Below are positions 1 to 64,000 of a DNA stretch of 64,000 nucleotides, in pieces. Source of the stretch: an uncultured archaeon (GTDB lineage: Archaea > Asgardarchaeota > Thorarchaeia > Thorarchaeales > Thorarchaeaceae). A program made the translations under genes and the position numbers. The notes under the pieces are model-generated. The model ran no database searches and was not told the DNA's origin. It was given only the letters and a program-made list of their open reading frames with translations. The number at the start of each line of letters is the position of its first letter. The stretch's first letter is position 1. Location of the stretch: positions 1 through 64,000 of the forward strand of contig CAYYQL010000011.1 in the NCBI GenBank assembly GCA_964473825.1, in the 5' to 3' direction.

Positions 1-81
1 CCAAATCTTGAGAGTAACAACCAGGGCAAAGAAAAGAAAGCGGGAGAGAGTGACAGAATGCGTGTCACTCTCAACTCAGTC

Positions 82-2334
82 CTAAGTTCTCCGATATACG
101 TAGCGACTCCAAGAACCGAGGTTTGGCATTTCTTCGGGCATTCCCTTGCGTTTACGAATCTCAAGTATCTTCTCTTCTTGGAGATTCGTTGGAACCGGCT
201 CGAACCCACGGAACTCATATCCAAAGAAACTTCGGCCAGCACTAGCACTTCTGAACTCGTCAGCAATGCCTATTGTCTCTGCAGTGGGCAAGATGCCCTT
301 TATGGCCACAGCCTCTTCTTCTCCCTCAATGGTGATGACCTGACCTCTGTGAGAGGTCAACACTTTGATGATTTGACCCTGAGTCTCGGTTGGGGTCTTG
401 ATGTCCACATTCAGAATTGGTTCGAAGAGACCAGGGATTCCGGTGAGGAAACCCATGTTCAGTCCCGAACTGGTCATGGTGGCAACTTCATTGTATCCGG
501 TGTGAGCAGGATCTGTGTGCACTGTGGCATCGGTTATTGTAATCTTCACACCCATAACTGGTTCATGGGCAATAGGGCCGGCATCAACGAACTCCCTGAA
601 TGTGGTCTGGAGATATGAAAAGATTCTGTCGAATCGCTGGACACCACTCATCGCGTCCACAAGCATGCAGGACTCATAGATATCCAGAATCTTGCGCGCC
701 TCTTTCGCGTCCCAGCCAGCCTCATCTCTGAGAATCTGTGCCCGATCTTTTGACGGTTGATCAGCGTAGATTGTCTTCTTCTTGATGAGCTCTACTGTCT
801 TTTCATCGAGAGGCTCCAGATACATCCTGAGGCGGTTATGACCGTTTGGAGACTTGGTATGGAACTCATCCCCTCGCTCAGTCATCTTCTCACGATAGAC
901 AATGATAGGCTCAGATACTGAGATTGGCACCTGCTCACTGATCCGTTTCGTCAGAATCTCTATCTGCAATGGGTCTATGCCATCCAAGCGATACTCGCCA
1001 GACTCCTTGTCGTGAACAAATCTAGCTGTCGGGTCTGCCATGATCCATTTTGAAACGACTTCGCCTAGTTTGGCTATATCTTGAGGATCTTTGGGCTTGA
1101 TGCTTCTGCTTACCACGGGCTCGCTGACGTATTCGATTGCCTCAAAACCGTGCAGCTCTGAGTCTGGACCCACAAAAGTCTCGCCTGAGGGGCACATGAA
1201 TCCGAAGATTGAGAATAGATTACCTGCTGGAACTTCATCCATATCAAGGATATCCGTGATCTCTTGGACACCCAATCGCCGCACACGGGCATTCTGTCTC
1301 ATGTTGACAAGTCGTATCTCCTGTCCAGACTTAAGTGTCCCTGAAAAGACTCTTCCGATGAGAGTAGGACGCTTGCTCTTTGGATCCACGAATATTTTCG
1401 TAATCATCCCGAGAAGTGGTCCATCAGGATCACAGTTGCGCAGTGCGTGTCCCTCTGGGCTCTCAGGATCGCCCTTCCATATCCTTGGAATCTTGTACTG
1501 CTGAGCTGTCTTTGGATCGGGAAGGTGTTTTACAATCATCTCAAGAAGAGCATCGTCAAGAGGCAAGTTTTCTCTCAGCCACTTCTCATCACCTTCATTG
1601 TACTTCTCGAAGACAACAATGGGCTTGATTCCCTTCTTCTCAAGAGTCTTCATCGTGAATGCCCAGCCAGTCTTGGCACTACCAATAGCAACGCTGCCCT
1701 GTTCGAAGCTGACACGCCAGTCCTTGGCATACTCATCAGGTGCAACCTTCTTGATGAGTTCGTTCACTTTCGCGATTATGATGTCAATTCGCTCGTAGAC
1801 CTTCTGAGGTGGCAGCTTGAGCTCGTTGATGAGTCTGTCCACCTTGTTGACAAATAGAACGGGCTTACATGCCTCACCACCGACAGCAAGGCGGATGTTT
1901 GTCTCTGTCTGAGTCATGACTCCTTCAAGAGCATCTACAAGAATAACTGCCCCGTCACTGGCACGCAATGCACGTGAAACTTCACCAGTGAAGGAAAGGT
2001 GTCCGGGAGTATCTGACAGCTGCACAAGATACTCTTCTCCATCGATTTCGAAGTTAAGCAGTACGACTGAAGTGAAGATTGTGATACCTCGTTCCTGTTC
2101 TTCTTCGTCGCTGTCGGTCATCAAAGCCTGTCCGGCCGCGGCATCACTCATCAGACCCGCTCGGCGCATGAGATAGTCCGTGGTGGTTGTCTTACCATGG
2201 TCAATGTGAGCGCTGATGGATATGATTCGCTTGTGCTTGTAATCGTCTGATTTGATGAGCCGTTTTATTGCGTCTGGCTCCTTGATCTTTACCAATTGTT
2301 TCACCCTACTTGTGGCATTCTGTCCCCAACTCAT
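82..2334 (-). CDS. Elongation factor EF-2 family GTPase, divergent (probably the Asgard EF-2 paralog)
   Basis: AHIDHGKTT, EQERGITI, DTPGH, NKVD motifs; domain IV loop reads HTDPAHTG instead of HxDxxHRG; ATG at 2334 preferred over GTG at 2367. Confidence 0.92.
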   Translation of the reverse strand: MSWGQNATSRVKQLVKIKEPDAIKRLIKSDDYKHKRIISISAHIDHGKTTTTDYLMRRAGLMSDAAAGQALMTDSDEEEQERGITIFTSVVLLNFEIDGEEYLVQLSDTPGHLSFTGEVSRALRASDGAVILVDALEGVMTQTETNIRLAVGGEACKPVLFVNKVDRLINELKLPPQKVYERIDIIIAKVNELIKKVAPDEYAKDWRVSFEQGSVAIGSAKTGWAFTMKTLEKKGIKPIVVFEKYNEGDEKWLRENLPLDDALLEMIVKHLPDPKTAQQYKIPRIWKGDPESPEGHALRNCDPDGPLLGMITKIFVDPKSKRPTLIGRVFSGTLKSGQEIRLVNMRQNARVRRLGVQEITDILDMDEVPAGNLFSIFGFMCPSGETFVGPDSELHGFEAIEYVSEPVVSRSIKPKDPQDIAKLGEVVSKWIMADPTARFVHDKESGEYRLDGIDPLQIEILTKRISEQVPISVSEPIIVYREKMTERGDEFHTKSPNGHNRLRMYLEPLDEKTVELIKKKTIYADQPSKDRAQILRDEAGWDAKEARKILDIYESCMLVDAMSGVQRFDRIFSYLQTTFREFVDAGPIAHEPVMGVKITITDATVHTDPAHTGYNEVATMTSSGLNMGFLTGIPGLFEPILNVDIKTPTETQGQIIKVLTSHRGQVITIEGEEEAVAIKGILPTAETIGIADEFRSASAGRSFFGYEFRGFEPVPTNLQEEKILEIRKRKGMPEEMPNLGSWSRYVYRRT

Positions 2335-2684
2335 GAGATGAACACGAGAGAACTCGGTCAGGGACACCGATAATACTCATCGGTGGTTTGGGCGAAAACC
2401 AAATTTGATGCATAAAAGATTATCGTCACGGCATCGGATTTGGTATCTCTAGGTGGTTGCAAACAACTTGATGAGGCTTAGACATCAATCGGATAACAGT
2501 TTGAGAGAACTGACAGGATCATATATCGCTCAGTGCAATGACCCGAGAATGTGGTCAACGTGATATGATAGAGTCCTCTCAGAGTCAGTCCATTGCTGTT
2601 CCATGGACCTATAACGCTCTTTGCCAAATACTGTGCGACTTGCAATGAACGACCAAGATGTATATCATAAATGGAGGGCCCCAC

Positions 2685-3488
2685 CTAGGGAGCATACTTG
2701 GTTGCAACCACAACCATTCGCTCACAATTGGCCGAATAGGGAGTTCTTGGAAGTTTGTTCTGACCCCAGAATTCAACCTTCGAATATCCCACGTCATCCA
2801 GGAGATCGCGTATTTCCAGAGCAGTGTACATTCGAATATTATTGTTGGACATGGCATCCTCATTCATCAGGACTGTCCTGTCGTTTCCCGTATCGATGAA
2901 GGTTGCAGGCCGTCCTCGAAGAACTCCACTGGGAGCATCAAGAACATGAGGCTCTGTGATAAGGTACCCATTCTCCATTTTGGTCCAGCTTCTATGAGAT
3001 CTGGGAAGGTTGTAAGGATTCAGCAGGTCCAGCAAGATCCGTCCGTTCTTAGCAAGCGACCTGTACGAGTTATCAAGTACCCCTTTGTTCTCCTCCTGGT
3101 TGAAGAAGCCAAAACTGTGACTTAGCAGTACCGCCCCTTTGAATCTCTGGTCGAAGTCCATCTCCCTCATGTCTCCACGATAGAACTGGACATCCACTTT
3201 CTCTCGCTTCGCCTTCTCTTTTGCAAACTCAATGAGGGTCTTTGAGATGTCAAATCCTGTGACCTTAAGCCCCCGCTTAGAGAAGAGAATCGAATGCTCT
3301 CCTGCCCCACATGCAATATCGAGGAGCTCGTCACCCTTCTTCAGATTCAGGGTCTGAATACAGAACTCCACAACCATCTCATCGTAATGCCTGATTCCGG
3401 GAATTGAGCTTCGATGCTTGATCCTGAAGACCTCTGCCCAGAAATCATCCCAGCCCAGTTCAACCTGTTCCATCGCAGTTACATCCAT
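2685..3488 (-). CDS. Class I SAM-dependent methyltransferase
   Basis: LLDIACGAG motif I, VTGFDIS, GDMR, HSFGFF; start uncertain (3488 or 3473). Confidence 0.88.
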   Translation of the reverse strand: MDVTAMEQVELGWDDFWAEVFRIKHRSSIPGIRHYDEMVVEFCIQTLNLKKGDELLDIACGAGEHSILFSKRGLKVTGFDISKTLIEFAKEKAKREKVDVQFYRGDMREMDFDQRFKGAVLLSHSFGFFNQEENKGVLDNSYRSLAKNGRILLDLLNPYNLPRSHRSWTKMENGYLITEPHVLDAPSGVLRGRPATFIDTGNDRTVLMNEDAMSNNNIRMYTALEIRDLLDDVGYSKVEFWGQNKLPRTPYSANCERMVVVATKYAP

Positions 3489-3870
3489 GAGAAACGAGCT
3501 GGCGCGGAATATGAACATTGCCATATTGATGTGGACATGGTTCACTCAAAAGATATTGCCGTAATAGAGTGGAGACACCCGTACCCTGTCTTTTCTTGAT
3601 TACTCTCCGCCGGGAGGGACGCAGACTCAAGCAACAGGAAAACTCCATCAAGTTATCATGATGGTACGGGTCTTACGTCTCCATATTTATAACAGACACA
3701 TTTCCCTATAAATCTACGGGTTGAAGCCTAAAAACTACAACTCTTCTTTTTTTCGACATAAATAACTAATAATAGAATACGGTCTGATTGAGGGCGTATC
3801 GCGGACAGCAACTCGTTAGGGCATCATTGACACAGAAAGAGAAGACAAAAGACCGTGAATGGATGGAGAA

Positions 3871-3946
3871 TGGTAGCCCCGCCAGGATTTGAACCTAGGT
3901 CCGGGGGGCCAGAACCCCCGATGCTGGACCACTACACCACGGGGCT
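3871..3946 (-). tRNA. tRNA-Gln(CTG), CCA encoded, no intron
   Basis: Reverse complement AGCCCCG...CGGGGCT-ACCA acceptor stem, GGGGG/CCCCC anticodon stem with loop TTCTGGC, GGTTCAAATCC T-arm. Confidence 0.96.
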
Positions 3947-4120
3947 ATGCTAGTTTCAGATGCTGCGCATCCAGCTTCAGCACCCGGCCACTGCTGAATA
4001 TCATATTATCTTTTCGATTCTGCCTTTGTCAATCACGGCAACATCTGAAGAGCCTGACTTGTATGGTCTACTCCACATAACTAATTAGTATGAGTATCGG
4101 CTCTCTTGTGTGAAAAGACA

Positions 4121-4852
4121 ATGCCGATCTGGAGTGAGTTGACACATCAGGATTTCATAGAGAAGAGCCAAGAGACTGAAGTCGCGGTATTGGCCACAGG
4201 TGCCCTAGAGGCTCATGGGAAGCATCTGCCTCTCGGGACCGATACGTTCTTGCCGGCCTATCTTGCAGGCGCCGTTGCAGAACAGACGAAAGCTCTCGTT
4301 CTTCCTGAGATTCCATTTGGCGATAGCTGGGCATTCAAGGACTACAGAGGAACCATTAGCATTGACAATAACATCCTCGTGAGGTTCTATGTTCAGATCA
4401 TGAAGGCAGTTTTCGAACATGGATTTCGTTACATTGTAGCGATAAACGGTCACGGGGGAAACACTTCCGCCCTAGAAAACGCTGCCAAGATTGCAACCGA
4501 GGGTGGCGAACGCACGGTGATTGTTGTGAACTGGTGGCGAGATCTAGCGAAAGAAGCAAGGGCACAGGTACTCGATACCCCTGAGGGGCATGCTGCAGAA
4601 GATGAAACCTCCGAGGTCATGTACATACATCCCGAATTGGTAGACATGAGTTCTGCCGAGTCCGCATATGTGGAGATGGAGTATAGGATTGTTTCTGCAT
4701 CATATCGACAGGAGCTGTATCCCTCTGCAGTACATGGAGATCCCACCTCCGCCACCGCAGAGAAAGGAGAGGCAATAATGAAGGAAGCTGTTCAGAATCT
4801 GGTGGACCTCATCGAGAACTTGGAGAAAGGAAGACTGCCGATCAAGAACTAG
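4121..4852 (+). CDS. Creatininase / creatinine amidohydrolase family protein
   Basis: GALEAHGKHLPLGTD, INGHGGN, GHAAEDETS motifs. Confidence 0.9.
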   Translation: MPIWSELTHQDFIEKSQETEVAVLATGALEAHGKHLPLGTDTFLPAYLAGAVAEQTKALVLPEIPFGDSWAFKDYRGTISIDNNILVRFYVQIMKAVFEHGFRYIVAINGHGGNTSALENAAKIATEGGERTVIVVNWWRDLAKEARAQVLDTPEGHAAEDETSEVMYIHPELVDMSSAESAYVEMEYRIVSASYRQELYPSAVHGDPTSATAEKGEAIMKEAVQNLVDLIENLEKGRLPIKN

Positions 4853-5700
4853 ATACCAACTTTGAATATGAGCGCATCTCGAAGAACTCGCTGAAACATC
4901 CTGAGCAGGTTCTTTCCCTCGGTAGCTATCGTCGGAAATATGGGATATCCTTCGACATCAAGTAGATCGGCCATATAGTTGACAGGTAGCGCGTTGGGTA
5001 GGTCGCGCTTGTTAAGAGAGATTACGATAGGCATGGTTGCGAGCCGGTCAGTTCCAAGAGCAATCCTTAGTTCCTCCATGGAGGCAAGGTTCTCATTCAT
5101 AGACTCAGGCCTCGAGTCCGCCATGAATATGATTCCATCGGAATCCCTGAGAACTGTAATTCTGTTCTGTGCATGCCGTCTCTGCCCCGCTACCGTGAAG
5201 ACATCAAAAACAACTTTCTCACTCGCGGTGATGGGTACGAAGTCGAAGAACGTGGTTCGGCCCAGTTCGTCGGAAATCTCGATTATCTTGCCCTTAGAGA
5301 GGCTACGGACATTCGCAAAGAGCCACCGCAATGCAGTCGTCTTTCCAGAGAGCGATGGACCATAAAACACGATTTTGATATGGATGCGCCCCTTGTCATC
5401 TCGCTTGAGCTCTTTGCCAGGTACAATCTCAGAAACTGTGTGAGGTTTAATCTTAGCAGCCTGAGCCATAGTCCTTGTTGCATTAGCATCTATGCCCAGT
5501 TCCTCAGGGCTAGCCACAAGGCTCTCTGTTGGCAGGGGGGCTCTTGTCACGGCTGGTTCAGAAACAGATGGTATCTCAGGTTCGCTCGTTTCGGTGTCGG
5601 TTGTATCGTCAGCTCGCGGGTCCTCTGATTTTGGCTCCTTCTTTTCGGAGCGCTTGAACCTTTCAATTAACCTGCGAAATAATGACAAACCGCTCTCCAT
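4849..5700 (-). CDS. MglA-like small GTPase with N-terminal extension
   Basis: KIVFYGPSLSGKTT, RTTFFDF, TVAGQ, NKRDL, PTIA: the MglA-type pattern. Confidence 0.88.
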   Translation of the reverse strand: MESGLSLFRRLIERFKRSEKKEPKSEDPRADDTTDTETSEPEIPSVSEPAVTRAPLPTESLVASPEELGIDANATRTMAQAAKIKPHTVSEIVPGKELKRDDKGRIHIKIVFYGPSLSGKTTALRWLFANVRSLSKGKIIEISDELGRTTFFDFVPITASEKVVFDVFTVAGQRRHAQNRITVLRDSDGIIFMADSRPESMNENLASMEELRIALGTDRLATMPIVISLNKRDLPNALPVNYMADLLDVEGYPIFPTIATEGKNLLRMFQRVLRDALIFKVGI

Positions 5701-5788
5701 TCATTTCACAGTCCATTCAGGACTTAAATCTTAGGGGGATGTTCCAATCAGTGATATTTATCAGAAGAATACCTTTCGGAAGAACATT

Positions 5789-6913
5789 ATGGCTCCAGAG
5801 ATAGACCCAGACTTCATCAGAACCAGCTTCCCCACACTGTCAGAGATGACTTACCTGAATAATGCCTCAACCGGAATTCCGCCCCAGCAGTGCGTTACGG
5901 CCATGCAATCGTATCTGAACGACAGGGTGCGGGCGGCTGGTGATTTCGAGAAGACACTCAGGACCTTTACAAGAATCACAGATAACTTGGCGAACTTGTT
6001 GGGCGGCACCAAGGAGCAGTATGGCTTTGTTGGCAGCACCTCCATGGGCCTAAACTCCATCGCTCATGCCATTGAATACCCGAGAGGGTCGAATATCGTA
6101 ATCTGTGATCTTGAGTTTCCCTCCAACTACATACCCTGGCAGAACATCAGTCAACTCTTAGGTGTTGAACTTAGAGTGGTGAAGAGTTCTCATGGCACAG
6201 CCTCACCCAGTGGTTTCGAAGAACTAGTGAATGAGAATACCCGTGTCGTTGCCGTAAGCCACGTGCAGTTTGGTTCCGGATACAAATCAGACCTAGAAGA
6301 ATTAGCACGGATAGCCCATGGCGAAGATGCAATTCTTGTTGCTGATATTATCCAATCAGCAGGATGGGCAGACATAGACCTTGAGAGATGGGACGTTGAC
6401 TTTGCATCAGCTCAAGCGGCAAAATGGCTTCTGGGCCCAATAGGCGCCGGATTTGTATATGTAAGCAATCGCATCATGGACAGACTGAGGCCGAGATTCA
6501 TGGGGTGGTGGGGAGTCAGAGATATCGCGAACTTTACCTATTTCGAGAGAGAGCCCTTACCCGATGCTCGCATGTTTCAGATTGGATCCCCAGCAATGAT
6601 TGCCTACGTAGGTTTCTTAGCATCTCTGGATGTCTTACTTGAGCTAGACGCAGAAACACGGGAGGCAGTTGCAATGCAAAACGCAGACTACATCAGAAAC
6701 AGACTTGATGAGATTGGAGTTCCGTACTATGATTTCGGAAACAGACATAACTCAGCAATAGTTTCGAGCGAGCCTGAGAACGTGGAAGAGATACAGAAGA
6801 AACTGAGCGACAATGGCATTCACTGTTCCGTCAGAAATGGGAGACTGCGGGTATCGCCTCATTTCTACAACACGACTGACGAGATAGATCGACTTGTTGA
6901 GTATCTGAGGTGA
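5789..6913 (+). CDS. Class V PLP-dependent aminotransferase (cysteine desulfurase-like fold)
   Basis: YLNNAS, EFPSN, DIIQSAG, AKWLLGP (PLP lysine), LRVSPHFYN. Confidence 0.9.
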   Translation: MAPEIDPDFIRTSFPTLSEMTYLNNASTGIPPQQCVTAMQSYLNDRVRAAGDFEKTLRTFTRITDNLANLLGGTKEQYGFVGSTSMGLNSIAHAIEYPRGSNIVICDLEFPSNYIPWQNISQLLGVELRVVKSSHGTASPSGFEELVNENTRVVAVSHVQFGSGYKSDLEELARIAHGEDAILVADIIQSAGWADIDLERWDVDFASAQAAKWLLGPIGAGFVYVSNRIMDRLRPRFMGWWGVRDIANFTYFEREPLPDARMFQIGSPAMIAYVGFLASLDVLLELDAETREAVAMQNADYIRNRLDEIGVPYYDFGNRHNSAIVSSEPENVEEIQKKLSDNGIHCSVRNGRLRVSPHFYNTTDEIDRLVEYLR

Positions 6914-6917
6914 CGAT

Positions 6918-7598
6918 GTGTTTGACCAGATTTTACCCAACATTCATTTCAGAACCAGCAGCAGTTTCGATAGCAATATCGGCCTCATATCTAGCGGCAA
7001 CAAGGTCGTTCTGATAGACACTGGAACAGGCATGCACTCCGATGCTCTTCAGCGAGATCTCGAGAAACTAGGAGTTTCATTCAGTGATGTCTCGGATATC
7101 GTACTGACCCACAGTCACATAGACCACATCGGTGGAGTTGTGGCTATTCTTGAGGAGTCGGATCCAACAATACATCTCCACAAAAGCGAAGCAGAGATGA
7201 TCAACTCTGGAAACATGGAGCTTACACTCTCTAGCCATTTCGGTGTGAAGCTGCCGCCCATCAGGATTGACAAGATGTTAGAAGAGGGGGATACCGTCAG
7301 ATTCGGCGATATGAGTCTGGAGGTCCTACACACCCCGGGTCATTCTCTCGGATGTGTCTGCCTGTTTGAGAAGAGCCTGAACCTTATGTTTACAGGAGAT
7401 ACTATGTTCCCAGGGGCCAGCTTTGGTCGGGTTGATTTCCCCACCGGCAGTCCCGAGGATTTGGTGGCCTCCCTCAAGAGACTCTCCGAGATTGACTTCG
7501 AAATAGCACTCCCGGGCCATATGTATCCCATCAGACACGACGCATCCAGATCTGCTGGTAATTCATACAGAAGTGCAAAAATGATGTTCAGGATTTAG
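6918..7598 (+). CDS. Metallo-beta-lactamase fold hydrolase (glyoxalase II-like)
   Basis: THSHIDHIGG, HTPGHS, FTGD, PGH. Confidence 0.92.
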   Translation: MFDQILPNIHFRTSSSFDSNIGLISSGNKVVLIDTGTGMHSDALQRDLEKLGVSFSDVSDIVLTHSHIDHIGGVVAILEESDPTIHLHKSEAEMINSGNMELTLSSHFGVKLPPIRIDKMLEEGDTVRFGDMSLEVLHTPGHSLGCVCLFEKSLNLMFTGDTMFPGASFGRVDFPTGSPEDLVASLKRLSEIDFEIALPGHMYPIRHDASRSAGNSYRSAKMMFRI

Positions 7599-8583
7599 TC
7601 ATGGCACGTACAAGCTCCTCAGTATACAACGAGGGCTTCTCGAGATCCACTTCTTCGTCAGGCAAGTACTTCGATTCGAGTGCGCGAACCAGAGCGAACA
7701 CCGACCTGCTAGCGGGAGTAGGAATACCTAATTCCTGGCCAATCGTGATGACCACACCAGTAATTGATTCAATCTCTGTGCGTTTCATTGCACGAATATC
7801 CTGAAGCATTGAATTGATGTTGTTGCCTGTGGCCTTTGCTGTCCCAAGTGTGTATCTCACAGGATCGTCAGTGGTGAGCTCAATGCCGAGCCGCTCCACA
7901 ATAAGAGAGGCCTCCTCAACCAGCTTGACCACAAGCCCTCTCAGAGCAGGATTACTGTGAATCTCTCCATTCGTCAAGCCAGTGAGAGCGCCCACCGGAT
8001 TGATCCCACAGTTGACAATCGTCTTAGTCCAGACGACTCCATCTATGTTATCCGATTCAGCAACCTCGAATCCCGCTTCTCGAAGAGCAGCAGCAAACTC
8101 ATAGACAGCCTCCATGTTCTCGTCATAGTGTGACCCTATTTCGGTGAGCCCCTGTCCCGTCACTTCTACTGCGCCGGATGCAACAATCTCTGCACCGAAG
8201 CAAGTCGTAGCTCTGAGTACTGCCGTCGTACCCAGTGCCTTTGCCACTTGGCGTTCTGTACCGAGACCATTCTGCAGCACAACCACTCTGGCACCTGCCT
8301 TCACAACATGCTCGATATCTCGAGCAGCACGGATTGTGTCGTAAGTCTTTGTGGTAATCATAACATAATCGGCATGCACCACATCATGAGGATTGCTGGT
8401 TGCCTCGATGTCGATGGTGTGTTCTCCCAAGACCCCTGAAATTTTGAGCCCTGAATCGTTGATGCTGAGCACATGGTTGGGTCTGCCGATGAGGACTACA
8501 TCATGCCCTGCAATCTTAAGAAGACCGCCGTAGAGACTTCCGATGGCTCCGGCGCCCATAATAGCGATTCGCATGTTAGTCAC
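7588..8583 (-). CDS. panE: 2-dehydropantoate 2-reductase
   Basis: GAGAIG, LQNGLG, WTKTIVNCGIN, SMLQD..TE; overlaps PPS in a CoA operon. Confidence 0.93.
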   Translation of the reverse strand: MTNMRIAIMGAGAIGSLYGGLLKIAGHDVVLIGRPNHVLSINDSGLKISGVLGEHTIDIEATSNPHDVVHADYVMITTKTYDTIRAARDIEHVVKAGARVVVLQNGLGTERQVAKALGTTAVLRATTCFGAEIVASGAVEVTGQGLTEIGSHYDENMEAVYEFAAALREAGFEVAESDNIDGVVWTKTIVNCGINPVGALTGLTNGEIHSNPALRGLVVKLVEEASLIVERLGIELTTDDPVRYTLGTAKATGNNINSMLQDIRAMKRTEIESITGVVITIGQELGIPTPASRSVFALVRALESKYLPDEEVDLEKPSLYTEELVRAMTKS

Positions 8584-9385
8584 TCACCTCGTCACTGAAT
8601 TCGTGCAGGCGTATATCGGCCTGTCTTGATATCTCATTTAGGTGTTCCCCTATTATCTTGATGGATTCACGAAGATTCTCAACATTATCGAAGTTGTCAA
8701 CAATCTGCTGTAGCTCACTCTGTGATGTGTCAGCTAGCTCTCTTGCGAAGTCAACCATGAGTGGCAATGCTCGGACTATGTTGTCGACAACAGTGACATT
8801 GGAATACAATGCAGTGCGACTCATGGGATTGAGGTCAATGGTGGCTACATACTTGCCGATGCGTCGGAGGGCTTCAGTTCTGTCCCCATCTTCCAATGGA
8901 ACCAGCACATAATCGGCTTGCGCTATACCCTCGGAGTCAACCTTTCGCCTATTGCTGCTCAGCTCGGGTATGGTCTCAGATGGACGATCGTGAGTTCCAA
9001 GCACTCTCTTGGCCCCGGCTTCAGTGAGTGCCTTGAGAATGGCATCTTCTCGCTCCTTCCTGTAGTAGAAGAGGTTGATCTCAAGTGGTGCACTAGTGAG
9101 TTCGGAGAGAGCGACAAGCTCGTCAGGCACGAGAGAACATGCGTTTCCGTTAACACTTATGACAGGAGTATCTGCGAGTAGCATCGCGGCCACCGCGGCT
9201 TTTGCGGCATTTCTTGCTAGCTCGGTTGTCTCTTCTCCAATCATGTAGTCAAATGCTTCCCCTCTTCCGTGAGCGAGAAGACCAGCTGTTGCTACAATGT
9301 GTTTCTCATGTCCCTCGATAATCTGATGTCGCACCTCCAGCGACACACGACGTGGATGATCGGGCGGCACGTGCACATCTGTCAT
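8576..9385 (-). CDS. Phosphopantothenate synthetase (archaeal PPS)
   Basis: HPRRVSL, AHGRGEAFDY, ISVNGN, VPLEDGDR, IDLNPMSRT. Confidence 0.95.
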   Translation of the reverse strand: MTDVHVPPDHPRRVSLEVRHQIIEGHEKHIVATAGLLAHGRGEAFDYMIGEETTELARNAAKAAVAAMLLADTPVISVNGNACSLVPDELVALSELTSAPLEINLFYYRKEREDAILKALTEAGAKRVLGTHDRPSETIPELSSNRRKVDSEGIAQADYVLVPLEDGDRTEALRRIGKYVATIDLNPMSRTALYSNVTVVDNIVRALPLMVDFARELADTSQSELQQIVDNFDNVENLRESIKIIGEHLNEISRQADIRLHEFSDEVSD

Positions 9386-10308
9386 TCTCTCAGAATACCT
9401 CCTTCATCAGATATCTGAGTAATCATAACTCTGTCTTCATCGTAGTATTCAGACAGTATTCGACGTGGTTCGTCTGTATCACCAGTGCAGATACAGAAGA
9501 CTGCATCACCCAGCATGACCATGCTGGAATCAGGAAATCCTGAGTCTTCAAGATCCGAGAGAGCCCTGCTCACTCGCTCGGGCATCAGACCAGTACTCTG
9601 AGCAAAGGTTCGAGAGCATTCGATGAAGGTCTCAAGCCTTGGGTCTGAGTCGAGCCGCTCGATGAGTCTTGCGCCTGCTTGATTGATTCTTCGCCTTGTC
9701 TCTCCATTGGTCAGTACAAGACGAGTCTCAACACCGGGAGACCCCGCTAGAACCACGTGGCAATCAGTGGGAGTGCCTATTCTTGTCGCATGGCCAGTGT
9801 TTGGCGCCCCCGGTTTGAGCCTGATCTCTAGACCTCCGAGAGTCTGAGCAATCACATCGCCAAGGCCAGTATGATTTACAACCTCTGCATAGTGGGCATA
9901 TCGTCCCGCCCTAACAAGATCATAAGAATCGTACAAGAGAGAGTCTAAAGCGATGGCTGCCCCCAGTGCACCAGCTCCCGAAGCGCCATAGCCAGTGCCG
10001 ATGGGAAGATGGGATGTATAGTCAACATTGACTTCCATTCTCTTACCTTTATCTTCCAACATCTTAGTCACCACTGTGCGTGTCACCGGGGCATCCAAAG
10101 GAGAGCCGTTGTATACAACCGATATCGAAGGCTTATCAGCTGGCTCCACCCAGAGTTTCGTGATGGTCCCCGCTTTGATGCAAAACCCCGACCCTGTCGA
10201 ACCTCTGAGAAATGGGTCATCGTATTCATCATGTATGCGGAAGAACCCCGTCACGTGACCAGGAACGAAGGCCTCTGCGGTTCTTATTGCTTTCAATGCT
10301 CTCTTCAT
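9382..10308 (-). CDS. Pantoate kinase (GHMP family, PoK)
   Basis: AFVPGHVTGFF, GSTGSG, PIGTGYGASGA, TGLGDV, MVMLG. Confidence 0.93.
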   Translation of the reverse strand: MKRALKAIRTAEAFVPGHVTGFFRIHDEYDDPFLRGSTGSGFCIKAGTITKLWVEPADKPSISVVYNGSPLDAPVTRTVVTKMLEDKGKRMEVNVDYTSHLPIGTGYGASGAGALGAAIALDSLLYDSYDLVRAGRYAHYAEVVNHTGLGDVIAQTLGGLEIRLKPGAPNTGHATRIGTPTDCHVVLAGSPGVETRLVLTNGETRRRINQAGARLIERLDSDPRLETFIECSRTFAQSTGLMPERVSRALSDLEDSGFPDSSMVMLGDAVFCICTGDTDEPRRILSEYYDEDRVMITQISDEGGILRE

Positions 10309-10335
10309 CCCGGACAACTCCCAGTGACGTATAAG

Positions 10336-10378
10336 TATACTCTATAAAACATAGAAAGAGTATATATATTATATACTC
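10336..10378. promoter_or_regulatory. AT-rich promoter with three TATACTC/GAGTATA half-sites upstream of the pok-pps-panE operon
   Basis: tatactct(10336-43)/agagtata(10357-64) and gagtatata(10358-66)/tatatactc(10370-78) inverted repeats. Confidence 0.5.
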
Positions 10379-10465
10379 ATTCTTCATGGAAGACTGTAGA
10401 GTACTCACGGCACCGACAAGGATTGATTGGAACGGTTGTGCTGAAGAAGGTGGACAAAAAGAAGA

Positions 10466-11305
10466 CTATCTCTTGGGTGGCAGGAGACTTGTGTAGCCCT
10501 TCTTATGCGGAGGTGTATTGGAGGAACCCTCGACAGGATACGCCCACCGAGCATCGATATCTCTTCCACTGAGGTCAAAGACCGTGAAGCTGCCAGAAGA
10601 CCAAGTAAGGGGACTGAACCCGAGCATCAGCGTCTGAGTACGCCAGCTCGAAACAACCATATGATTATTCATTCCTGCGGTTGGAACAACAAGAAATGCA
10701 TTGGACAACTCCATGAGCAAAGAGGTGCTTATTCTGTAGAAGAAACTGTATGTCTTCCTGTGTTCCTCTGTACCCTGCGCCCTGAGATCGTTAAGATACC
10801 TCATGATAGTTTCGTCATGAACTGACGGATCCATAACATCAGAGAGCTCCTCGACATCAACTACCACTGCGGTTTCGAAGTAATATGCAAGTGGAAACTC
10901 TGTGATATGGAAGATGATGAACTTGTCTTGAGATATGACATTGTAGAGGTGCTGAAAAATTGCCTGTTTTGAATAGAGCAAATTTGCATCCAAAGATGCA
11001 GGTCTGAACTTCTCCGATTCCTCTGCAACAACCAGACGAAACATGTCATCAAGCATATCCCCATCATACCCCATTCGAACGATGTGATAGGGACGTTCAG
11101 AAATGCTGTTGGATGCCTTCCCGCTGGCAATCAGATACTCATCTAAATCCCGCTTGAAGGTATCAAACTCGTTATCATTATCGAGAACAAAGAGCGACTG
11201 GCTAGGTGCACCAAAGGCAGAAACGACAGAGTCATAGGCTTCAAAACGTGCCTCCTTCTCAGGTGTGAGCTTCTTGACGCCCTTCCACGGAGATTCTTTA
11301 GGCAA
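10466..11305 (-). CDS. Hypothetical protein
   Basis: 279-aa ORF filling the gap, protein-like composition, no recognised motif. Confidence 0.7.
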   Translation of the reverse strand: MPKESPWKGVKKLTPEKEARFEAYDSVVSAFGAPSQSLFVLDNDNEFDTFKRDLDEYLIASGKASNSISERPYHIVRMGYDGDMLDDMFRLVVAEESEKFRPASLDANLLYSKQAIFQHLYNVISQDKFIIFHITEFPLAYYFETAVVVDVEELSDVMDPSVHDETIMRYLNDLRAQGTEEHRKTYSFFYRISTSLLMELSNAFLVVPTAGMNNHMVVSSWRTQTLMLGFSPLTWSSGSFTVFDLSGRDIDARWAYPVEGSSNTPPHKKGYTSLLPPKR

Positions 11306-11579
11306 GTCTCGACCCCAGCATCATTGTTTTTTCCCCATCTCCCGAACAACAATCATGTTTGGTCGGAATGGGAGTTTCGTGTTCCGAACCCAGAGACGGC
11401 ATTCTCCCTAGGGATGCCATTCTCGGCTGTTGTGGTCAAACATGGCCACTCATATATTCTTTGCCTAAGTCTATTTTCAAATCATCTGCCATCTTAAACC
11501 ATTCTCGAGAGGGGCGCCAATCTCCGTACTGATACTCTTCAGCTCAGTTTATCAGTCATAGACACACGTTAACCCATGT

Positions 11580-12818
11580 GTGAGCACGATGAAACACACG
11601 TCAAAACTGATCAAGTCCAGTCGCAGTCGCACCCTTGAGGGAAAGAAGATAGCATTGTGTATCACTGGAAGTGTGGCTGCGTCCGAATCGGTTGCACTGG
11701 CAAGAAACCTCATGCGTCATGGCGCAGAGGTCTACTGTGTGATGAGTCATAGTGCTCAGAAGATAGTGCATCCATATCTGTTGGAATGGGCAACTGGAAA
11801 TGAAGTTATCACCGAGCTGACCGGCCAAATCGAGCATGTGACACTTGCCGGAAAACACCCTGACCATGTCGACCTTGTATTGATTGCACCGTCAACCGCG
11901 AACACCATTGGAAAGATTGCAAACGGAATTGATGATACACCTGTTACCACCCTGGCCTCTTCCGCTATCGGAGCAGGAATACCCCTGCTCATCGTACCAG
12001 CGATGCATGAGTCGATGTATGACCATCCGGCGGTCACCAAGAACCTAGACTATCTGAGAGAGATAGAAGTGGAGATAGTAGCTCCCCGGATTGAGGAGGC
12101 CAAGGCGAAAATACCTTCTGTTGAAACCATAACGGAGGCGGTGTTCAAGGCTCTGACAATCAACGACCTGGAGGGCTTGCACTTCATTGTGACTGCGGGT
12201 CCAACACGAGGATGGATTGACAGAGTTCGCTTCATTAGCAACCCTTCCACCGGAAGGATGGGGCTCGAGATTGCTAAGGAGATAATATCACGGGGAGGAA
12301 CGGTCCGACTCATCCTAGGACCCACTGCACTTCCAATACCCCATTGGATTGAAACAACTAGGGTCGAGACCAGCAAAGAGATGCTGGATGCAGTGTTGCA
12401 TGAGATCACCGAAGAAACTGTGGACGTTCTTGTTTCAGCAGCTGCAGTCCTTGACTATGTTCCTGCAGAAAGAGAGGATCGAAAACGTCCCTCAGGCAAG
12501 TCATATTCCTTGGAGCTTGTGCCGACGGAGAAAGTAATCGAGAAAGCAAGAGAGACAAAAAACGAGCTGTTCATTGTGGGATTCAAAGTGGAGTCGGATG
12601 TCAGTGAAGAAGAGCTCGTTAGGCGAGCAGAAGCCAAAATCGAAACCGGTGTCTGCAATCTGGTCGTTGCCAATGATGAGAGTAAAGAAGGTGTCGCATT
12701 TGGCACGGACACCAACGAAGTGGTCATCGTGTCAAAGGATCATGTGGAGAAGGTGCCCCTCTCGACAAAGAGGGAGGTTGCCCGGGAAATCCTCACCCAG
12801 GTTGTCAGGATGCTCTAG
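11580..12818 (+). CDS. coaBC: Bifunctional phosphopantothenoylcysteine decarboxylase / phosphopantothenate-cysteine ligase
   Basis: ITGSVAA, APSTANTIGKIANGIDD, PAMHESM, TAGPT, RFISNPSTGRMG, GFKVE, VVAND. Confidence 0.96.
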   Translation: MSTMKHTSKLIKSSRSRTLEGKKIALCITGSVAASESVALARNLMRHGAEVYCVMSHSAQKIVHPYLLEWATGNEVITELTGQIEHVTLAGKHPDHVDLVLIAPSTANTIGKIANGIDDTPVTTLASSAIGAGIPLLIVPAMHESMYDHPAVTKNLDYLREIEVEIVAPRIEEAKAKIPSVETITEAVFKALTINDLEGLHFIVTAGPTRGWIDRVRFISNPSTGRMGLEIAKEIISRGGTVRLILGPTALPIPHWIETTRVETSKEMLDAVLHEITEETVDVLVSAAAVLDYVPAEREDRKRPSGKSYSLELVPTEKVIEKARETKNELFIVGFKVESDVSEEELVRRAEAKIETGVCNLVVANDESKEGVAFGTDTNEVVIVSKDHVEKVPLSTKREVAREILTQVVRML

Positions 12819-12845
12819 AAAAAGGAGAACCACAAGTCAGCCCTT

Positions 12846-13208
12846 TTAGAGAATCTCAAGCAGATTCTCGGCCATACGCTTCATGTCCACAAATATCAGA
12901 CCAAGCTGAGCATCCGATTTGGCGAGAACCAATAGGAGCGCGTCTATGCCTACGGAGGTCATAAGGGTGTAACCGTTCTCACCTTTCACATAGATTTCCT
13001 TGAGTTCACCACGATTGAGCTCGGTGGTTGCCTTCTCGCCCAAAGAGAGGATGGCTGCACTTATTGCCGCTACTCGCTCCTGCTCGCTCTCGGGTAAGGC
13101 GGAGGATATCATCAGGCCGTCTTGTGAAACAAGAGCTGCTCCCTCCACTCCGGGGACAGTTTCGAAATCACGGATCACCGAATTGATTTTATCAACACGA
13201 CTCGACAT
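12846..13208 (-). CDS. Roadblock/LC7 (MglB-like) protein
   Basis: GVEGAALVSQDGLMISS, RVAAISAA, LGLIF. Confidence 0.93.
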   Translation of the reverse strand: MSSRVDKINSVIRDFETVPGVEGAALVSQDGLMISSALPESEQERVAAISAAILSLGEKATTELNRGELKEIYVKGENGYTLMTSVGIDALLLVLAKSDAQLGLIFVDMKRMAENLLEIL

Positions 13209-13305
13209 ATGATGAATCTCCTAATATGCGCAAAAGAAACACTCTTTCATTAGTTATTAAGTACTATTGTCATATTTGGGTCAGGAAGCAGTTATTTTGC
13301 GCATT

Positions 13306-16300
13306 CTACTCGATTTCAAAGAACTCCTTAGGGTCAAACTCTTTGTCTCTCTTCTTTTGTTCCTCTCTCTTTTGGCGTTCAATCTCTTCACGTCGAGCCC
13401 TCTCCTTCCTAGAGAGAGACGGACTGGGAGAAACGCGTGGAGGAGGCGCACTCTTTCCTCTGCGCCTCTTGTAATATGTATAAGCAATTACCGCCACGGC
13501 AACCAGACCACCTCCGACTGCAAGAATAAGAACAGGCGACGGACGGATGTAGATGAAACTGACCAAGGTGATTGTCATTGAATCGTACCCGCTCTTCCTT
13601 CCATTGAGACCGAGATTGTGGTATCCGACCCGACCGCTTGTCCATTCCTCGGTTAGGGTGAGGACGTAGATACCGTCCCCAGTTTCTGATAACATGTGTG
13701 TGACATCTGTTTCATTCATGTAGGCCTCAATATCAATGCCCTCCAGAGCCTGACCAACCGCATCGCTGATTCGGAGTGTGATGACAATACGATCCCCCTC
13801 CCATGCAATCTCCTGATTTGTGGATATCTCGTCCAATATCAGCGACGGCTGTTCGAACCAAGACACAGCATTCTCCACTGTCAGATTGGCCTGGAGACCT
13901 GCTGGTCGCGTGGTGGAGAGAGCTATCTTGCCAACGCCAACTGTAGAGGCAACAATGACGGGATTAGCTCCATCGGTGGCGATGATAGAGAAGTTCGCCC
14001 ATTGACCTGCAAAATGGCCTTGATAGTCAACGGTGGCACTCAGTTCATTTGGTACACTCACCAATGAATGTGCATCATCGAGGAAATCAATCCCGGAAGA
14101 TGAGGCTGAGGATACGTACGTAAGAGGCCATGGGAGCCATGAGAGGTCACCGGACACCCCCAAGACCACAAGAGTACCACCACCCGTAACATAGTTCAGT
14201 ATGTCGTTTCTAGATGAGGCAAACTCCGAAGAGAACTCAGAGGTAGTATCAGGTTCCACCAACACACACCTTCTGAGGAAGAGTAGACGCAGGAAATCTG
14301 AGTAATTGGAAACCTCATAATAGTCATGATCCAGCAATAAGGAGTCAAACAGAGTGGGCAGATAATCAGAACCACCAAGACCAACAATAGGTCGAGTCCC
14401 TCGGCCTGGTGTGTGGCCATCAAGCGAGAGCCCATAGGGATCGACAGCGACAATATGAGGACTGTCAGATGGGTGGTATAATACGACACTCGGGTCGCCA
14501 AACAGGATGTGTTGGTTCGCGTAATCACGCGGCTCCCCAGTCGGCAATGGGTCCGAGTAGTCTGACGAAACTAGCGTCAGGGCCTCAGACAACGATCTCC
14601 CAACAGGTCTTCCTGCAACGAGAGACTCGGTTACGTACAACGAGAGCATAGCTGCGGGTTGAAAGTAGACAGTACGTGGAGAACCGAAGACAGCTACAGA
14701 CCCCCGCTCCATGAGAACCGAAGGAAGGCGAGAACCTCCTAGAAGACAAGCAGTAAGCAGAACGATGGGCGAGCCTATGTGTCCAACTCGTCCTTCAAGA
14801 TCAGATGTGGTCTCAATTCGGTGATGACCCTGCTCAGACGCAAACATGACAGGGTTCACAAGCTGGTCCCCGTTAGCATCTCTCTGGCTCTCGGTCTCAA
14901 CACCATAAGGGATGTCTTCATCACGAAGAGAGAAGAGTCCTTCACCTTCAGGCCGATTCGGAGGATCCGTGGGATATCGCGTCAGAGTGCCGTGTGTACT
15001 GAAGGTCCAAAGGGCGAGTTGAGAGTTGACTGCCTCATAGACCTCATTGTAACCAATATGCGAGTCAATGGTGAAACCTCTATCCTCAAGCATGGAGGTT
15101 GAGTTCTCATATTGATAGATTGTATTCAAGTTGTAGTTGTTATCCAGAAGACTGGCACCGTGGGTGTACGCGTACATACTGACAAGCGAGGTGTCAGCAG
15201 ACTCAGAGGTTTCAAAGAGGAATCTGTGGAGCATGCCACGATTGATCATGACAGAAGCCATTGCTGGATTAGGTGCGGGAATTCGACCCGGAGAGAAGTG
15301 ACTCTGAAGCGATCTGTCGAAGCTAGTCTTCACTACATCGGTGGGTGAAACAACAACCACATCTTGAGGAGAGGATGAGTTGTATGCCGCCCTGTCAACT
15401 AAGAAGGCTTCAAAAGAGTTCACTGAGAGCTGCATCGAGTATTTGTTGGGAATGCGTTCGTCATACCATCCATTCTCAGTTCTTGTTGAGTATCGATTAG
15501 TCACATAGACATCAATCTCAGGCCCTATCAGGTAAGGAGCCCATGTTTCTTCGGCGCGAGTCATCATAGAGTTGTCGCCGTCACAAAGAGAAAAGACAGG
15601 GCCTCCGCGATAGGCTGCCGACAGTGCAGCTGGAGCAAAGAACTCGGAACCGTCACCACGAGGTACTGTGACAACCACATCATTTGAAGCTGACAGGCTC
15701 TTTATCCACTGGGTAACAAGCTGGTAGTTGTTCAGATTGTTGACGAAGAAGTTGTTATCCAGTGCATCATAGAGTTGGGATGTGTGAATACCCTGAGGAT
15801 CCACAAGAAAGGCTACCGAGATTCCAAGTCGACTAGCAGCCCAGTCCGTTATCTCGGGAACCGCGTCCCTGTCAACATATAGAAGCGGAGCATTCAACAG
15901 TGAAGCCAAGACTGCACCATTTGCGGCAGATTCGAGATACGCCTCCAGTAGAGAGGGAGAGGCTTTCATCTGCCAAGATAGATTGACGTTGTTGTTCTCA
16001 ACTGTTGCATCCATCCACGCAACAACGACAGTCCATGTTCCGGCCATTGGGTATTCGATGTCAACGCTTGCCGAACCAGGACGGGCTAGAATGCTGCCTG
16101 ATGGGTCCCAAGCAACGAGGCGCCCAGTTGGATCCACCAGCGCCAGATTGAGATCCGCAGCGGTCTTGTCCCAGCCCAAGTCGATGTGCAGTGATGAAAC
16201 ATCGGCTCCAACAGCAAGCTCGTAGGTGAAACTCGGGTGATACTTCAGGATGAAATCTAGAGACAGGGGATTGTTGATTGTGGTCCAAGGATATAGGCGC

Positions 16301-17172
16301 AACGTCCACTGGCCATCCATTGTCTTTGGAATCCAGAATTGTAGGGGAACAGGAGCATCAAGCTGGGGGCTAAAACGCTCCCAATACGTCTGGGTCCAGA
16401 CTGAGTAATCAACCACTCGTCCACTAGGGTCTTTTAGTACGTGAGTAAAGTAGGCACTGCCGGTCCAGTTGATTGACGCTTCTATCCAACCACAGTCGGA
16501 CGGCGGAGTGAAGACCACATCTACGGGATCCGTAGAGGGGATGGTCACATCAGGTGTATAGGTGGTCACGGGCTGGTTGGTAAAGACGTACTCGGTACTA
16601 TTCCCCAACAGTGCAGTACTCTCGAATGAATCCTTAGCCAGTGCAAAGACGCCAATATCAGAACTCTGCCAGTCAGCCACCGCAATCTCAGCCGCAATCT
16701 GAGCGGAGGATGACCCCCGAATCCACGGAAATATTGAGGTTCCTGTTCTTTGCTTAATCTCCCTAGCAATGTCTGGAGCAAGATCGCCAATTATCATCGT
16801 CTGCGTCATCCCGCCATCGATCGACACGTAATCGGCCCAGTCCTCAGACAGCCATATCTCCGACTGAGAGTTCTCGCTTAGGATGAGTGGTGACATGTAG
16901 GTGGTACCACCGCTATGGAATACAGAACTGGGCACTGCAGCCATGTACGAGAACTCATCTCTGTAGGAGAATGGATCATCAGCCACGTAGGCTATACGTC
17001 GAAGAGGTGTCAGTGAAGAAGCATTTGCAGAGAGAGCATAGGGGCTCGAACCGGACGAGCCTTTGTCCATACTCTGAAACAGCTGTTGTGGTGCGTTGAC
17101 CGAAAGTAACAGATTTGGGATACACAGGATTAGTACTAATGCCGCAATAGCTCCGCGATTCGGTTCTCGCAC
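13306..17172 (-). CDS. Large secreted, C-terminally membrane-anchored protein with gingipain/C25-like (clan CD) protease domain
   Basis: Signal peptide; PPC-like segments (DLNLALVDPTG); FSTHG ... LTACLLG ... ILFGDP; C-terminal TM helix followed by KRRR and a charged tail. Confidence 0.75.
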   Translation of the reverse strand: MREPNRGAIAALVLILCIPNLLLSVNAPQQLFQSMDKGSSGSSPYALSANASSLTPLRRIAYVADDPFSYRDEFSYMAAVPSSVFHSGGTTYMSPLILSENSQSEIWLSEDWADYVSIDGGMTQTMIIGDLAPDIAREIKQRTGTSIFPWIRGSSSAQIAAEIAVADWQSSDIGVFALAKDSFESTALLGNSTEYVFTNQPVTTYTPDVTIPSTDPVDVVFTPPSDCGWIEASINWTGSAYFTHVLKDPSGRVVDYSVWTQTYWERFSPQLDAPVPLQFWIPKTMDGQWTLRLYPWTTINNPLSLDFILKYHPSFTYELAVGADVSSLHIDLGWDKTAADLNLALVDPTGRLVAWDPSGSILARPGSASVDIEYPMAGTWTVVVAWMDATVENNNVNLSWQMKASPSLLEAYLESAANGAVLASLLNAPLLYVDRDAVPEITDWAASRLGISVAFLVDPQGIHTSQLYDALDNNFFVNNLNNYQLVTQWIKSLSASNDVVVTVPRGDGSEFFAPAALSAAYRGGPVFSLCDGDNSMMTRAEETWAPYLIGPEIDVYVTNRYSTRTENGWYDERIPNKYSMQLSVNSFEAFLVDRAAYNSSSPQDVVVVSPTDVVKTSFDRSLQSHFSPGRIPAPNPAMASVMINRGMLHRFLFETSESADTSLVSMYAYTHGASLLDNNYNLNTIYQYENSTSMLEDRGFTIDSHIGYNEVYEAVNSQLALWTFSTHGTLTRYPTDPPNRPEGEGLFSLRDEDIPYGVETESQRDANGDQLVNPVMFASEQGHHRIETTSDLEGRVGHIGSPIVLLTACLLGGSRLPSVLMERGSVAVFGSPRTVYFQPAAMLSLYVTESLVAGRPVGRSLSEALTLVSSDYSDPLPTGEPRDYANQHILFGDPSVVLYHPSDSPHIVAVDPYGLSLDGHTPGRGTRPIVGLGGSDYLPTLFDSLLLDHDYYEVSNYSDFLRLLFLRRCVLVEPDTTSEFSSEFASSRNDILNYVTGGGTLVVLGVSGDLSWLPWPLTYVSSASSSGIDFLDDAHSLVSVPNELSATVDYQGHFAGQWANFSIIATDGANPVIVASTVGVGKIALSTTRPAGLQANLTVENAVSWFEQPSLILDEISTNQEIAWEGDRIVITLRISDAVGQALEGIDIEAYMNETDVTHMLSETGDGIYVLTLTEEWTSGRVGYHNLGLNGRKSGYDSMTITLVSFIYIRPSPVLILAVGGGLVAVAVIAYTYYKRRRGKSAPPPRVSPSPSLSRKERARREEIERQKREEQKKRDKEFDPKEFFEIE

Positions 17173-17285
17173 TTCTCATGTCTCCTTACAGATATTGAAG
17201 AGGAGCTCATGAAGTCAAATAGGCTTTTTCTTGAGGTAGTTAAGGCTTGAGTATACCAGAGCATTTCTTGGGTATCCGGCGAGTT

Positions 17286-18140
17286 CTATATCAAGTCCTC
17301 GTCGAAATCATCATCGGTGTCATCCTCGTCCTCTTCCTCCTCCTCGGGGAGAGCGTCGATGACAGAGTCAATAACCTTTCGTAATCGACGGCGAGTGGAC
17401 TTGGGAATATCCCACATCTTACTCTCAGCTCTCTCAACGACTTCTCGGGAGAACTCGTAAATCTCAGCTTCAAGATAGAGCTTGGCGGCCTCAGTGAAGT
17501 GTTCAGCTGCCTTCTTCTGGTCGCCCTGTAACTCCGCAATATCCCCCAGAAGAGAGAGTGCATCGGCAGTACCTGCCTTGTCATCAATCTCCTTATAGAC
17601 CTTGAGAGCCTTCTTGAACATCTTAACAGCATTGTCCCAGTCTTCTTTGTCTGCGTATGCGTTGCCCATATCCATGATTATGCTGGCAACACCTTGCTGG
17701 TTGTCGGAGGCCTTGTAGGCCTTCTGGGCTTCTTTGAATAGGTCCATTGCTGAATCAAAATCGCCCTTACCTAGATTCGCGAGTGCAAGCGCATAGACAG
17801 AATCAGCTTTGCCTTCTTCGTTCGACAACTTCTCAAACATATCCAAGGCCGTTTCGCACGTTTCAGCGGCCTTCTCGTATTGCTCAAGATTAATCTGGGC
17901 CAAACCCAGGTTGTACAGAGCATCACTCATGCCCACATCATCGTCCAGTTCCTTGTAGAGAGCGAGGGCCTTTTGAAAACAGTCGTGTGCCTCTTCGTAT
18001 TCGGCATATGACATGTAGATATTCCCGACTTCATTGTACAACTTGGCTGCATTCTCTTTGCTGCCAGACTCATCCAGATTTGCAGCCTCCTCGAGCAGCA
18101 TTGCCGGGTCCAGATCCTCAAAATCGTATTCCTCACTCAT
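17286..18140 (-). CDS. Tetratricopeptide repeat protein
   Basis: ~40-aa repeats (ALYNLG..., AxxxFxKALxxYxEL); acidic termini. Confidence 0.9.
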   Translation of the reverse strand: MSEEYDFEDLDPAMLLEEAANLDESGSKENAAKLYNEVGNIYMSYAEYEEAHDCFQKALALYKELDDDVGMSDALYNLGLAQINLEQYEKAAETCETALDMFEKLSNEEGKADSVYALALANLGKGDFDSAMDLFKEAQKAYKASDNQQGVASIIMDMGNAYADKEDWDNAVKMFKKALKVYKEIDDKAGTADALSLLGDIAELQGDQKKAAEHFTEAAKLYLEAEIYEFSREVVERAESKMWDIPKSTRRRLRKVIDSVIDALPEEEEEDEDDTDDDFDEDLI

Positions 18141-18208
18141 GGGATGTCACATCCATTACGTATGCCTTGAGCCCATCTATGTCGCTTTTGATTCTTTCTG
18201 ATTGTGAC

Positions 18209-18910
18209 TTAGCGACTCATGAGGAGCATTGGGTTCTCAAGAATGGGACGTACACTGTCCCGGACCTTGAACTCCTCGTCGCCGACTTGAACCTCTAGGA
18301 GTTTCCTTAGTTCAAAACGCCTCAGATAACCAACAACATGCGCTCGGTCCATGTTGAGGTCGGCCATCAGTCTGGTTAGTCCGTCTGATAGACCGCTGTA
18401 CTCAGCCATCTTCTTGAACACAGAACACCACTGCATCATAGAGAGATACAGTAGAGTACGAAGTACGTTATCGATGTTCTCTCCGGTCTTGGCCGAACAC
18501 GGGATTACAGGTAGACCAACGAGAAAGCTCATGCTCTCACGAAGCCTGTCAACGGGGCGCGCAGCATCAAGGTCCTGCTTGTTAGCAGCAACAACACAGG
18601 GAACCCCAGGCAGGAAGAATGCAATCTCTCTGAAGAAGAGCCTAGCCCTGGCATCCGACTCCTCATCGACCGAGTCGACGACGAAGATTATACCATCTGC
18701 GCCTGAACTCAGAATCTTTCTCATTGTCCTGAATCGAAGGAGCCCTGGTGTTCCAAACAAGAATACACTCATACCATCTACGTTGGCCACACCGTGATCC
18801 ATGGCTATGGTAGTACCATTCCGCTCTATATTGATGCATGCACCATCGGTTATTTTGTGAACAATGGAGCTCTTCCCCGATTCATATGGGCCTGTGACTA
18901 CAATCTTCAT
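18209..18910 (-). CDS. Small GTPase (MglA/CvnD-like) with C-terminal helix-turn-helix-like extension
   Basis: KIVVTGPYESGKSS, TTIAMDHG, FGTPGL, ANKQD, CSAK; ATG at 18910. Confidence 0.88.
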   Translation of the reverse strand: MKIVVTGPYESGKSSIVHKITDGACINIERNGTTIAMDHGVANVDGMSVFLFGTPGLLRFRTMRKILSSGADGIIFVVDSVDEESDARARLFFREIAFFLPGVPCVVAANKQDLDAARPVDRLRESMSFLVGLPVIPCSAKTGENIDNVLRTLLYLSMMQWCSVFKKMAEYSGLSDGLTRLMADLNMDRAHVVGYLRRFELRKLLEVQVGDEEFKVRDSVRPILENPMLLMSR

Positions 18911-19160
18911 TTGCTTGCACCCAATCCTGCATTCCGTGCTTTGCGTCCTCGTAATCATATTGACAGTTAATAATGATTTGGCGTTCCTTCTCTTAGGTGT
19001 TACTCGGCTGATTCCCACCGGCCAGGCAACCTGAAAACTTGGGGCCTGCAACGGGAATCGATGGTGTGCCAAGTTAATTTCGTCAAAACCCGTATCAAAG
19101 AAGTTATATCGGCAAAACGCGAAGTGTTCAGTGAGAATAGTACTTGGAGTGAGCTTACTC

Positions 19161-19325
19161 TTGGCAACAACAAAGCAAGTCAAAGAACCTGAATTCTGGC
19201 TGTTCCACGATGCGGAAAAGGAAGAGATCGTCGAGATTCGCAAATTCATTGACCCGGACCTAGACTTAAGTTCGCTGAAAGGATTCGACAAACTTCTTGA
19301 TAAGTTGAATCATCTCATCGAATAG
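19161..19325 (+). CDS. Small hypothetical protein (~54 aa)
   Basis: GGAGTGA Shine-Dalgarno-like at 19146-52 before TTG; charged globular-looking sequence. Confidence 0.55.
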   Translation: MATTKQVKEPEFWLFHDAEKEEIVEIRKFIDPDLDLSSLKGFDKLLDKLNHLIE

Positions 19326-19639
19326 AGCCTGAATGCTCCTGGCCAAGTGAGTTGAGTCTGGCACACCTTCTTTCTTAAACAGGCAAGGCATTGCTGAGGA
19401 GATTATCTTCTACGTATCTAGCCCCAATGAAAAATAAGTTGCACAGGTATTTGAATCCGTAACAACGTGAATTATGATACTGGTCACCATTCTGGGATGG
19501 ATACATCCGTCAGAAAGGATAGTTCCTAGCTACTCATTGACGGACACTGCCTAAGAAAACCATCACACAAGCGCTATTTCATAAGTCTTAAAGAGAATTC
19601 TAGGCTTGTTATGACCGTTCCACAGAGGAGAGTTTAGTC

Positions 19640-21085
19640 TTGGACATTAAGAAGATCGACAATAATCTCTACGAAATACCAAAGGGCACCAAGCCCTGTA
19701 TGAAAGTGCCTGTACGAATCTACGCATCAGATACTCTGATTGACAAGATGAAACAAGACAACACACTCAATCAGAGCATCAATGTTGCTTGTCTCCCCGG
19801 CATTCAACAGAAGAGCATCGTTCTTCCTGACGGGCATCAGGGTTATGGCTTTCCGATTGGCGGCGTGGCCGCGATAGATTACAATGAAGGAGTCATCTCG
19901 CCTGGGGGAGTAGGCTACGACATCAACTGTGGAGTGCGAGTGCTTAGGACCAATCTTAGAGAAGATGATGTTACCCCAAAGCTGCGAGAGCTGGTGGATA
20001 GGCTCTTCGACAAGATTCCAAGTGGCGTTGGTAGTACTAGCAAAGTCAATCTTCGCAGTGAAGGCGGAGTAGATGAGGTTCTCAATCTTGGAGCAAAATG
20101 GAACATAGAGAATGGGTATGGCTGGGAGGAAGACCTCAAGCACACCGAGGCGAACGGGAGTCTAGAGGTAGCAGATGCATCCAAGGTCTCAGCTCAAGCC
20201 AAGGGACGAGGCAACAGACAGGTAGGTACTCTTGGTTCTGGAAACCACTTCTTGGAAGTTCAGGCGGTAGATGAAATCTATGACGAAGAGAGCGCCAAAG
20301 CCTTTGGAATTGAGGAGACCGGTCAGATAACGGTGATGATTCACAGTGGATCTCGCGGCCTTGGCCACCAAGTCTGTAGCGACTACATCAAGACCATGAC
20401 TAGGGCGATGAAGAAGTATAACATAGATGTGCCCGACAGAGAGTTGTGCAGTGCACCGGTGACCTCTGACGAAGGACAGGCATATCTCGCGGCAATGAGC
20501 GCTGCAGCTAACTATGCGTGGGCTAACAGGCAGACTATGATGCACTGGACCAGAGAAACCTTCGGTAAAGTCTTTGGTCAGTCACCAGAGGATTTGGACA
20601 TGCAGCTGATATACGATGTTGCTCACAACATGGCGAAGGTTGAAGAGCACGAGATAGAGGGGAAGAAGAAGAAGGTGGTCGTCCATAGGAAGGGTGCCAC
20701 CCGAGCATTCCCGCCACATCACCCTGAAACACCAGAACTCTACAAGAAGATTGGACAACCAGTTCTGATTCCAGGCACGATGGGCACCGCTTCCTATATC
20801 CTCAGAGGCGATGCACGGGGAATGGATCTGACATTTGGTTCAACTGCTCACGGTGCTGGCCGAGTGATGAGTCGAACTCAGGCCAAACGTGACTTCTATG
20901 GCAAAGATGTACAAAAGAAACTTGCTAGTGAGGGAATCCTCGTGCGTGCACCTAGAGCCGTTGGTATTGCAGAAGAAGCGCCTGGAGCATACAAGGACGT
21001 TGACGAGGTCGTTCGTGTATCACATGAAGCAGGAATCGCAACATTGGTGGCAAGACTAAGACCCATGGGTGTCATGAAAGGCTAG
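19640..21085 (+). CDS. rtcB: RNA-splicing ligase RtcB
   Basis: PDGHQGYGFPIGG, GYDINCG, GSGNHFLE, HSGSRG, HRKGAT, HGAGR. Confidence 0.97.
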   Translation: MDIKKIDNNLYEIPKGTKPCMKVPVRIYASDTLIDKMKQDNTLNQSINVACLPGIQQKSIVLPDGHQGYGFPIGGVAAIDYNEGVISPGGVGYDINCGVRVLRTNLREDDVTPKLRELVDRLFDKIPSGVGSTSKVNLRSEGGVDEVLNLGAKWNIENGYGWEEDLKHTEANGSLEVADASKVSAQAKGRGNRQVGTLGSGNHFLEVQAVDEIYDEESAKAFGIEETGQITVMIHSGSRGLGHQVCSDYIKTMTRAMKKYNIDVPDRELCSAPVTSDEGQAYLAAMSAAANYAWANRQTMMHWTRETFGKVFGQSPEDLDMQLIYDVAHNMAKVEEHEIEGKKKKVVVHRKGATRAFPPHHPETPELYKKIGQPVLIPGTMGTASYILRGDARGMDLTFGSTAHGAGRVMSRTQAKRDFYGKDVQKKLASEGILVRAPRAVGIAEEAPGAYKDVDEVVRVSHEAGIATLVARLRPMGVMKG

Positions 21086-22003
21086 TGGCGCCTTTCGATT
21101 CGTGCGTGCAAGGTCTGTAAGCACAAGAGCAATTCCTATCAATATCACAAAGAATCCAACGAAGGTGATTGGCAGCGGAATCTCATTCAGGAACACTGCT
21201 GCCAATAGAGTTGCACCTACGGGTTCACCCAACACTGCAGCAGACACTACATAGGCTGGAACCAGTGTGAGCAGGTAATTGTTCACAGAGTGCCCGAGAA
21301 CTGTAGGAAAGATAGCCAAAGCCAGGAAGAGCATCAGCTCTCTGGGTTCAAGAACAACCACATTGACACCCTGCACCAAACAAAGAACGAGAGTGAATCC
21401 AGATGCAGCGATGTAGACAATTGAAGTATAGACAGTGATGGGTATACCGCGAGCAAATCTACGCCCTCCTATGAAATACAGTGCCAGAAAGAATGCGCTT
21501 AGCAGAGCCAGCAGGTCGCCGCTGAGTGCCCCATAACCTGAGGATACAAGGTCACTCCAAGCAAGAAGAATGGCACCTGATACAGCAATGAGAATTCCAC
21601 CCCAAGACTTTCGGCTGAGCCTCTCTTTGAGTACGAAAGTGGAGAGCAGAGCTGTGAAGATAGGTGAACTATCAGTCAGAACCACGCTTGCAGCTACAGT
21701 TGTCAGAAAGAGAGACGTAAACCACGCAGAGAAATGAAGACAGAGAAACAGGCCAATTATCGCAAACCACTTCCAGTGATCACGTACCGTTTGCTGAGAC
21801 TGAGTCGTATAGTCACCTCGCATAAGGCCAATAGATGCCATCAGGATGGCACCAAGAAGTGTTCTCCAGAAGACTATGACAAGAGGAGGGGAATGACTCA
21901 ACCGAATGAGAATGCTGGCACTAGAGACCATAGAAACGGATAGGACCAACAGAAGCACAACTCGTGGACTGTCTTCTGGCTCGGTTTCGATTTTGTGATT
22001 CAT
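21056..22003 (-). CDS. DMT/EamA family transporter
   Basis: About 10 TM helices in two repeats; FLKER, GDLLAL, EPVGAT. Confidence 0.9.
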   Translation of the reverse strand: MNHKIETEPEDSPRVVLLLVLSVSMVSSASILIRLSHSPPLVIVFWRTLLGAILMASIGLMRGDYTTQSQQTVRDHWKWFAIIGLFLCLHFSAWFTSLFLTTVAASVVLTDSSPIFTALLSTFVLKERLSRKSWGGILIAVSGAILLAWSDLVSSGYGALSGDLLALLSAFFLALYFIGGRRFARGIPITVYTSIVYIAASGFTLVLCLVQGVNVVVLEPRELMLFLALAIFPTVLGHSVNNYLLTLVPAYVVSAAVLGEPVGATLLAAVFLNEIPLPITFVGFFVILIGIALVLTDLARTNRKAPLAFHDTHGS

Positions 22004-22016
22004 GTCTGCACACCAA

Positions 22017-22505
22017 CTAAGCAGTAGAGCCCCCGCATAGAACACATACATGGTGATTATCTGATATGGAAGCGACTTCAGACTCGCAGTGCGTGCACTC
22101 TCTCACGACCAGGTTCCTGAAGTCGATGCCTTCCAGTATCGACTGGACATCGATTGTATCTTCGTAGTTAAAGAGGGCTTTCCCTCTTGCTCCTAGAACC
22201 ATGCGGGAAAGGCGATCACTGCCTGCCTGTCGGAAAAGCAAAAGGGGTTTACAAAGCTCAATAGCCAGCATTATCTCCATTCCGACACCCAGAGAAGGGT
22301 TGCTAACTTCACCGACAAGAAAGTCTGACTCTCGTACCCACTGCACATCCCGCAGATATATCTCTCGAGGCTCTAGGGGAGCAAGAAACTGAGGTGCAAA
22401 GACCTCAATGCCCTGCTTCTGGAGAGTTTCCACTACAACACTGTAAAAGTCCCTCTTCTGGAGGTGTTTGTGGATTATCGGACCGGAGAGATAGGCATGG
22501 AGCAT
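22017..22505 (-). CDS. Nucleoside 2-deoxyribosyltransferase / DNPH1-like N-glycosidase with C-terminal Zn ribbon
   Basis: YLSGPI, RDVQWVRESD, EVSNPSLGVGME; CTHC...CVLC; ATG at 22505. Confidence 0.85.
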   Translation of the reverse strand: MLHAYLSGPIIHKHLQKRDFYSVVVETLQKQGIEVFAPQFLAPLEPREIYLRDVQWVRESDFLVGEVSNPSLGVGMEIMLAIELCKPLLLFRQAGSDRLSRMVLGARGKALFNYEDTIDVQSILEGIDFRNLVVRECTHCESEVASISDNHHVCVLCGGSTA

Positions 22506-22518
22506 TGCTGGCCACCAA

Positions 22519-22917
22519 TCAGTCTGAATCGGTTCTTGTCTGGGATCCCGATTGATCCATTCGGCCCATAAGGTCTGATACCTCGGGTACCGTACCGTCA
22601 TCCTCAACAACTTCCAACTTGCCAGAGCGCCCAAGGGATAACTGAGGTTTGCCTTGCCACTCTTTGGCCCACCCATCAGTGATTTTAAGAACATCGCCGG
22701 TCATCAAATCGGAGCCTTCGCCAAATCCCCATAAGGTCAAGATGATTGTGCCGCTTTCGTCGCCAACCAACAGTTCGGTCAGCTGTGTCTTCCGTCCTCC
22801 CCGTGTGCGTATTATCCGAGGTGGAGCTTTCGAGATAACACGAACAATGACCTCTGACACATTCTCGTTAGTTTCGATGTCTTCTATCTTCAACAGTTGT
22901 TCCCTACAGTATCCCAA
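22519..22917 (-). CDS. Single-OB-fold ssDNA-binding protein (SSB/RPA-like)
   Basis: LVGDESGTIILTLW, LKITDGW, QLSLGR. Confidence 0.88.
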   Translation of the reverse strand: MGYCREQLLKIEDIETNENVSEVIVRVISKAPPRIIRTRGGRKTQLTELLVGDESGTIILTLWGFGEGSDLMTGDVLKITDGWAKEWQGKPQLSLGRSGKLEVVEDDGTVPEVSDLMGRMDQSGSQTRTDSD

Positions 22918-22992
22918 GAACTCCGTTTAATTGAGTCTTCCGAGACGACCATAGAGAGATTGTAATCTAAGAAAGCGGGCTGCAAACACTGC

Positions 22993-24798
22993 CTACTCGT
23001 CTTCTTCGTCGGGCTCCTTGGGGTTAATTATCTCCTCAAGCTCTGCTAAGGCATCATCATCCACAGTATGGGGGCTATCGCCCTCGGTTTTGTCATTGGG
23101 AGGAGGAGTCTTGTCATCGAGGAGACCCAAGATTCTGTCTAAGTCATGAAGCTCATCTTCGGCAAGTTCATCAGGAGTCTCAAGTTCTCTTCCGTTCGGG
23201 GTCACAGTTTCTTCGCACTTCAACGCATCTAGAGCCGTATCGAGGTCATCGGGATCTGAATTGTCTATCTCCGCACTGATTATGTCATCTGCATCTAGTT
23301 TCTCAGAAAGGAGCTCCTTGACCAGGTGCATCTCATCAGTTTCCGCTCGGGGGGGTATCTCGCTTGTTTCCTCCATCTCGGGTTCGGAGGGTACTTCGAC
23401 GGATATGTCTTCCATTTCGCTTTCGTCTTCGACCTCAATCTCGAACTCTTCGTCAGGAGCCTCAGATGGAGATTCTTCCTCCTCTTGCACGGGAATTATC
23501 TCGTACTCGTTCTTGGCTTCGGATGCAGCCTCGGTCTCTTCAACGAGAACTAGCTCGGTCGATGATGCGCGTATCGGCTCTGCGATGTCTTCGGAAGCAA
23601 CAGTTTCATCCACACCCTCTTCAACCTCCTCTTCCTCGGCGCCCTCTTCAGCAACCTCGAAATCTGCCGTGGGTCTTGAAACAGGAGGCTCATCCATCCC
23701 CTCATCAGGCTCTTCAACTTCAAGTCCCTCCTCACCCTCTTCGACCTCCACCTCCTCAATGAGCTCGTCGATTATCTCGTAATCATCTGTGTCCTCAATG
23801 ATATGACCCTCCTCGTCGACATACACCTCTTCAACGACCTCAACCGTTTCGTATTCTTCGTCCTCATCTCGGCCTCGAAGGTCCACCTCGGAGGCCTTCT
23901 CAGCGGCCTCATCGCTGAATTTCAAGAGTTCGCGTGCAGGAAGGTCCGGAAGGACTACTCCGACATACTGCGCAGCAGCATTCATCAGAATCCGCAGCAT
24001 CTCATCACGGCGTTCTTTGTCAATGGCCACCATGGGGTATGTTGGAATTCCCAAGATCTTTTGAACTACCTCGGGATTCATTGCATTCGGTTTGTCTTGC
24101 TTGTTGGCAAGCGCAAAGATTGGAACCTTTGGGGCGTCACGACGGATCAGCTTGAGTATGTCCTTACTGATGATGACATTCCTTAGGGTAGAATCGCATA
24201 CCAAGAAGATCACATCTGCACCGTGGAAGTAGAAGCGCCAGAGTGTTCTGAAACGTTCCTGGCCAGCGAAATCCCACAAGACCAAGCTGTAGTTGCCAAA
24301 CCGTATGTTCTCGACAGTTTCCAGGTTCAGAGCTATGGTGGGCACGTACTGCTTCGGAGGGGTATCTCCAAGTAACAAATGCAGCGTTGTCGTCTTTCCG
24401 ACACCACCTTCCCCCACAAGAGCAATCTTTAGACGCGTAGTCACTGAGGGCTCGATGAGAGATTCATAGTGCTCAATCAGCTTGTCTAGACCCTGTTTTT
24501 CAAGGGTTCTCCGTAGTGACTTAACTGCATTTTCCATGCGTTCAAAGATTGAGTGTTCATCCTCACTAGTATCAGTGACGAATACCAAGAGAAGGTCTTT
24601 GACTAACTCATGACCGTGATATTTGTCATCCCCGATGATCAGGGGAATCTCAGACATCGAACTATCAGCTGACCGTAGATCGGACCTGGTTTCAACGAAC
24701 TCTGTAACTTCTTCTGACAAGACCTGCACGGGCCAATACTGGGTCGAGGCAAGTACTTTGTTGTTGGAAACACGGACCAGGAATGTATTATGAATCAA
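22993..24798 (-). CDS. Longin-like domain + Arf/Rab-like GTPase + long acidic disordered tail
   Basis: GEGGVGKTT, YVPTI, WDFAGQERF, NKQD; ~120-aa longin-like N-terminus; ~300-aa E/D-rich C-terminus. Confidence 0.88.
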   Translation of the reverse strand: MIHNTFLVRVSNNKVLASTQYWPVQVLSEEVTEFVETRSDLRSADSSMSEIPLIIGDDKYHGHELVKDLLLVFVTDTSEDEHSIFERMENAVKSLRRTLEKQGLDKLIEHYESLIEPSVTTRLKIALVGEGGVGKTTTLHLLLGDTPPKQYVPTIALNLETVENIRFGNYSLVLWDFAGQERFRTLWRFYFHGADVIFLVCDSTLRNVIISKDILKLIRRDAPKVPIFALANKQDKPNAMNPEVVQKILGIPTYPMVAIDKERRDEMLRILMNAAAQYVGVVLPDLPARELLKFSDEAAEKASEVDLRGRDEDEEYETVEVVEEVYVDEEGHIIEDTDDYEIIDELIEEVEVEEGEEGLEVEEPDEGMDEPPVSRPTADFEVAEEGAEEEEVEEGVDETVASEDIAEPIRASSTELVLVEETEAASEAKNEYEIIPVQEEEESPSEAPDEEFEIEVEDESEMEDISVEVPSEPEMEETSEIPPRAETDEMHLVKELLSEKLDADDIISAEIDNSDPDDLDTALDALKCEETVTPNGRELETPDELAEDELHDLDRILGLLDDKTPPPNDKTEGDSPHTVDDDALAELEEIINPKEPDEEDE

Positions 24799-24969
24799 CA
24801 GTCTTTCACCAGTGATATGAAGCTAGCCTATCGCTTGGAATCATCTTTCAATATATATGTAAATCAATCCTTGACGGACTCAAGGTAACTTGAGCCATTC
24901 ATACAAAGGATACGAAGATAGTCCGCTATGCTAATATCTCAGAGAGATGCCCGAGAGAGCCGGTGAACC

Positions 24970-25890
24970 ATGTTTCTTCTCAGACCTGGATCAAGCGATA
25001 GGTTCGAAGACCTCGCGATGCTCTACAACGTAGTGAATAGCTATGACAACCCCGATCACCGCAATATTGGGTCAGAATATGTCACAGGGCTCTTCTCGCG
25101 CCGAGAAGCAACACCTGACAAAAACACCATATTGGCACTAGATGCTGAGGACAGACTAGTGGGTTCGTCTGTGTTCTTTCCACGAACACCTCACAAGGGT
25201 CTCTATTCATTGACAGTACAAGTCCATCCGGACTCCAGAAGGCAAGGCATAGGCACATCGCTGCTGAAAGAGTCAGAGCTCAAAGCCGAGAAAGCAACCA
25301 TGTTCGTCGGCAGTATTCCCAGCTTCAGAAAGGGCTCCATCAACTTCGCCACAAAGAGGGAATTCCTGAAAGTCGGCAAACTCGAGAAGATGAAACTGAA
25401 ATCATTGGAGGGTATCAATCGTCCCGAACCAATATCAGACTATTCTCTTCGAGAAGCTCGAGATACCGATTCGTCAGAGTGGGGTAAATTGCAGAACGAA
25501 GCATTCAATGGGCATTTTCGCTACAAGCCAGTATCGGACGAATACTACAACAGAATGACGCAAAGAAGAGCCTTTGTGCCTGAGCTCAGCTTGGTCATGG
25601 TACATGATGGACAGATCATCGCTTACTGCTTAGGACTAGTACAACACAATTCGAATCAGTCCAACGGAGGGCGTCTGCTGATTCAAGGCCTCGGAGTAAG
25701 ACGGGACCATCGCGGCAGAGGATTGGGTCTGAATCTGCTGACAGAGGTTCTCGCTCGAGCACGAGGGATGGGTGTTGAGTATTCGGTCTTGGTTGTAGAC
25801 AGTGAAGCGATACCAGCTATGTCGTTATACCGGAAGGTAGGTTACAAACGACGATACAGCATACTCTGGTTTCAAAAGAAACTGGACTGA
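24970..25890 (+). CDS. Tandem GNAT N-acetyltransferase
   Basis: Two acetyl-CoA motifs: VHPDSRRQGIG and GVRRDHRGRGLG; LYRKVGY. Confidence 0.9.
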   Translation: MFLLRPGSSDRFEDLAMLYNVVNSYDNPDHRNIGSEYVTGLFSRREATPDKNTILALDAEDRLVGSSVFFPRTPHKGLYSLTVQVHPDSRRQGIGTSLLKESELKAEKATMFVGSIPSFRKGSINFATKREFLKVGKLEKMKLKSLEGINRPEPISDYSLREARDTDSSEWGKLQNEAFNGHFRYKPVSDEYYNRMTQRRAFVPELSLVMVHDGQIIAYCLGLVQHNSNQSNGGRLLIQGLGVRRDHRGRGLGLNLLTEVLARARGMGVEYSVLVVDSEAIPAMSLYRKVGYKRRYSILWFQKKLD

Positions 25891-26445
25891 TGGGCTGGTA
25901 TGTCCCGATTATGAAGTAGTGTACCTTGAGAAGGATGCTTGTTTAGGAGCGGGGTTCGCCAGGCCGAAGCCTGAAGAGGCGAACCTTCCGCATCCGTCAG
26001 GTCATATAGACCAACCCAACTACAAGGCGCACGAAACAATATAGAATGCGCAAGTTTGCAAGGGAATCTTGCAAGGGGACCAATGCTGGAAACTCTTTTT
26101 TTGGGACCAATATTGCGAATGCGAGTTTCCGACGGGGAAATTCGAACGCCCTATATTTGAGCTCTCGAAGTGCGGAACTCGAAACGAATTCGGAACCGCA
26201 TCATTCGCAGCACAGCCATTGTATATGAATCTTGTTAGTTCTCAGGCTCTGTGTGAAAAGTCGACGAAAGGACAAGAATTAGAAACATTCACACTATACC
26301 GTGCACGAATCTCAAAGGCGTCATCGCTTTTTGTGACCGTAATAATCCATGGTTGATGAGTTTTCATACAGCGCCTAGTTCTCAGATACACGTAAGGCAC
26401 AACATCTCACCCATCCGAATTCTGATAGAACCAGACAAGAAACAT

Positions 26446-27585
26446 CTAGCGGGGGAAATTGTCACGTAGTAACCTTAGATGTTGATGAACCATTTCACGA
26501 GCTCGTGAGTCGTCAGGTGTTTTCTCAAGCTCGGTGATAAGGTCTTGGAGGAAGTACTCGGGGAAGAATAGCCGCACCCGGATGTCGTTAAGCAGAAAGA
26601 GCCATTTGTCAAATTCTCCAGAGGGGCCCTTTCGCCTCTTCTCGGAGATCACACGGTATTTTTTCAGATTCTCAATTGCAGCTCTGAGCTCTTTGGGGGG
26701 AATGCCAAGCGACGCTTCCAATTCTGCCACACTTACTGGGCGGGTTCGGACTTCTGTCAAGACATCATAACAATCTGGATCTGCAAGAATCTCGGCTATA
26801 GCCACCGTATCTTCAGGTGTTTTGGTCCATTCGGTAAGAAACTCAAGAACCTCAGCTTTGTATTGGGCAGCCAACTCAGGATCAAGAATCTCAGTTGAGG
26901 ACTCCATGGCCGTCAGGGGTGGTGCTCTGAACACTTCAAGGTCCTTTATCATGAAGACACAGGTTCGCCCAATCTCGTCGACCCACTCGCTTTTCACCAA
27001 GCCCAGCTCCTCAAATGGAGAGAGTATCGAGTCAACACTTACACTGGGAAGGCCCGTGACCATCTTGAGCCACTCTTCAAGATCCTCTTTGGAAATACCA
27101 CCCTTCCAGAGCTTTGGAAATACCGCACGAGATACCTCGTCATAGAACAAGCGCGCCAAACGGCTCTCATCGGTCATTCCCGCAAGGCGAATTATCCGAC
27201 GATAGGTGTTATCAAGTTCTTCCTTGAGTTCGTCATCCGTCATGGATATGACTGCATTTGTGATGGGAGAAACAACAGATGTGATTGCAGCCTCGTATGT
27301 CTTGGGATCCTCTGATGGAGTCAGTAAGAGAGAGATACAGTACTGCTCCTCTTCTCGTACAATTCCTGTATAGTAGGATGCGACATTATATTCCTCACCG
27401 CCAATTCGAATACTGAGCGTAGAAAATCCCGCGGCGGCATCACCCATCGCGTGAGAAGTAAAGATTCTCATGGCTTCGGTGTTCAAATCTTCGCGATAAT
27501 AGTCCGCGAAATCATCCGGCACTTTCGCCTTCAGAACGGCACCAATCTTACTGTCCCAATCGATTAGGAGCATAGCAACGGGCAT
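26446..27585 (-). CDS. uDENN/longin-like protein with C-terminal winged helices
   Basis: N-terminal LLIDWDSKIGAVLKAKVP (uDENN-type start); C-terminal SVAELEASLGIPPKELRAAIENLKKYRVI. Confidence 0.65.
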   Translation of the reverse strand: MPVAMLLIDWDSKIGAVLKAKVPDDFADYYREDLNTEAMRIFTSHAMGDAAAGFSTLSIRIGGEEYNVASYYTGIVREEEQYCISLLLTPSEDPKTYEAAITSVVSPITNAVISMTDDELKEELDNTYRRIIRLAGMTDESRLARLFYDEVSRAVFPKLWKGGISKEDLEEWLKMVTGLPSVSVDSILSPFEELGLVKSEWVDEIGRTCVFMIKDLEVFRAPPLTAMESSTEILDPELAAQYKAEVLEFLTEWTKTPEDTVAIAEILADPDCYDVLTEVRTRPVSVAELEASLGIPPKELRAAIENLKKYRVISEKRRKGPSGEFDKWLFLLNDIRVRLFFPEYFLQDLITELEKTPDDSRAREMVHQHLRLLRDNFPR

Positions 27586-27702
27586 CTTCTTCTTACTCCC
27601 GGTCCCTTAGAGGCCTTGTCAGAGGGGGGTATTTCTCAATAGGATGCATGTTGTCTATCTAAAAAAGCTTGTCACTTTTTCGACCGCGAATCAGATTTTC
27701 CA

Positions 27703-28356
27703 CTAAACAACATGACCGGATAGCTCACGGCGAATCTCTGAAAGAATCTTCGCTACTACCTGTTGCAGAGGCTTCGTTGCATCGACAACGCAGTAGTTTG
27801 CTTCGTCTTCACGACTCATCTCGAGGTAGGCCTGACGAACTTCGACTAACCGATCAAGATGTTCGAACTGCTTGTTTGTTTCACATCCCCGGCCACCTAT
27901 ACGGTAGAGGCCTTCTTCCGCAGGTATATCTAGAATGAATACGATATCGGGCTCGGGTGGAGATATTTCCACACGGTTTCTGTGTAAGATAGCTTGCCAA
28001 GGAATACCGGTACTGACGGACTGATATGCTCCAGTGGCAAAGTAATACCGGTCCAATATGATGATCTTGTTCTGTCGAAGTGCAGGACGAATTCGTTCCT
28101 TGATGTGCCACTGACGGTCCTTGATGAAGAGGTCAAGCTCCTCCTCTGGGGTCAGTTCTCCTTCAGGTGACCTCCTCCGTATCTCCTGCCCCCACTGACT
28201 CTCATCTGTCGGCTCTCGTAGACGTATATTCATGAAACCTTCTGAGGTCAGTTCTTCAGACAATCTATCTGCAACAACCGTCTTGCCGGCACCGTCGATG
28301 CCTTCTAAGACGAAGAGGAACCCTCTGTCCAGTTGCTTGTAGTCCTCATTATTCAA
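27703..28356 (-). CDS. tmk: Thymidylate kinase
   Basis: LEGIDGAGKT, REPT, ILDRY, AYQS, PDIVFILD. Confidence 0.95.
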   Translation of the reverse strand: MNNEDYKQLDRGFLFVLEGIDGAGKTVVADRLSEELTSEGFMNIRLREPTDESQWGQEIRRRSPEGELTPEEELDLFIKDRQWHIKERIRPALRQNKIIILDRYYFATGAYQSVSTGIPWQAILHRNRVEISPPEPDIVFILDIPAEEGLYRIGGRGCETNKQFEHLDRLVEVRQAYLEMSREDEANYCVVDATKPLQQVVAKILSEIRRELSGHVV

Positions 28357-28497
28357 TCAAAGTCACCGCAACAGCAAGAAACAAGGATGTCGCAAGCCTG
28401 AAGGTTTTAGGTTCTTCGGTGAGAAGATTCCAGCCGATAAAGAAACATCTCCAAAACGTATATCTTTGAAGCAATTACTATGTGCTCATAGGACTTG

Positions 28498-28705
28498 AAG
28501 GGGACGTAGTGTCTGAATGTCAATAAGGCGCCTTCTGGGGGAGAATCAATCTCCGTCGAATGGAAAGTCGTCTGGGTGGCTCTCTTCAAGAAGAAATTGC
28601 GAAACAAACTTGCCATCGCGTTCGTTCTTAACTTGGTCCCCTTGCAGAGTTATCCAATCCGGCGACCCATATTCCGAAAGGCGCCTAATCGATGACATTC
28701 GCCAC
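28498..28705 (+). ncRNA. Candidate rod-shaped structured RNA with possible pseudoknot
   Basis: Several nested helices with G-U pairs on the + strand; see findings. Confidence 0.4.
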
Positions 28706-28789
28706 GAAGACCAGATTTTTGGCAACGGTAATGCTTAAATTCAGTATGAAGAGGTTGTAGGTCAACCAATCCTACAACTGGTGAAAAAC

Positions 28790-29275
28790 GTGAGGTCATC
28801 TCTAACCATAGGCTTGCTCGTAGTCTTGATTATCAGCATCCCAGTCAAAGATGTAAGAAGAAACGGATTTGCCGCCTCAGCAAATGGGGACAATGTGAGT
28901 CTGAGCATTGACTTTGGCAATGGAACCCTGAGTGCGTATGACAACTTGCAGGGCAGCACAGTACTGAACGTAACGGAGAGTGTCGTTGCTGTTGAGTACG
29001 AATGGTACGGAGATTTGGTGTTTGTAACTTCGATAGCTAATGTATCGAATGATGCAGACCAGGGGCTCTGGTGGCAATACTGGATCAACGGAGAGATTGG
29101 ATCTGTTGCTGCCAATCAATACACAGTTGAGGAGGGTGATCTCATAGAGTGGCGACTGGGCCCCACAGAAGTACCTCCAGCTGAAACAGACTGGTCACTC
29201 CTGATTGGTTTGTCCATCGTTTTGGCGGCAGCACTTCTGTTCCTAATTCTTCTCCGACTATCATCCCGGGGGTAG
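28790..29275 (+). CDS. DUF4430 (transcobalamin C-terminal-like) surface protein
   Basis: Signal peptide, FVTSIANV, WWQYWING, GDLIEW, C-terminal TM; GGTGA SD before GTG 28790. Confidence 0.82.
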   Translation: MRSSLTIGLLVVLIISIPVKDVRRNGFAASANGDNVSLSIDFGNGTLSAYDNLQGSTVLNVTESVVAVEYEWYGDLVFVTSIANVSNDADQGLWWQYWINGEIGSVAANQYTVEEGDLIEWRLGPTEVPPAETDWSLLIGLSIVLAAALLFLILLRLSSRG

Positions 29276-29281
29276 ATTCCT

Positions 29282-30046
29282 TTGGTCGATAATGCCATGA
29301 AGCACGCTGCTATTTGTATGATACTTGCGTTGATGATGATATCATCTGCAGGGAACTATCACGATTGTTTCACCCCCTCGGACGAGGGAAATACCATCGT
29401 GAAGTGGAATGTTATTGAGGGGCCTTCCACACCGGTTGCATGGGGATGGTCAGGATCCGAAAAATGGCGGGTCCAGAGAGATTCGAAGATTGCATTTGAG
29501 GTGACCGCGGTTGAGCCTGAAGTCGACGGCATCCTAACAATAGGGAACTTAACAGTCAATGCAAACAACAGCCAGATTGGAACAGAGCTGGTATTGGGTG
29601 TATGGGGATCGACTCCCTTCTTCCCGGGGCTCATCATTCCCATTGATGACGAGGCAGTTGACCAACTGAACCAGACCGCTCAGGAGAGTGCTGCAAGGAA
29701 GAGTGGAAACTACATGAATGGTTCGATGGCAGTCTATACTGAAGAAGTAATTTCTTCGAACGGGACCTATCAATGTGTAGTGTTCGACTACGTTCAAGAT
29801 CCTGTGGCTTTTGGGGAACCGCAGAAGACAGAATTGAAATACGATTTGGAGACCGGCGTTCTCGTATTCTGCAACACATCTTACTCATTCGGAACGCCCT
29901 ACATGCTTACTCTTGAGATATCATCAATAGAACAGCCTACTAGCCTCCGTATTCCATATCTGCAGTTGATCACAACGATAGCATTGAGTGGGACTGCGAC
30001 AGTGATAGTCTTCACCTTTGGTGTATGGTACCTGAAGAGAAGGTGA
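29282..30046 (+). CDS. Secreted membrane-anchored hypothetical protein
   Basis: Signal peptide, YDLETGVLV, C-terminal TM followed by KRR. Confidence 0.8.
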   Translation: MVDNAMKHAAICMILALMMISSAGNYHDCFTPSDEGNTIVKWNVIEGPSTPVAWGWSGSEKWRVQRDSKIAFEVTAVEPEVDGILTIGNLTVNANNSQIGTELVLGVWGSTPFFPGLIIPIDDEAVDQLNQTAQESAARKSGNYMNGSMAVYTEEVISSNGTYQCVVFDYVQDPVAFGEPQKTELKYDLETGVLVFCNTSYSFGTPYMLTLEISSIEQPTSLRIPYLQLITTIALSGTATVIVFTFGVWYLKRR

Positions 30047-30056
30047 CCGGAGAGGC

Positions 30057-30656
30057 TTGGGGATGAAAGAAGAAGAAGAGGTTCAAATCTCAAGGAGCAG
30101 ATGGGTTGCCCTAGCTGCCACGATGACCGCACTTGCTCTCGTGGGAAACTACTCATTAGTTGCAATCCCAAGTGTAGAGTTCGGCACAGCAGTTCTCTTC
30201 GTGACGGCGTACGTGTTCGGCCTTGGCATGGGAATTTGGTGTACTCTATTGATGTCATTGGTCTTTGGGATCATGAACCCTTGGGGCTCATTCATTCCCC
30301 AGATATGGATATTCCAAGTCATCGGTTGGACTTATGTCTGTGCCACTGCGGCTCTTCTAGGTAGGAATAGCCCAGTCATTGACCATAACCGACCCAGTTT
30401 TCTCAAGCTTGCAACGGTGGGTGCGTTCATCACGTTGGTCTTTGACCTTCTGGCAAATGCAGGCTTTTCCCTTGCATTTGGATACCCATACTTCCTTTCG
30501 ATTCTGACAGGGCTTCCCTTCACTGCGGTGCATGTCTTTTCAAACGCCCTCATAATCCCTCTGGCAGTTCCTAGACTAGAACTCGCAATCAAACGAGACC
30601 TTGGCGGTGCAATCTGGTCCGCTAAAACAGATCTTCCTGATTCTACCGAAGAGTAA
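30057..30656 (+). CDS. ECF transporter S component (CbrT-like, possibly corrinoid)
   Basis: ALAATMTALA (AxxxA), IPSVE, ~6 TM, GLPFTAVHVFSN; adjacent to DUF4430 gene. Confidence 0.8.
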   Translation: MGMKEEEEVQISRSRWVALAATMTALALVGNYSLVAIPSVEFGTAVLFVTAYVFGLGMGIWCTLLMSLVFGIMNPWGSFIPQIWIFQVIGWTYVCATAALLGRNSPVIDHNRPSFLKLATVGAFITLVFDLLANAGFSLAFGYPYFLSILTGLPFTAVHVFSNALIIPLAVPRLELAIKRDLGGAIWSAKTDLPDSTEE

Positions 30657-30697
30657 AATACACACAAGACTCACGACAGAGCGGAGCGTGGCCGCCA

Positions 30698-31336
30698 TTG
30701 CACTGGAAAGACATCCTCATTGGACTCTCGGAGCCAGCAGACGGACGGGTGCCCCCCGTCTTTAAGCCGTACCATGCAGCTGTTGCGGTTATCATGATTG
30801 GCAGGCGCCAACCTCTTGGAAGATATGAGCTCTGTGAGAATATGTCAGTGGGTGAGGGCAGCGTGAGAACACTCCTGAAGAGGCTCTCAGAGAGCGGCCA
30901 TATCGCTCCAGAAGGGAGGCAGGGACAGAAACTGACAAACACCGGAAAGAATCTCTTCGAGAATATGATCCATGATATTCCTTTCGGACTCTTTCTTGAT
31001 GTAGGAAAGTTGACCGTATTCGAGTATTCCTTCGCCAACGTTGCAAGGGACAAGGCGGAATCAGTAACCGACGGAATAAGGCAGAGAGATGAGGCGATCA
31101 TCCAAGGCGGAGCAGAAAGCGCAGGTGCAACAACACTCATCATGAAAGATGGGCTCCTCGTCATGCCACCTGATGATTTCAATACTCTCGGAGCGTATCC
31201 CGAGGAAACCCTTCTCATAACTGAGAGCCTGAAACCGCAAGAGAACGATGCAATAGTGATAGGATCCGCAGACAATAGAAATCTTGCAAGGGAGGTCTCA
31301 ATGGCTGCGGTCATGACTCTGTTTGAAGTTGATTGA
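30698..31336 (+). CDS. DUF4443-like winged-helix protein
   Basis: PLGRYEL...VGEGSVRTLLKRL, GIRQRDEAI, GATT. Confidence 0.8.
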   Translation: MHWKDILIGLSEPADGRVPPVFKPYHAAVAVIMIGRRQPLGRYELCENMSVGEGSVRTLLKRLSESGHIAPEGRQGQKLTNTGKNLFENMIHDIPFGLFLDVGKLTVFEYSFANVARDKAESVTDGIRQRDEAIIQGGAESAGATTLIMKDGLLVMPPDDFNTLGAYPEETLLITESLKPQENDAIVIGSADNRNLAREVSMAAVMTLFEVD

Positions 31337-31338
31337 GA

Positions 31339-32154
31339 ATGCAGACAGACCTGTACGGAAATGTGCCTGTAGTAGTGATAGATGTTCACGAAACTGGCGG
31401 AAAACGGATGAACTCTGTCAAACACCTGATGTCTATGCTGGATAAGGAAGAGATACAGTACACCGTACAGAAAATTCCTATTGCCGATGTCTTGGGGCCA
31501 GAGGGCATTGCCATCGAGAGAAAGACTGTAAACGACTTTGTCAACACGTTGAAGGGGAGTGCAGCTGGAGTACCCCGATTTCAGAAGCAGATGGACGCAC
31601 TTATGGAATACGAGAAGCCATATCTTCTCATTGAGAACATACTCTCGATAAGAAGAGATCCGGTCAAGGGATGTGTATACATACCCTTCAAGAGCAACAA
31701 GTCGAAGAACAAACCCTTCATGGTCACGATGGAACGTGTGAGTTACATCCATCCGTCAGCATTCGATGCACTGATAGAGAGTGTACGTGAGCGAGGCATC
31801 GAGATTCTTGAGGGTTTCAATGCACTACACTCTGCAGGCCTGATTTATGGAGCACTATTTCCTAGTGACGAGTACAAGCATGAAAAGGGAACCAGACTGC
31901 CCGTTGTCAGGACACGTAAGGGACTTGATTCCATGGCTGACGAGCAGGAATTCTTCATAGCGGGCTTCCCAAGTGTCAATGTCGTTAGAGCAAAGGCGCT
32001 TCTCAAGCTCTTTGGGAATCCCCATGAAGTAGTCAGGAGAATCGATGAATGGGAAGAAGTACCAGGCATTGGCCCCAAGACAGTTGCAGCCGCCAGAAAG
32101 GTGCTCTTTTCAGACTACCTTGACGAGGAAGACACCGATTCAGCCGATGACTAG
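31339..32154 (+). CDS. Stand-alone XPF/ERCC4 nuclease with HhH motifs
   Basis: VIDVHE, ADV, IERKTVND, LLIE, VPGIGPKT. Confidence 0.88.
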   Translation: MQTDLYGNVPVVVIDVHETGGKRMNSVKHLMSMLDKEEIQYTVQKIPIADVLGPEGIAIERKTVNDFVNTLKGSAAGVPRFQKQMDALMEYEKPYLLIENILSIRRDPVKGCVYIPFKSNKSKNKPFMVTMERVSYIHPSAFDALIESVRERGIEILEGFNALHSAGLIYGALFPSDEYKHEKGTRLPVVRTRKGLDSMADEQEFFIAGFPSVNVVRAKALLKLFGNPHEVVRRIDEWEEVPGIGPKTVAAARKVLFSDYLDEEDTDSADD

Positions 32155-32211
32155 CTCGATAATCTTAAAAGCCAGCTATTCTATGCTCATAAAATAGTTG
32201 GTGATAATCTC

Positions 32212-33300
32212 ATGGCAGACATTCGTGTCGCAATAGCAGGACTTGGTAATTGTGCCTCCGCATTGGTTCAGGGCGTCCACTATTACAGGAACGCCAAGGC
32301 AGACGAAGAGATACCGGGACTGATGCACGTTGATTTTGGAGGATACTTCCCGAAGGACCTCAAGTTTGTTGCAGTGTTCGAAGCAAACAGGAAGAAGATA
32401 GGTCTAGATATAGCAGATGCAATTTGGGCTGAGCCCAATTGCTGCGCGAAGTTTGCACCAGATGTGCCCAAGACTGGTGTGAAAGTCTTGCCAGGACCTA
32501 TTTCTGACGGGGTGGCCCCCCACATGAGAGAGTCATTCTTCGCATATGATGAAGATGAGATAGAACCTGTTGACGTTGTTGAGGAGCTCAAGAAGGCCAA
32601 TGCCGATGTGCTTGTCAGCTATCTCCCCGTAGGGAGTGCTGAGAGCTCGAGATTCTACGCCAAAGCGGCCCTCGACGCGGGGATAGGACTCATCAATGCA
32701 ATTCCAGAGTTCATCGTTTCCGATCCAGATGACCCCATCGCGAAGGGGTTCAAGGAGAAAGGATTGCCGTGTGCAGGAGATGACATCAAGAGCCAGCTCG
32801 GTGCCACGATCTTGCATAGAGTCCTTGCACAACTCTACGACAAGAGAGGGCTCGTACTGGACAACACCTACCAGTTGAACATCGGAGGAAACACCGACTT
32901 TGAGAACATGCAGGTAGAAGACCGACTCAAGTCGAAGCGAGTAAGCAAGACCGAAGCTGTGACCAGCTGTGTGAAATACGAGCTTCCAACCAAGATTGGT
33001 CCAAGCGATTATGTTCCATTCTTGGGAGACAACAAAGTGTGCTATATCACCATGCGCGCAAGAGCCTTTGGAGACCTGCCACTAGACCTTAACCTAAAAC
33101 TGTCTGTGCAAGACTCTCCGAATAGTGCAGGCGTTATTATTGATGTCATTCGAGCCATCAAGATAGCGATGGACAGGGGCATCGGTGGCGAACTCTCAAG
33201 CATATCATCATATAGCTTCAAGCACCCTCGCTATCAGATTGATGACTTTGAAGCAAGAAACAGAGTGGACGAGTTCATCGAGGGAAAGAGAGAGCGCTAG
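32212..33300 (+). CDS. ino1: Myo-inositol-1-phosphate synthase
   Basis: GLGNCASALVQG, SYLPVGS, GDDIKSQLGAT, GGNTDF, DSPNSAG. Confidence 0.96.
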   Translation: MADIRVAIAGLGNCASALVQGVHYYRNAKADEEIPGLMHVDFGGYFPKDLKFVAVFEANRKKIGLDIADAIWAEPNCCAKFAPDVPKTGVKVLPGPISDGVAPHMRESFFAYDEDEIEPVDVVEELKKANADVLVSYLPVGSAESSRFYAKAALDAGIGLINAIPEFIVSDPDDPIAKGFKEKGLPCAGDDIKSQLGATILHRVLAQLYDKRGLVLDNTYQLNIGGNTDFENMQVEDRLKSKRVSKTEAVTSCVKYELPTKIGPSDYVPFLGDNKVCYITMRARAFGDLPLDLNLKLSVQDSPNSAGVIIDVIRAIKIAMDRGIGGELSSISSYSFKHPRYQIDDFEARNRVDEFIEGKRER

Positions 33301-33337
33301 AGGAAGAACCTCTAGCCGCCCCAATCCTTCCTTTTCA

Positions 33338-34474
33338 TTAGATTTCCGTGAAGGCTTTTACCGCCCGCTCATCAAGCCGCTTGATGACCTCTACAAGCAG
33401 TTTTACAGCGTTTTCCACATCGCTCAGGTCAAGAATGGCATGATGTGAGTGGATATGCCTTGTGGGAATCCCTATGAACAGTGAAGGAGCGCCCATGCCT
33501 GTGATATGGATGATGCCGGCATCAGTGCCTCCCGCCTTCAAGAACGCAGCCTGATGGCGTATATTGTGCTCTTCTGCGATGTCAAGAACAAACTTCCTGA
33601 ATCGTGGATTGGGAATCATGGATCCATCACCAGCGGATACTGAAACACCCTTTCCCATCTTCTGCACTATACCCTCTGTACCAGGCACGTCTCCCGATAT
33701 GTCTACATCCACCGCAAAACCAATATCAGGAAGCAACATCTGGGCCGCGGTTTGTGCTCCCCGAAGGCCTACCTCTTCCTGTGTTGTGGAAACACAATAG
33801 ACCGTATTGGGAATTTCAACCTTCTCCTCCGAGAGCCTCCGCAGCACCTCAAGAATGATGAACACGCCTATCCTGTCGTCGAAAGCCTTTGCAGCAGCAA
33901 CGGTTACCTCCCGAGATACCTTCTCATCGTCATCACCATTCTTCTTCTTCTCTTTGAACTTCCGGGCCATGGTCCTGAACTCAGCATGGGGTACAGCAGG
34001 ATCTCCCACTCGAACACCGAGTTCTTTTACCTCATCTGCGGAACGACAGCCGACATCGATGTACATCTTCTCCTTGGTCACGACTTTGCTCCGCTCCTCC
34101 TGAGAGAGAATGTGTGGGGGAGGGGCACCAATCACTCCAGTGATGAATCCATCACCCTCAGACGGTTTGAGTACTACTTCATGACCAAGCAGAACCTGAT
34201 CCCACCACCCACCAAGCTGATGGAACCGGAGGAAGCCATTCTTCTCGACTTTCGTGACAACAAACCCAATCTCATCGACATGCCCTGCCAGCATTATCTT
34301 AGGACCCGAGCTGCCCTTCTGAAACACTACAGAGCCCATTCTATCCTGTAGAACGTCATCGGCGTACTTCGCACCATATTCTTTGACAACTCTTTGGACC
34401 TCGTGTTCGTGACCACTCGGACCGAACGCGTTGCAGAGTTTCTCAAGTAAACCAACATCTAACTCAAAACCCAT
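33338..34474 (-). CDS. M42 family aminopeptidase (TET-like)
   Basis: GPSGHE, AGHVDEIG, KAFDDRIG, QEEVGLRGA, GGTDAG, RHIHS; ATG at 34474. Confidence 0.94.
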   Translation of the reverse strand: MGFELDVGLLEKLCNAFGPSGHEHEVQRVVKEYGAKYADDVLQDRMGSVVFQKGSSGPKIMLAGHVDEIGFVVTKVEKNGFLRFHQLGGWWDQVLLGHEVVLKPSEGDGFITGVIGAPPPHILSQEERSKVVTKEKMYIDVGCRSADEVKELGVRVGDPAVPHAEFRTMARKFKEKKKNGDDDEKVSREVTVAAAKAFDDRIGVFIILEVLRRLSEEKVEIPNTVYCVSTTQEEVGLRGAQTAAQMLLPDIGFAVDVDISGDVPGTEGIVQKMGKGVSVSAGDGSMIPNPRFRKFVLDIAEEHNIRHQAAFLKAGGTDAGIIHITGMGAPSLFIGIPTRHIHSHHAILDLSDVENAVKLLVEVIKRLDERAVKAFTEI

Positions 34475-34551
34475 TATGATCAACTTCAACGGCGTAGTTA
34501 TTGACAAGTCGAGTGCTAAAAGACTACACAAATCGGTTTCGGTAGCTACTG

Positions 34552-35091
34552 TTATTGGAGACTGGATTCGGCAAGCAGATAGAATGCATGTTCCACATTC
34601 TCCCCTGTTAGGGCGCTGGTTTCAAGATAACCGTTGAGACCGTTCTCTTCAACGAACTGGCGGGCCATCTCTGAGGTTATGACACGCTCATCCGCAAGGT
34701 CAACTTTGTTCGCAAGGAGTATGATGGGAATTCTCTGGCCAAGAGCGTTCTCGGTCTCTTCTATCCAGTTGGGAAGGGCATCGTAGGTGTTCTTTCTCGT
34801 AACATCGAAGACGAGCAGAGCTCCCTTTGCCCCTTTGTAATAACTGGAACGTATGAAATCGAAGCGCTGCTGTCCGGCCAGATCCCAGACCAGCAACTTC
34901 ACCGTAACGCTTCGGCCATTGTCCTTGTCAACAGTGACAGTCTTGACTGCAAACTGACTTCCTATTGTGACAATGTACTGCTCTGAGAACTTCTGGGTCA
35001 GGAACCTATTCACCAGGGCGGTCTTGCCACTTCCGCCTGCTCCAATCATGACTACCTTCCGCATGTACTGAAACGTATCTGACACAGTCAA
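34552..35091 (-). CDS. Rab-like small GTPase
   Basis: GAGGSGKT, TIG, WDLAGQQRF, YYKGAKGALLVFDVT, NKVDL, ETSAL; no C-terminal Cys. Confidence 0.93.
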   Translation of the reverse strand: MTVSDTFQYMRKVVMIGAGGSGKTALVNRFLTQKFSEQYIVTIGSQFAVKTVTVDKDNGRSVTVKLLVWDLAGQQRFDFIRSSYYKGAKGALLVFDVTRKNTYDALPNWIEETENALGQRIPIILLANKVDLADERVITSEMARQFVEENGLNGYLETSALTGENVEHAFYLLAESSLQ

Positions 35092-35331
35092 CCCTCAAAT
35101 CTTGGAATCCATTAGTTCCTGGCCGTTTGGTCTATTCCTGCCCATCACGATGTCATCGATGTGCATTGACGAGTCCGATGGAAGCTATTTAGCCTTTATT
35201 CGCATTTGAGGGGCTGCTAGGTCGTGCCACCAGACATAAACCATTTGGCGCCCCGTAACGAGAATTGGATGACATCCACAAAGAGATTATATTCGGTAAT
35301 ACCCGGGTAGTACCAGCCGGGAGGCCAGACA

Positions 35332-35511
35332 GTGCGACTGATTACAGTCAAGATGAGCGAGATTTACGTAGACGCAGTAGACAAACTGGTGGACAAGGGT
35401 ATGTATCCCAGCAGAAGTGAGGCCATTCGAGTCGCCATTCGAGATCTTCTCATGAGAGAGCTATGGGTCGATGGTATGCCGCATATGGTTCAGAGCAGCA
35501 AACAGGACTAA
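35332..35511 (+). CDS. Ribbon-helix-helix regulator (CopG/CdrS-like), 59 aa, absent from the ORF track
   Basis: Translation MRLITVKMSEIYVDAVDKLVDKGMYPSRSEAIRVAIRDLL...; GGAGG upstream of GTG. Confidence 0.9.
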   Translation: MRLITVKMSEIYVDAVDKLVDKGMYPSRSEAIRVAIRDLLMRELWVDGMPHMVQSSKQD

Positions 35512-35610
35512 CTCCTTCCAGCGCAGCGTGCTCACATACCCGCAAGACACTTTAATGTTGCAAACAAGTCCATCCCAGCCATCACATCATGTTCAGGAGG
35601 ATGCGATACT

Positions 35611-36129
35611 GTGAATCTAAGAATATTCTTCAAGAGCGTGAAATTCGCGTTCAGAGCAAGAAGAAGGGTCATCTCCTTCATAATAATATACGCCATTCTC
35701 TATATTCTGGTGGGGAAACAGCTTGCAGGTTCTCCTGTAGGTACTGAATGGCCATGGGTTATCCTGGCATTCATCGTCTCAACCATCTATGCGATTCTTA
35801 TCAGTCAATTCAGAAGGAGAGACATTGCAATACTGAAATGCGTGTCATGGGGTAACCAAGACATAATGATTCTCCTAATAGGCGAGGTTGTTCTGGTTGC
35901 ACTGGCGGCGTTCTTTGTAGTGTTCCAGCTCAGCATTGAGATATTGGGCTTGATAGCCTACTTTGGGGACATTACCTTCCTGCTGGATATCCAGAGTCTG
36001 ATTGTAGTTCCAGTGGCCCCCATGTTGACTACCCTGCTTCTAGTCGTTGTCCTGCAACTGCCGGGATTGGGACTAGCACAGTATCGGGCTATGAAAATAC
36101 CACCTATGCGAGCTCTCAGGGAGGAATAA
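35611..36129 (+). CDS. Minimal FtsX/MacB-type ABC permease
   Basis: RRRDIAILKCVSW...LLIGE, C-terminal IPPMRALREE. Confidence 0.8.
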   Translation: MNLRIFFKSVKFAFRARRRVISFIIIYAILYILVGKQLAGSPVGTEWPWVILAFIVSTIYAILISQFRRRDIAILKCVSWGNQDIMILLIGEVVLVALAAFFVVFQLSIEILGLIAYFGDITFLLDIQSLIVVPVAPMLTTLLLVVVLQLPGLGLAQYRAMKIPPMRALREE

Positions 36130-36132
36130 AAA

Positions 36133-36813
36133 GTGCCAAACGCAATCATCCAAGTTGAAGGGGTCAACAAAGAATATGGTTCAGGCAAGAAGACAGTTGC
36201 AGCACTCAAGGATGTCAATCTGGAAATCAACCGCGGCGAATTTGTGGGCGTTGTTGGGCCGTCCGGCTGCGGCAAATCAACACTTCTACACGTGATGTCA
36301 GGGCTTGAGGCACCCACCTCTGGCAGAGTGCTACTTGATGGTGTTGACGTCACGCTGATCAGCGAGAGAGACCTTCCAAAGGTCAGAGCCCAGAAGATTG
36401 GTTTTGTGTTCCAAGCATTCCTGTTGATTGAGGATCTGACGGCATTTGAAAACATACAGGCCGTCCTATGGCCCAATGAAGAAATCACGAAGCAGAAGCA
36501 AGAGTCCATGGCACTTCAAGTCCTGAGAGAGGTTGACATGCTGGAGAGAAGGGATCACTTCCCGAAACAACTCAGCGGTGGAGAACAGCAACGTGTGGCC
36601 ATAGCTCGAGCCCTAGTCAATCAGCCACCTGTTCTCTTCTGTGATGAGCCAACCGGAAACCTAGACTCGAAATCGGGCGAGAATATCATGAAAATCATCG
36701 CCTCACTGAACAAAGAGAAGGGAATGACGGTAGTATTGGTCACTCACAATGAAGAGCTAGTCAAATATGCCAAGCGGATTCTAAGAATGAAGGATGGCGT
36801 TGTTCGAGCGTAG
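36133..36813 (+). CDS. ABC ATPase (LolD/FtsE/MacB type)
   Basis: GPSGCGKST, LSGGEQQRVAIARAL, DEPTGNLD, VTH. Confidence 0.95.
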   Translation: MPNAIIQVEGVNKEYGSGKKTVAALKDVNLEINRGEFVGVVGPSGCGKSTLLHVMSGLEAPTSGRVLLDGVDVTLISERDLPKVRAQKIGFVFQAFLLIEDLTAFENIQAVLWPNEEITKQKQESMALQVLREVDMLERRDHFPKQLSGGEQQRVAIARALVNQPPVLFCDEPTGNLDSKSGENIMKIIASLNKEKGMTVVLVTHNEELVKYAKRILRMKDGVVRA

Positions 36814-36886
36814 CAGCAGCACTCGCTGGCAAAGTCTTAGATGTCAAGATTCGGTCCCGCACGCAGGAAAGGGAGCCCGTTAATCC

Positions 36887-37723
36887 ATGGAAACCACTAA
36901 CTGCCGTGAGATGGAGAAGACAGCCAATGAGCGGGCAGCAGAGGGTATGAACAGCGATGCATTTGAACTGTTCCTCAAAGCTGGCGAATGCTGGATGAGA
37001 TGGGAGTCTTTCTCAAAGACAGCGGACTGCTACGAGAGGGCCTATGAACACGGCATGTTGGCCCAACGATATACTGAAGGAGCCAGGATCATGAAAGAGG
37101 CGGGGAATGCATGGATTAAGTCTGGCCAGCACGAGAAGTTTGAGATTGATTATCAGATAGCAGCAGAGGCTTACATTCTGGCTGCAGAGAAGGAGAAGAA
37201 TCCGAAACTCTTGCTAGATGGAGCGTACTCTGCAATCCTCGGAGGAGACCTGGAGCTAGCACGCCAGCTTATTCATGCATCTGCAGAAACAATCCGGGGT
37301 GGAGCAAAAGAACTCATCAATCTTGCTTTGATGCTGACGGAGTATCAGTTCGGTGACGCTGACAACTATATTGATGCCGCCGTTGCCAGAGTTCTTGACA
37401 GACACAGGTTTTCAGAAATCACAGAGATGTTTAGGCTTGTCTTCATTGGGTTTGTCAGAACAACACTGGAATCAGAAATTGCAGTTTCGCTGGCCGGTCT
37501 TGCAGAGAGCACAGGGTTAGATAGTGAAAGAGTCAAGGAGATTGTGCTGAAAGGACTTGAGACAGGGTTGATTCCCGCGTATTTCGACCGTAAATCCGAG
37601 GAACTAGTGATCGATACAGATAGAACCGACATTTCTGATGTTAGAAGAAGGAAGCGCCCGATACTGAGTACAGACTTGCAGGATCCGGGGGCATGGGACA
37701 TTGACACAACTCAAGAGGAATAG
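36887..37723 (+). CDS. TPR/SNAP-like helical repeat protein with C-terminal PCI-like winged helix
   Basis: Repeats FLKAGECW / MKEAGNAW / AAEAY; C-terminal VSLAGLAESTGLDSERVKEIV...GLIPAYFD. Confidence 0.7.
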   Translation: METTNCREMEKTANERAAEGMNSDAFELFLKAGECWMRWESFSKTADCYERAYEHGMLAQRYTEGARIMKEAGNAWIKSGQHEKFEIDYQIAAEAYILAAEKEKNPKLLLDGAYSAILGGDLELARQLIHASAETIRGGAKELINLALMLTEYQFGDADNYIDAAVARVLDRHRFSEITEMFRLVFIGFVRTTLESEIAVSLAGLAESTGLDSERVKEIVLKGLETGLIPAYFDRKSEELVIDTDRTDISDVRRRKRPILSTDLQDPGAWDIDTTQEE

Positions 37724-37901
37724 CACTCTGGCGATGTTCAAACAAGGAGAATAGAGCAAGCATTCATTTCGGGTGAAACTCTCTTACCGACCGGTGCCAG
37801 CAACTGACTCGAAACGCGCAGAAGCCCGTGTAAGAAATCTTTTTCAGTACCTTTATTCAAACTGACAACTCGTCAGCTCCCTCACTAACAGGTGGTGCCA
37901 A

Positions 37902-38120
37902 ATGTCTGAAGGACTCAAGTGGTTACAATGTCCTGTCTGCAAGGAAACAATCTACTGGAAGGTGCCAGCTGATATACTCAAGGGAGTCGAGCGATTCCCT
38001 ACTCCTATTGTGATAAAACACGAAGATCATTACCTTATCTGTTACGTTGATAGTCACTATCAGCTTGCTGATACTGAAGTCGTATCAGCATTCATAGAAG
38101 CTCAGGCCAAAGAAACCTGA
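37902..38120 (+). CDS. Small putative Zn-binding protein
   Basis: CPVC ... HEDH ... YVD; GGTGG SD upstream. Confidence 0.8.
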   Translation: MSEGLKWLQCPVCKETIYWKVPADILKGVERFPTPIVIKHEDHYLICYVDSHYQLADTEVVSAFIEAQAKET

Positions 38121-38147
38121 ACGAACTGATTCTCGTCCATGGTGTCG

Positions 38148-38702
38148 CTAGTCCTCAGTAAGGCGGGGACCAATTCCATTATCAAAGGCCCACTCCATTA
38201 CTTGAGCAGCCTGGGCACTCGATATTCCCCAGACACGCAGATTAGATACCAGATTGTGAATTCCGGAGGCCCAATCGGACAGCACCTGCCTGATACGACC
38301 CATGATTCCGGGGTCTGTCACGTTCTCCATGAGAAGTAAGAGTTTTGCAACAAGACTCTGTGACAGGACGAGTATGGTCTCTAAACGTGCAATCCACTCC
38401 TCACGTGGTAGGCCACTCAAGGTCTGGACCACCGCAAGGTGGTAATCGTATTGAGTCGTGTAATATCTTAGGCGCCAACTCAGTATCTCAACCAGAAGAA
38501 CACGATGTGCGTTGCTTGGAGCAGTCTTCATGAGTAGTTTCAAGAACCGCTCACACATCTCATCTGCAGATTGACTCGCATCGTAGTACAATGCCATTGC
38601 CTGCTGATACTCTTGGTTTCTGAGGAGCTCGGCGGCCTCTTCGGTTGCCTTCTTGAATCTATCAAGAATGGCCCGTGTGGATTTCAGTTCCGAGCTCTCC
38701 AA
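38148..38702 (-). CDS. Hypothetical all-helical protein
   Basis: 184-aa ORF, GGTGA SD before TTG. Confidence 0.75.
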   Translation of the reverse strand: MESSELKSTRAILDRFKKATEEAAELLRNQEYQQAMALYYDASQSADEMCERFLKLLMKTAPSNAHRVLLVEILSWRLRYYTTQYDYHLAVVQTLSGLPREEWIARLETILVLSQSLVAKLLLLMENVTDPGIMGRIRQVLSDWASGIHNLVSNLRVWGISSAQAAQVMEWAFDNGIGPRLTED

Positions 38703-38729
38703 TTCACCATACCTCTTGTGCGGTTGTAT

Positions 38730-39158
38730 CTAGCTTTCGTCCCAATCAAGAGTCAAATAATCGCTTTCAACATCCAATACGCTAGCATGGCTTCGAATCC
38801 AGTTAGCAAACTCTTCAATCTTATGATTTGTTTCCACACTGAAATACCCCTCCCAAATGCAGGAATCCTCGAGTGGACAAAATCCTGTAGAATGAACCAT
38901 GTCCATGGATCGTTTCTTGATTTCGGAGAAGACCTCTTTTGCAGATTCGGTAAAGCCCTCAAGAGAGAAACTAACACGAATGAGGACCACCAACTCTCTG
39001 TCTAATCCAATGACACGGAGAAAGTGGCTCCTTGTCCCGATGACCAAAACAGGAGTACTGTCATTGATACCCATTTCTAGGCCGAAATCTCCAAGTAGAA
39101 GCTTGCCCTCTTCAACTCTGGTCACTTTACCCTTGGTGAGCGTCTTCAAGCTTCCCAT
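38730..39158 (-). CDS. Hypothetical protein (AbrB-like N-terminus, ACT-like C-terminus)
   Basis: TRVEEGKLLL; HSTGFC...CIWEGYF; overlaps upstream wHTH gene. Confidence 0.65.
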   Translation of the reverse strand: MGSLKTLTKGKVTRVEEGKLLLGDFGLEMGINDSTPVLVIGTRSHFLRVIGLDRELVVLIRVSFSLEGFTESAKEVFSEIKKRSMDMVHSTGFCPLEDSCIWEGYFSVETNHKIEEFANWIRSHASVLDVESDYLTLDWDES

Positions 39159-39421
39159 CCAAGAACCCTCTTCAAGAACGTTTCACCCAGAGGGGTGATA
39201 GCGTAGCCATTTGCATCACCGCTAAGTAGCCCTAGAGTCTTCAACAGAGGAATTTTGACTTCGAGACAGTGCTGAGTGACTGAGCTATAGCGCTTTAGCT
39301 CGTAGTCGTTCACACAGCCTTGTTTGATCAAAGTAAGAATGTCTATTCCCATGCCACCAATGAGATAGCGAATGCTCTCAGCACCGAAGCTGGCAATGGT
39401 CTTAGTATCGGATGACTCCAT
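39146..39421 (-). CDS. Winged-helix protein
   Basis: LLKTLGLL...YAITPLGETFL. Confidence 0.75.
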   Translation of the reverse strand: MESSDTKTIASFGAESIRYLIGGMGIDILTLIKQGCVNDYELKRYSSVTQHCLEVKIPLLKTLGLLSGDANGYAITPLGETFLKRVLGWEA

Positions 39422-39477
39422 ACTAAATTCTACAAATTCTACACCCTAAAAGGTGTCTAGGATGTATACCTGTCTAC

Positions 39478-40452
39478 TCATATGGGAGGCATATGAGAGT
39501 CCTTGTATTCGTCAGTTGCTTCCATCCAAATCTTGAACTCCTCCGATGGCGGATTGCTCTGGTATAGCAGTTGCCTTTCAGCCTCTAGACACTGCACATC
39601 TTCCTCCGCTACCTCAGCCATAGTTGTCACGCGATTTCCATTATCCTGCGCCGCATCATACACTGGTTGGAGCCATTCCTTCCATGACGTGGAACGCTGC
39701 AGGTGGTGATCTACAACGAGTGTCGGCACAGCAGATGCCAGTCTACACAGTGATTGCCGGGCCTTAGCTCGATGCTCCTCCGTGAATACATGCAGATAGA
39801 TGGGCGGACCTCCTACTATCATCAAATCAGAGTTCATCGAGAGAAGGGTGTCAGCCACATTCTGCTCAACGGGGCCCTGAACATCAGGAGCAAATACAAC
39901 CCGCGTAGAATCATACTCAACACAGGTCGCGATAACGTATCCAAGAGGGCTTGATCTAGGGCCATGACTCAAGGGTAGGGAGTACCGCAGGGTCGTATCC
40001 TCAAAACGAAAGTGCTTGCCATCATTCCATTTTATTGTCTTAGCGACATTCTCCACATCTTTCTGGAAGTAGTAGCCTCTACGGCGTTGTGACGGATTGA
40101 TATTCTCCCGGTTGTCCTTGGCCAGGACGACGCTGCCTTCAAACATTTGCTGCAATTCCTCCCGTGAACTCAGATTGTACCGAAAATTGGTGAAACCCGG
40201 CCTGATATGATCGAAGTGATAATGAGATATAGAGAGGATGTCGGCTTTCCGGGCTTCCACGAAGATTCTCTCTAAACGGCACTTGAGAGCTCTATACTCC
40301 AGCGGATGGGGTTCAAGACCCAATCTTTTTGCCAGCGCGGCAGAGGGGTCAAACAGCATACGCAAATTGGGCGTCACCATGGCTGTGCATAGGGAGCGCA
40401 CACCCATCGTTTCTGCAGCTATGGGGTAGACTTCAATATCTCCAACCTTCAA
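39478..40452 (-). CDS. UPF0282-like MBL-fold hydrolase
   Basis: AAETMGVRS, ISHYHFDH, INPSQRRR, PDVQGP, VDHHL. Confidence 0.88.
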   Translation of the reverse strand: MKVGDIEVYPIAAETMGVRSLCTAMVTPNLRMLFDPSAALAKRLGLEPHPLEYRALKCRLERIFVEARKADILSISHYHFDHIRPGFTNFRYNLSSREELQQMFEGSVVLAKDNRENINPSQRRRGYYFQKDVENVAKTIKWNDGKHFRFEDTTLRYSLPLSHGPRSSPLGYVIATCVEYDSTRVVFAPDVQGPVEQNVADTLLSMNSDLMIVGGPPIYLHVFTEEHRAKARQSLCRLASAVPTLVVDHHLQRSTSWKEWLQPVYDAAQDNGNRVTTMAEVAEEDVQCLEAERQLLYQSNPPSEEFKIWMEATDEYKDSHMPPI

Positions 40453-40970
40453 TCATAGGCCTTCCTATAGTAGTTCAGTTGGTATCCGTGTTTGTTTTGG
40501 GCAAGCTCTGCCTCATAGAGGATACCTGTCTCCCGATTCATCTCAAAGGATTCGAACATGTACCAGTCAGAAGGAATGAATTCCGACTTCGATGCCAGAA
40601 TATCAGGTTGAGTGAAAGCACTGAGCTCTCCCTCTCTAGACTCCCGTTGATAGTCAGAAACAACGGCATAACCCACAAAGATGAGGAAGTGGGCTTTGAG
40701 ATTGCCTTCCGAGTCAACCAGACGCTCAGAAACAATGCCACGAAATCCATAGTTCATGAGCCTGCTGGTGCCTGTCTCTTCCCGCACCTCGCGTTCAGCA
40801 GCTTCTCTAATATGCTCACCCAGATCAATCTTTCCTCCTACCAAGCTCCAGAGCCCGTCATATGGGGGTTTTCGTCTCTTGATGAAGAGATAACCATCCT
40901 GGTGCTTGAGGATTGTGATGACTATCGGCAACAAGGGAGCATTATCGGACACTGTATCAGACTGCATCAC
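40449..40970 (-). CDS. NUDIX hydrolase
   Basis: GGKIDLGEHIREAAEREVREETG Nudix box. Confidence 0.93.
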   Translation of the reverse strand: MMQSDTVSDNAPLLPIVITILKHQDGYLFIKRRKPPYDGLWSLVGGKIDLGEHIREAAEREVREETGTSRLMNYGFRGIVSERLVDSEGNLKAHFLIFVGYAVVSDYQRESREGELSAFTQPDILASKSEFIPSDWYMFESFEMNRETGILYEAELAQNKHGYQLNYYRKAYD

Positions 40971-41070
40971 TTATGCCAAGAGGGATGAAGCTCCTATAAA
41001 CTCTAGCTGAAACGAAGCATGCCGAAAGTTATTAGCAGACGCAAGATACCTCTCCCCCGGGTACTGTGGA

Positions 41071-42519
41071 TTGAGCGAACTACTGGAACCAGAAATGCGT
41101 GACCGGCTTCTTGCAGAGATTACTCCAAGTGACGAAGAACTGAGAAGACAGAGAAGCATTGTTGAAAATCTTGCCACAGCCCTGCGAGAGAGGGCTGAAG
41201 CAATTGGAGAGAACTATTCTTTCATTGAACCACATGGCTCAACTGGTGAGAAGCAGACACAGCTGAGAGGGGCAGCAGATGTTGACCTGTTTGTTGCTCT
41301 GGATCCTCAGGACTACGCATCGGTTCTTGAACGGTCTGCAACTGACAGGGAACGAATATTGAGCCATCGATTGGAAGTGCTTGTTGATGATTGGTTTCGT
41401 CCAGCTGCCGAGTCTACTGAAGCCAGCAATATCAAGAAGACCTACTCACAGCACCCATATCTGTCATTGGTCATGGGTGGACTGGAGGTGGACATTGTTG
41501 CCTGTTTTGACTTGCCTCCCCACTATCTCATGAATGAGGGGCCAATTACGGCGGTTGACCGTACTGTTCACCATACCAGATACGTATCCAACAGGCTTGA
41601 CGAGATACTCAGGGGCGATGTACGCCTGCTGAAGTCGTTCACACGGGCAGGTCATGCTTACGGAGACAAGTGTGCAGTCGGCAGGATGGGACTTACTGGA
41701 TATTGTCTAGAACTGATGGTCATATGGGGAGAGGGATTAGATGGAGCAATCAAATCACTACAATGCCTCCCGGAGGAGCCACTTGACCCACAGCATAGGA
41801 CCCTGAGGGAGCTTAAGAACAAGTCAAGGTTTAGAGATGATTATGTCTTTGTAATCGACCCCACAGACACAGACAGGAATGTGGCCTCCAGTTTCTCAAA
41901 AAGAAGTGTGGATTGGACAATCATGAGGGTTCACGACCTGCTCGAAACTCCTCTGGATGGTGATTCACAGATCATCTTTGATATGTTTCTTGAGAAACCT
42001 ATAAGCACAGCACCGTTACCCAGAGAATTGCAGAATCATTTCATAGGCTTCGAGTTCGAATCCTTGGGCTCTGAGCATTACACGGTCCTTCGAGATAAGC
42101 TGTATAGCTTGGCAAGCAAGATCAGAGAGAAGGTCGCAAGAGAACGGACAGGGGAGAAGAGGTTTGGCGATTGTGTCTTCGAATTGTATTTCGAGAAACC
42201 GAGATATGCCCTCGGATTCCTAGTAGAGCGGCTCTCTATCGAAAAGAAGTATCGCAGGCGGGGACCACCTACGAACATGAAGAGTGCTGCTGAGAAGTTC
42301 AAGTCTGAGCATCCCGAGGCCTATGAAGAGAGTGGATATCTGTGGATTAAGGATAGGAGGAAATGGATATCTGCAAGAGAGATAATCATCCACTTGATCA
42401 CCAAGAACAAAATAGAAGACCTAGAGATTCTCGACGAAACTGGGAATTTGACTAGAAAAGTTGGAAATGTCCTCCAAAAAGCAGTTCTGAGAGTAGAAGA
42501 TATGAAAATCGAAGAATGA
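41071..42519 (+). CDS. cca: CCA-adding enzyme (archaeal class I)
   Basis: HGS...DVDLF, HPY, VDIV, TAVDRTVHH, VRLLK, IDPTDTDRNVA. Confidence 0.9.
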   Translation: MSELLEPEMRDRLLAEITPSDEELRRQRSIVENLATALRERAEAIGENYSFIEPHGSTGEKQTQLRGAADVDLFVALDPQDYASVLERSATDRERILSHRLEVLVDDWFRPAAESTEASNIKKTYSQHPYLSLVMGGLEVDIVACFDLPPHYLMNEGPITAVDRTVHHTRYVSNRLDEILRGDVRLLKSFTRAGHAYGDKCAVGRMGLTGYCLELMVIWGEGLDGAIKSLQCLPEEPLDPQHRTLRELKNKSRFRDDYVFVIDPTDTDRNVASSFSKRSVDWTIMRVHDLLETPLDGDSQIIFDMFLEKPISTAPLPRELQNHFIGFEFESLGSEHYTVLRDKLYSLASKIREKVARERTGEKRFGDCVFELYFEKPRYALGFLVERLSIEKKYRRRGPPTNMKSAAEKFKSEHPEAYEESGYLWIKDRRKWISAREIIIHLITKNKIEDLEILDETGNLTRKVGNVLQKAVLRVEDMKIEE

Positions 42520-42565
42520 CAAGGATTTAATGAAACAATGCTCTGCACCACAATGGTGAACATCT

Positions 42566-43639
42566 GTGGCCTGGGACAGAATGCTATTACTCTCACATCC
42601 GAGCTCGATCCAGCACAACATGCCATTTCCGCGACCTCATCTGGAGTCCTTTGAGAACCCATTGAGAGTACAGATGGCAGAGCTCTACCTGAAAGAACGA
42701 GGAATCTTGGAAAAGATGAATACCCAGCGTGCACCAGAAGTGCCCATCGAGATGGCACTCAGCGTTCATAGTGAGTATCTGGTTGACTCGGTCAGAATCA
42801 TGACAGAATTGGGCAGTGGTCAACTCGGAGAGGCATCGTATGCTAGTCCAGAACTCTTACACAGCGCTCTCCATGCCGTCGGAGGAGCAGTTCGTGCGGC
42901 GGAGGCGGTCTATGAAAAGGAAGCCAAACATGCCTTTTCGCTCATGCGTCCTCCAGGCCACCATGCATCGGCCTCCACTGCAACGGGGCTGTGTTACTTC
43001 AACAACATTGCGATTGCAGTGAGAACGCTCCAAGCCAAGGAGGGCGTTGAACGAGTCAGCATCATTGATTTCGATGACCACCACGGCAACGGCACAACGG
43101 ACATATTCTATTCTGACCCAGATGTGCAATATATCTCGATTCATGAGTATGACTACCAGAACTACGGCAGCGGCCACTTCTCAGAGATTGGATATGGTGA
43201 CGCGGCAGGCACCAACGTGAACATCCCACTCATCGATTTCTCCCCCGATGCGTCCTACAAAATTGCCTTTGATAGAATTGTAAAACCTGCGGTCAAATCC
43301 TTTGCCCCCGACATCATAGGGGTCTCAGCCGGATATGACCCCCATTATGCAGACCCTGTAGGAAACATGGACGTTGACAGCTCCACGTTTCATCTCATCG
43401 GAAAAGACATCTCAGATCTAGTGCGTGATGTGAAGGCACTGGGCTCATTTTGGGTACTAGAGGGAGGGTACAATCCGTTTGCAATTGGACCGTCCATTGA
43501 GGCATCGCTCCATGGGCTGGCTGGAAAGTCACTGCCCTCGCTCCAAGACCAAGTGGACAGAGAAGTCAACCAACCAATTGTGGAGAGCAATGAAAGCATC
43601 ATCGACACCATAATTGAGATGTTCAGTTCTTTCTGGTGA
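42566..43639 (+). CDS. Histone deacetylase / AcuC family deacylase
   Basis: RPPGHHA, GLCYFNN, DFDDHHGNGT, SAGYD, LEGGY. Confidence 0.95.
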   Translation: MAWDRMLLLSHPSSIQHNMPFPRPHLESFENPLRVQMAELYLKERGILEKMNTQRAPEVPIEMALSVHSEYLVDSVRIMTELGSGQLGEASYASPELLHSALHAVGGAVRAAEAVYEKEAKHAFSLMRPPGHHASASTATGLCYFNNIAIAVRTLQAKEGVERVSIIDFDDHHGNGTTDIFYSDPDVQYISIHEYDYQNYGSGHFSEIGYGDAAGTNVNIPLIDFSPDASYKIAFDRIVKPAVKSFAPDIIGVSAGYDPHYADPVGNMDVDSSTFHLIGKDISDLVRDVKALGSFWVLEGGYNPFAIGPSIEASLHGLAGKSLPSLQDQVDREVNQPIVESNESIIDTIIEMFSSFW

Positions 43640-43711
43640 TTTGGTGTAAGGCACAAGATTTTAAGGTCAGCCTCTGAGGCCCCGTTGACGAACCCGTACG
43701 GTGGTTAAGAA

Positions 43712-43984
43712 TTGGCTAAAAAGAGAAAATCAGGTGGCCGAAGCAAGGGCAAGTCCGGAAAGACAGGCACTGTACAATGCTCTAAGTGTGGAAGGTTAGT
43801 TCCGGCAGATAAAGCAAAGAAATACACACGTCGTGTCTCTCCTGTTGATCCACAGCTGGCCCGGGAATTGCGGCAACAGGGTGCATTCATTCATACCCGA
43901 AAGGTAACGCAATACTACTGCATTAGTTGCGCTGTACACTCTGGAAGAGTACATATCCGAGAAGAGGACAAGCGCAAAGACTGA
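43712..43984 (+). CDS. rps26e: 30S ribosomal protein S26e
   Basis: KKRKSGGR, VQCSKCGRLVPADKA, YCISCAVH. Confidence 0.96.
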   Translation: MAKKRKSGGRSKGKSGKTGTVQCSKCGRLVPADKAKKYTRRVSPVDPQLARELRQQGAFIHTRKVTQYYCISCAVHSGRVHIREEDKRKD

Positions 43985-44062
43985 GAACAAATGCACCATG
44001 CCCGAAACCTGCACACATAAGGGATTGGCAAGCGAATACTTACGTGGCAGCTGATATTCCAG

Positions 44063-44659
44063 ATGACTCGAGAAAAACCCATGTTGAGATTCATCCAGCT
44101 ACTTCTTGACGGCCCAGAAGATGGAAATTTCATTTTGAAGGATCTGCCCGGGTCCGGGAAGAGAATAGATCTTCTCTGCCGCGACCTTGCTGCATGTTTT
44201 GATTGGGGCCCTGAAGACTGGCCCAAAGACCGACTCGAACTCATCGCTCTGTTACCAAGCAATACTACACTCACATTCCGCTGCCCCGATGGGGAGATTC
44301 CTGTTGGAGAGAGAGCCTGGGCAGAAGAAATCAAAGCAGTTCTGGATGGACATGAGAGCAACCTGATAGAGAAGGAATTGACTGAACTGGAGAGAGTAAT
44401 CCAGAAGCTTCTCGCAGAGGAGAACAGCAGGCTTTGGGTACTTGAAGAGAATGGAACGGATATCAGATCTCTTACCGATCTAGATGCAGAATCGCAGAAC
44501 AGTTTTATCCTCGGAGACCATCAAGGATTTGGCCATGCTGTCCTACAGACAATCCATCAGTACGAAATCACACCAATCTCAGTGGGGCCGCGTAGCTACC
44601 TTAGCAGTCACTGCATTGCAGCTGTAATCTCGGAATTTGAAGGGATGAAACATAGATGA
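44063..44659 (+). CDS. trmY: tRNA (pseudouridine54-N1)-methyltransferase, SPOUT
   Basis: DLPGSGKRIDLLCR, FILGDHQG, ISVGPRSYLSSHCI. Confidence 0.85.
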   Translation: MTREKPMLRFIQLLLDGPEDGNFILKDLPGSGKRIDLLCRDLAACFDWGPEDWPKDRLELIALLPSNTTLTFRCPDGEIPVGERAWAEEIKAVLDGHESNLIEKELTELERVIQKLLAEENSRLWVLEENGTDIRSLTDLDAESQNSFILGDHQGFGHAVLQTIHQYEITPISVGPRSYLSSHCIAAVISEFEGMKHR

Positions 44660-45003
44660 ACCCGTCTTCAGACCAGCCAAAAGCGATTCATAGATTGGTG
44701 AAGAAGCTTACAAAAGAGATGCTGTGGATCTACATGCTACGCCTTCTACAGGAGAAACCACGCTACGGTTACGAAATCAAGAATCTGGTCACTGAAAGAT
44801 TTGGATTCTCGCCCGCTACAGTGAGCGGCTATGCAATCATCTATCGCCTTGTGAAGGATGGGCTGATTGAAGCACAAGAACGGGATGGCTCAACACGGAA
44901 GTATTATGCCATAACCGAGGAGGGACTGCAGGCAATGAAAGATGCAAAGGAGTTCCTTCTCAAAACTCTTGAGACAGTCTTTGATCTCACAGAAATCACT
45001 TAG
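44656..45003 (+). CDS. PadR family transcriptional regulator
   Basis: PRYGYEI, RLVKDGLI, RKYYAITEEG. Confidence 0.92.
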   Translation: MNPSSDQPKAIHRLVKKLTKEMLWIYMLRLLQEKPRYGYEIKNLVTERFGFSPATVSGYAIIYRLVKDGLIEAQERDGSTRKYYAITEEGLQAMKDAKEFLLKTLETVFDLTEIT

Positions 45004-45911
45004 CGAATGCTGATTCCGGTATAGACCAGTTCTGAACGCTTCTTTACTTGGGCATAGGTCATTTCCGGAGTGCAACCCAATCGTTCAATCATGAGACTGG
45101 CTGCTGCGGTCCCAAATGCGCCACACTGGAGAAGATTACCGCCATCCAGCAACCTCAGTGCGAAGGCAGCCATGAATGCATCTCCCGCACCATATGGTTC
45201 GGTGATTGAGGTCTGATAGGCTGGAACAACATAGAAGTCCGCTCCATCATAGATTATACTACCGTCAGAATCCAGAGTTACAGCGGCAAGGGGAGCTCCC
45301 CATTCCACCAGAGTCTCAGCAGCAACATATGGATCCTTATGATTGGTCATGAGTAATGCTTCAGTGCGGTTGGGTTTGACCATATCTACAAAATCTAGAA
45401 TATGACGGATTGTAGGAGTGTCAACGTGCGCAGCCAATCCTCTGTCAGGACGAACACGGTATAGCTGAGGGTCCCAAAGAATTCTTGCGTCAGACGAATT
45501 GGCAATCCACTCGACGAGTTCTAGGTCTACCTCTTGGAGTACCGGGCTGAGAATGATGCAGTCTGTCCTCAAGAACTCCTCGGGAATATCACGTATTCTG
45601 ATGGGGTTGCCAACTCCCACGAGTTCATTCGTTCTGGTTCTGTCCTGAGCAACGTTGAACCTGAACTCGTTCGTTTCGTTGCATTCAGCCAGATGACGCT
45701 CTTCGATTCCACAGGAATCCAGATCAGCAAACATCTGTTCCCTCATATCCGCCGGACTGCAACCAACGAATGCACACTCATGAACTCCAAGCTTGACAAT
45801 GACTTGGGCGGTGTGTATGGCTGGACCAGAAGGGATGACCTGCGTTTGCTCATTTGATTCGTAACTGACTTTGCGGTATGCAGGGTTTCCGACGACAACT
45901 GCTCTATACAT
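45000..45911 (-). CDS. PfkB/ribokinase family kinase
   Basis: WDPQ, KPNRTEA, VTLDSDGS, GAGDAF; ATG at 45911 overlaps upstream stop. Confidence 0.9.
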   Translation of the reverse strand: MYRAVVVGNPAYRKVSYESNEQTQVIPSGPAIHTAQVIVKLGVHECAFVGCSPADMREQMFADLDSCGIEERHLAECNETNEFRFNVAQDRTRTNELVGVGNPIRIRDIPEEFLRTDCIILSPVLQEVDLELVEWIANSSDARILWDPQLYRVRPDRGLAAHVDTPTIRHILDFVDMVKPNRTEALLMTNHKDPYVAAETLVEWGAPLAAVTLDSDGSIIYDGADFYVVPAYQTSITEPYGAGDAFMAAFALRLLDGGNLLQCGAFGTAAASLMIERLGCTPEMTYAQVKKRSELVYTGISIR

Positions 45912-46629
45912 TCTGAGCCGCTTCCTGTGACGTAATGATTCTCCTCGCATATGCCAAACGCTGAGCTACTGTGATGTGAGACAGGATAGCAACAATCACA
46001 ATGCAGACGGTGAGTATATTGGTGATTTCTACTGTTGCGAAGAATGCGACGACTGCTGGCGGGAACATGTTGAGGAAATCCATCCAGATATTCGTGGCGG
46101 GGAGTGCAAGCAACAAAATACCTGCGAACTGGAGTAGAAGTTTTTCTTGTCGTTCGGCGATACCTACAGCACAATCATCCATTCCCCCAATGGATTCTGC
46201 CTTTGCACGGGAGTAACTTGCCATCAGCATGCCGAAGAGTGCGACAAAGCCCCAGAACCAAGGAATGAAAGTGTCACCCGCGGTATATGGCCACCACACA
46301 ATGTTGGGAGTTCCAGATGGGCCTGCCATAAGTCCAAGCATGAAGAAGAACTCCGCGTATCTATCGAGAGTGTGGTCGAATGTAGCACCAAATCGAGATG
46401 CGAGATTCGCCGCGCGTGCAACAGCCCCATCAAACATGTCCATAACAACGGTCAGTAACATAACTAGAAAGCCGAGCAGTAGTGCTCCTGAGTAAAAAAA
46501 GTAAGCGCTGGCCATCGCAACCATGAGAGTCAGCCCCGTTATGGCATTTGGTGTTAGACCAGTCCGGGCTAGGGCCCTACCCACCGGCATCATTGCGTCC
46601 TGATATCTATCTCTCAGTCTTCCCAGCAT
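45904..46629 (-). CDS. CDP-alcohol phosphatidyltransferase (archaetidylinositol-phosphate synthase-like)
   Basis: TPNAIT, DMFDGAVAR...FGATFDHTLDR, SYSRAKAE, GIAERQE. Confidence 0.92.
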   Translation of the reverse strand: MLGRLRDRYQDAMMPVGRALARTGLTPNAITGLTLMVAMASAYFFYSGALLLGFLVMLLTVVMDMFDGAVARAANLASRFGATFDHTLDRYAEFFFMLGLMAGPSGTPNIVWWPYTAGDTFIPWFWGFVALFGMLMASYSRAKAESIGGMDDCAVGIAERQEKLLLQFAGILLLALPATNIWMDFLNMFPPAVVAFFATVEITNILTVCIVIVAILSHITVAQRLAYARRIITSQEAAQNV

Positions 46630-46706
46630 CTATATCACAGGCCACGTTTTGTCGCCCACTTTCGACTCGCTAATAAAGCTGTTGAGAAGTCCAATCGAGT
46701 AGTAAC

Positions 46707-48377
46707 TTACAGTACTGATTCTAGTCTCTGACTCACCCAATCGGCTCCGAGGAGATTGAGGAGAGGACCTAACCTAGGACCCGATTTTCTCGAGATGAGT
46801 AGCTGATAGAATAAGGCGAAGGCGCGGCGTGGCTTCATTCCAACGCTCCTTGCAGTCTCAAACACAGCGGTCTGCAGCTCTTCATCATCTCTCGATGGCC
46901 CCCTCAACACCTCAAGCATCTTAGCAAGAAACTCGAGATTTTGATCACTTAGATTTTGGCGCACATCTTTGGGTACTTCTTCAGTGATTCTGATTTTATC
47001 CTGGTCAGATCCAAACTCTCGAACCCAGTTCTTAGCTCGGCTCAGACGTATTGGAATATGTGCTAGCGTCGCAGGAGGGATATCATCAATATCATGTTGT
47101 TTTCTAATAGCCTCCTTGCATCGCTCCATAACCACTTCCTGTCCCAGTAAGTCCTCCAGCTGTGAAGTGACTATTGCGAATTTGTAGGATAGTTTCGGAG
47201 TGAACTGCTCGCTAGGCTGTGTAGGTTCACTCAACGGATACAGCAGATCTGCGAGTTCTTTCTCCTCGGGAGTGGAATCATCGATTCCATAGAAGACGCG
47301 TTCAAAGCGTTCATACTGATCCACAGAATCGGGAATTCGTTCCGGCTGGATGTTGATTGTTCTCTTCAAGTCAGTCTTCAACATCAGAAATCTGTAGAGC
47401 TCAGGAGGAGCAATCTCGAGCCATGTCTTTGGAATGAACACTATCCCCTCAGACGTGGCCATGTCTCGACCACCAATCTGAACCCATTCGTAGGGAACTT
47501 TAACGGGCCCCTTCCACCCGAAGACTCTTCGAGATACTTCAAGACCTGTGTCGTAGGAACCACCCTTGACAGCATGGTCTTTGCCTGCAGGTTCACATGT
47601 GACTCTGAAAAGGTGCCACTTGGCAGGCCAGTCAACTCTCCAAGTCAGTTTAACGCGGACATCACTCAGGGGTAGAGTTGCAGCATAGCCACATCCTGGA
47701 CAGGCAAAACTCACCTCGTCGTTGGCTGCATCATATTCCGTGACTCTATTCGGCTCAATTCCACCCTTCACACCACTCTGCAATCGCCCGCACTTAGGAC
47801 AGACTACCGAAGCAGGGAACCAAGTCTTCATGGCTTCGAGATACTGCTGCCTCTGCTCATCGTTGAAGTCACGAGATACAAATTCTACCATGATGTCACG
47901 AATGGTCTCAGTCTTGCCTAGACAGATGCGAACCTCTTCAAGCATTCCTGGAGTTTTATAGAGCTTGGATGTCCAGACAATCTCAGGATCGAGTCCGAAC
48001 TCAGGAAATGTCGCGATTAGCTCATTAGCCCAATGTGCACCATAGCTCTCACAACACCCGAACTCGTCAGGTACGTCAGAATATGGAACTCCTGCATATT
48101 TCTCCAAGGAAAGCGATGTCGAAGGAGGAAAGGACCTCACAGGATCATAGTCGTCAATGACGAACATGGTTCGGGCCTTCTTACCCCGCTCCAAGAGCCT
48201 CCGTTTGATGACATCACATACAATCAGCTCTCTCAGTATGCCTATGTGGATTTGTCCACTTGGACTCTTGCCAGCAGATATCAGATAGCTGTCAACATCG
48301 CGAGCAAGAACCCTGTCCACAACGTCCTGAATCCAATGAATTGAGAATTCCTGTTCGTCCGCATTGGGCATTGTCAT
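46707..48377 (-). CDS. lysS: Lysine--tRNA ligase, class I
   Basis: SPSGQIHIG, KLTWRVDWPAKW, GKDH, MATSEG, GPRLG. Confidence 0.96.
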   Translation of the reverse strand: MTMPNADEQEFSIHWIQDVVDRVLARDVDSYLISAGKSPSGQIHIGILRELIVCDVIKRRLLERGKKARTMFVIDDYDPVRSFPPSTSLSLEKYAGVPYSDVPDEFGCCESYGAHWANELIATFPEFGLDPEIVWTSKLYKTPGMLEEVRICLGKTETIRDIMVEFVSRDFNDEQRQQYLEAMKTWFPASVVCPKCGRLQSGVKGGIEPNRVTEYDAANDEVSFACPGCGYAATLPLSDVRVKLTWRVDWPAKWHLFRVTCEPAGKDHAVKGGSYDTGLEVSRRVFGWKGPVKVPYEWVQIGGRDMATSEGIVFIPKTWLEIAPPELYRFLMLKTDLKRTINIQPERIPDSVDQYERFERVFYGIDDSTPEEKELADLLYPLSEPTQPSEQFTPKLSYKFAIVTSQLEDLLGQEVVMERCKEAIRKQHDIDDIPPATLAHIPIRLSRAKNWVREFGSDQDKIRITEEVPKDVRQNLSDQNLEFLAKMLEVLRGPSRDDEELQTAVFETARSVGMKPRRAFALFYQLLISRKSGPRLGPLLNLLGADWVSQRLESVL

Positions 48378-48420
48378 ATCCCTAGAATTGGCCGTTCCCT
48401 TGGTCTAAAGAAGCTTATCG

Positions 48421-50274
48421 TCACACAGAGAATTCGGAAACTTGGAGTTCCGACTTCCTGCTGAAGATGAAGTAGACGGGGACCGCTGCAAGAAGCGTGA
48501 CCAAAATCAAGAACATAATCATGATTGCCATTGCGGCGGGTAGATACAACACTGAGGGAACTGCAGCCTCGGGAACGAGGAAATACACACTGAACAGTGT
48601 CGCAGCAAAGACTGCGGGCACTCCCGACTTGAGGCCCATATCCAGACCCTCTGCAATCATGGTCTTGGCCACAAACTCTGGACTCGCACCAATACTCTGC
48701 ATGATCTTGTAGTCACGAAACCTGGCGAATACAGATACTAATAGGTAGTTCATTAGGTTGAACAATGCGCCAACAAGTGCCATGACGGATAAGGGCTGCA
48801 GCAGGAACCATATATCGTGAACAATCCCCAAGTTGGCATCGAGTACCTCATTCTGAAGATAGATGTCAAAGCCATAGCTCTCAACCAAGTTGCCAATACT
48901 GGAGATGGCCTCATCAGAATAGGAGGCAACATGTAGGAGAAGGAGATTGGATCCATTCAGACCTAGAACAGTCTGTAAGGTGGACAGTTCTACCATTGCA
49001 ACCATTCCGCCGTTTGCCAGTTCAAAAGCGACAGCTTGAACATCGAACGCAAACCCGCCGAATTCAAGACTCTGCACAAGAGGATCCTCGTAGAGCTCTT
49101 TCGCCATTCTGCCCCCAATCCAAGCTTGATTGATGGCGCTTGGGCGAAACCCTTCAAAATACCAGCTCGATTGAGTCGACTCCCAATCGATTCCCATTAT
49201 GAGAGCTGAGCCAGTTCGGTTTTTGCCAACCCACTCGTACTCATCAGTTGTTGGGTTCCTAATGATGCCGGGTAGCTCCCTCACCGCAGTGTAGTGGGCC
49301 AATCGGGATTCAAATGACTCCACGTATCTATTCTCGTCAAGAGCCTGAATGAGGGGCGCAGGTAGGATTGATTCGTTCCCAATAAACGAAAATGTTGAGG
49401 TGAGTTCTGAGCCAGTCAAGGTGTACGCATCATAGTATTGATGGAGTAGTTCAGGATTTCCAACGGCTATAACATTGGTTCCCATTGACCGAGTTATGTA
49501 TGCATCTGTGGTGGTCTCAACAACTCCTCCACCAATCCAGATTACAGATGCAATCGTCACCCCCAAGAACAGAGAGAGAAGCGTTCGCCTCATGCCTCTC
49601 ACACGGCGTCCTGTTCCCCTCGTAGCAATCCTAAAAGGTAGACCAAAGGAATCGAACAGCCCAACTTGTCGCACACGATTTCCAACATCAGGATTCAGAG
49701 TCGAGATGGGCGACTCTTGCACTGCGTCATAGATGGGTTTCTGAGCCGCAAAATACCCAGAGAAGAGATAGATGCCGGCCAAGAGACCGATTTGTAGGAA
49801 CGGAAACTGAAAGGTGTACTGAAGGCCCGGTGCTACAGAAGCCAGCCAACTCATCCCGAGAAGATAGAACAGTGTTCCAAAGGCGGTTCCCAGGACTATG
49901 CTTACGAGGAGCAATATCACGGCCTGAGCCATGAAATGATCAAAAATCGTATCCATCAGAGTGCCAATCGATTTCATGAGCGCAATATCCTTCCTTCTGG
50001 TGACCATTTCCATTGAGATTGTACTGGACACGACAACTGCGCCGAGTATGATTACGAGAAGCAAGGTTGTCCAGATGAAGGCTTCAAAGAACACTCTCAA
50101 GGACTGCATTAGGCCAGTTGATGTGTAGAAGAGTGTGATGTCAAGCAGCGAGTTAGCGAAGAGGAATAGAAAAACTGTCGAAGTCATAGATGAGGTCATA
50201 GAGAGAAGAATGACACTCGTTCGAAATGGTCTTCTCTTCAGGTCCTTGCTGGCATAGTCTTGAGCGTTACTCAA
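48421..50274 (-). CDS. FtsX-like ABC permease (two FtsX domains)
   Basis: RRKDIALMKSIG and RFRDYKIMQSIGA repeats; large extracytoplasmic loop. Confidence 0.88.
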   Translation of the reverse strand: MSNAQDYASKDLKRRPFRTSVILLSMTSSMTSTVFLFLFANSLLDITLFYTSTGLMQSLRVFFEAFIWTTLLLVIILGAVVVSSTISMEMVTRRKDIALMKSIGTLMDTIFDHFMAQAVILLLVSIVLGTAFGTLFYLLGMSWLASVAPGLQYTFQFPFLQIGLLAGIYLFSGYFAAQKPIYDAVQESPISTLNPDVGNRVRQVGLFDSFGLPFRIATRGTGRRVRGMRRTLLSLFLGVTIASVIWIGGGVVETTTDAYITRSMGTNVIAVGNPELLHQYYDAYTLTGSELTSTFSFIGNESILPAPLIQALDENRYVESFESRLAHYTAVRELPGIIRNPTTDEYEWVGKNRTGSALIMGIDWESTQSSWYFEGFRPSAINQAWIGGRMAKELYEDPLVQSLEFGGFAFDVQAVAFELANGGMVAMVELSTLQTVLGLNGSNLLLLHVASYSDEAISSIGNLVESYGFDIYLQNEVLDANLGIVHDIWFLLQPLSVMALVGALFNLMNYLLVSVFARFRDYKIMQSIGASPEFVAKTMIAEGLDMGLKSGVPAVFAATLFSVYFLVPEAAVPSVLYLPAAMAIMIMFLILVTLLAAVPVYFIFSRKSELQVSEFSV

Positions 50275-51016
50275 TTGAAGACAACTCCCCCTTGGTCATG
50301 GTGAACTTCCTTGTACCAGAGTGCGAAATGATATCTTGGTCATGAGTCATAACGATGATGGTCTTCCCTTTTTCATTCAGCTCGGAGAGCAACGCGCGAA
50401 TCATCTGTGCACTCTCTGTATCCAAGTTTGCAGTAGGTTCATCAGCAAGAATCACGGGAGGATCATTTGCAATAGCTCGTGCAATTGCGACTCTCTGTTG
50501 TTCTCCAGAGCTCAGCTGCCACGGAAGATGATCAGCACGATCCTCAAGCCCCACCACGCCGAGTAGCCGATGTGCCTCCTCTCGTAACTCAGATACGGGT
50601 TTGTCTTGCAGCTGCATAGGAAACATGATATTCTCGATTGCAGTTAGTGTCGATATCAGATTGTAACTCTGAAAGATGAAACCAGTGTTTGCAAGACGAA
50701 AAGTGGCTCTGAAGGTTTCATCATAGTCGCCTATCGGTACATCCATCACAAGAACTCGTCCAGATGTAGCTAGATCAATGCACCCGATGATGTTCAGCAG
50801 TGTTGTCTTCCCCGAACCGGACGGACCATGTACCACGACATAATCCCCGCTCTTCACTTGCAGACTCACGTTTTCTAGAGCTCTGATTTCTCGATTACCA
50901 AGACTATACGTTCGAGATACCTCTTTCAGACGAACCGCATAGTCGACGTCATCATGGTCTTCGACATCGAGATCATCTACCGCTTCATCGAATCCTAGGA
51001 ATGCCTCATCAACCAT
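50267..51016 (-). CDS. ABC ATPase (LolD/MacB type)
   Basis: GPSGSGKTT, LSSGEQQRVAIARA, DEPTANLD. Confidence 0.95.
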   Translation of the reverse strand: MVDEAFLGFDEAVDDLDVEDHDDVDYAVRLKEVSRTYSLGNREIRALENVSLQVKSGDYVVVHGPSGSGKTTLLNIIGCIDLATSGRVLVMDVPIGDYDETFRATFRLANTGFIFQSYNLISTLTAIENIMFPMQLQDKPVSELREEAHRLLGVVGLEDRADHLPWQLSSGEQQRVAIARAIANDPPVILADEPTANLDTESAQMIRALLSELNEKGKTIIVMTHDQDIISHSGTRKFTMTKGELSSIE

Positions 51017-51140
51017 TGGGATAGCCTCTATATCTGCTCAATCGATTAGCCTTGAACAGTGATGAATTCACTGGTCTCCTCACTTGGCCACTTTCCTATA
51101 GAAATAAGGGTAGAGATAGGACAAACACCGTACCAAGCTA

Positions 51141-51923
51141 CTATTGGATTATTGAAAGTAAGGTGGGGAGTTCTGCACGGGCCCAATCAGTCAACACCAG
51201 CGGCTTCTCTCTGCCAAATACCCGAATATATCCTAAGATTCCGTCATCCAGAAGATTGCTTGTGTAATAAGAAACCAAGCTCTTGTCGAGTTCGAGATTT
51301 CGACTCAGTTCAGCCTGCGTTATTCGACCGACTGCAAGAATCTCCCGAAGAATCGTTCGAGCGGTTGGGTTTCGTAGGACTGATGTCAGGTGAAGCACCT
51401 TGGCATCGGACGAGAAGTCCGAGAGGAAGAAATGCTTGGTGTTTCCTGATTTATGAGATTCTACCAAACACTCAGCCTCTAAGTTACGAAGATGGTATTG
51501 CAGAGCGCCCATTGCACAATCTACAGTCCGCTTCAACTCGCGTAGGTGAATGCCTGGTTGGTCAGCTATCTCCGCAACCACTCGGTCACGCAGCTTTGCA
51601 TTATTACGCTCACGCTTCTCTGTTGCTACCGTCCCGATTGCCACAGCAAACAACCCAGACACTGAGGCAGTGCCTCCAGTCCAAGAGAAAGCATCCATTG
51701 TGCTAAACTGCATCTGGACTGTGCTTATCGTCGAGTTCCAGAGACTACTCGGCCCTGAGCTATCGGAGAAAGCGAGATCTTGAACAGCGAGAGATTGCTC
51801 TCCGGATTGCATCTGAACGAGGTAGATACCCACCATTCCGGTTGTAAGCAAGAAAAATGCAACTGCAGCTATGATCTGCTTCGTCGACCCGCCATTCATG
51901 GTATAGACCAGGCTCACTATCAC
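51141..51923 (-). CDS. Membrane-tethered double winged-helix regulator
   Basis: N-terminal TM segments; PGIHLREL...GALQYHLRNL; ITQAELSRNL..SLVSYY. Confidence 0.82.
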   Translation of the reverse strand: MIVSLVYTMNGGSTKQIIAAVAFFLLTTGMVGIYLVQMQSGEQSLAVQDLAFSDSSGPSSLWNSTISTVQMQFSTMDAFSWTGGTASVSGLFAVAIGTVATEKRERNNAKLRDRVVAEIADQPGIHLRELKRTVDCAMGALQYHLRNLEAECLVESHKSGNTKHFFLSDFSSDAKVLHLTSVLRNPTARTILREILAVGRITQAELSRNLELDKSLVSYYTSNLLDDGILGYIRVFGREKPLVLTDWARAELPTLLSIIQ

Positions 51924-51991
51924 AGATTACTAGTTAAAGCTTGGTTTCGGTGAAAGGATGTACTAGCTCTGAGAAAAGGAAGATAGGACTT

Positions 51992-52540
51992 CTAGCCACG
52001 TGCAGGATAAGACATTGTTATCTTGAAAGAACAGGCCTCAGCTCCCGTCGACATGCACTTTTCTTCGGCCACCACAAGCTTCTCATACTCGATCCGATTG
52101 AAGTCGGTCAGGTATTCAAGGACAGCCTCGATGAATCCTTTCAGGAAATAACATGTAGGTTCAGCACTGTCAATTCCAGCAGCGTAAGGGTTGTCTCTAA
52201 TCTCAATGACTGCCTCCTCGTCAAGAAAGAGCTTGTACAGCTTCTCTATCTTGATATCACCAAAGGGGACAATGAGGGTCTCCATAGCCATCTTGATGAA
52301 CTCGATTATCCCTTTGAAGTCCCCGGGAGGGTTCTGATTGCCTATTTTGAAGTATTCGCGTTGTGCCTCTAGACCAGCAAGTCGCCCCGCGCTATAATAG
52401 AGATCTTTTGTCTTCTCTGGAAACATCACCTCGATGCGATTCCCAATTTTCGTCCAGGTCTTGCTAAAGAAGGCGCGCATCAGTTCTCTCTCTTTAAGGC
52501 GACCTTGCCACCATTCTATGACTTTGTGTTCCTTCGACAT
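51992..52540 (-). CDS. V4R domain protein
   Basis: LYYSAGRLAG, PFGD, NPYA..PTCYFLKGFIE, EEKCMSTGAEACSF. Confidence 0.88.
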   Translation of the reverse strand: MSKEHKVIEWWQGRLKERELMRAFFSKTWTKIGNRIEVMFPEKTKDLYYSAGRLAGLEAQREYFKIGNQNPPGDFKGIIEFIKMAMETLIVPFGDIKIEKLYKLFLDEEAVIEIRDNPYAAGIDSAEPTCYFLKGFIEAVLEYLTDFNRIEYEKLVVAEEKCMSTGAEACSFKITMSYPARG

Positions 52541-52604
52541 ACTGGAGCTCACCAATTAGTGATACTCTTAGCTCGTAGTTGGTTAAGTTTCTTGTCATGA
52601 TGTG

Positions 52605-53078
52605 CTAGACAAGACGCACATTCCACGTACACTCATCGGCACCAGTTGCTCGACATGACTCCTCAAAGACCTTTGCGTCCACTCCCTTGAATTGAAGAAT
52701 CGACTGAAGGATTCCACTGAAGGCCTCACAGTATCCGAAACCTCGCATTCCCTCCAGATTCACCTCTTGACACCATATGCAAGAGTCATCCCTGACTCTC
52801 ACAGATCCTCGAGCAGACTCCATATCCACCTCCGAAGGCTTCTTGTCAAACAGGACCTTGAAAATAACCTCAATGAGCTTTGAAACGTCTTCTCGAGTCG
52901 TGATGGTTTCTTTGGTCTTGTCAACAATCTCTGTTGTAAGATAGATTTGCTGAGCCATTTCACCACCAAGTGCCCTGAGTCTTTCGTTCGCTTCTTCCAC
53001 ATTGTTTGTGGATTTCAGGATGTCGTCAACCATCTTGGAGTAAATGGATAAGAACAACGGATTCTCTATTTTGGCCAT
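52605..53078 (-). CDS. Bet3/TRAPPC3-like V4R protein
   Basis: IENPLFLSIYSKMVDDIL...ANERLRALG; CIWC, YCEAFSG, ESCRATGADEC. Confidence 0.82.
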   Translation of the reverse strand: MAKIENPLFLSIYSKMVDDILKSTNNVEEANERLRALGGEMAQQIYLTTEIVDKTKETITTREDVSKLIEVIFKVLFDKKPSEVDMESARGSVRVRDDSCIWCQEVNLEGMRGFGYCEAFSGILQSILQFKGVDAKVFEESCRATGADECTWNVRLV

Positions 53079-53110
53079 TGAAATCAAACCTCTTCTAGTA
53101 ATCTGTACAC

Positions 53111-54106
53111 CTAGATAGTCTTGCCAACCATCTGCATACCATGTCGTCTGTATTGCGCCAGTACTTGGATGACTCGTGGCAGAGGCACTCCAGTAGCCTT
53201 CGCAATCTGCTCGGGAGTCTTTGTGCCATCACAGAGCTCGACAATTGGTGCATCTTCAGGACTTATTTTTGATGCATCCCCTGTGAACTTCGGCACCTTC
53301 ACAAACCGGCCAAAACCGCCCTCTTCCTCATCGGCCGTTTCAGACGGGGACCTTCGAGGTGCACTCACTATGCCCTTTGATGCGGCCCATTTCAGAAGAT
53401 CTATGACACGCTCAATCGGCTGGAACATGGATTCTGCTATGTCTCGAACGGAGATGTTTCCATCCACCAACATCAAAACATCAAACCCAAAATTCCTGTA
53501 GACCTTCTTCATCTCACCATACAGATTGGAATCCAGAGACAGAGCCTTTGCATAGGCTTCGCCTCTGCCAGGTACTGATGATGAATTAAGATGAAAATCA
53601 CTGGGCGACAGCTCTTCGGGTTCTGCCTGCGCCGCAGGTTCAGATTCTTCAATAGTGGTTGTGCCGGGCTCAGACGGACCCGGGCTCGGGGCAGTTACTT
53701 CGGTTGATGCCGCCTGGATGGCGATGCTCTCCAAGACCTCTAGGTTCCCCTCAGCAGATTCCTCGAAATCTTCGGGTGGAGGTGGGAGCTCGATTCCCTC
53801 AAGAAGACGAAGAACATTCTTTGTCTTTGCAATTGCAAGACCAAGCTGAAGCTCAGGTACATAGAGGACTGTCAAAATCCAATTCTCGTCAACAGGAGCC
53901 AAGACGACAAGACCTTGTTCGGTGTCAATGGTCATGAGCCTCAAATCAGACTTGTAGAGATTGATGCTATCCTTCACTCGAGGAAATAGCTCTTCTGGAA
54001 AGGAGAAACTGACAAAAGGGCGACCATTCTTGGTCATCAACGAGTATCCCAAGACCTGGTCATCGAAACGCAATTTCGACAGAGCTCTTTCTAGATCACT
54101 TGCCAA
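53111..54106 (-). CDS. Roadblock domain + Pro/Glu linker + tandem winged-helix protein
   Basis: VLGYSLMTKNG...QLGLAI; LVDGNISVRDIA; LCDGTKTPEQIA; GAGGTG SD before TTG 54106. Confidence 0.78.
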   Translation of the reverse strand: MASDLERALSKLRFDDQVLGYSLMTKNGRPFVSFSFPEELFPRVKDSINLYKSDLRLMTIDTEQGLVVLAPVDENWILTVLYVPELQLGLAIAKTKNVLRLLEGIELPPPPEDFEESAEGNLEVLESIAIQAASTEVTAPSPGPSEPGTTTIEESEPAAQAEPEELSPSDFHLNSSSVPGRGEAYAKALSLDSNLYGEMKKVYRNFGFDVLMLVDGNISVRDIAESMFQPIERVIDLLKWAASKGIVSAPRRSPSETADEEEGGFGRFVKVPKFTGDASKISPEDAPIVELCDGTKTPEQIAKATGVPLPRVIQVLAQYRRHGMQMVGKTI

Positions 54107-54515
54107 TCTTCTACACCTCACATTCGCTGACGAGACTTGTCCTTCAACAATCAGAAAGTCCGTAGTAGTCTGAAAAGCATTGTGGTATTCAGCACAAATT
54201 CCAGGGAGAGTGACTAGATACGACACGAGCGTTTCCTAGCACATGGATCCTGACTCAGAGGGGGTCTACACGCTATTTTGGCACGAGAAGCATTAAGAAG
54301 TATTCTGGTACGTACGCCGAGTGTTACCGTTCGTCACGAGTCGGAAGAACCTAGACAGTCCAAAAGTATACCTCCAAAATGGGTACTTGAATAAGCCTTC
54401 TCACTGAACTGCACCTTCATGGTTTCGATTTTGGACACGTTGGGCCAAGCAGACCATCTATCTTTATTTCGAACCGAACACCTATCAAACTCAACACTCT
54501 AGCGGTGCGAAAATC

Positions 54516-55085
54516 ATGAAGAACTTCATTGGTGCTTTCCTCGGATTCGTCGTTGGTTCACTTGCACTCTGGGCTTCAGGACTTGAAATCCCCCAATATC
54601 CATCACCTTATGGCATCATTGGCATTCTCTTGGCAGCAGCAACAGCTCTCTTGAACACATTCTCAATTATAGCCTCAGGAATCGGCATCCTGGAACACAT
54701 AACTGCTTGGCTACTGATCGGACTGGCCTCCGGACTGCTTTCAAAAGGCAAGTGGAACAACGTGAGGACCTCGGTGTGGATTGGCATCATCATTGGGGTT
54801 CTGCATGTCGCATCGAAACTGCTACTCAATCCTAGCTTCTGGAATCAGAGCGATAGAAACCTGGTGATCCTCCTCTCTTTCGTTGTTGTTCTGCCTACTT
54901 CACAAATCACACTGGTTTCTTCAATTCCAGTTTCGTATCTAGTAAGAAGAATCAGGGCAGACGAACCCCCGCAGGCACCCGAAAGGATAGAAACAAGATG
55001 TCAGTGCGGTGCGGTCTTTAAGTCAAATCCTATGATATGCTCGGAGTGTGGCATGATTCTGGAGCAGAATAATAATGGAAGTTGA
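54516..55085 (+). CDS. 4-TM membrane protein with C-terminal Zn ribbon
   Basis: Hydrophobic helices; CQCG...CSECG. Confidence 0.82.
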   Translation: MKNFIGAFLGFVVGSLALWASGLEIPQYPSPYGIIGILLAAATALLNTFSIIASGIGILEHITAWLLIGLASGLLSKGKWNNVRTSVWIGIIIGVLHVASKLLLNPSFWNQSDRNLVILLSFVVVLPTSQITLVSSIPVSYLVRRIRADEPPQAPERIETRCQCGAVFKSNPMICSECGMILEQNNNGS

Positions 55086-55092
55086 GCGAGTG

Positions 55093-55593
55093 CTAACGTT
55101 TTCTGGTGATGGCGCCTCCAAGCAGCCCACCGATTATCGCTGCTATTGAAGGATAGAGCATACCCTCAAGAACAAACTGCAGAAGCAGTAGCGAAGGTCC
55201 ACCAAGTATCTGCGATACATCCGAAGTGCTAATGAAGAATACGAGCAGCCATGTTAGGAAGGCGCCGATGACCACAGCAAACACTGCCGCAAAGATTCCC
55301 CCCACAACGTCACGTGCAAGAAGTCCGGCAAGCAATCCACCCGTCCCCCATGCAAGAGCCATGAGTACAGTGCCACCTTGGGCACCGAATGATAACTGGA
55401 CGCCCAGATGTGGAGGATAAAGGATTGTTCCGATAACAGCAAGTTTGAGTTCGAGATCTGGGCGATTCATGAAGTCTGTGACTATGGAGGGGGCAATCAC
55501 ATCATCCGGAATATAGATGCCGAACGAGAGGATTATGAAGACAACAGCAAAAGTTGTAACCAGACCAACAATGGCACCTATAGCTTGACCCAA
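55093..55593 (-). CDS. 4-TM membrane protein
   Basis: Gly-rich TM helices (AWGTGGLLAGLL, IIGGLLGG); GGAGG SD before TTG. Confidence 0.82.
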   Translation of the reverse strand: MGQAIGAIVGLVTTFAVVFIILSFGIYIPDDVIAPSIVTDFMNRPDLELKLAVIGTILYPPHLGVQLSFGAQGGTVLMALAWGTGGLLAGLLARDVVGGIFAAVFAVVIGAFLTWLLVFFISTSDVSQILGGPSLLLLQFVLEGMLYPSIAAIIGGLLGGAITRKR

Positions 55594-55670
55594 CGAATAG
55601 CCTCCGAGGAATATCTACTACCTCGTCACTCATCCTCTTCTTTTATACATACGCCATTCTGAACCAGAGT

Positions 55671-56177
55671 TCAGGCAGTCTTATGGATTGTCCATGTGCA
55701 AGTGGAGTCGCCCAGAGCTCTGCATGATTCTTGATAAGCATCGCCCTGAAAGCCGCGAAGATCTAGTACAGCCTGAAACACACCGCTGATCAGATTGCAG
55801 TATTGTAGCCCCGGCATGTCAGTGATCTCTACTCCCTCACACAGTGGACAGTCATCATCGGAGAACTTGATTGTCTGCTTATCATCACTTACCCATGTAC
55901 TTGTGAAGTCCTGCCCAGAGTTCACCTTGTATGCGAGTTGGAGCGTAGAACCAAACTCATGGAACTCGGATGCATGCTGACGGATTCGCTCAGCGTAGTC
56001 CATTAGAAGATGCTCTCCAACTTTGAACCCCAAGTCCTTTAACTTATGATTGATCTCATCGACGTTATCACTAGTCTTAATGAGGAAGTTCATCATCTCT
56101 CGATAGATTGCCTGAAATAGCGGTTTTGAAACCTTGTCAATTTTCAATGCCCAAGCCAGTTTTCCCTTGATACCCAT
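55671..56177 (-). CDS. Bet3/TRAPPC3-like V4R protein
   Basis: KVSKPLFQAIYREMMNFL...INHKLKDLGFKVGEHLL; CPLC, YCNLISG, ESCRALGDSTC. Confidence 0.85.
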   Translation of the reverse strand: MGIKGKLAWALKIDKVSKPLFQAIYREMMNFLIKTSDNVDEINHKLKDLGFKVGEHLLMDYAERIRQHASEFHEFGSTLQLAYKVNSGQDFTSTWVSDDKQTIKFSDDDCPLCEGVEITDMPGLQYCNLISGVFQAVLDLRGFQGDAYQESCRALGDSTCTWTIHKTA

Positions 56178-56181
56178 ACTT

Positions 56182-57105
56182 TCACTGTCCTTTTACGAAT
56201 TTGTCTCGTTTCACATAACGCAGAGTCTTGCCCTTGTACGGCAAAGTGCTCTGCAAAGCCTCAAAATACTGGATGCCCAGTCGCGCTGCAATCTCATGCA
56301 GAGTATTGGCGCCAGTACATAGCTCTAGTACCCGCCGATGCTCCCTTTTCGCCTTTTCTATGGAGCCCTCGTAAAGCGGAACTTCCACTATCTCTCGAGT
56401 GCCCGACTCCTGTTCTTCTGGACACTCAGCTTCCAAAATCCTCTTTGAAACACACCAACGCAATGCTTCGACGACACTCTCAACATTCTTGCCAAGAATC
56501 TCTGCAATCTTGAAGGCGGTTCGCTTCTCGTCCACCATCAGAAGAATGTCCGTTCCTAGACCTGAATGCTCCGCTTTGAGAAGACGACTCAGCTCCGAGT
56601 CCATACTTGCCGCATCATTGTATCGTGGTCCCCGAAATATGAGACACCCGTGACCCATCTCAACCTCGTCGATGGGAACCTCTTGAATGCCCTCCTTGCT
56701 GGGTTCTGGAGATTCAGGCAGTTGTGGTTCAGGTTCGGCTGCGTCCATCTCTGTTTCAATCGGCTGCTGGGTTGTGGGAGTGGGAGGAGCAGGAAGCTCT
56801 ACCTCTTTGAGCAATTCCACAACATCTTGTGTTCGCTTCAGTGCGATACCCAGCTGCAGGTCAGTGAAGTTCACAGCCAAGACCCAGTCGGGGTTTATGC
56901 GTGCAAGAATCACAATCCCCTCTCCAGTCATGACATTCATCATTCTCAGTGAAGAGGAATGAATCTCCATTGTGCCCTGAATCAGAGGAAGGGCATGTTC
57001 GGGAAGTGCAAATGATAGGAATGGAGAGCCATCATCGGTTAGGAGGGCATACCCACTGACTGCTTCATCGAACTTGAGCTTCGTGAGTACTCTCTCTAGA
57101 TCCAA
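56182..57105 (-). CDS. Roadblock domain + Pro/Glu linker + tandem winged-helix protein (paralog of 53111-54106)
   Basis: VSGYALLTDDG...QLGIAL; MVDEKRTAFKIA; LCTGANTLHEIA. Confidence 0.8.
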   Translation of the reverse strand: MDLERVLTKLKFDEAVSGYALLTDDGSPFLSFALPEHALPLIQGTMEIHSSSLRMMNVMTGEGIVILARINPDWVLAVNFTDLQLGIALKRTQDVVELLKEVELPAPPTPTTQQPIETEMDAAEPEPQLPESPEPSKEGIQEVPIDEVEMGHGCLIFRGPRYNDAASMDSELSRLLKAEHSGLGTDILLMVDEKRTAFKIAEILGKNVESVVEALRWCVSKRILEAECPEEQESGTREIVEVPLYEGSIEKAKREHRRVLELCTGANTLHEIAARLGIQYFEALQSTLPYKGKTLRYVKRDKFVKGQ

Positions 57106-57150
57106 CTTGCGAATACCATCCAGTACCTTATAGAGGCGGGTTTTACCTGC

Positions 57151-58257
57151 TCAATAGGACATAAGTAACTTCTTACCACGTTTAGAGACTGAAGGATTTG
57201 ACTCGAGAAAGGCTACCAAGTTATCAGGTGATGGATGAGAGGCGTCTGAAGAGGCCACATACAGAGCAGCGACCCCATTGGCAAGCGAGAGACGGTCTCG
57301 AGCTTCTAGTTCTAAGAGTGTTCCATAGATATCTCCTGCATTCCAAGCATCCCCAGCCCCGCATATGACTCGACTCTCAACATCGAATACGGGAACACCT
57401 GTAACTGAACCTCCCTCAACGGTTGCGGCATAGTAAGGCGTGTGCAGGTCCACGCGAACCCCGGTCTTCCCGGACACCATCTCAGCAGCGATGAGCCATT
57501 CCTCAGGGTCGTTGATTGCCCGCATCCACTTCTTGTCGCTAGATAGAACATGAGCAAACCAGCAAATCTCGTTCTCATTCGCCCCCAAGATGTCGACCAA
57601 GCCATTAGCAAGAACCTTGGTCGCAAGCGGTTTCACAATCTCTGGATTGCCAGAAGGGTCGCCCATGTCCATGAATGTAACAGCAGCGGACTCCTCCCGA
57701 ACAAAAGAGAAGAGGTCAAGTGCCAGAGTAGCAGCTTCAAGATTGTGATTGAGACAGAGCAGACCGACCAGCCCAGACTTGCGAATTGCATTCTTCTCCG
57801 ACGCTTGGAGGTCTCTGAAAGAGAAATCCGCAGCCGATCCACTGTCGCTCATCATCAGGTTGACTCGGCGCCCCCTGTAATCTACTTCCAGAGAAACGGT
57901 AGACGAGAGTATTCCATCACTCTTGACATGTGAGAGATCTAGAGCAGGCGGAGCCATCTCGCGAAGTAGACGGGATCCCTGTGCGTCAGTCTTTACAATC
58001 AAAACAGGATCGACTCCAAGGGAGAGTAGTGCAGATGAAGTATTGACAGCATTCCCTCCGCGACGAAGGAACTGAGACGTGCCAATGAGATTACCCCCTC
58101 CTTGAGCCGCAAGCTGCTTCAGTTGGGTATCAAAGCTTGCAAAATCATCTGCTATGACAAAGTGATCAATAAAGAAGTCTGGCAGCAATACGGGTGGTTT
58201 GGTTTCACGGCCTTCTCGTAAGACTTGCACGAGCCGGCCATAATCCAGCTCCTGCAT
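57151..58257 (-). CDS. PfkB family carbohydrate kinase
   Basis: GGNAVNT, FMDMGDP, NENE, GAGDAWNAG. Confidence 0.88.
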   Translation of the reverse strand: MQELDYGRLVQVLREGRETKPPVLLPDFFIDHFVIADDFASFDTQLKQLAAQGGGNLIGTSQFLRRGGNAVNTSSALLSLGVDPVLIVKTDAQGSRLLREMAPPALDLSHVKSDGILSSTVSLEVDYRGRRVNLMMSDSGSAADFSFRDLQASEKNAIRKSGLVGLLCLNHNLEAATLALDLFSFVREESAAVTFMDMGDPSGNPEIVKPLATKVLANGLVDILGANENEICWFAHVLSSDKKWMRAINDPEEWLIAAEMVSGKTGVRVDLHTPYYAATVEGGSVTGVPVFDVESRVICGAGDAWNAGDIYGTLLELEARDRLSLANGVAALYVASSDASHPSPDNLVAFLESNPSVSKRGKKLLMSY

Positions 58258-58280
58258 GTTTCGACCCTCTTCTGGTCGGT

Positions 58281-58727
58281 CTATATCTTCTTCAGGGCAG
58301 CCTCAACCATCTTGGTGAGACGTTCTTCGGGGATATCGGTCTTGTTTGAGACCTTTTCAATATCACAATATGCCAGGTCTTCTAGACTCTTGATGTCCGC
58401 TTCAACGAGAGCTACGGCATCGGACTCTTTCATTGAGGGTAGTGATGAGAGTTCCTTAACAGCCTCTTCGTTGTCCTCGGATGGAGTCATTGCCTCGATG
58501 AGCTCATCAGCGACGGTCTTGAGATCCTCCTCGTACTCCTTCAGTGCTTCAACATTCTCAGGGTAAGCAGTTCTTCGTCTCAAATCTACCATGAGACCCA
58601 TGTCTCTAGCCTCTTTCACTGTGAGGTTTGCGTCTTCGATCTCTTTGCTGCTGAAACCACGCCCCCGTCTGGGCTTTCCTTCTCCGGGGGATCTTACAAT
58701 CGGCTCAGCGATAATGTCATAATCCAT
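58281..58727 (-). CDS. rpl13e: 50S ribosomal protein L13e fused to C-terminal HhH domain
   Basis: RGRGFSSKEI...VDLRRRTAYPENVEAL; LSSLPSM...LVEADIKSLEDLA. Confidence 0.88.
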   Translation of the reverse strand: MDYDIIAEPIVRSPGEGKPRRGRGFSSKEIEDANLTVKEARDMGLMVDLRRRTAYPENVEALKEYEEDLKTVADELIEAMTPSEDNEEAVKELSSLPSMKESDAVALVEADIKSLEDLAYCDIEKVSNKTDIPEERLTKMVEAALKKI

Positions 58728-58870
58728 CTGACCATCACCTGACTCGGCTCCCGACCTCTCGGTGTGCTTATCAAGCTTTCGAGATAGCAGTAGTCAGAAG
58801 TTAGGACCTAATGCAATTCCTTCATTAGAAACGTGTTTGAAGTTTAACCGTCAATCTAGACAAGAAACAC

Positions 58871-59713
58871 TCAGAAGTCCTCAAGGGATGTCTGCATTAT
58901 ACGCTTCTTGGCTAGCATGCTCTCCAGCTTCATTTCTTGCTTCGCATTAATACGCCCCAGCAGAGAGAGCATCTGAAGTGCGTTCAGAGGAGCATTGCCG
59001 TGGAAATGATTGTTGAAATAGCCGACGACGCTCTCGGCCTGGTTCTCAAGCGCACGCACGCGAGGAACCCATTCTTCTAGTTCAGTGGTTTTGTAGAGAT
59101 AGCGGTACCAGGGCTTTTCTCCGTGACCATGCCATCGAACATAGGCAAAATCTGTCGTGATTCTCAGATCAATGGGTAGCTTCGGTTCATCCACAACTAC
59201 ATGGGCAACGCCATAGTCTTCAAGCAGGCGCCAGGTGGACTGCGTCAACCAACTGTGTTCCCGAAATTCGATTGCATAGCGGAAGTCAGTATCAAGAGCG
59301 GTGAAGAACGCCTCCAGATCCCCCATAGAAGACAGCTTCCAAGGAGGTAGCTGTATCAAAAGGACTGGGATCCTACCTTTCGCTGGTCGTATCAGTTCAT
59401 GGTACTTTGCAAGAACCTCACCACCCTCTCCGTCAAGGCGAAGCCGATTATCATGAGTCACCTTCCGCGGAAGCTTGGCTGTGAAGAATCTGCCCTCATC
59501 TACGGAATCTACCAAGTACTTGATGAACTTGGGCTGGGGTAAGGCATAGAAGGTGGAGTTGATCTCTGCAGTATCGAAATATGATAGGTATTGTTTAAGC
59601 AACGAGGAGGGTGACCGATAGAATATTCCCTTCCAATCATCACCATATGACCAGCCACTTGTGCCAATTGTCAGACCTTTCTTGATTCGAGTCACACCTA
59701 GAATAGGCAACAA
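58871..59713 (-). CDS. DUF72 family protein
   Basis: IGTSGWSY, EINSTFY, QLPP, EFREHSW, YVRWHG, YFNNH. Confidence 0.93.
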   Translation of the reverse strand: MLPILGVTRIKKGLTIGTSGWSYGDDWKGIFYRSPSSLLKQYLSYFDTAEINSTFYALPQPKFIKYLVDSVDEGRFFTAKLPRKVTHDNRLRLDGEGGEVLAKYHELIRPAKGRIPVLLIQLPPWKLSSMGDLEAFFTALDTDFRYAIEFREHSWLTQSTWRLLEDYGVAHVVVDEPKLPIDLRITTDFAYVRWHGHGEKPWYRYLYKTTELEEWVPRVRALENQAESVVGYFNNHFHGNAPLNALQMLSLLGRINAKQEMKLESMLAKKRIMQTSLEDF

Positions 59714-60021
59714 AGCTGTTTCACTCTTTTGGATTAGGAGTCCTTGATTGGCCTAGACAGATTTACGGTATACTCAGAGGGTCTTGTGGGTTCTGCTTCT
59801 GTCAGAAGGCCTCGTCAGAGTCTTTGGGAAGAATTTGTAGGAAACCATATGGCCATTCCTAATACTGAGTATCCATTTTCTTTTGACCTCATTCATCTTC
59901 TATAGGGTCTAAGCACGCCAGTCCAGGATAGTCCGAGTTGTTTCTCGCTTCGCACTGCCGCTCCCCTATGCATGATGAAACTCTTAAGGGCATGAAAGTG
60001 CAAAGGAAGTGTGATTGCACA

Positions 60022-60336
60022 ATGAAGGCTGAGAATATCAAGGCTGAGTTCTCCAATCTCGAGATACATCTCGGAGATTTCGGGAAGACCAAGTTCAAGA
60101 TGAAGTGCGATGTCGGCTATCAAGACTTGATGCTCACAATGGACGGCGGCAAGACTGTCGCACGAATGCATGCAAGGAATATCAACAATGTACACCTTGA
60201 GAAGAAGGCAATCCGAATCGCCGCAATAAACTTCGAGATACGAGAAGATAAAGATGAACCAAGTGTCGTCAGTGGTGCTGTGCGGCTTGAGCTGGGCAAT
60301 GACTCAGACAAATGGTACGAGGAACTCTGGGGTTAG
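60022..60336 (+). CDS. Hypothetical protein (beta-rich)
   Basis: Protein-like ORF; start uncertain (59992 or 60022). Confidence 0.72.
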   Translation: MKAENIKAEFSNLEIHLGDFGKTKFKMKCDVGYQDLMLTMDGGKTVARMHARNINNVHLEKKAIRIAAINFEIREDKDEPSVVSGAVRLELGNDSDKWYEELWG

Positions 60337-60408
60337 CAGAGAACCTGATTGGCAGGCTTAAAATACAAGATGTGATGGCATCCAATTGACCCAAAGGAGT
60401 AATGGCCG

Positions 60409-61716
60409 ATGCATGAAGAGATTCGATACATTGAGTTTCAGTTCGCAGATATTCTTGGAAGAATCAAGGGCATGATTGTTCCATGTGAAGGATTTACGAC
60501 TGTTGCTGATCTCCAAAAGAGCCCCGCAGTTCTGGCCGGAACAAGCATTGATGGAAGTTCGATAACGGGTATGGCCAGTGTAGAGTCTTCGGACCTGAGA
60601 TTGGTAGCTGACCCGGATTCCATTGTTGAGTTGCCCTACTCAATGCAACGCACCGCAGCCGTGATGTGTTCGGTTCAGAAGAAGATGGAGACCGCAGACT
60701 CCGAGTCGTTCCATCCCAAGGATGCACGCAGTGTGTTGGATCGTGTTACTGAAAGACTCCTGCAGGGAGATATGCAGATTCGTTTCAAAGTTGAACCAGA
60801 GTTCCACTTCATCACAGTAGAGGGGGAACCCTTTGACTGTGGGCAGTACGCGGACATATATCCACAGAACCCCAGTGCAGACGTTTTGCTCGAAATCGCA
60901 ACGGCCATTCAGGAAATGGAAATGCCTGTCAGGGTTGTGCATCATGAAGTTGGCGCGGCACAGCTTGAGATTGAGATTTCGTATGAGGATGCATTGAGGG
61001 CAGCAGACAATATCCTCAGGTTCAAGAATCTTGCACGGGCCTTCACCCAAGCACAAGGTTTCGATGTTACATTCATGCCCAAACCCTTCGCGGGGTCGGC
61101 CGGAAACGGAATGCATTGTCATACCCAGCTTTGGAAAGGTGACAAGAATCTGTTCGGAGCACCGAAGGAAGGGGAACTGTCTGACCAGGCGAGGTCCTTT
61201 GTGGCCGGACTGCTGAATCACGCCCCTGCAATCACTGCCATAGCCAATCCCACGGTGAACTCATACAAGAGGCTCGTACCTCATCACGAGGCGCCGGTCT
61301 ATATCTGTTGGGGACCAAAGAACAGAACCGCATTGATCCGTGTACCTCTGTTTACATCTCCCAGCAGTGCAGCCATCGAATTCCGCTCGCCCGATCCAAT
61401 GACCAATCCCTACCTGCTCTTCTCGGCAATCATTGCAGCAGGAATGGACGGTATGGACCAGAAGCTCGACCCATCCGAAGGGGTGACTGAAGATGTCTTT
61501 GCAATGACTGACAAAGAGCGAAGGAAGAAGGGCATAGGTCTTCTGCCCCCCACGCTGAGTGATGCCCTAGATGAGCTAGACCGTGACGATGTCTTGCGAG
61601 ATGCACTTGGAGATGAGCTGATAGAGGACTACCTGGCCATTAAACGGCAAGAGTGGGAAGCCTATATCAGTCATGCAGTCACAGATTGGGAATGGCTCCA
61701 GTATTCGAGAAACTAG
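60409..61716 (+). CDS. glnA: Glutamine synthetase type I family
   Basis: DGSSI, EPEF, HHEV, FMPKP...GNGMH, NSYKRL, NRTALIR, EFRSPD..NPYL. Confidence 0.93.
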   Translation: MHEEIRYIEFQFADILGRIKGMIVPCEGFTTVADLQKSPAVLAGTSIDGSSITGMASVESSDLRLVADPDSIVELPYSMQRTAAVMCSVQKKMETADSESFHPKDARSVLDRVTERLLQGDMQIRFKVEPEFHFITVEGEPFDCGQYADIYPQNPSADVLLEIATAIQEMEMPVRVVHHEVGAAQLEIEISYEDALRAADNILRFKNLARAFTQAQGFDVTFMPKPFAGSAGNGMHCHTQLWKGDKNLFGAPKEGELSDQARSFVAGLLNHAPAITAIANPTVNSYKRLVPHHEAPVYICWGPKNRTALIRVPLFTSPSSAAIEFRSPDPMTNPYLLFSAIIAAGMDGMDQKLDPSEGVTEDVFAMTDKERRKKGIGLLPPTLSDALDELDRDDVLRDALGDELIEDYLAIKRQEWEAYISHAVTDWEWLQYSRN

Positions 61717-61879
61717 TAGTTCTGCTCTAAATCTCATTTCCCTGTGGCTTCCTGTCTCCTTTGCTACTCTCTCTTCTAGGAATTCTAAATCCACTTGAGA
61801 AAGCCATCTGATTCGGTAACTCCATTCAGACTCAAAATTAATATCCTCAGGCATGATAGAATGTAATGGGTCCCCATCC

Positions 61880-62659
61880 ATGAAAGAAGAGTGTAAAGCC
61901 AGGGCTCTGGGCTCACCTGATGCAGAAGTGGTCCAGACCAAGGAAGTAAAGACAGAGAAGCCCCTCCTAGTATGCTGTTTTCCGAGTGCAGGAGTGGTTG
62001 GCACCATTGCCGCCAATACGATGATTGAGCAGTTCGAGATGGAAGAGATTGCTCATGTTCGTTCGAAGTATATGCCATCGGCAGCAGTCTTCCTTGACGG
62101 GCTCCTTCGACATCCCTTCAGGATACATGCAAAGCCTGAACGCAATCTCATTGTCGTAACAACAGAGCTGCCCATTGCAGAACAAGGAATGTATGCGGTC
62201 AGCTCTGCGCTATTGGACTGGGCAGCAGAGATTGGAGTGAGAGAAACAGTCATTCTTGACGGCATCCCCGTTCAGGGTATACCTAGCGATAGGAAAGTAC
62301 TCTATGCTGCAGAGAAGGAGAAGCTGGCGGACCTAGAGAGTGATGAAAGCATGGAGCTACTGAAGAAAGGGATAATAACCGGGATTGCAGGATCCATCCT
62401 CTCCGAAACGCTCTGCCGTGAGATGGTGGGTTTCGCCCTCTTGACTCCTGCAATTGCAGTAATCCCGGATCCCGACGGCGCAGTTCAGTTGCTCAATGCA
62501 TTGAATCGGCTCTACGATGTTGGAGTAGATGTCTCAGACCTCGAAGAGAGCGGCGACCAGATACGCAAGAAGATGGAAGAGATGGCACAGCAGGTGGATG
62601 GCATGCGTAGAAACCAACCTGAAGTTCAACACACAGGTTATGAACGCCTATATGCTTAG
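61880..62659 (+). CDS. PAC2 family proteasome assembly chaperone
   Basis: FPSAGVVGTIAA, HPFRI, ITGIAG, PDPDGA, VDVSDL; C-terminus RLYA is HbYX-like. Confidence 0.9.
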   Translation: MKEECKARALGSPDAEVVQTKEVKTEKPLLVCCFPSAGVVGTIAANTMIEQFEMEEIAHVRSKYMPSAAVFLDGLLRHPFRIHAKPERNLIVVTTELPIAEQGMYAVSSALLDWAAEIGVRETVILDGIPVQGIPSDRKVLYAAEKEKLADLESDESMELLKKGIITGIAGSILSETLCREMVGFALLTPAIAVIPDPDGAVQLLNALNRLYDVGVDVSDLEESGDQIRKKMEEMAQQVDGMRRNQPEVQHTGYERLYA

Positions 62660-62723
62660 ACTCACGAGTTAGAGGTCGAAGGCAGGGTTTAGAGCAATAG
62701 GCTCGTGGTCAGTAGGCTAGCAC

Positions 62724-63281
62724 TCAGTCTGAGCAAGTCTCGTATGCTTCAGCTGCGCCTATAGCGTTCTTCTCCCCCGCCTTTCCGGGCCATTTCTCAC
62801 GGATGACATCTTGTACCGTTTCCAGTTTGACCAATCCGGTGGCCTTAGCGAATGCTCCCAGCATCGTAGTATTCACAACAGGAAGACCAGCGACCAAAAG
62901 ACCGTGCTTGAGTGCGATGCCGGTACCATCATAAGTGAAAACATGCCCCCTACCAAGATCTAACTCGCTTGCCTTGAGTCTTGTATTGATGATGATCTTT
63001 CCGCCTTCTACGAGGCCCTCGGTCACATCAATCAGTTCTATCAGACCTTGGTCCAGCACCGCGACAATATCTGGTGTGTATATCTGACTTCTGATGTTGA
63101 TAGGTTCATCAGAGATTCTTGTGAAGGCTTTGACCGGGGCGCCTCGCCGTTCTGCTCCGAAATAAGGAAACGCTGCGACTCCCTTGTAACCGTCCTTATA
63201 CGCAGCTTTCGCCAGAAGCTCTGCGCTTGTTACGCCACCTTGCCCGCCGCGACCGTGCCAGCGAATCTCAATCATAGGCAT
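62724..63281 (-). CDS. porG: 2-oxoacid:ferredoxin oxidoreductase gamma subunit
   Basis: EIRWHGRGGQG, FPYFGAERRGAPV, NTTMLGA. Confidence 0.93.
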   Translation of the reverse strand: MPMIEIRWHGRGGQGGVTSAELLAKAAYKDGYKGVAAFPYFGAERRGAPVKAFTRISDEPINIRSQIYTPDIVAVLDQGLIELIDVTEGLVEGGKIIINTRLKASELDLGRGHVFTYDGTGIALKHGLLVAGLPVVNTTMLGAFAKATGLVKLETVQDVIREKWPGKAGEKNAIGAAEAYETCSD

Positions 63282-63425
63282 ATCATATTGACTCCTTAGA
63301 GGTGACCAGTTAGGTCAACTAGGAGGGCTCATTGGTGCAACAAAACCTTTTCGTCTTAGGAACTGACGCACAGTGCGATAGCCTTATCCGAGGCGCGACC
63401 CAGCCGACCACATCCGACGAAATCT

Positions 63426-64000
63426 ATGGTGCAGACAGTGGATGAGAGATTACGTGCAAACAGAGATCTCTGGGGGGACCGCGTAGACGCACACAAAGAG
63501 TCCGAGTTTTATGATGTGGAGAGCTTTCTCAAGGGGAAACAGACACTTGAGCCAGTTGAGGTGGAAGAAATGGGAGATGTCAAGGGAAAGAGCCTCGTTC
63601 ATCTCATGTGTCACTTTGGTCTTGACACACTATCCCTAGCAAGACTCGGAGCCGATGTCACGGGAATCGATTTTTCCAAGAAGGCCATTGCCCTCGCCCG
63701 GCATATTGCAGAACAGATTGGAGTTTCTGCCAAGTTTGTCTGCGCTAATGTCTACGATGCTCCCGAGGCGCTCAACGAAACCTTCGATATAGTCTACACA
63801 GGGGGAGGGGTGCTCTGCTGGCTGCCAGACATCGAGAAGTGGGCTGAGGTCGTCGCCAGTCTGCTGAACCCTGGCGGAGTCTTCTACATTCGTGAGTTTC
63901 ATCCATTCTCTATGATCTTTGATGATGAGAGCGAAGGACTCTCGGTTCGGTATCCATACTTCCAAGGTGACACCGCCATCATGTTCCAGAGTGATCACTC
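63426..64000 (+). CDS. Class I SAM-dependent methyltransferase (truncated by window end; absent from the ORF track)
   Basis: Translation ANRDLW...FYDVESF...VKGKSLVHLMCHFGLDTLSLARLGADVTGIDFS...FDIVYTG.GVLCWLPD. Confidence 0.9.
   Translation, partial: MVQTVDERLRANRDLWGDRVDAHKESEFYDVESFLKGKQTLEPVEVEEMGDVKGKSLVHLMCHFGLDTLSLARLGADVTGIDFSKKAIALARHIAEQIGVSAKFVCANVYDAPEALNETFDIVYTGGGVLCWLPDIEKWAEVVASLLNPGGVFYIREFHPFSMIFDDESEGLSVRYPYFQGDTAIMFQSDH

What the first reader, a model, noticed from the sequence alone, without database searches (positions are those of the whole stretch)
28498..28705. ~190-nt rod-like RNA candidate with a potential pseudoknot upstream of a corrinoid-type uptake operon
Seen: nested helices gaatgtca/tgacattc (28515-22/28693-700), aggcgccttctgg/ccgaaaggcgcct (28526-38/28674-86), atgg/ccat, gtcgtc/ggcgac, tgggtggctct/agagttatcca (28573-83/28646-56, 3 G-U), caag/cttg, aagaa/ttctt, gcga/tcgc. 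G-U pairs favour the + strand. The bulge gtcccctt (28636-43) is exactly complementary to the 5' leader aaggggac (28498-505). It does not match the cobalamin riboswitch, SRP or RNase P consensus as I know them. Inference: an undescribed ncRNA (size and shape recall 6S-like rods) or a new leader RNA. Caveat: a 50-aa minus-strand ORF (MSSIRRLSEYGSPDW...DDFPFDGD) overlaps it.
Basis: partly seen in the sequence, partly recalled or inferred. Interest (0 to 1): 0.7.

Follow-up and report, generated by a model that had tools for sequence, protein, structure and literature searches.

The report
Thorarchaeal gene for spliced-out circular RNA
This is a real, uncatalogued RNA gene of some Asgard archaea (Thorarchaeota), not a vitamin switch: its transcript carries the signal that the tRNA-splicing enzyme cuts, so its conserved 107-base middle is probably cut out and closed into a ring whose job is still unknown.

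Summary
All stated helices and the 8-nt leader/bulge complement are present. The element is a stand-alone, single-copy ncRNA gene found in 27 of 86 Thorarchaeota genomes (6 of 16 genera). It has its own TATA-like box, compensatory base changes and no Rfam match. It is not a leader of the DUF4430/ECF operon: that operon keeps its own promoter and operator without it, is separated from it by an inserted gene in one genome, and has moved away in three. The 50-aa ORF is not conserved. One homologue holds a nested 32-nt BHB intron whose removal restores the consensus. Best reading: EndA excises a 107-140-nt core (28566-28672) and a ligase closes it into a circle. The 'pseudoknot' would then join the ligated flanks to the circle. 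The circle shares a 12-nt motif with a second, family-wide ncRNA 2.4 kb away; a decoy or modulator role is my guess. No RNA reads were available. The scan has noted this element in other genomes and other BHB-circle genes elsewhere.

The parts
28451..28465 (+). BRE/TATA-like promoter of the RNA gene (A-rich 28451-58, TATA-like 28459-65); inferred start near 28485-28488
   Evidence: A TATA-like box lies 32-43 nt before the G-rich leader in most homologues of five genera. Pattern match only, not a mapped start.
28487..28705 (+). Precursor ncRNA (element A), about 220 nt; both ends inferred
   Evidence: Model R1 hit 28487-28695 at E 3e-32; one copy per genome in 27/86 family genomes.
28498..28505 (+). 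G-rich 5' leader, complementary to 28636-43; lies in the 5' exon, outside the predicted circle
   Evidence: 5-10 bp complement in 23/23 homologues; a G-U pair is kept in G016 and a register shift in G023.
28515..28559 (+). 5' arm of the variable outer stem, with a side hairpin (28540-54); processing scaffold
   Evidence: Pairs with 28674-28700. The 5' exon is 39% identical between genera, against 67% inside the cuts.
28560..28566 (+). BHB 5' half: 4-bp helix strand 28560-63, 3-nt bulge 28564-66; predicted cut between 28565 and 28566
   Evidence: The bulge is 3 nt in 23/23 with variable sequence; helix columns 96.7% paired with compensatory changes.
28566..28672 (+). Predicted excised, circularised core, 107 nt (107-140 nt in homologues)
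   Evidence: BHB geometry and conservation step; nested BHB intron in the G004 homologue. Circularity itself not observed.
28617..28629 (+). Conserved GUUC-repeat segment (two to three units in most homologues, degenerate in three)
   Evidence: Alignments A2 and A6.
28635..28651 (+). Nearly invariant 17-nt motif; its first 12 nt are shared with neighbouring RNA B
   Evidence: Pattern found once per genome in 26 A-bearing genomes. The 12-mer occurs only twice in G000, here and in B.
28667..28673 (+). BHB 3' half: helix strand 28667-70, 3-nt bulge 28671-73; predicted cut between 28672 and 28673
   Evidence: The outer helix resumes best after exactly 3 nt in genera g1, g3, g9 and g15, and is weak in g7.
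28734..28774 (+). Separate promoter (TATA-like 28734-40) and palindromic operator (28758-74) of the DUF4430/ECF/DUF4443 operon; not part of the RNA
   Evidence: Kept in genera that lack A; travels with the operon in G010.
25946..26241 (-). Element B: second, family-wide structured ncRNA with its own promoter-like box (26241-26222); shares a 14-nt sense word with A at 26083-26070
   Evidence: Model R2: 79/86 genomes, 16/16 genera, 0/64 other phylum members. G-U-rich covarying stem on the minus strand. No Rfam hit.
19640..21085 (+). RtcB RNA ligase gene (candidate ligase; its nearness may be chance)
   Evidence: PF01139, E 1e-181.

Best explanation
A stand-alone ncRNA gene whose product is made by the tRNA-splicing machinery. 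Shown by comparative analysis: an independent single-copy gene, a covarying + strand structure and a conserved BHB motif. Inferred: (1) a roughly 220-nt precursor is transcribed from the TATA-like box at 28459; (2) the variable outer stem sets up the BHB; (3) EndA cuts at 28565/66 and 28672/73; (4) RtcB or another ligase closes the conserved 107-nt core into a stable circle and joins the flanks into a hairpin with a free G-rich 5' end; (5) that end can pair with the pyrimidine-rich loop of the circle, which is easier between two separate products than across some 40 bp of rod in the precursor, so it probably masks the loop. Function, my best guess (about 30%): the circle displays the GGUCCC-containing motif that the family-wide RNA B also displays, and acts as an accessory, long-lived decoy or modulator of the B ribonucleoprotein, with the leader as an on/off mask. 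The confidence below is for steps 1-4.
For: BHB at alignment columns 76-82/232-238: 17 full hBHBh', 5 HBh', 1 hBH of 23 homologues (allowing a 1-nt register shift). It is the top column pair of about 34,000 tested; full-class counts are at most 12 for any other site of A+, 8 on A-, and 3 in B. Between-genus identity is 0.67 inside the cuts and 0.39/0.29 outside. G004 has a 32-nt insertion in the core that is itself an HBh' intron with 4/4 central pairs on the + strand (3/4 on minus); cutting after the second bulge base restores the congener's sequence exactly. Two EndA paralogues in 5/5 genomes; RtcB in the window. Precedent: Thermoproteus SRP RNA (PMC4731332); circular BHB products in Haloferax (PMC7714728). 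The 12-mer shared with B is exact in B of genera g1, g5, g12 and g16, and 9-10 nt long in g3 and g9.
Against: No transcript or junction read was seen. The lenient BHB class also rings on the minus strand (22/23, only 7 full), so only the full class discriminates. The outer helix is weak in g7 and begins with a mismatch in G000. Homologues are related, not independent. Covariance models do not link A and B, and g7 shares no long word between them. No partner protein, rRNA target or mRNA target was found.
Confidence: 0.78

Rival explanations
1. A linear stand-alone ncRNA (6S-like or protein-binding rod) closed by a true cis pseudoknot; the BHB-like geometry is only structural and is not cut.
For: Leader complement conserved; rod fold; no junction reads seen; outer BHB helix weak in g7.
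Against: Bulge length is fixed at 3 nt while its sequence varies. Conservation steps down at the predicted cuts. A nested BHB intron shows that EndA acts on this RNA in G004. In G000 a 9-nt linker would have to span over 40 bp (geometry estimated).
Confidence: 0.13
2. A cis-acting leader or riboswitch (with or without a regulatory 5' UTR intron, as in Haloferax HVO_1309) controlling the DUF4430/ECF operon.
For: Same strand, 76 nt before the DUF4430 start. DUF4430 domain and ECF S-component-like gene. No clear terminator between them (bacterial-type scan only).
Against: The operon has its own TATA box and operator in genera with and without A. A is absent from 55 genomes of 10 genera that keep the operon. 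A 2.2-kb kinase gene is inserted between them in G010. DUF4430 and ECF are gone from the locus in G008, G023 and G065. No RF00174 hit in 5 genomes.
Confidence: 0.04
3. A is a trans antisense partner of RNA B (U4/U6-like pairing).
For: A's leader complements B's GGUCCC loops; a 14-bp A:B match exists in G065.
Against: B is transcribed from the minus strand (promoter position and G-U bias), so the long shared words are same-sense, not complementary. For A's central segment, cognate duplex energies reach p<=0.05 against random windows in only 4 of 25 genomes, all g7, and in g3 they are weaker than non-cognate pairs.
Confidence: 0.08
4. A small minus-strand protein gene, or a DNA-level element (origin box, MITE).
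For: The 50-aa ORF exists in G000. Met-initiated open stretches occur in g3. Inverted G-strings resemble origin boxes (recalled, not tested).
Against: Stop codon inside the frame in congener G001, no Met upstream of the anchor within the segment examined in G002, and stops or frameshifts in g7, g9 and g15. G-U-preserving substitutions and an EndA intron need an RNA. Single copy at a fixed locus.
Confidence: 0.02

Closest known systems
Permuted circular SRP RNA of Thermoproteus tenax / T. uzoniensis (Plagens et al. 2015, PMC4731332)
   Same: Stand-alone gene; leader and trailer fold into a BHB; EndA plus a ligase give a circular ncRNA; host with an (alpha-beta)2-type EndA (two EndA paralogues here).
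   Different: Not SRP: G000 has a normal SRP RNA elsewhere and the core has no SRP match. It is dispensable (6/16 genera), and its 5' exon carries a conserved complement to the circle.
Functional tRNA introns (tRNA-Trp intron C/D guide) and circular pre-16S/23S rRNA (PMC7714728, PMC12558985)
   Same: The conserved part lies inside a BHB and would be released as a circle of similar size to the 103-nt Haloferax tRNA-Trp intron.
   Different: The exons are neither tRNA nor rRNA and are poorly conserved. There are no conserved C/D boxes and no rRNA complement.
BHB intron in the 5' UTR of Haloferax HVO_1309 (PMC7714728)
   Same: Non-tRNA, non-rRNA EndA substrate upstream of a protein gene.
   Different: Here the intron is the conserved part, and the downstream operon has its own promoter and is separable from the RNA.
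Cobalamin riboswitch RF00174; bacterial 6S RNA; Y RNA
   Same: Position before a DUF4430/ECF operon; about 200-nt rod with paired ends; pyrimidine-rich internal loop.
   Different: No Rfam match; not tied to the operon; asymmetric loop; no TROVE/Ro60 protein in 5 genomes.

Membership tests
Archaeal BHB (EndA) substrates that yield circular RNA | 4-bp helix flanked by 3-nt bulges on opposite strands, in intron orientation, with at least one flanking helix | tested here: met
   17 hBHBh', 5 HBh', 1 hBH of 23; best column pair in the control scan; definition as in bioRxiv 10.64898/2026.10.13.758758.
Archaeal BHB (EndA) substrates that yield circular RNA | EndA and an RNA ligase encoded | tested here: met
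   Two PF01974 genes in 5/5 genomes; RtcB at 19640-21085.
Archaeal BHB (EndA) substrates that yield circular RNA | Observed cleavage, or circular-junction reads | not testable with these tools
   No RNA run was listed. Indirect support only: the nested intron in G004.
tRNA or rRNA intron | Ligated exons form a tRNA or rRNA | tested here: not met
   Ligated exons fold as a variable hairpin, 29-39% identical between genera; no tRNA called here.
Cobalamin riboswitch (RF00174) | Covariance-model match and B12 box | tested here: not met
Cobalamin riboswitch (RF00174) | Fixed cis position in the 5' UTR of the regulated operon | tested here: not met
   Separable from the operon in G010, G008, G023 and G065; operon intact without it in 10 genera.
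SRP RNA / RNase P RNA | Model match; sole copy of the housekeeping RNA | tested here: not met
   Both are found elsewhere in G000 above their cut-offs; no match here.
6S RNA | Rfam match and a symmetric promoter-like central bubble | tested here: not met
   No match; the loop is about 15-20 nt against 3-5 nt.
6S RNA | Binding to RNA polymerase | not testable with these tools
   Needs biochemistry.
Y RNA | Ro60/TROVE protein in the genome | tested here: not met
   0/5 genomes, three of them carrying A.
C/D or H/ACA guide RNA | Conserved boxes and a conserved rRNA complement | tested here: not met
   No conserved C or D box in A2; no shared duplex of 10 bp or more with 16S/23S loci across 3 genomes. 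tRNA targets were not tested.
Retron / DRT template RNA | Cognate reverse transcriptase | tested here: not met
   PF00078 in 0/5 genomes.
Paralogue of neighbouring RNA B | Significant profile or covariance-model similarity | tested here: inconclusive
   Models do not cross-hit. Shared 9-14-nt words exceed chance in g1, g3 and g9 (p 0.0003-0.04) but not in g7.

The most novel reading that the evidence does not exclude
Thorarchaeota carry a two-RNA system: a universal linear ncRNA (B) and an accessory EndA-made circle (A) that displays the same invariant motif and is switched by its own ligated flanks. This would be a bipartite RNA made from one precursor that regulates an unknown Asgard ribonucleoprotein, encoded around an NPRL2-like/longin-Arf GTPase locus.
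Probability: 0.2. Interest if true: 0.85.

Novelty: new variant of a known kind. Interest (0 to 1): 0.62.

Why it matters
Known archaeal BHB substrates are tRNA and rRNA precursors, a few mRNAs and the permuted Thermoproteus SRP RNA (PMC7714728, PMC4731332). A gene that exists to make a conserved circle of no known family would widen the role of the tRNA-splicing machinery in the archaeal relatives of eukaryotes. It gives exact junctions that can be checked in any sediment metatranscriptome. The nested intron shows BHB introns landing in a non-tRNA ncRNA, which bears on the open question of how Asgard introns arrive (bioRxiv 10.64898/2026.10.13.758758). It also draws attention to a second, family-wide, uncatalogued RNA next door. 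Limits: no function is shown, the range is narrow, and the scan has flagged other BHB-circle genes, so this looks like one member of an emerging class.

Tried and rejected
No RNA holder was listed by the look-up of sequencing runs; this is not evidence either way, and no reads could be laid. Rfam scans of A, B and the window gave only a tRNA and chance hits. B as a U3-like pre-rRNA chaperone: its CCCCGUC complements the 16S trailer in two genomes, but that trailer segment pairs in cis with the 16S leader and is missing in several genera, so this was rejected. rRNA targets for A or B: none conserved. mRNA or UTR targets for A's loop in G000: nothing convincing. A:B antisense pairing through A's central segment: not supported. 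Recalled likenesses to U6/U4, group II domain V, HDV ribozyme, ydaO and origin boxes: no Rfam support, dropped. tRNA-like reading (leader and bulge as acceptor stem): position 8 and the arms are not conserved. K-turn in the inner helix: broken in G001 and G008. Linker length against rod length as a test of the cis pseudoknot: uninformative, because the constrained folds were unstable. Weak model hits in G098 (E 0.002, no core motif) and G005 (inside an 891-aa ORF) were taken as chance. Non-Thorarchaeal pattern hits were treated as chance; those inspected lack the fold. An IQ-TREE run timed out, so FastTree was used. Literature searches found no description of these RNAs. An unbiased search for a co-distributed protein could not be run.

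Full report
Setting. The window is contig C11 of a 3.27-Mb, 96% complete genome. Relatives carrying the same 17-nt motif are labelled Ca. Thorarchaeota. The element lies in the 424-nt gap between a thymidylate kinase gene (minus strand, 27703-28356) and an operon on the plus strand: DUF4430 protein, a 254-aa unknown, an ECF S-component-like protein, a PH0730/DUF4443 HTH protein and an ERCC4 nuclease. 'Corrinoid uptake' rests on DUF4430 and the ECF likeness only; I did not test it further.

Observation. The fold is reproduced at z -2.4 on either strand, and Rfam has nothing for it. The genome's SRP and RNase P RNAs are elsewhere.

Homologues. I collected the tmk-DUF4430 gap across the family with the flanking proteins. 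Gaps fall into two classes: long ones with the element and short ones (mostly about 200 nt) without it. A covariance model finds one copy in 27 of 86 family genomes (genera g1, g3, g7, g8, g9, g15), none in 55 genomes of ten other genera and none in 64 other members of the phylum. A core-only model found none in 123 non-family genomes. On a four-protein tree the carriers are interleaved with non-carriers g2, g5, g6 and g12, which suggests one origin and several losses; deep nodes are weakly supported. The g8 copy has an IS remnant upstream and has lost its 5' part. Three core helices covary strongly (97.9% paired, 10/19 pairs with two-sided change, controls far lower), with G-U pairs on the plus strand. 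A TATA-like box precedes the leader at a similar distance in five genera. The 50-aa ORF is interrupted in a congener and in other genera.

Not a leader. The operon has its own TATA-like box and a palindromic operator, present with or without the element. In G010 a 736-aa PAS kinase gene sits between the RNA and that operator. In G008, G023 and G065 the operator is followed directly by the DUF4443 gene and the RNA remains. No cobalamin riboswitch is found in five genomes.

The feature that was missed. In the structure-blind MAFFT alignment, a 4-bp helix (28560-63 with 28667-70) is followed on the 5' strand by a gap-free 3-nt bulge and then the inner stem, and on the 3' strand by 3 nt before the outer stem resumes. 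This is the bulge-helix-bulge motif in intron orientation (definition in PMC4731332 and bioRxiv 10.64898/2026.10.13.758758). Allowing a one-base register shift, 17 of 23 homologues are hBHBh', 5 are HBh' (including G000, whose outer helix starts with a mismatch) and 1 is hBH. Helix and bulge sequences vary while the geometry holds. A scan of all column pairs ranks this site first. The lenient class also rings on the minus strand, but the full class does not (17 against 7-8; B gives at most 3). Between-genus identity is 0.67 inside the predicted cuts and 0.39 and 0.29 outside, so the intron is the conserved product. Independent support: G004 has a 32-nt insertion in the core loop that is itself an HBh' intron, and cutting after the second base of each bulge restores the sequence of congener G097 exactly. 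That makes sense only if the plus strand is transcribed and handled by EndA. Two EndA paralogues are present in 5/5 genomes, and RtcB lies at 19640-21085. From established archaeal biochemistry (PMC7714728, PMC4731332), the expected products are a 107-nt circle (28566-28672; 107-140 nt in homologues) and a ligated-flank hairpin of about 113 nt. This is inferred; no RNA run was available.

The pseudoknot. The leader complement is kept in all 23 homologues (5-10 bp; p<0.05 against shuffles in 16), with a G-U rescue in G016, but the loop is too invariant for two-sided covariation. The leader lies in the 5' exon and its partner in the circle. In the precursor they are separated by a long rod, so pairing between the two splice products, or between molecules, is at least as plausible as a cis pseudoknot (inference).

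Neighbouring RNA B. The 12-mer GGTCCCCTTGCA occurs twice in the genome: in A, and at 26081 on the minus strand, inside a second structured element. B has its own promoter-like box and a covarying G-U-rich stem on the minus strand, no Rfam match, and is found in 79/86 genomes of all 16 genera but not outside the family. B keeps the exact 12-mer in g1, g5, g12 and g16 and shows GGUCC in an unpaired loop in all aligned copies. Shared words exceed chance in g1, g3 and g9 but not in g7, and the models do not cross-hit, so common ancestry or a shared binding motif is likely but unproven. B has no conserved BHB.

Function. Tested and not supported: Y RNA, retron template, rRNA guide, mRNA-targeting sRNA. 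What remains is a stable circle that exposes an invariant pyrimidine-rich motif also exposed by a universal RNA, and a co-transcribed strand able to mask it. I therefore favour an accessory decoy or modulator of the B ribonucleoprotein, at about 30%. The biogenesis model stands at about 78%, and 'real ncRNA gene' above 95%.

Novelty. The processing route is known (Thermoproteus SRP RNA, tRNA and rRNA introns, HVO_1309), but the RNA body matches no family, and no paper I found describes it. First readers of this scan noted the element in other genomes without the BHB. Follow-up notes describe other stand-alone BHB-circle genes in Asgard and other archaea (unchecked, and read after I had found the motif). 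Verdict: new variant of a known kind, interest 0.62.

Noticed in passing
window 25946-26241 (-): RNA B: universal, uncatalogued Thorarchaeal ncRNA of about 250 nt between the NPRL2-like gene and the longin-Arf gene; invariant CCCGU, AACUC/GAGUU stem, two GGUCC-type loops, CUUGCGCA, and a 3' ACGGAUGC that could pair back as a pseudoknot. It deserves its own study.
   Followed up: partly
window 28758-28774; G000 C2:135044, C3:85800, C36:206: A conserved palindromic operator (TAGGATA...TATCCTA type, reminiscent of DtxR boxes from memory) with at least three more copies in the genome; candidate regulon of the DUF4443/PH0730-like HTH at 30698-31336, which directly follows the operator in G008, G023 and G065.
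   Followed up: partly
L086:1425-1456: 32-nt canonical BHB intron inserted into the loop of RNA A in G004: a tRNA-type intron in a non-tRNA ncRNA.
   Followed up: yes
L072:1604-1819: Transposase remnant upstream of the g8 copy of A; the leader and the 5' BHB strand are lost, so the copy is probably decaying.
   Followed up: partly
L142, L143 (16S rRNA genes of G010 and G002): 16S genes with several roughly 30-nt introns and one 700-800-nt intron with an ORF-like insert; G021 has different small introns.
   Followed up: no
window 28405-28419 (-): Highly conserved motif upstream of tmk in nearly all genera (TATTAGATGCTTCGG on the plus strand), probably the tmk promoter.
   Followed up: no
L099:1900-2052 (G000 C2, just after the SRP RNA gene): A multiply interrupted tRNA gene that ARAGORN without intron search did not call; only 19 tRNAs were called genome-wide.
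   Followed up: no
L261:290-325, L273:148-183: The 3' hairpin of RNA B in genus g6 resembles an HBh' motif, but the geometry is not kept in g1.
   Followed up: partly
L288:426-2636; L073:78-1283: The tmk-DUF4430 gap takes up foreign genes: a PAS histidine kinase downstream of A in G010, and a long unknown ORF upstream of A in G008.
   Followed up: no
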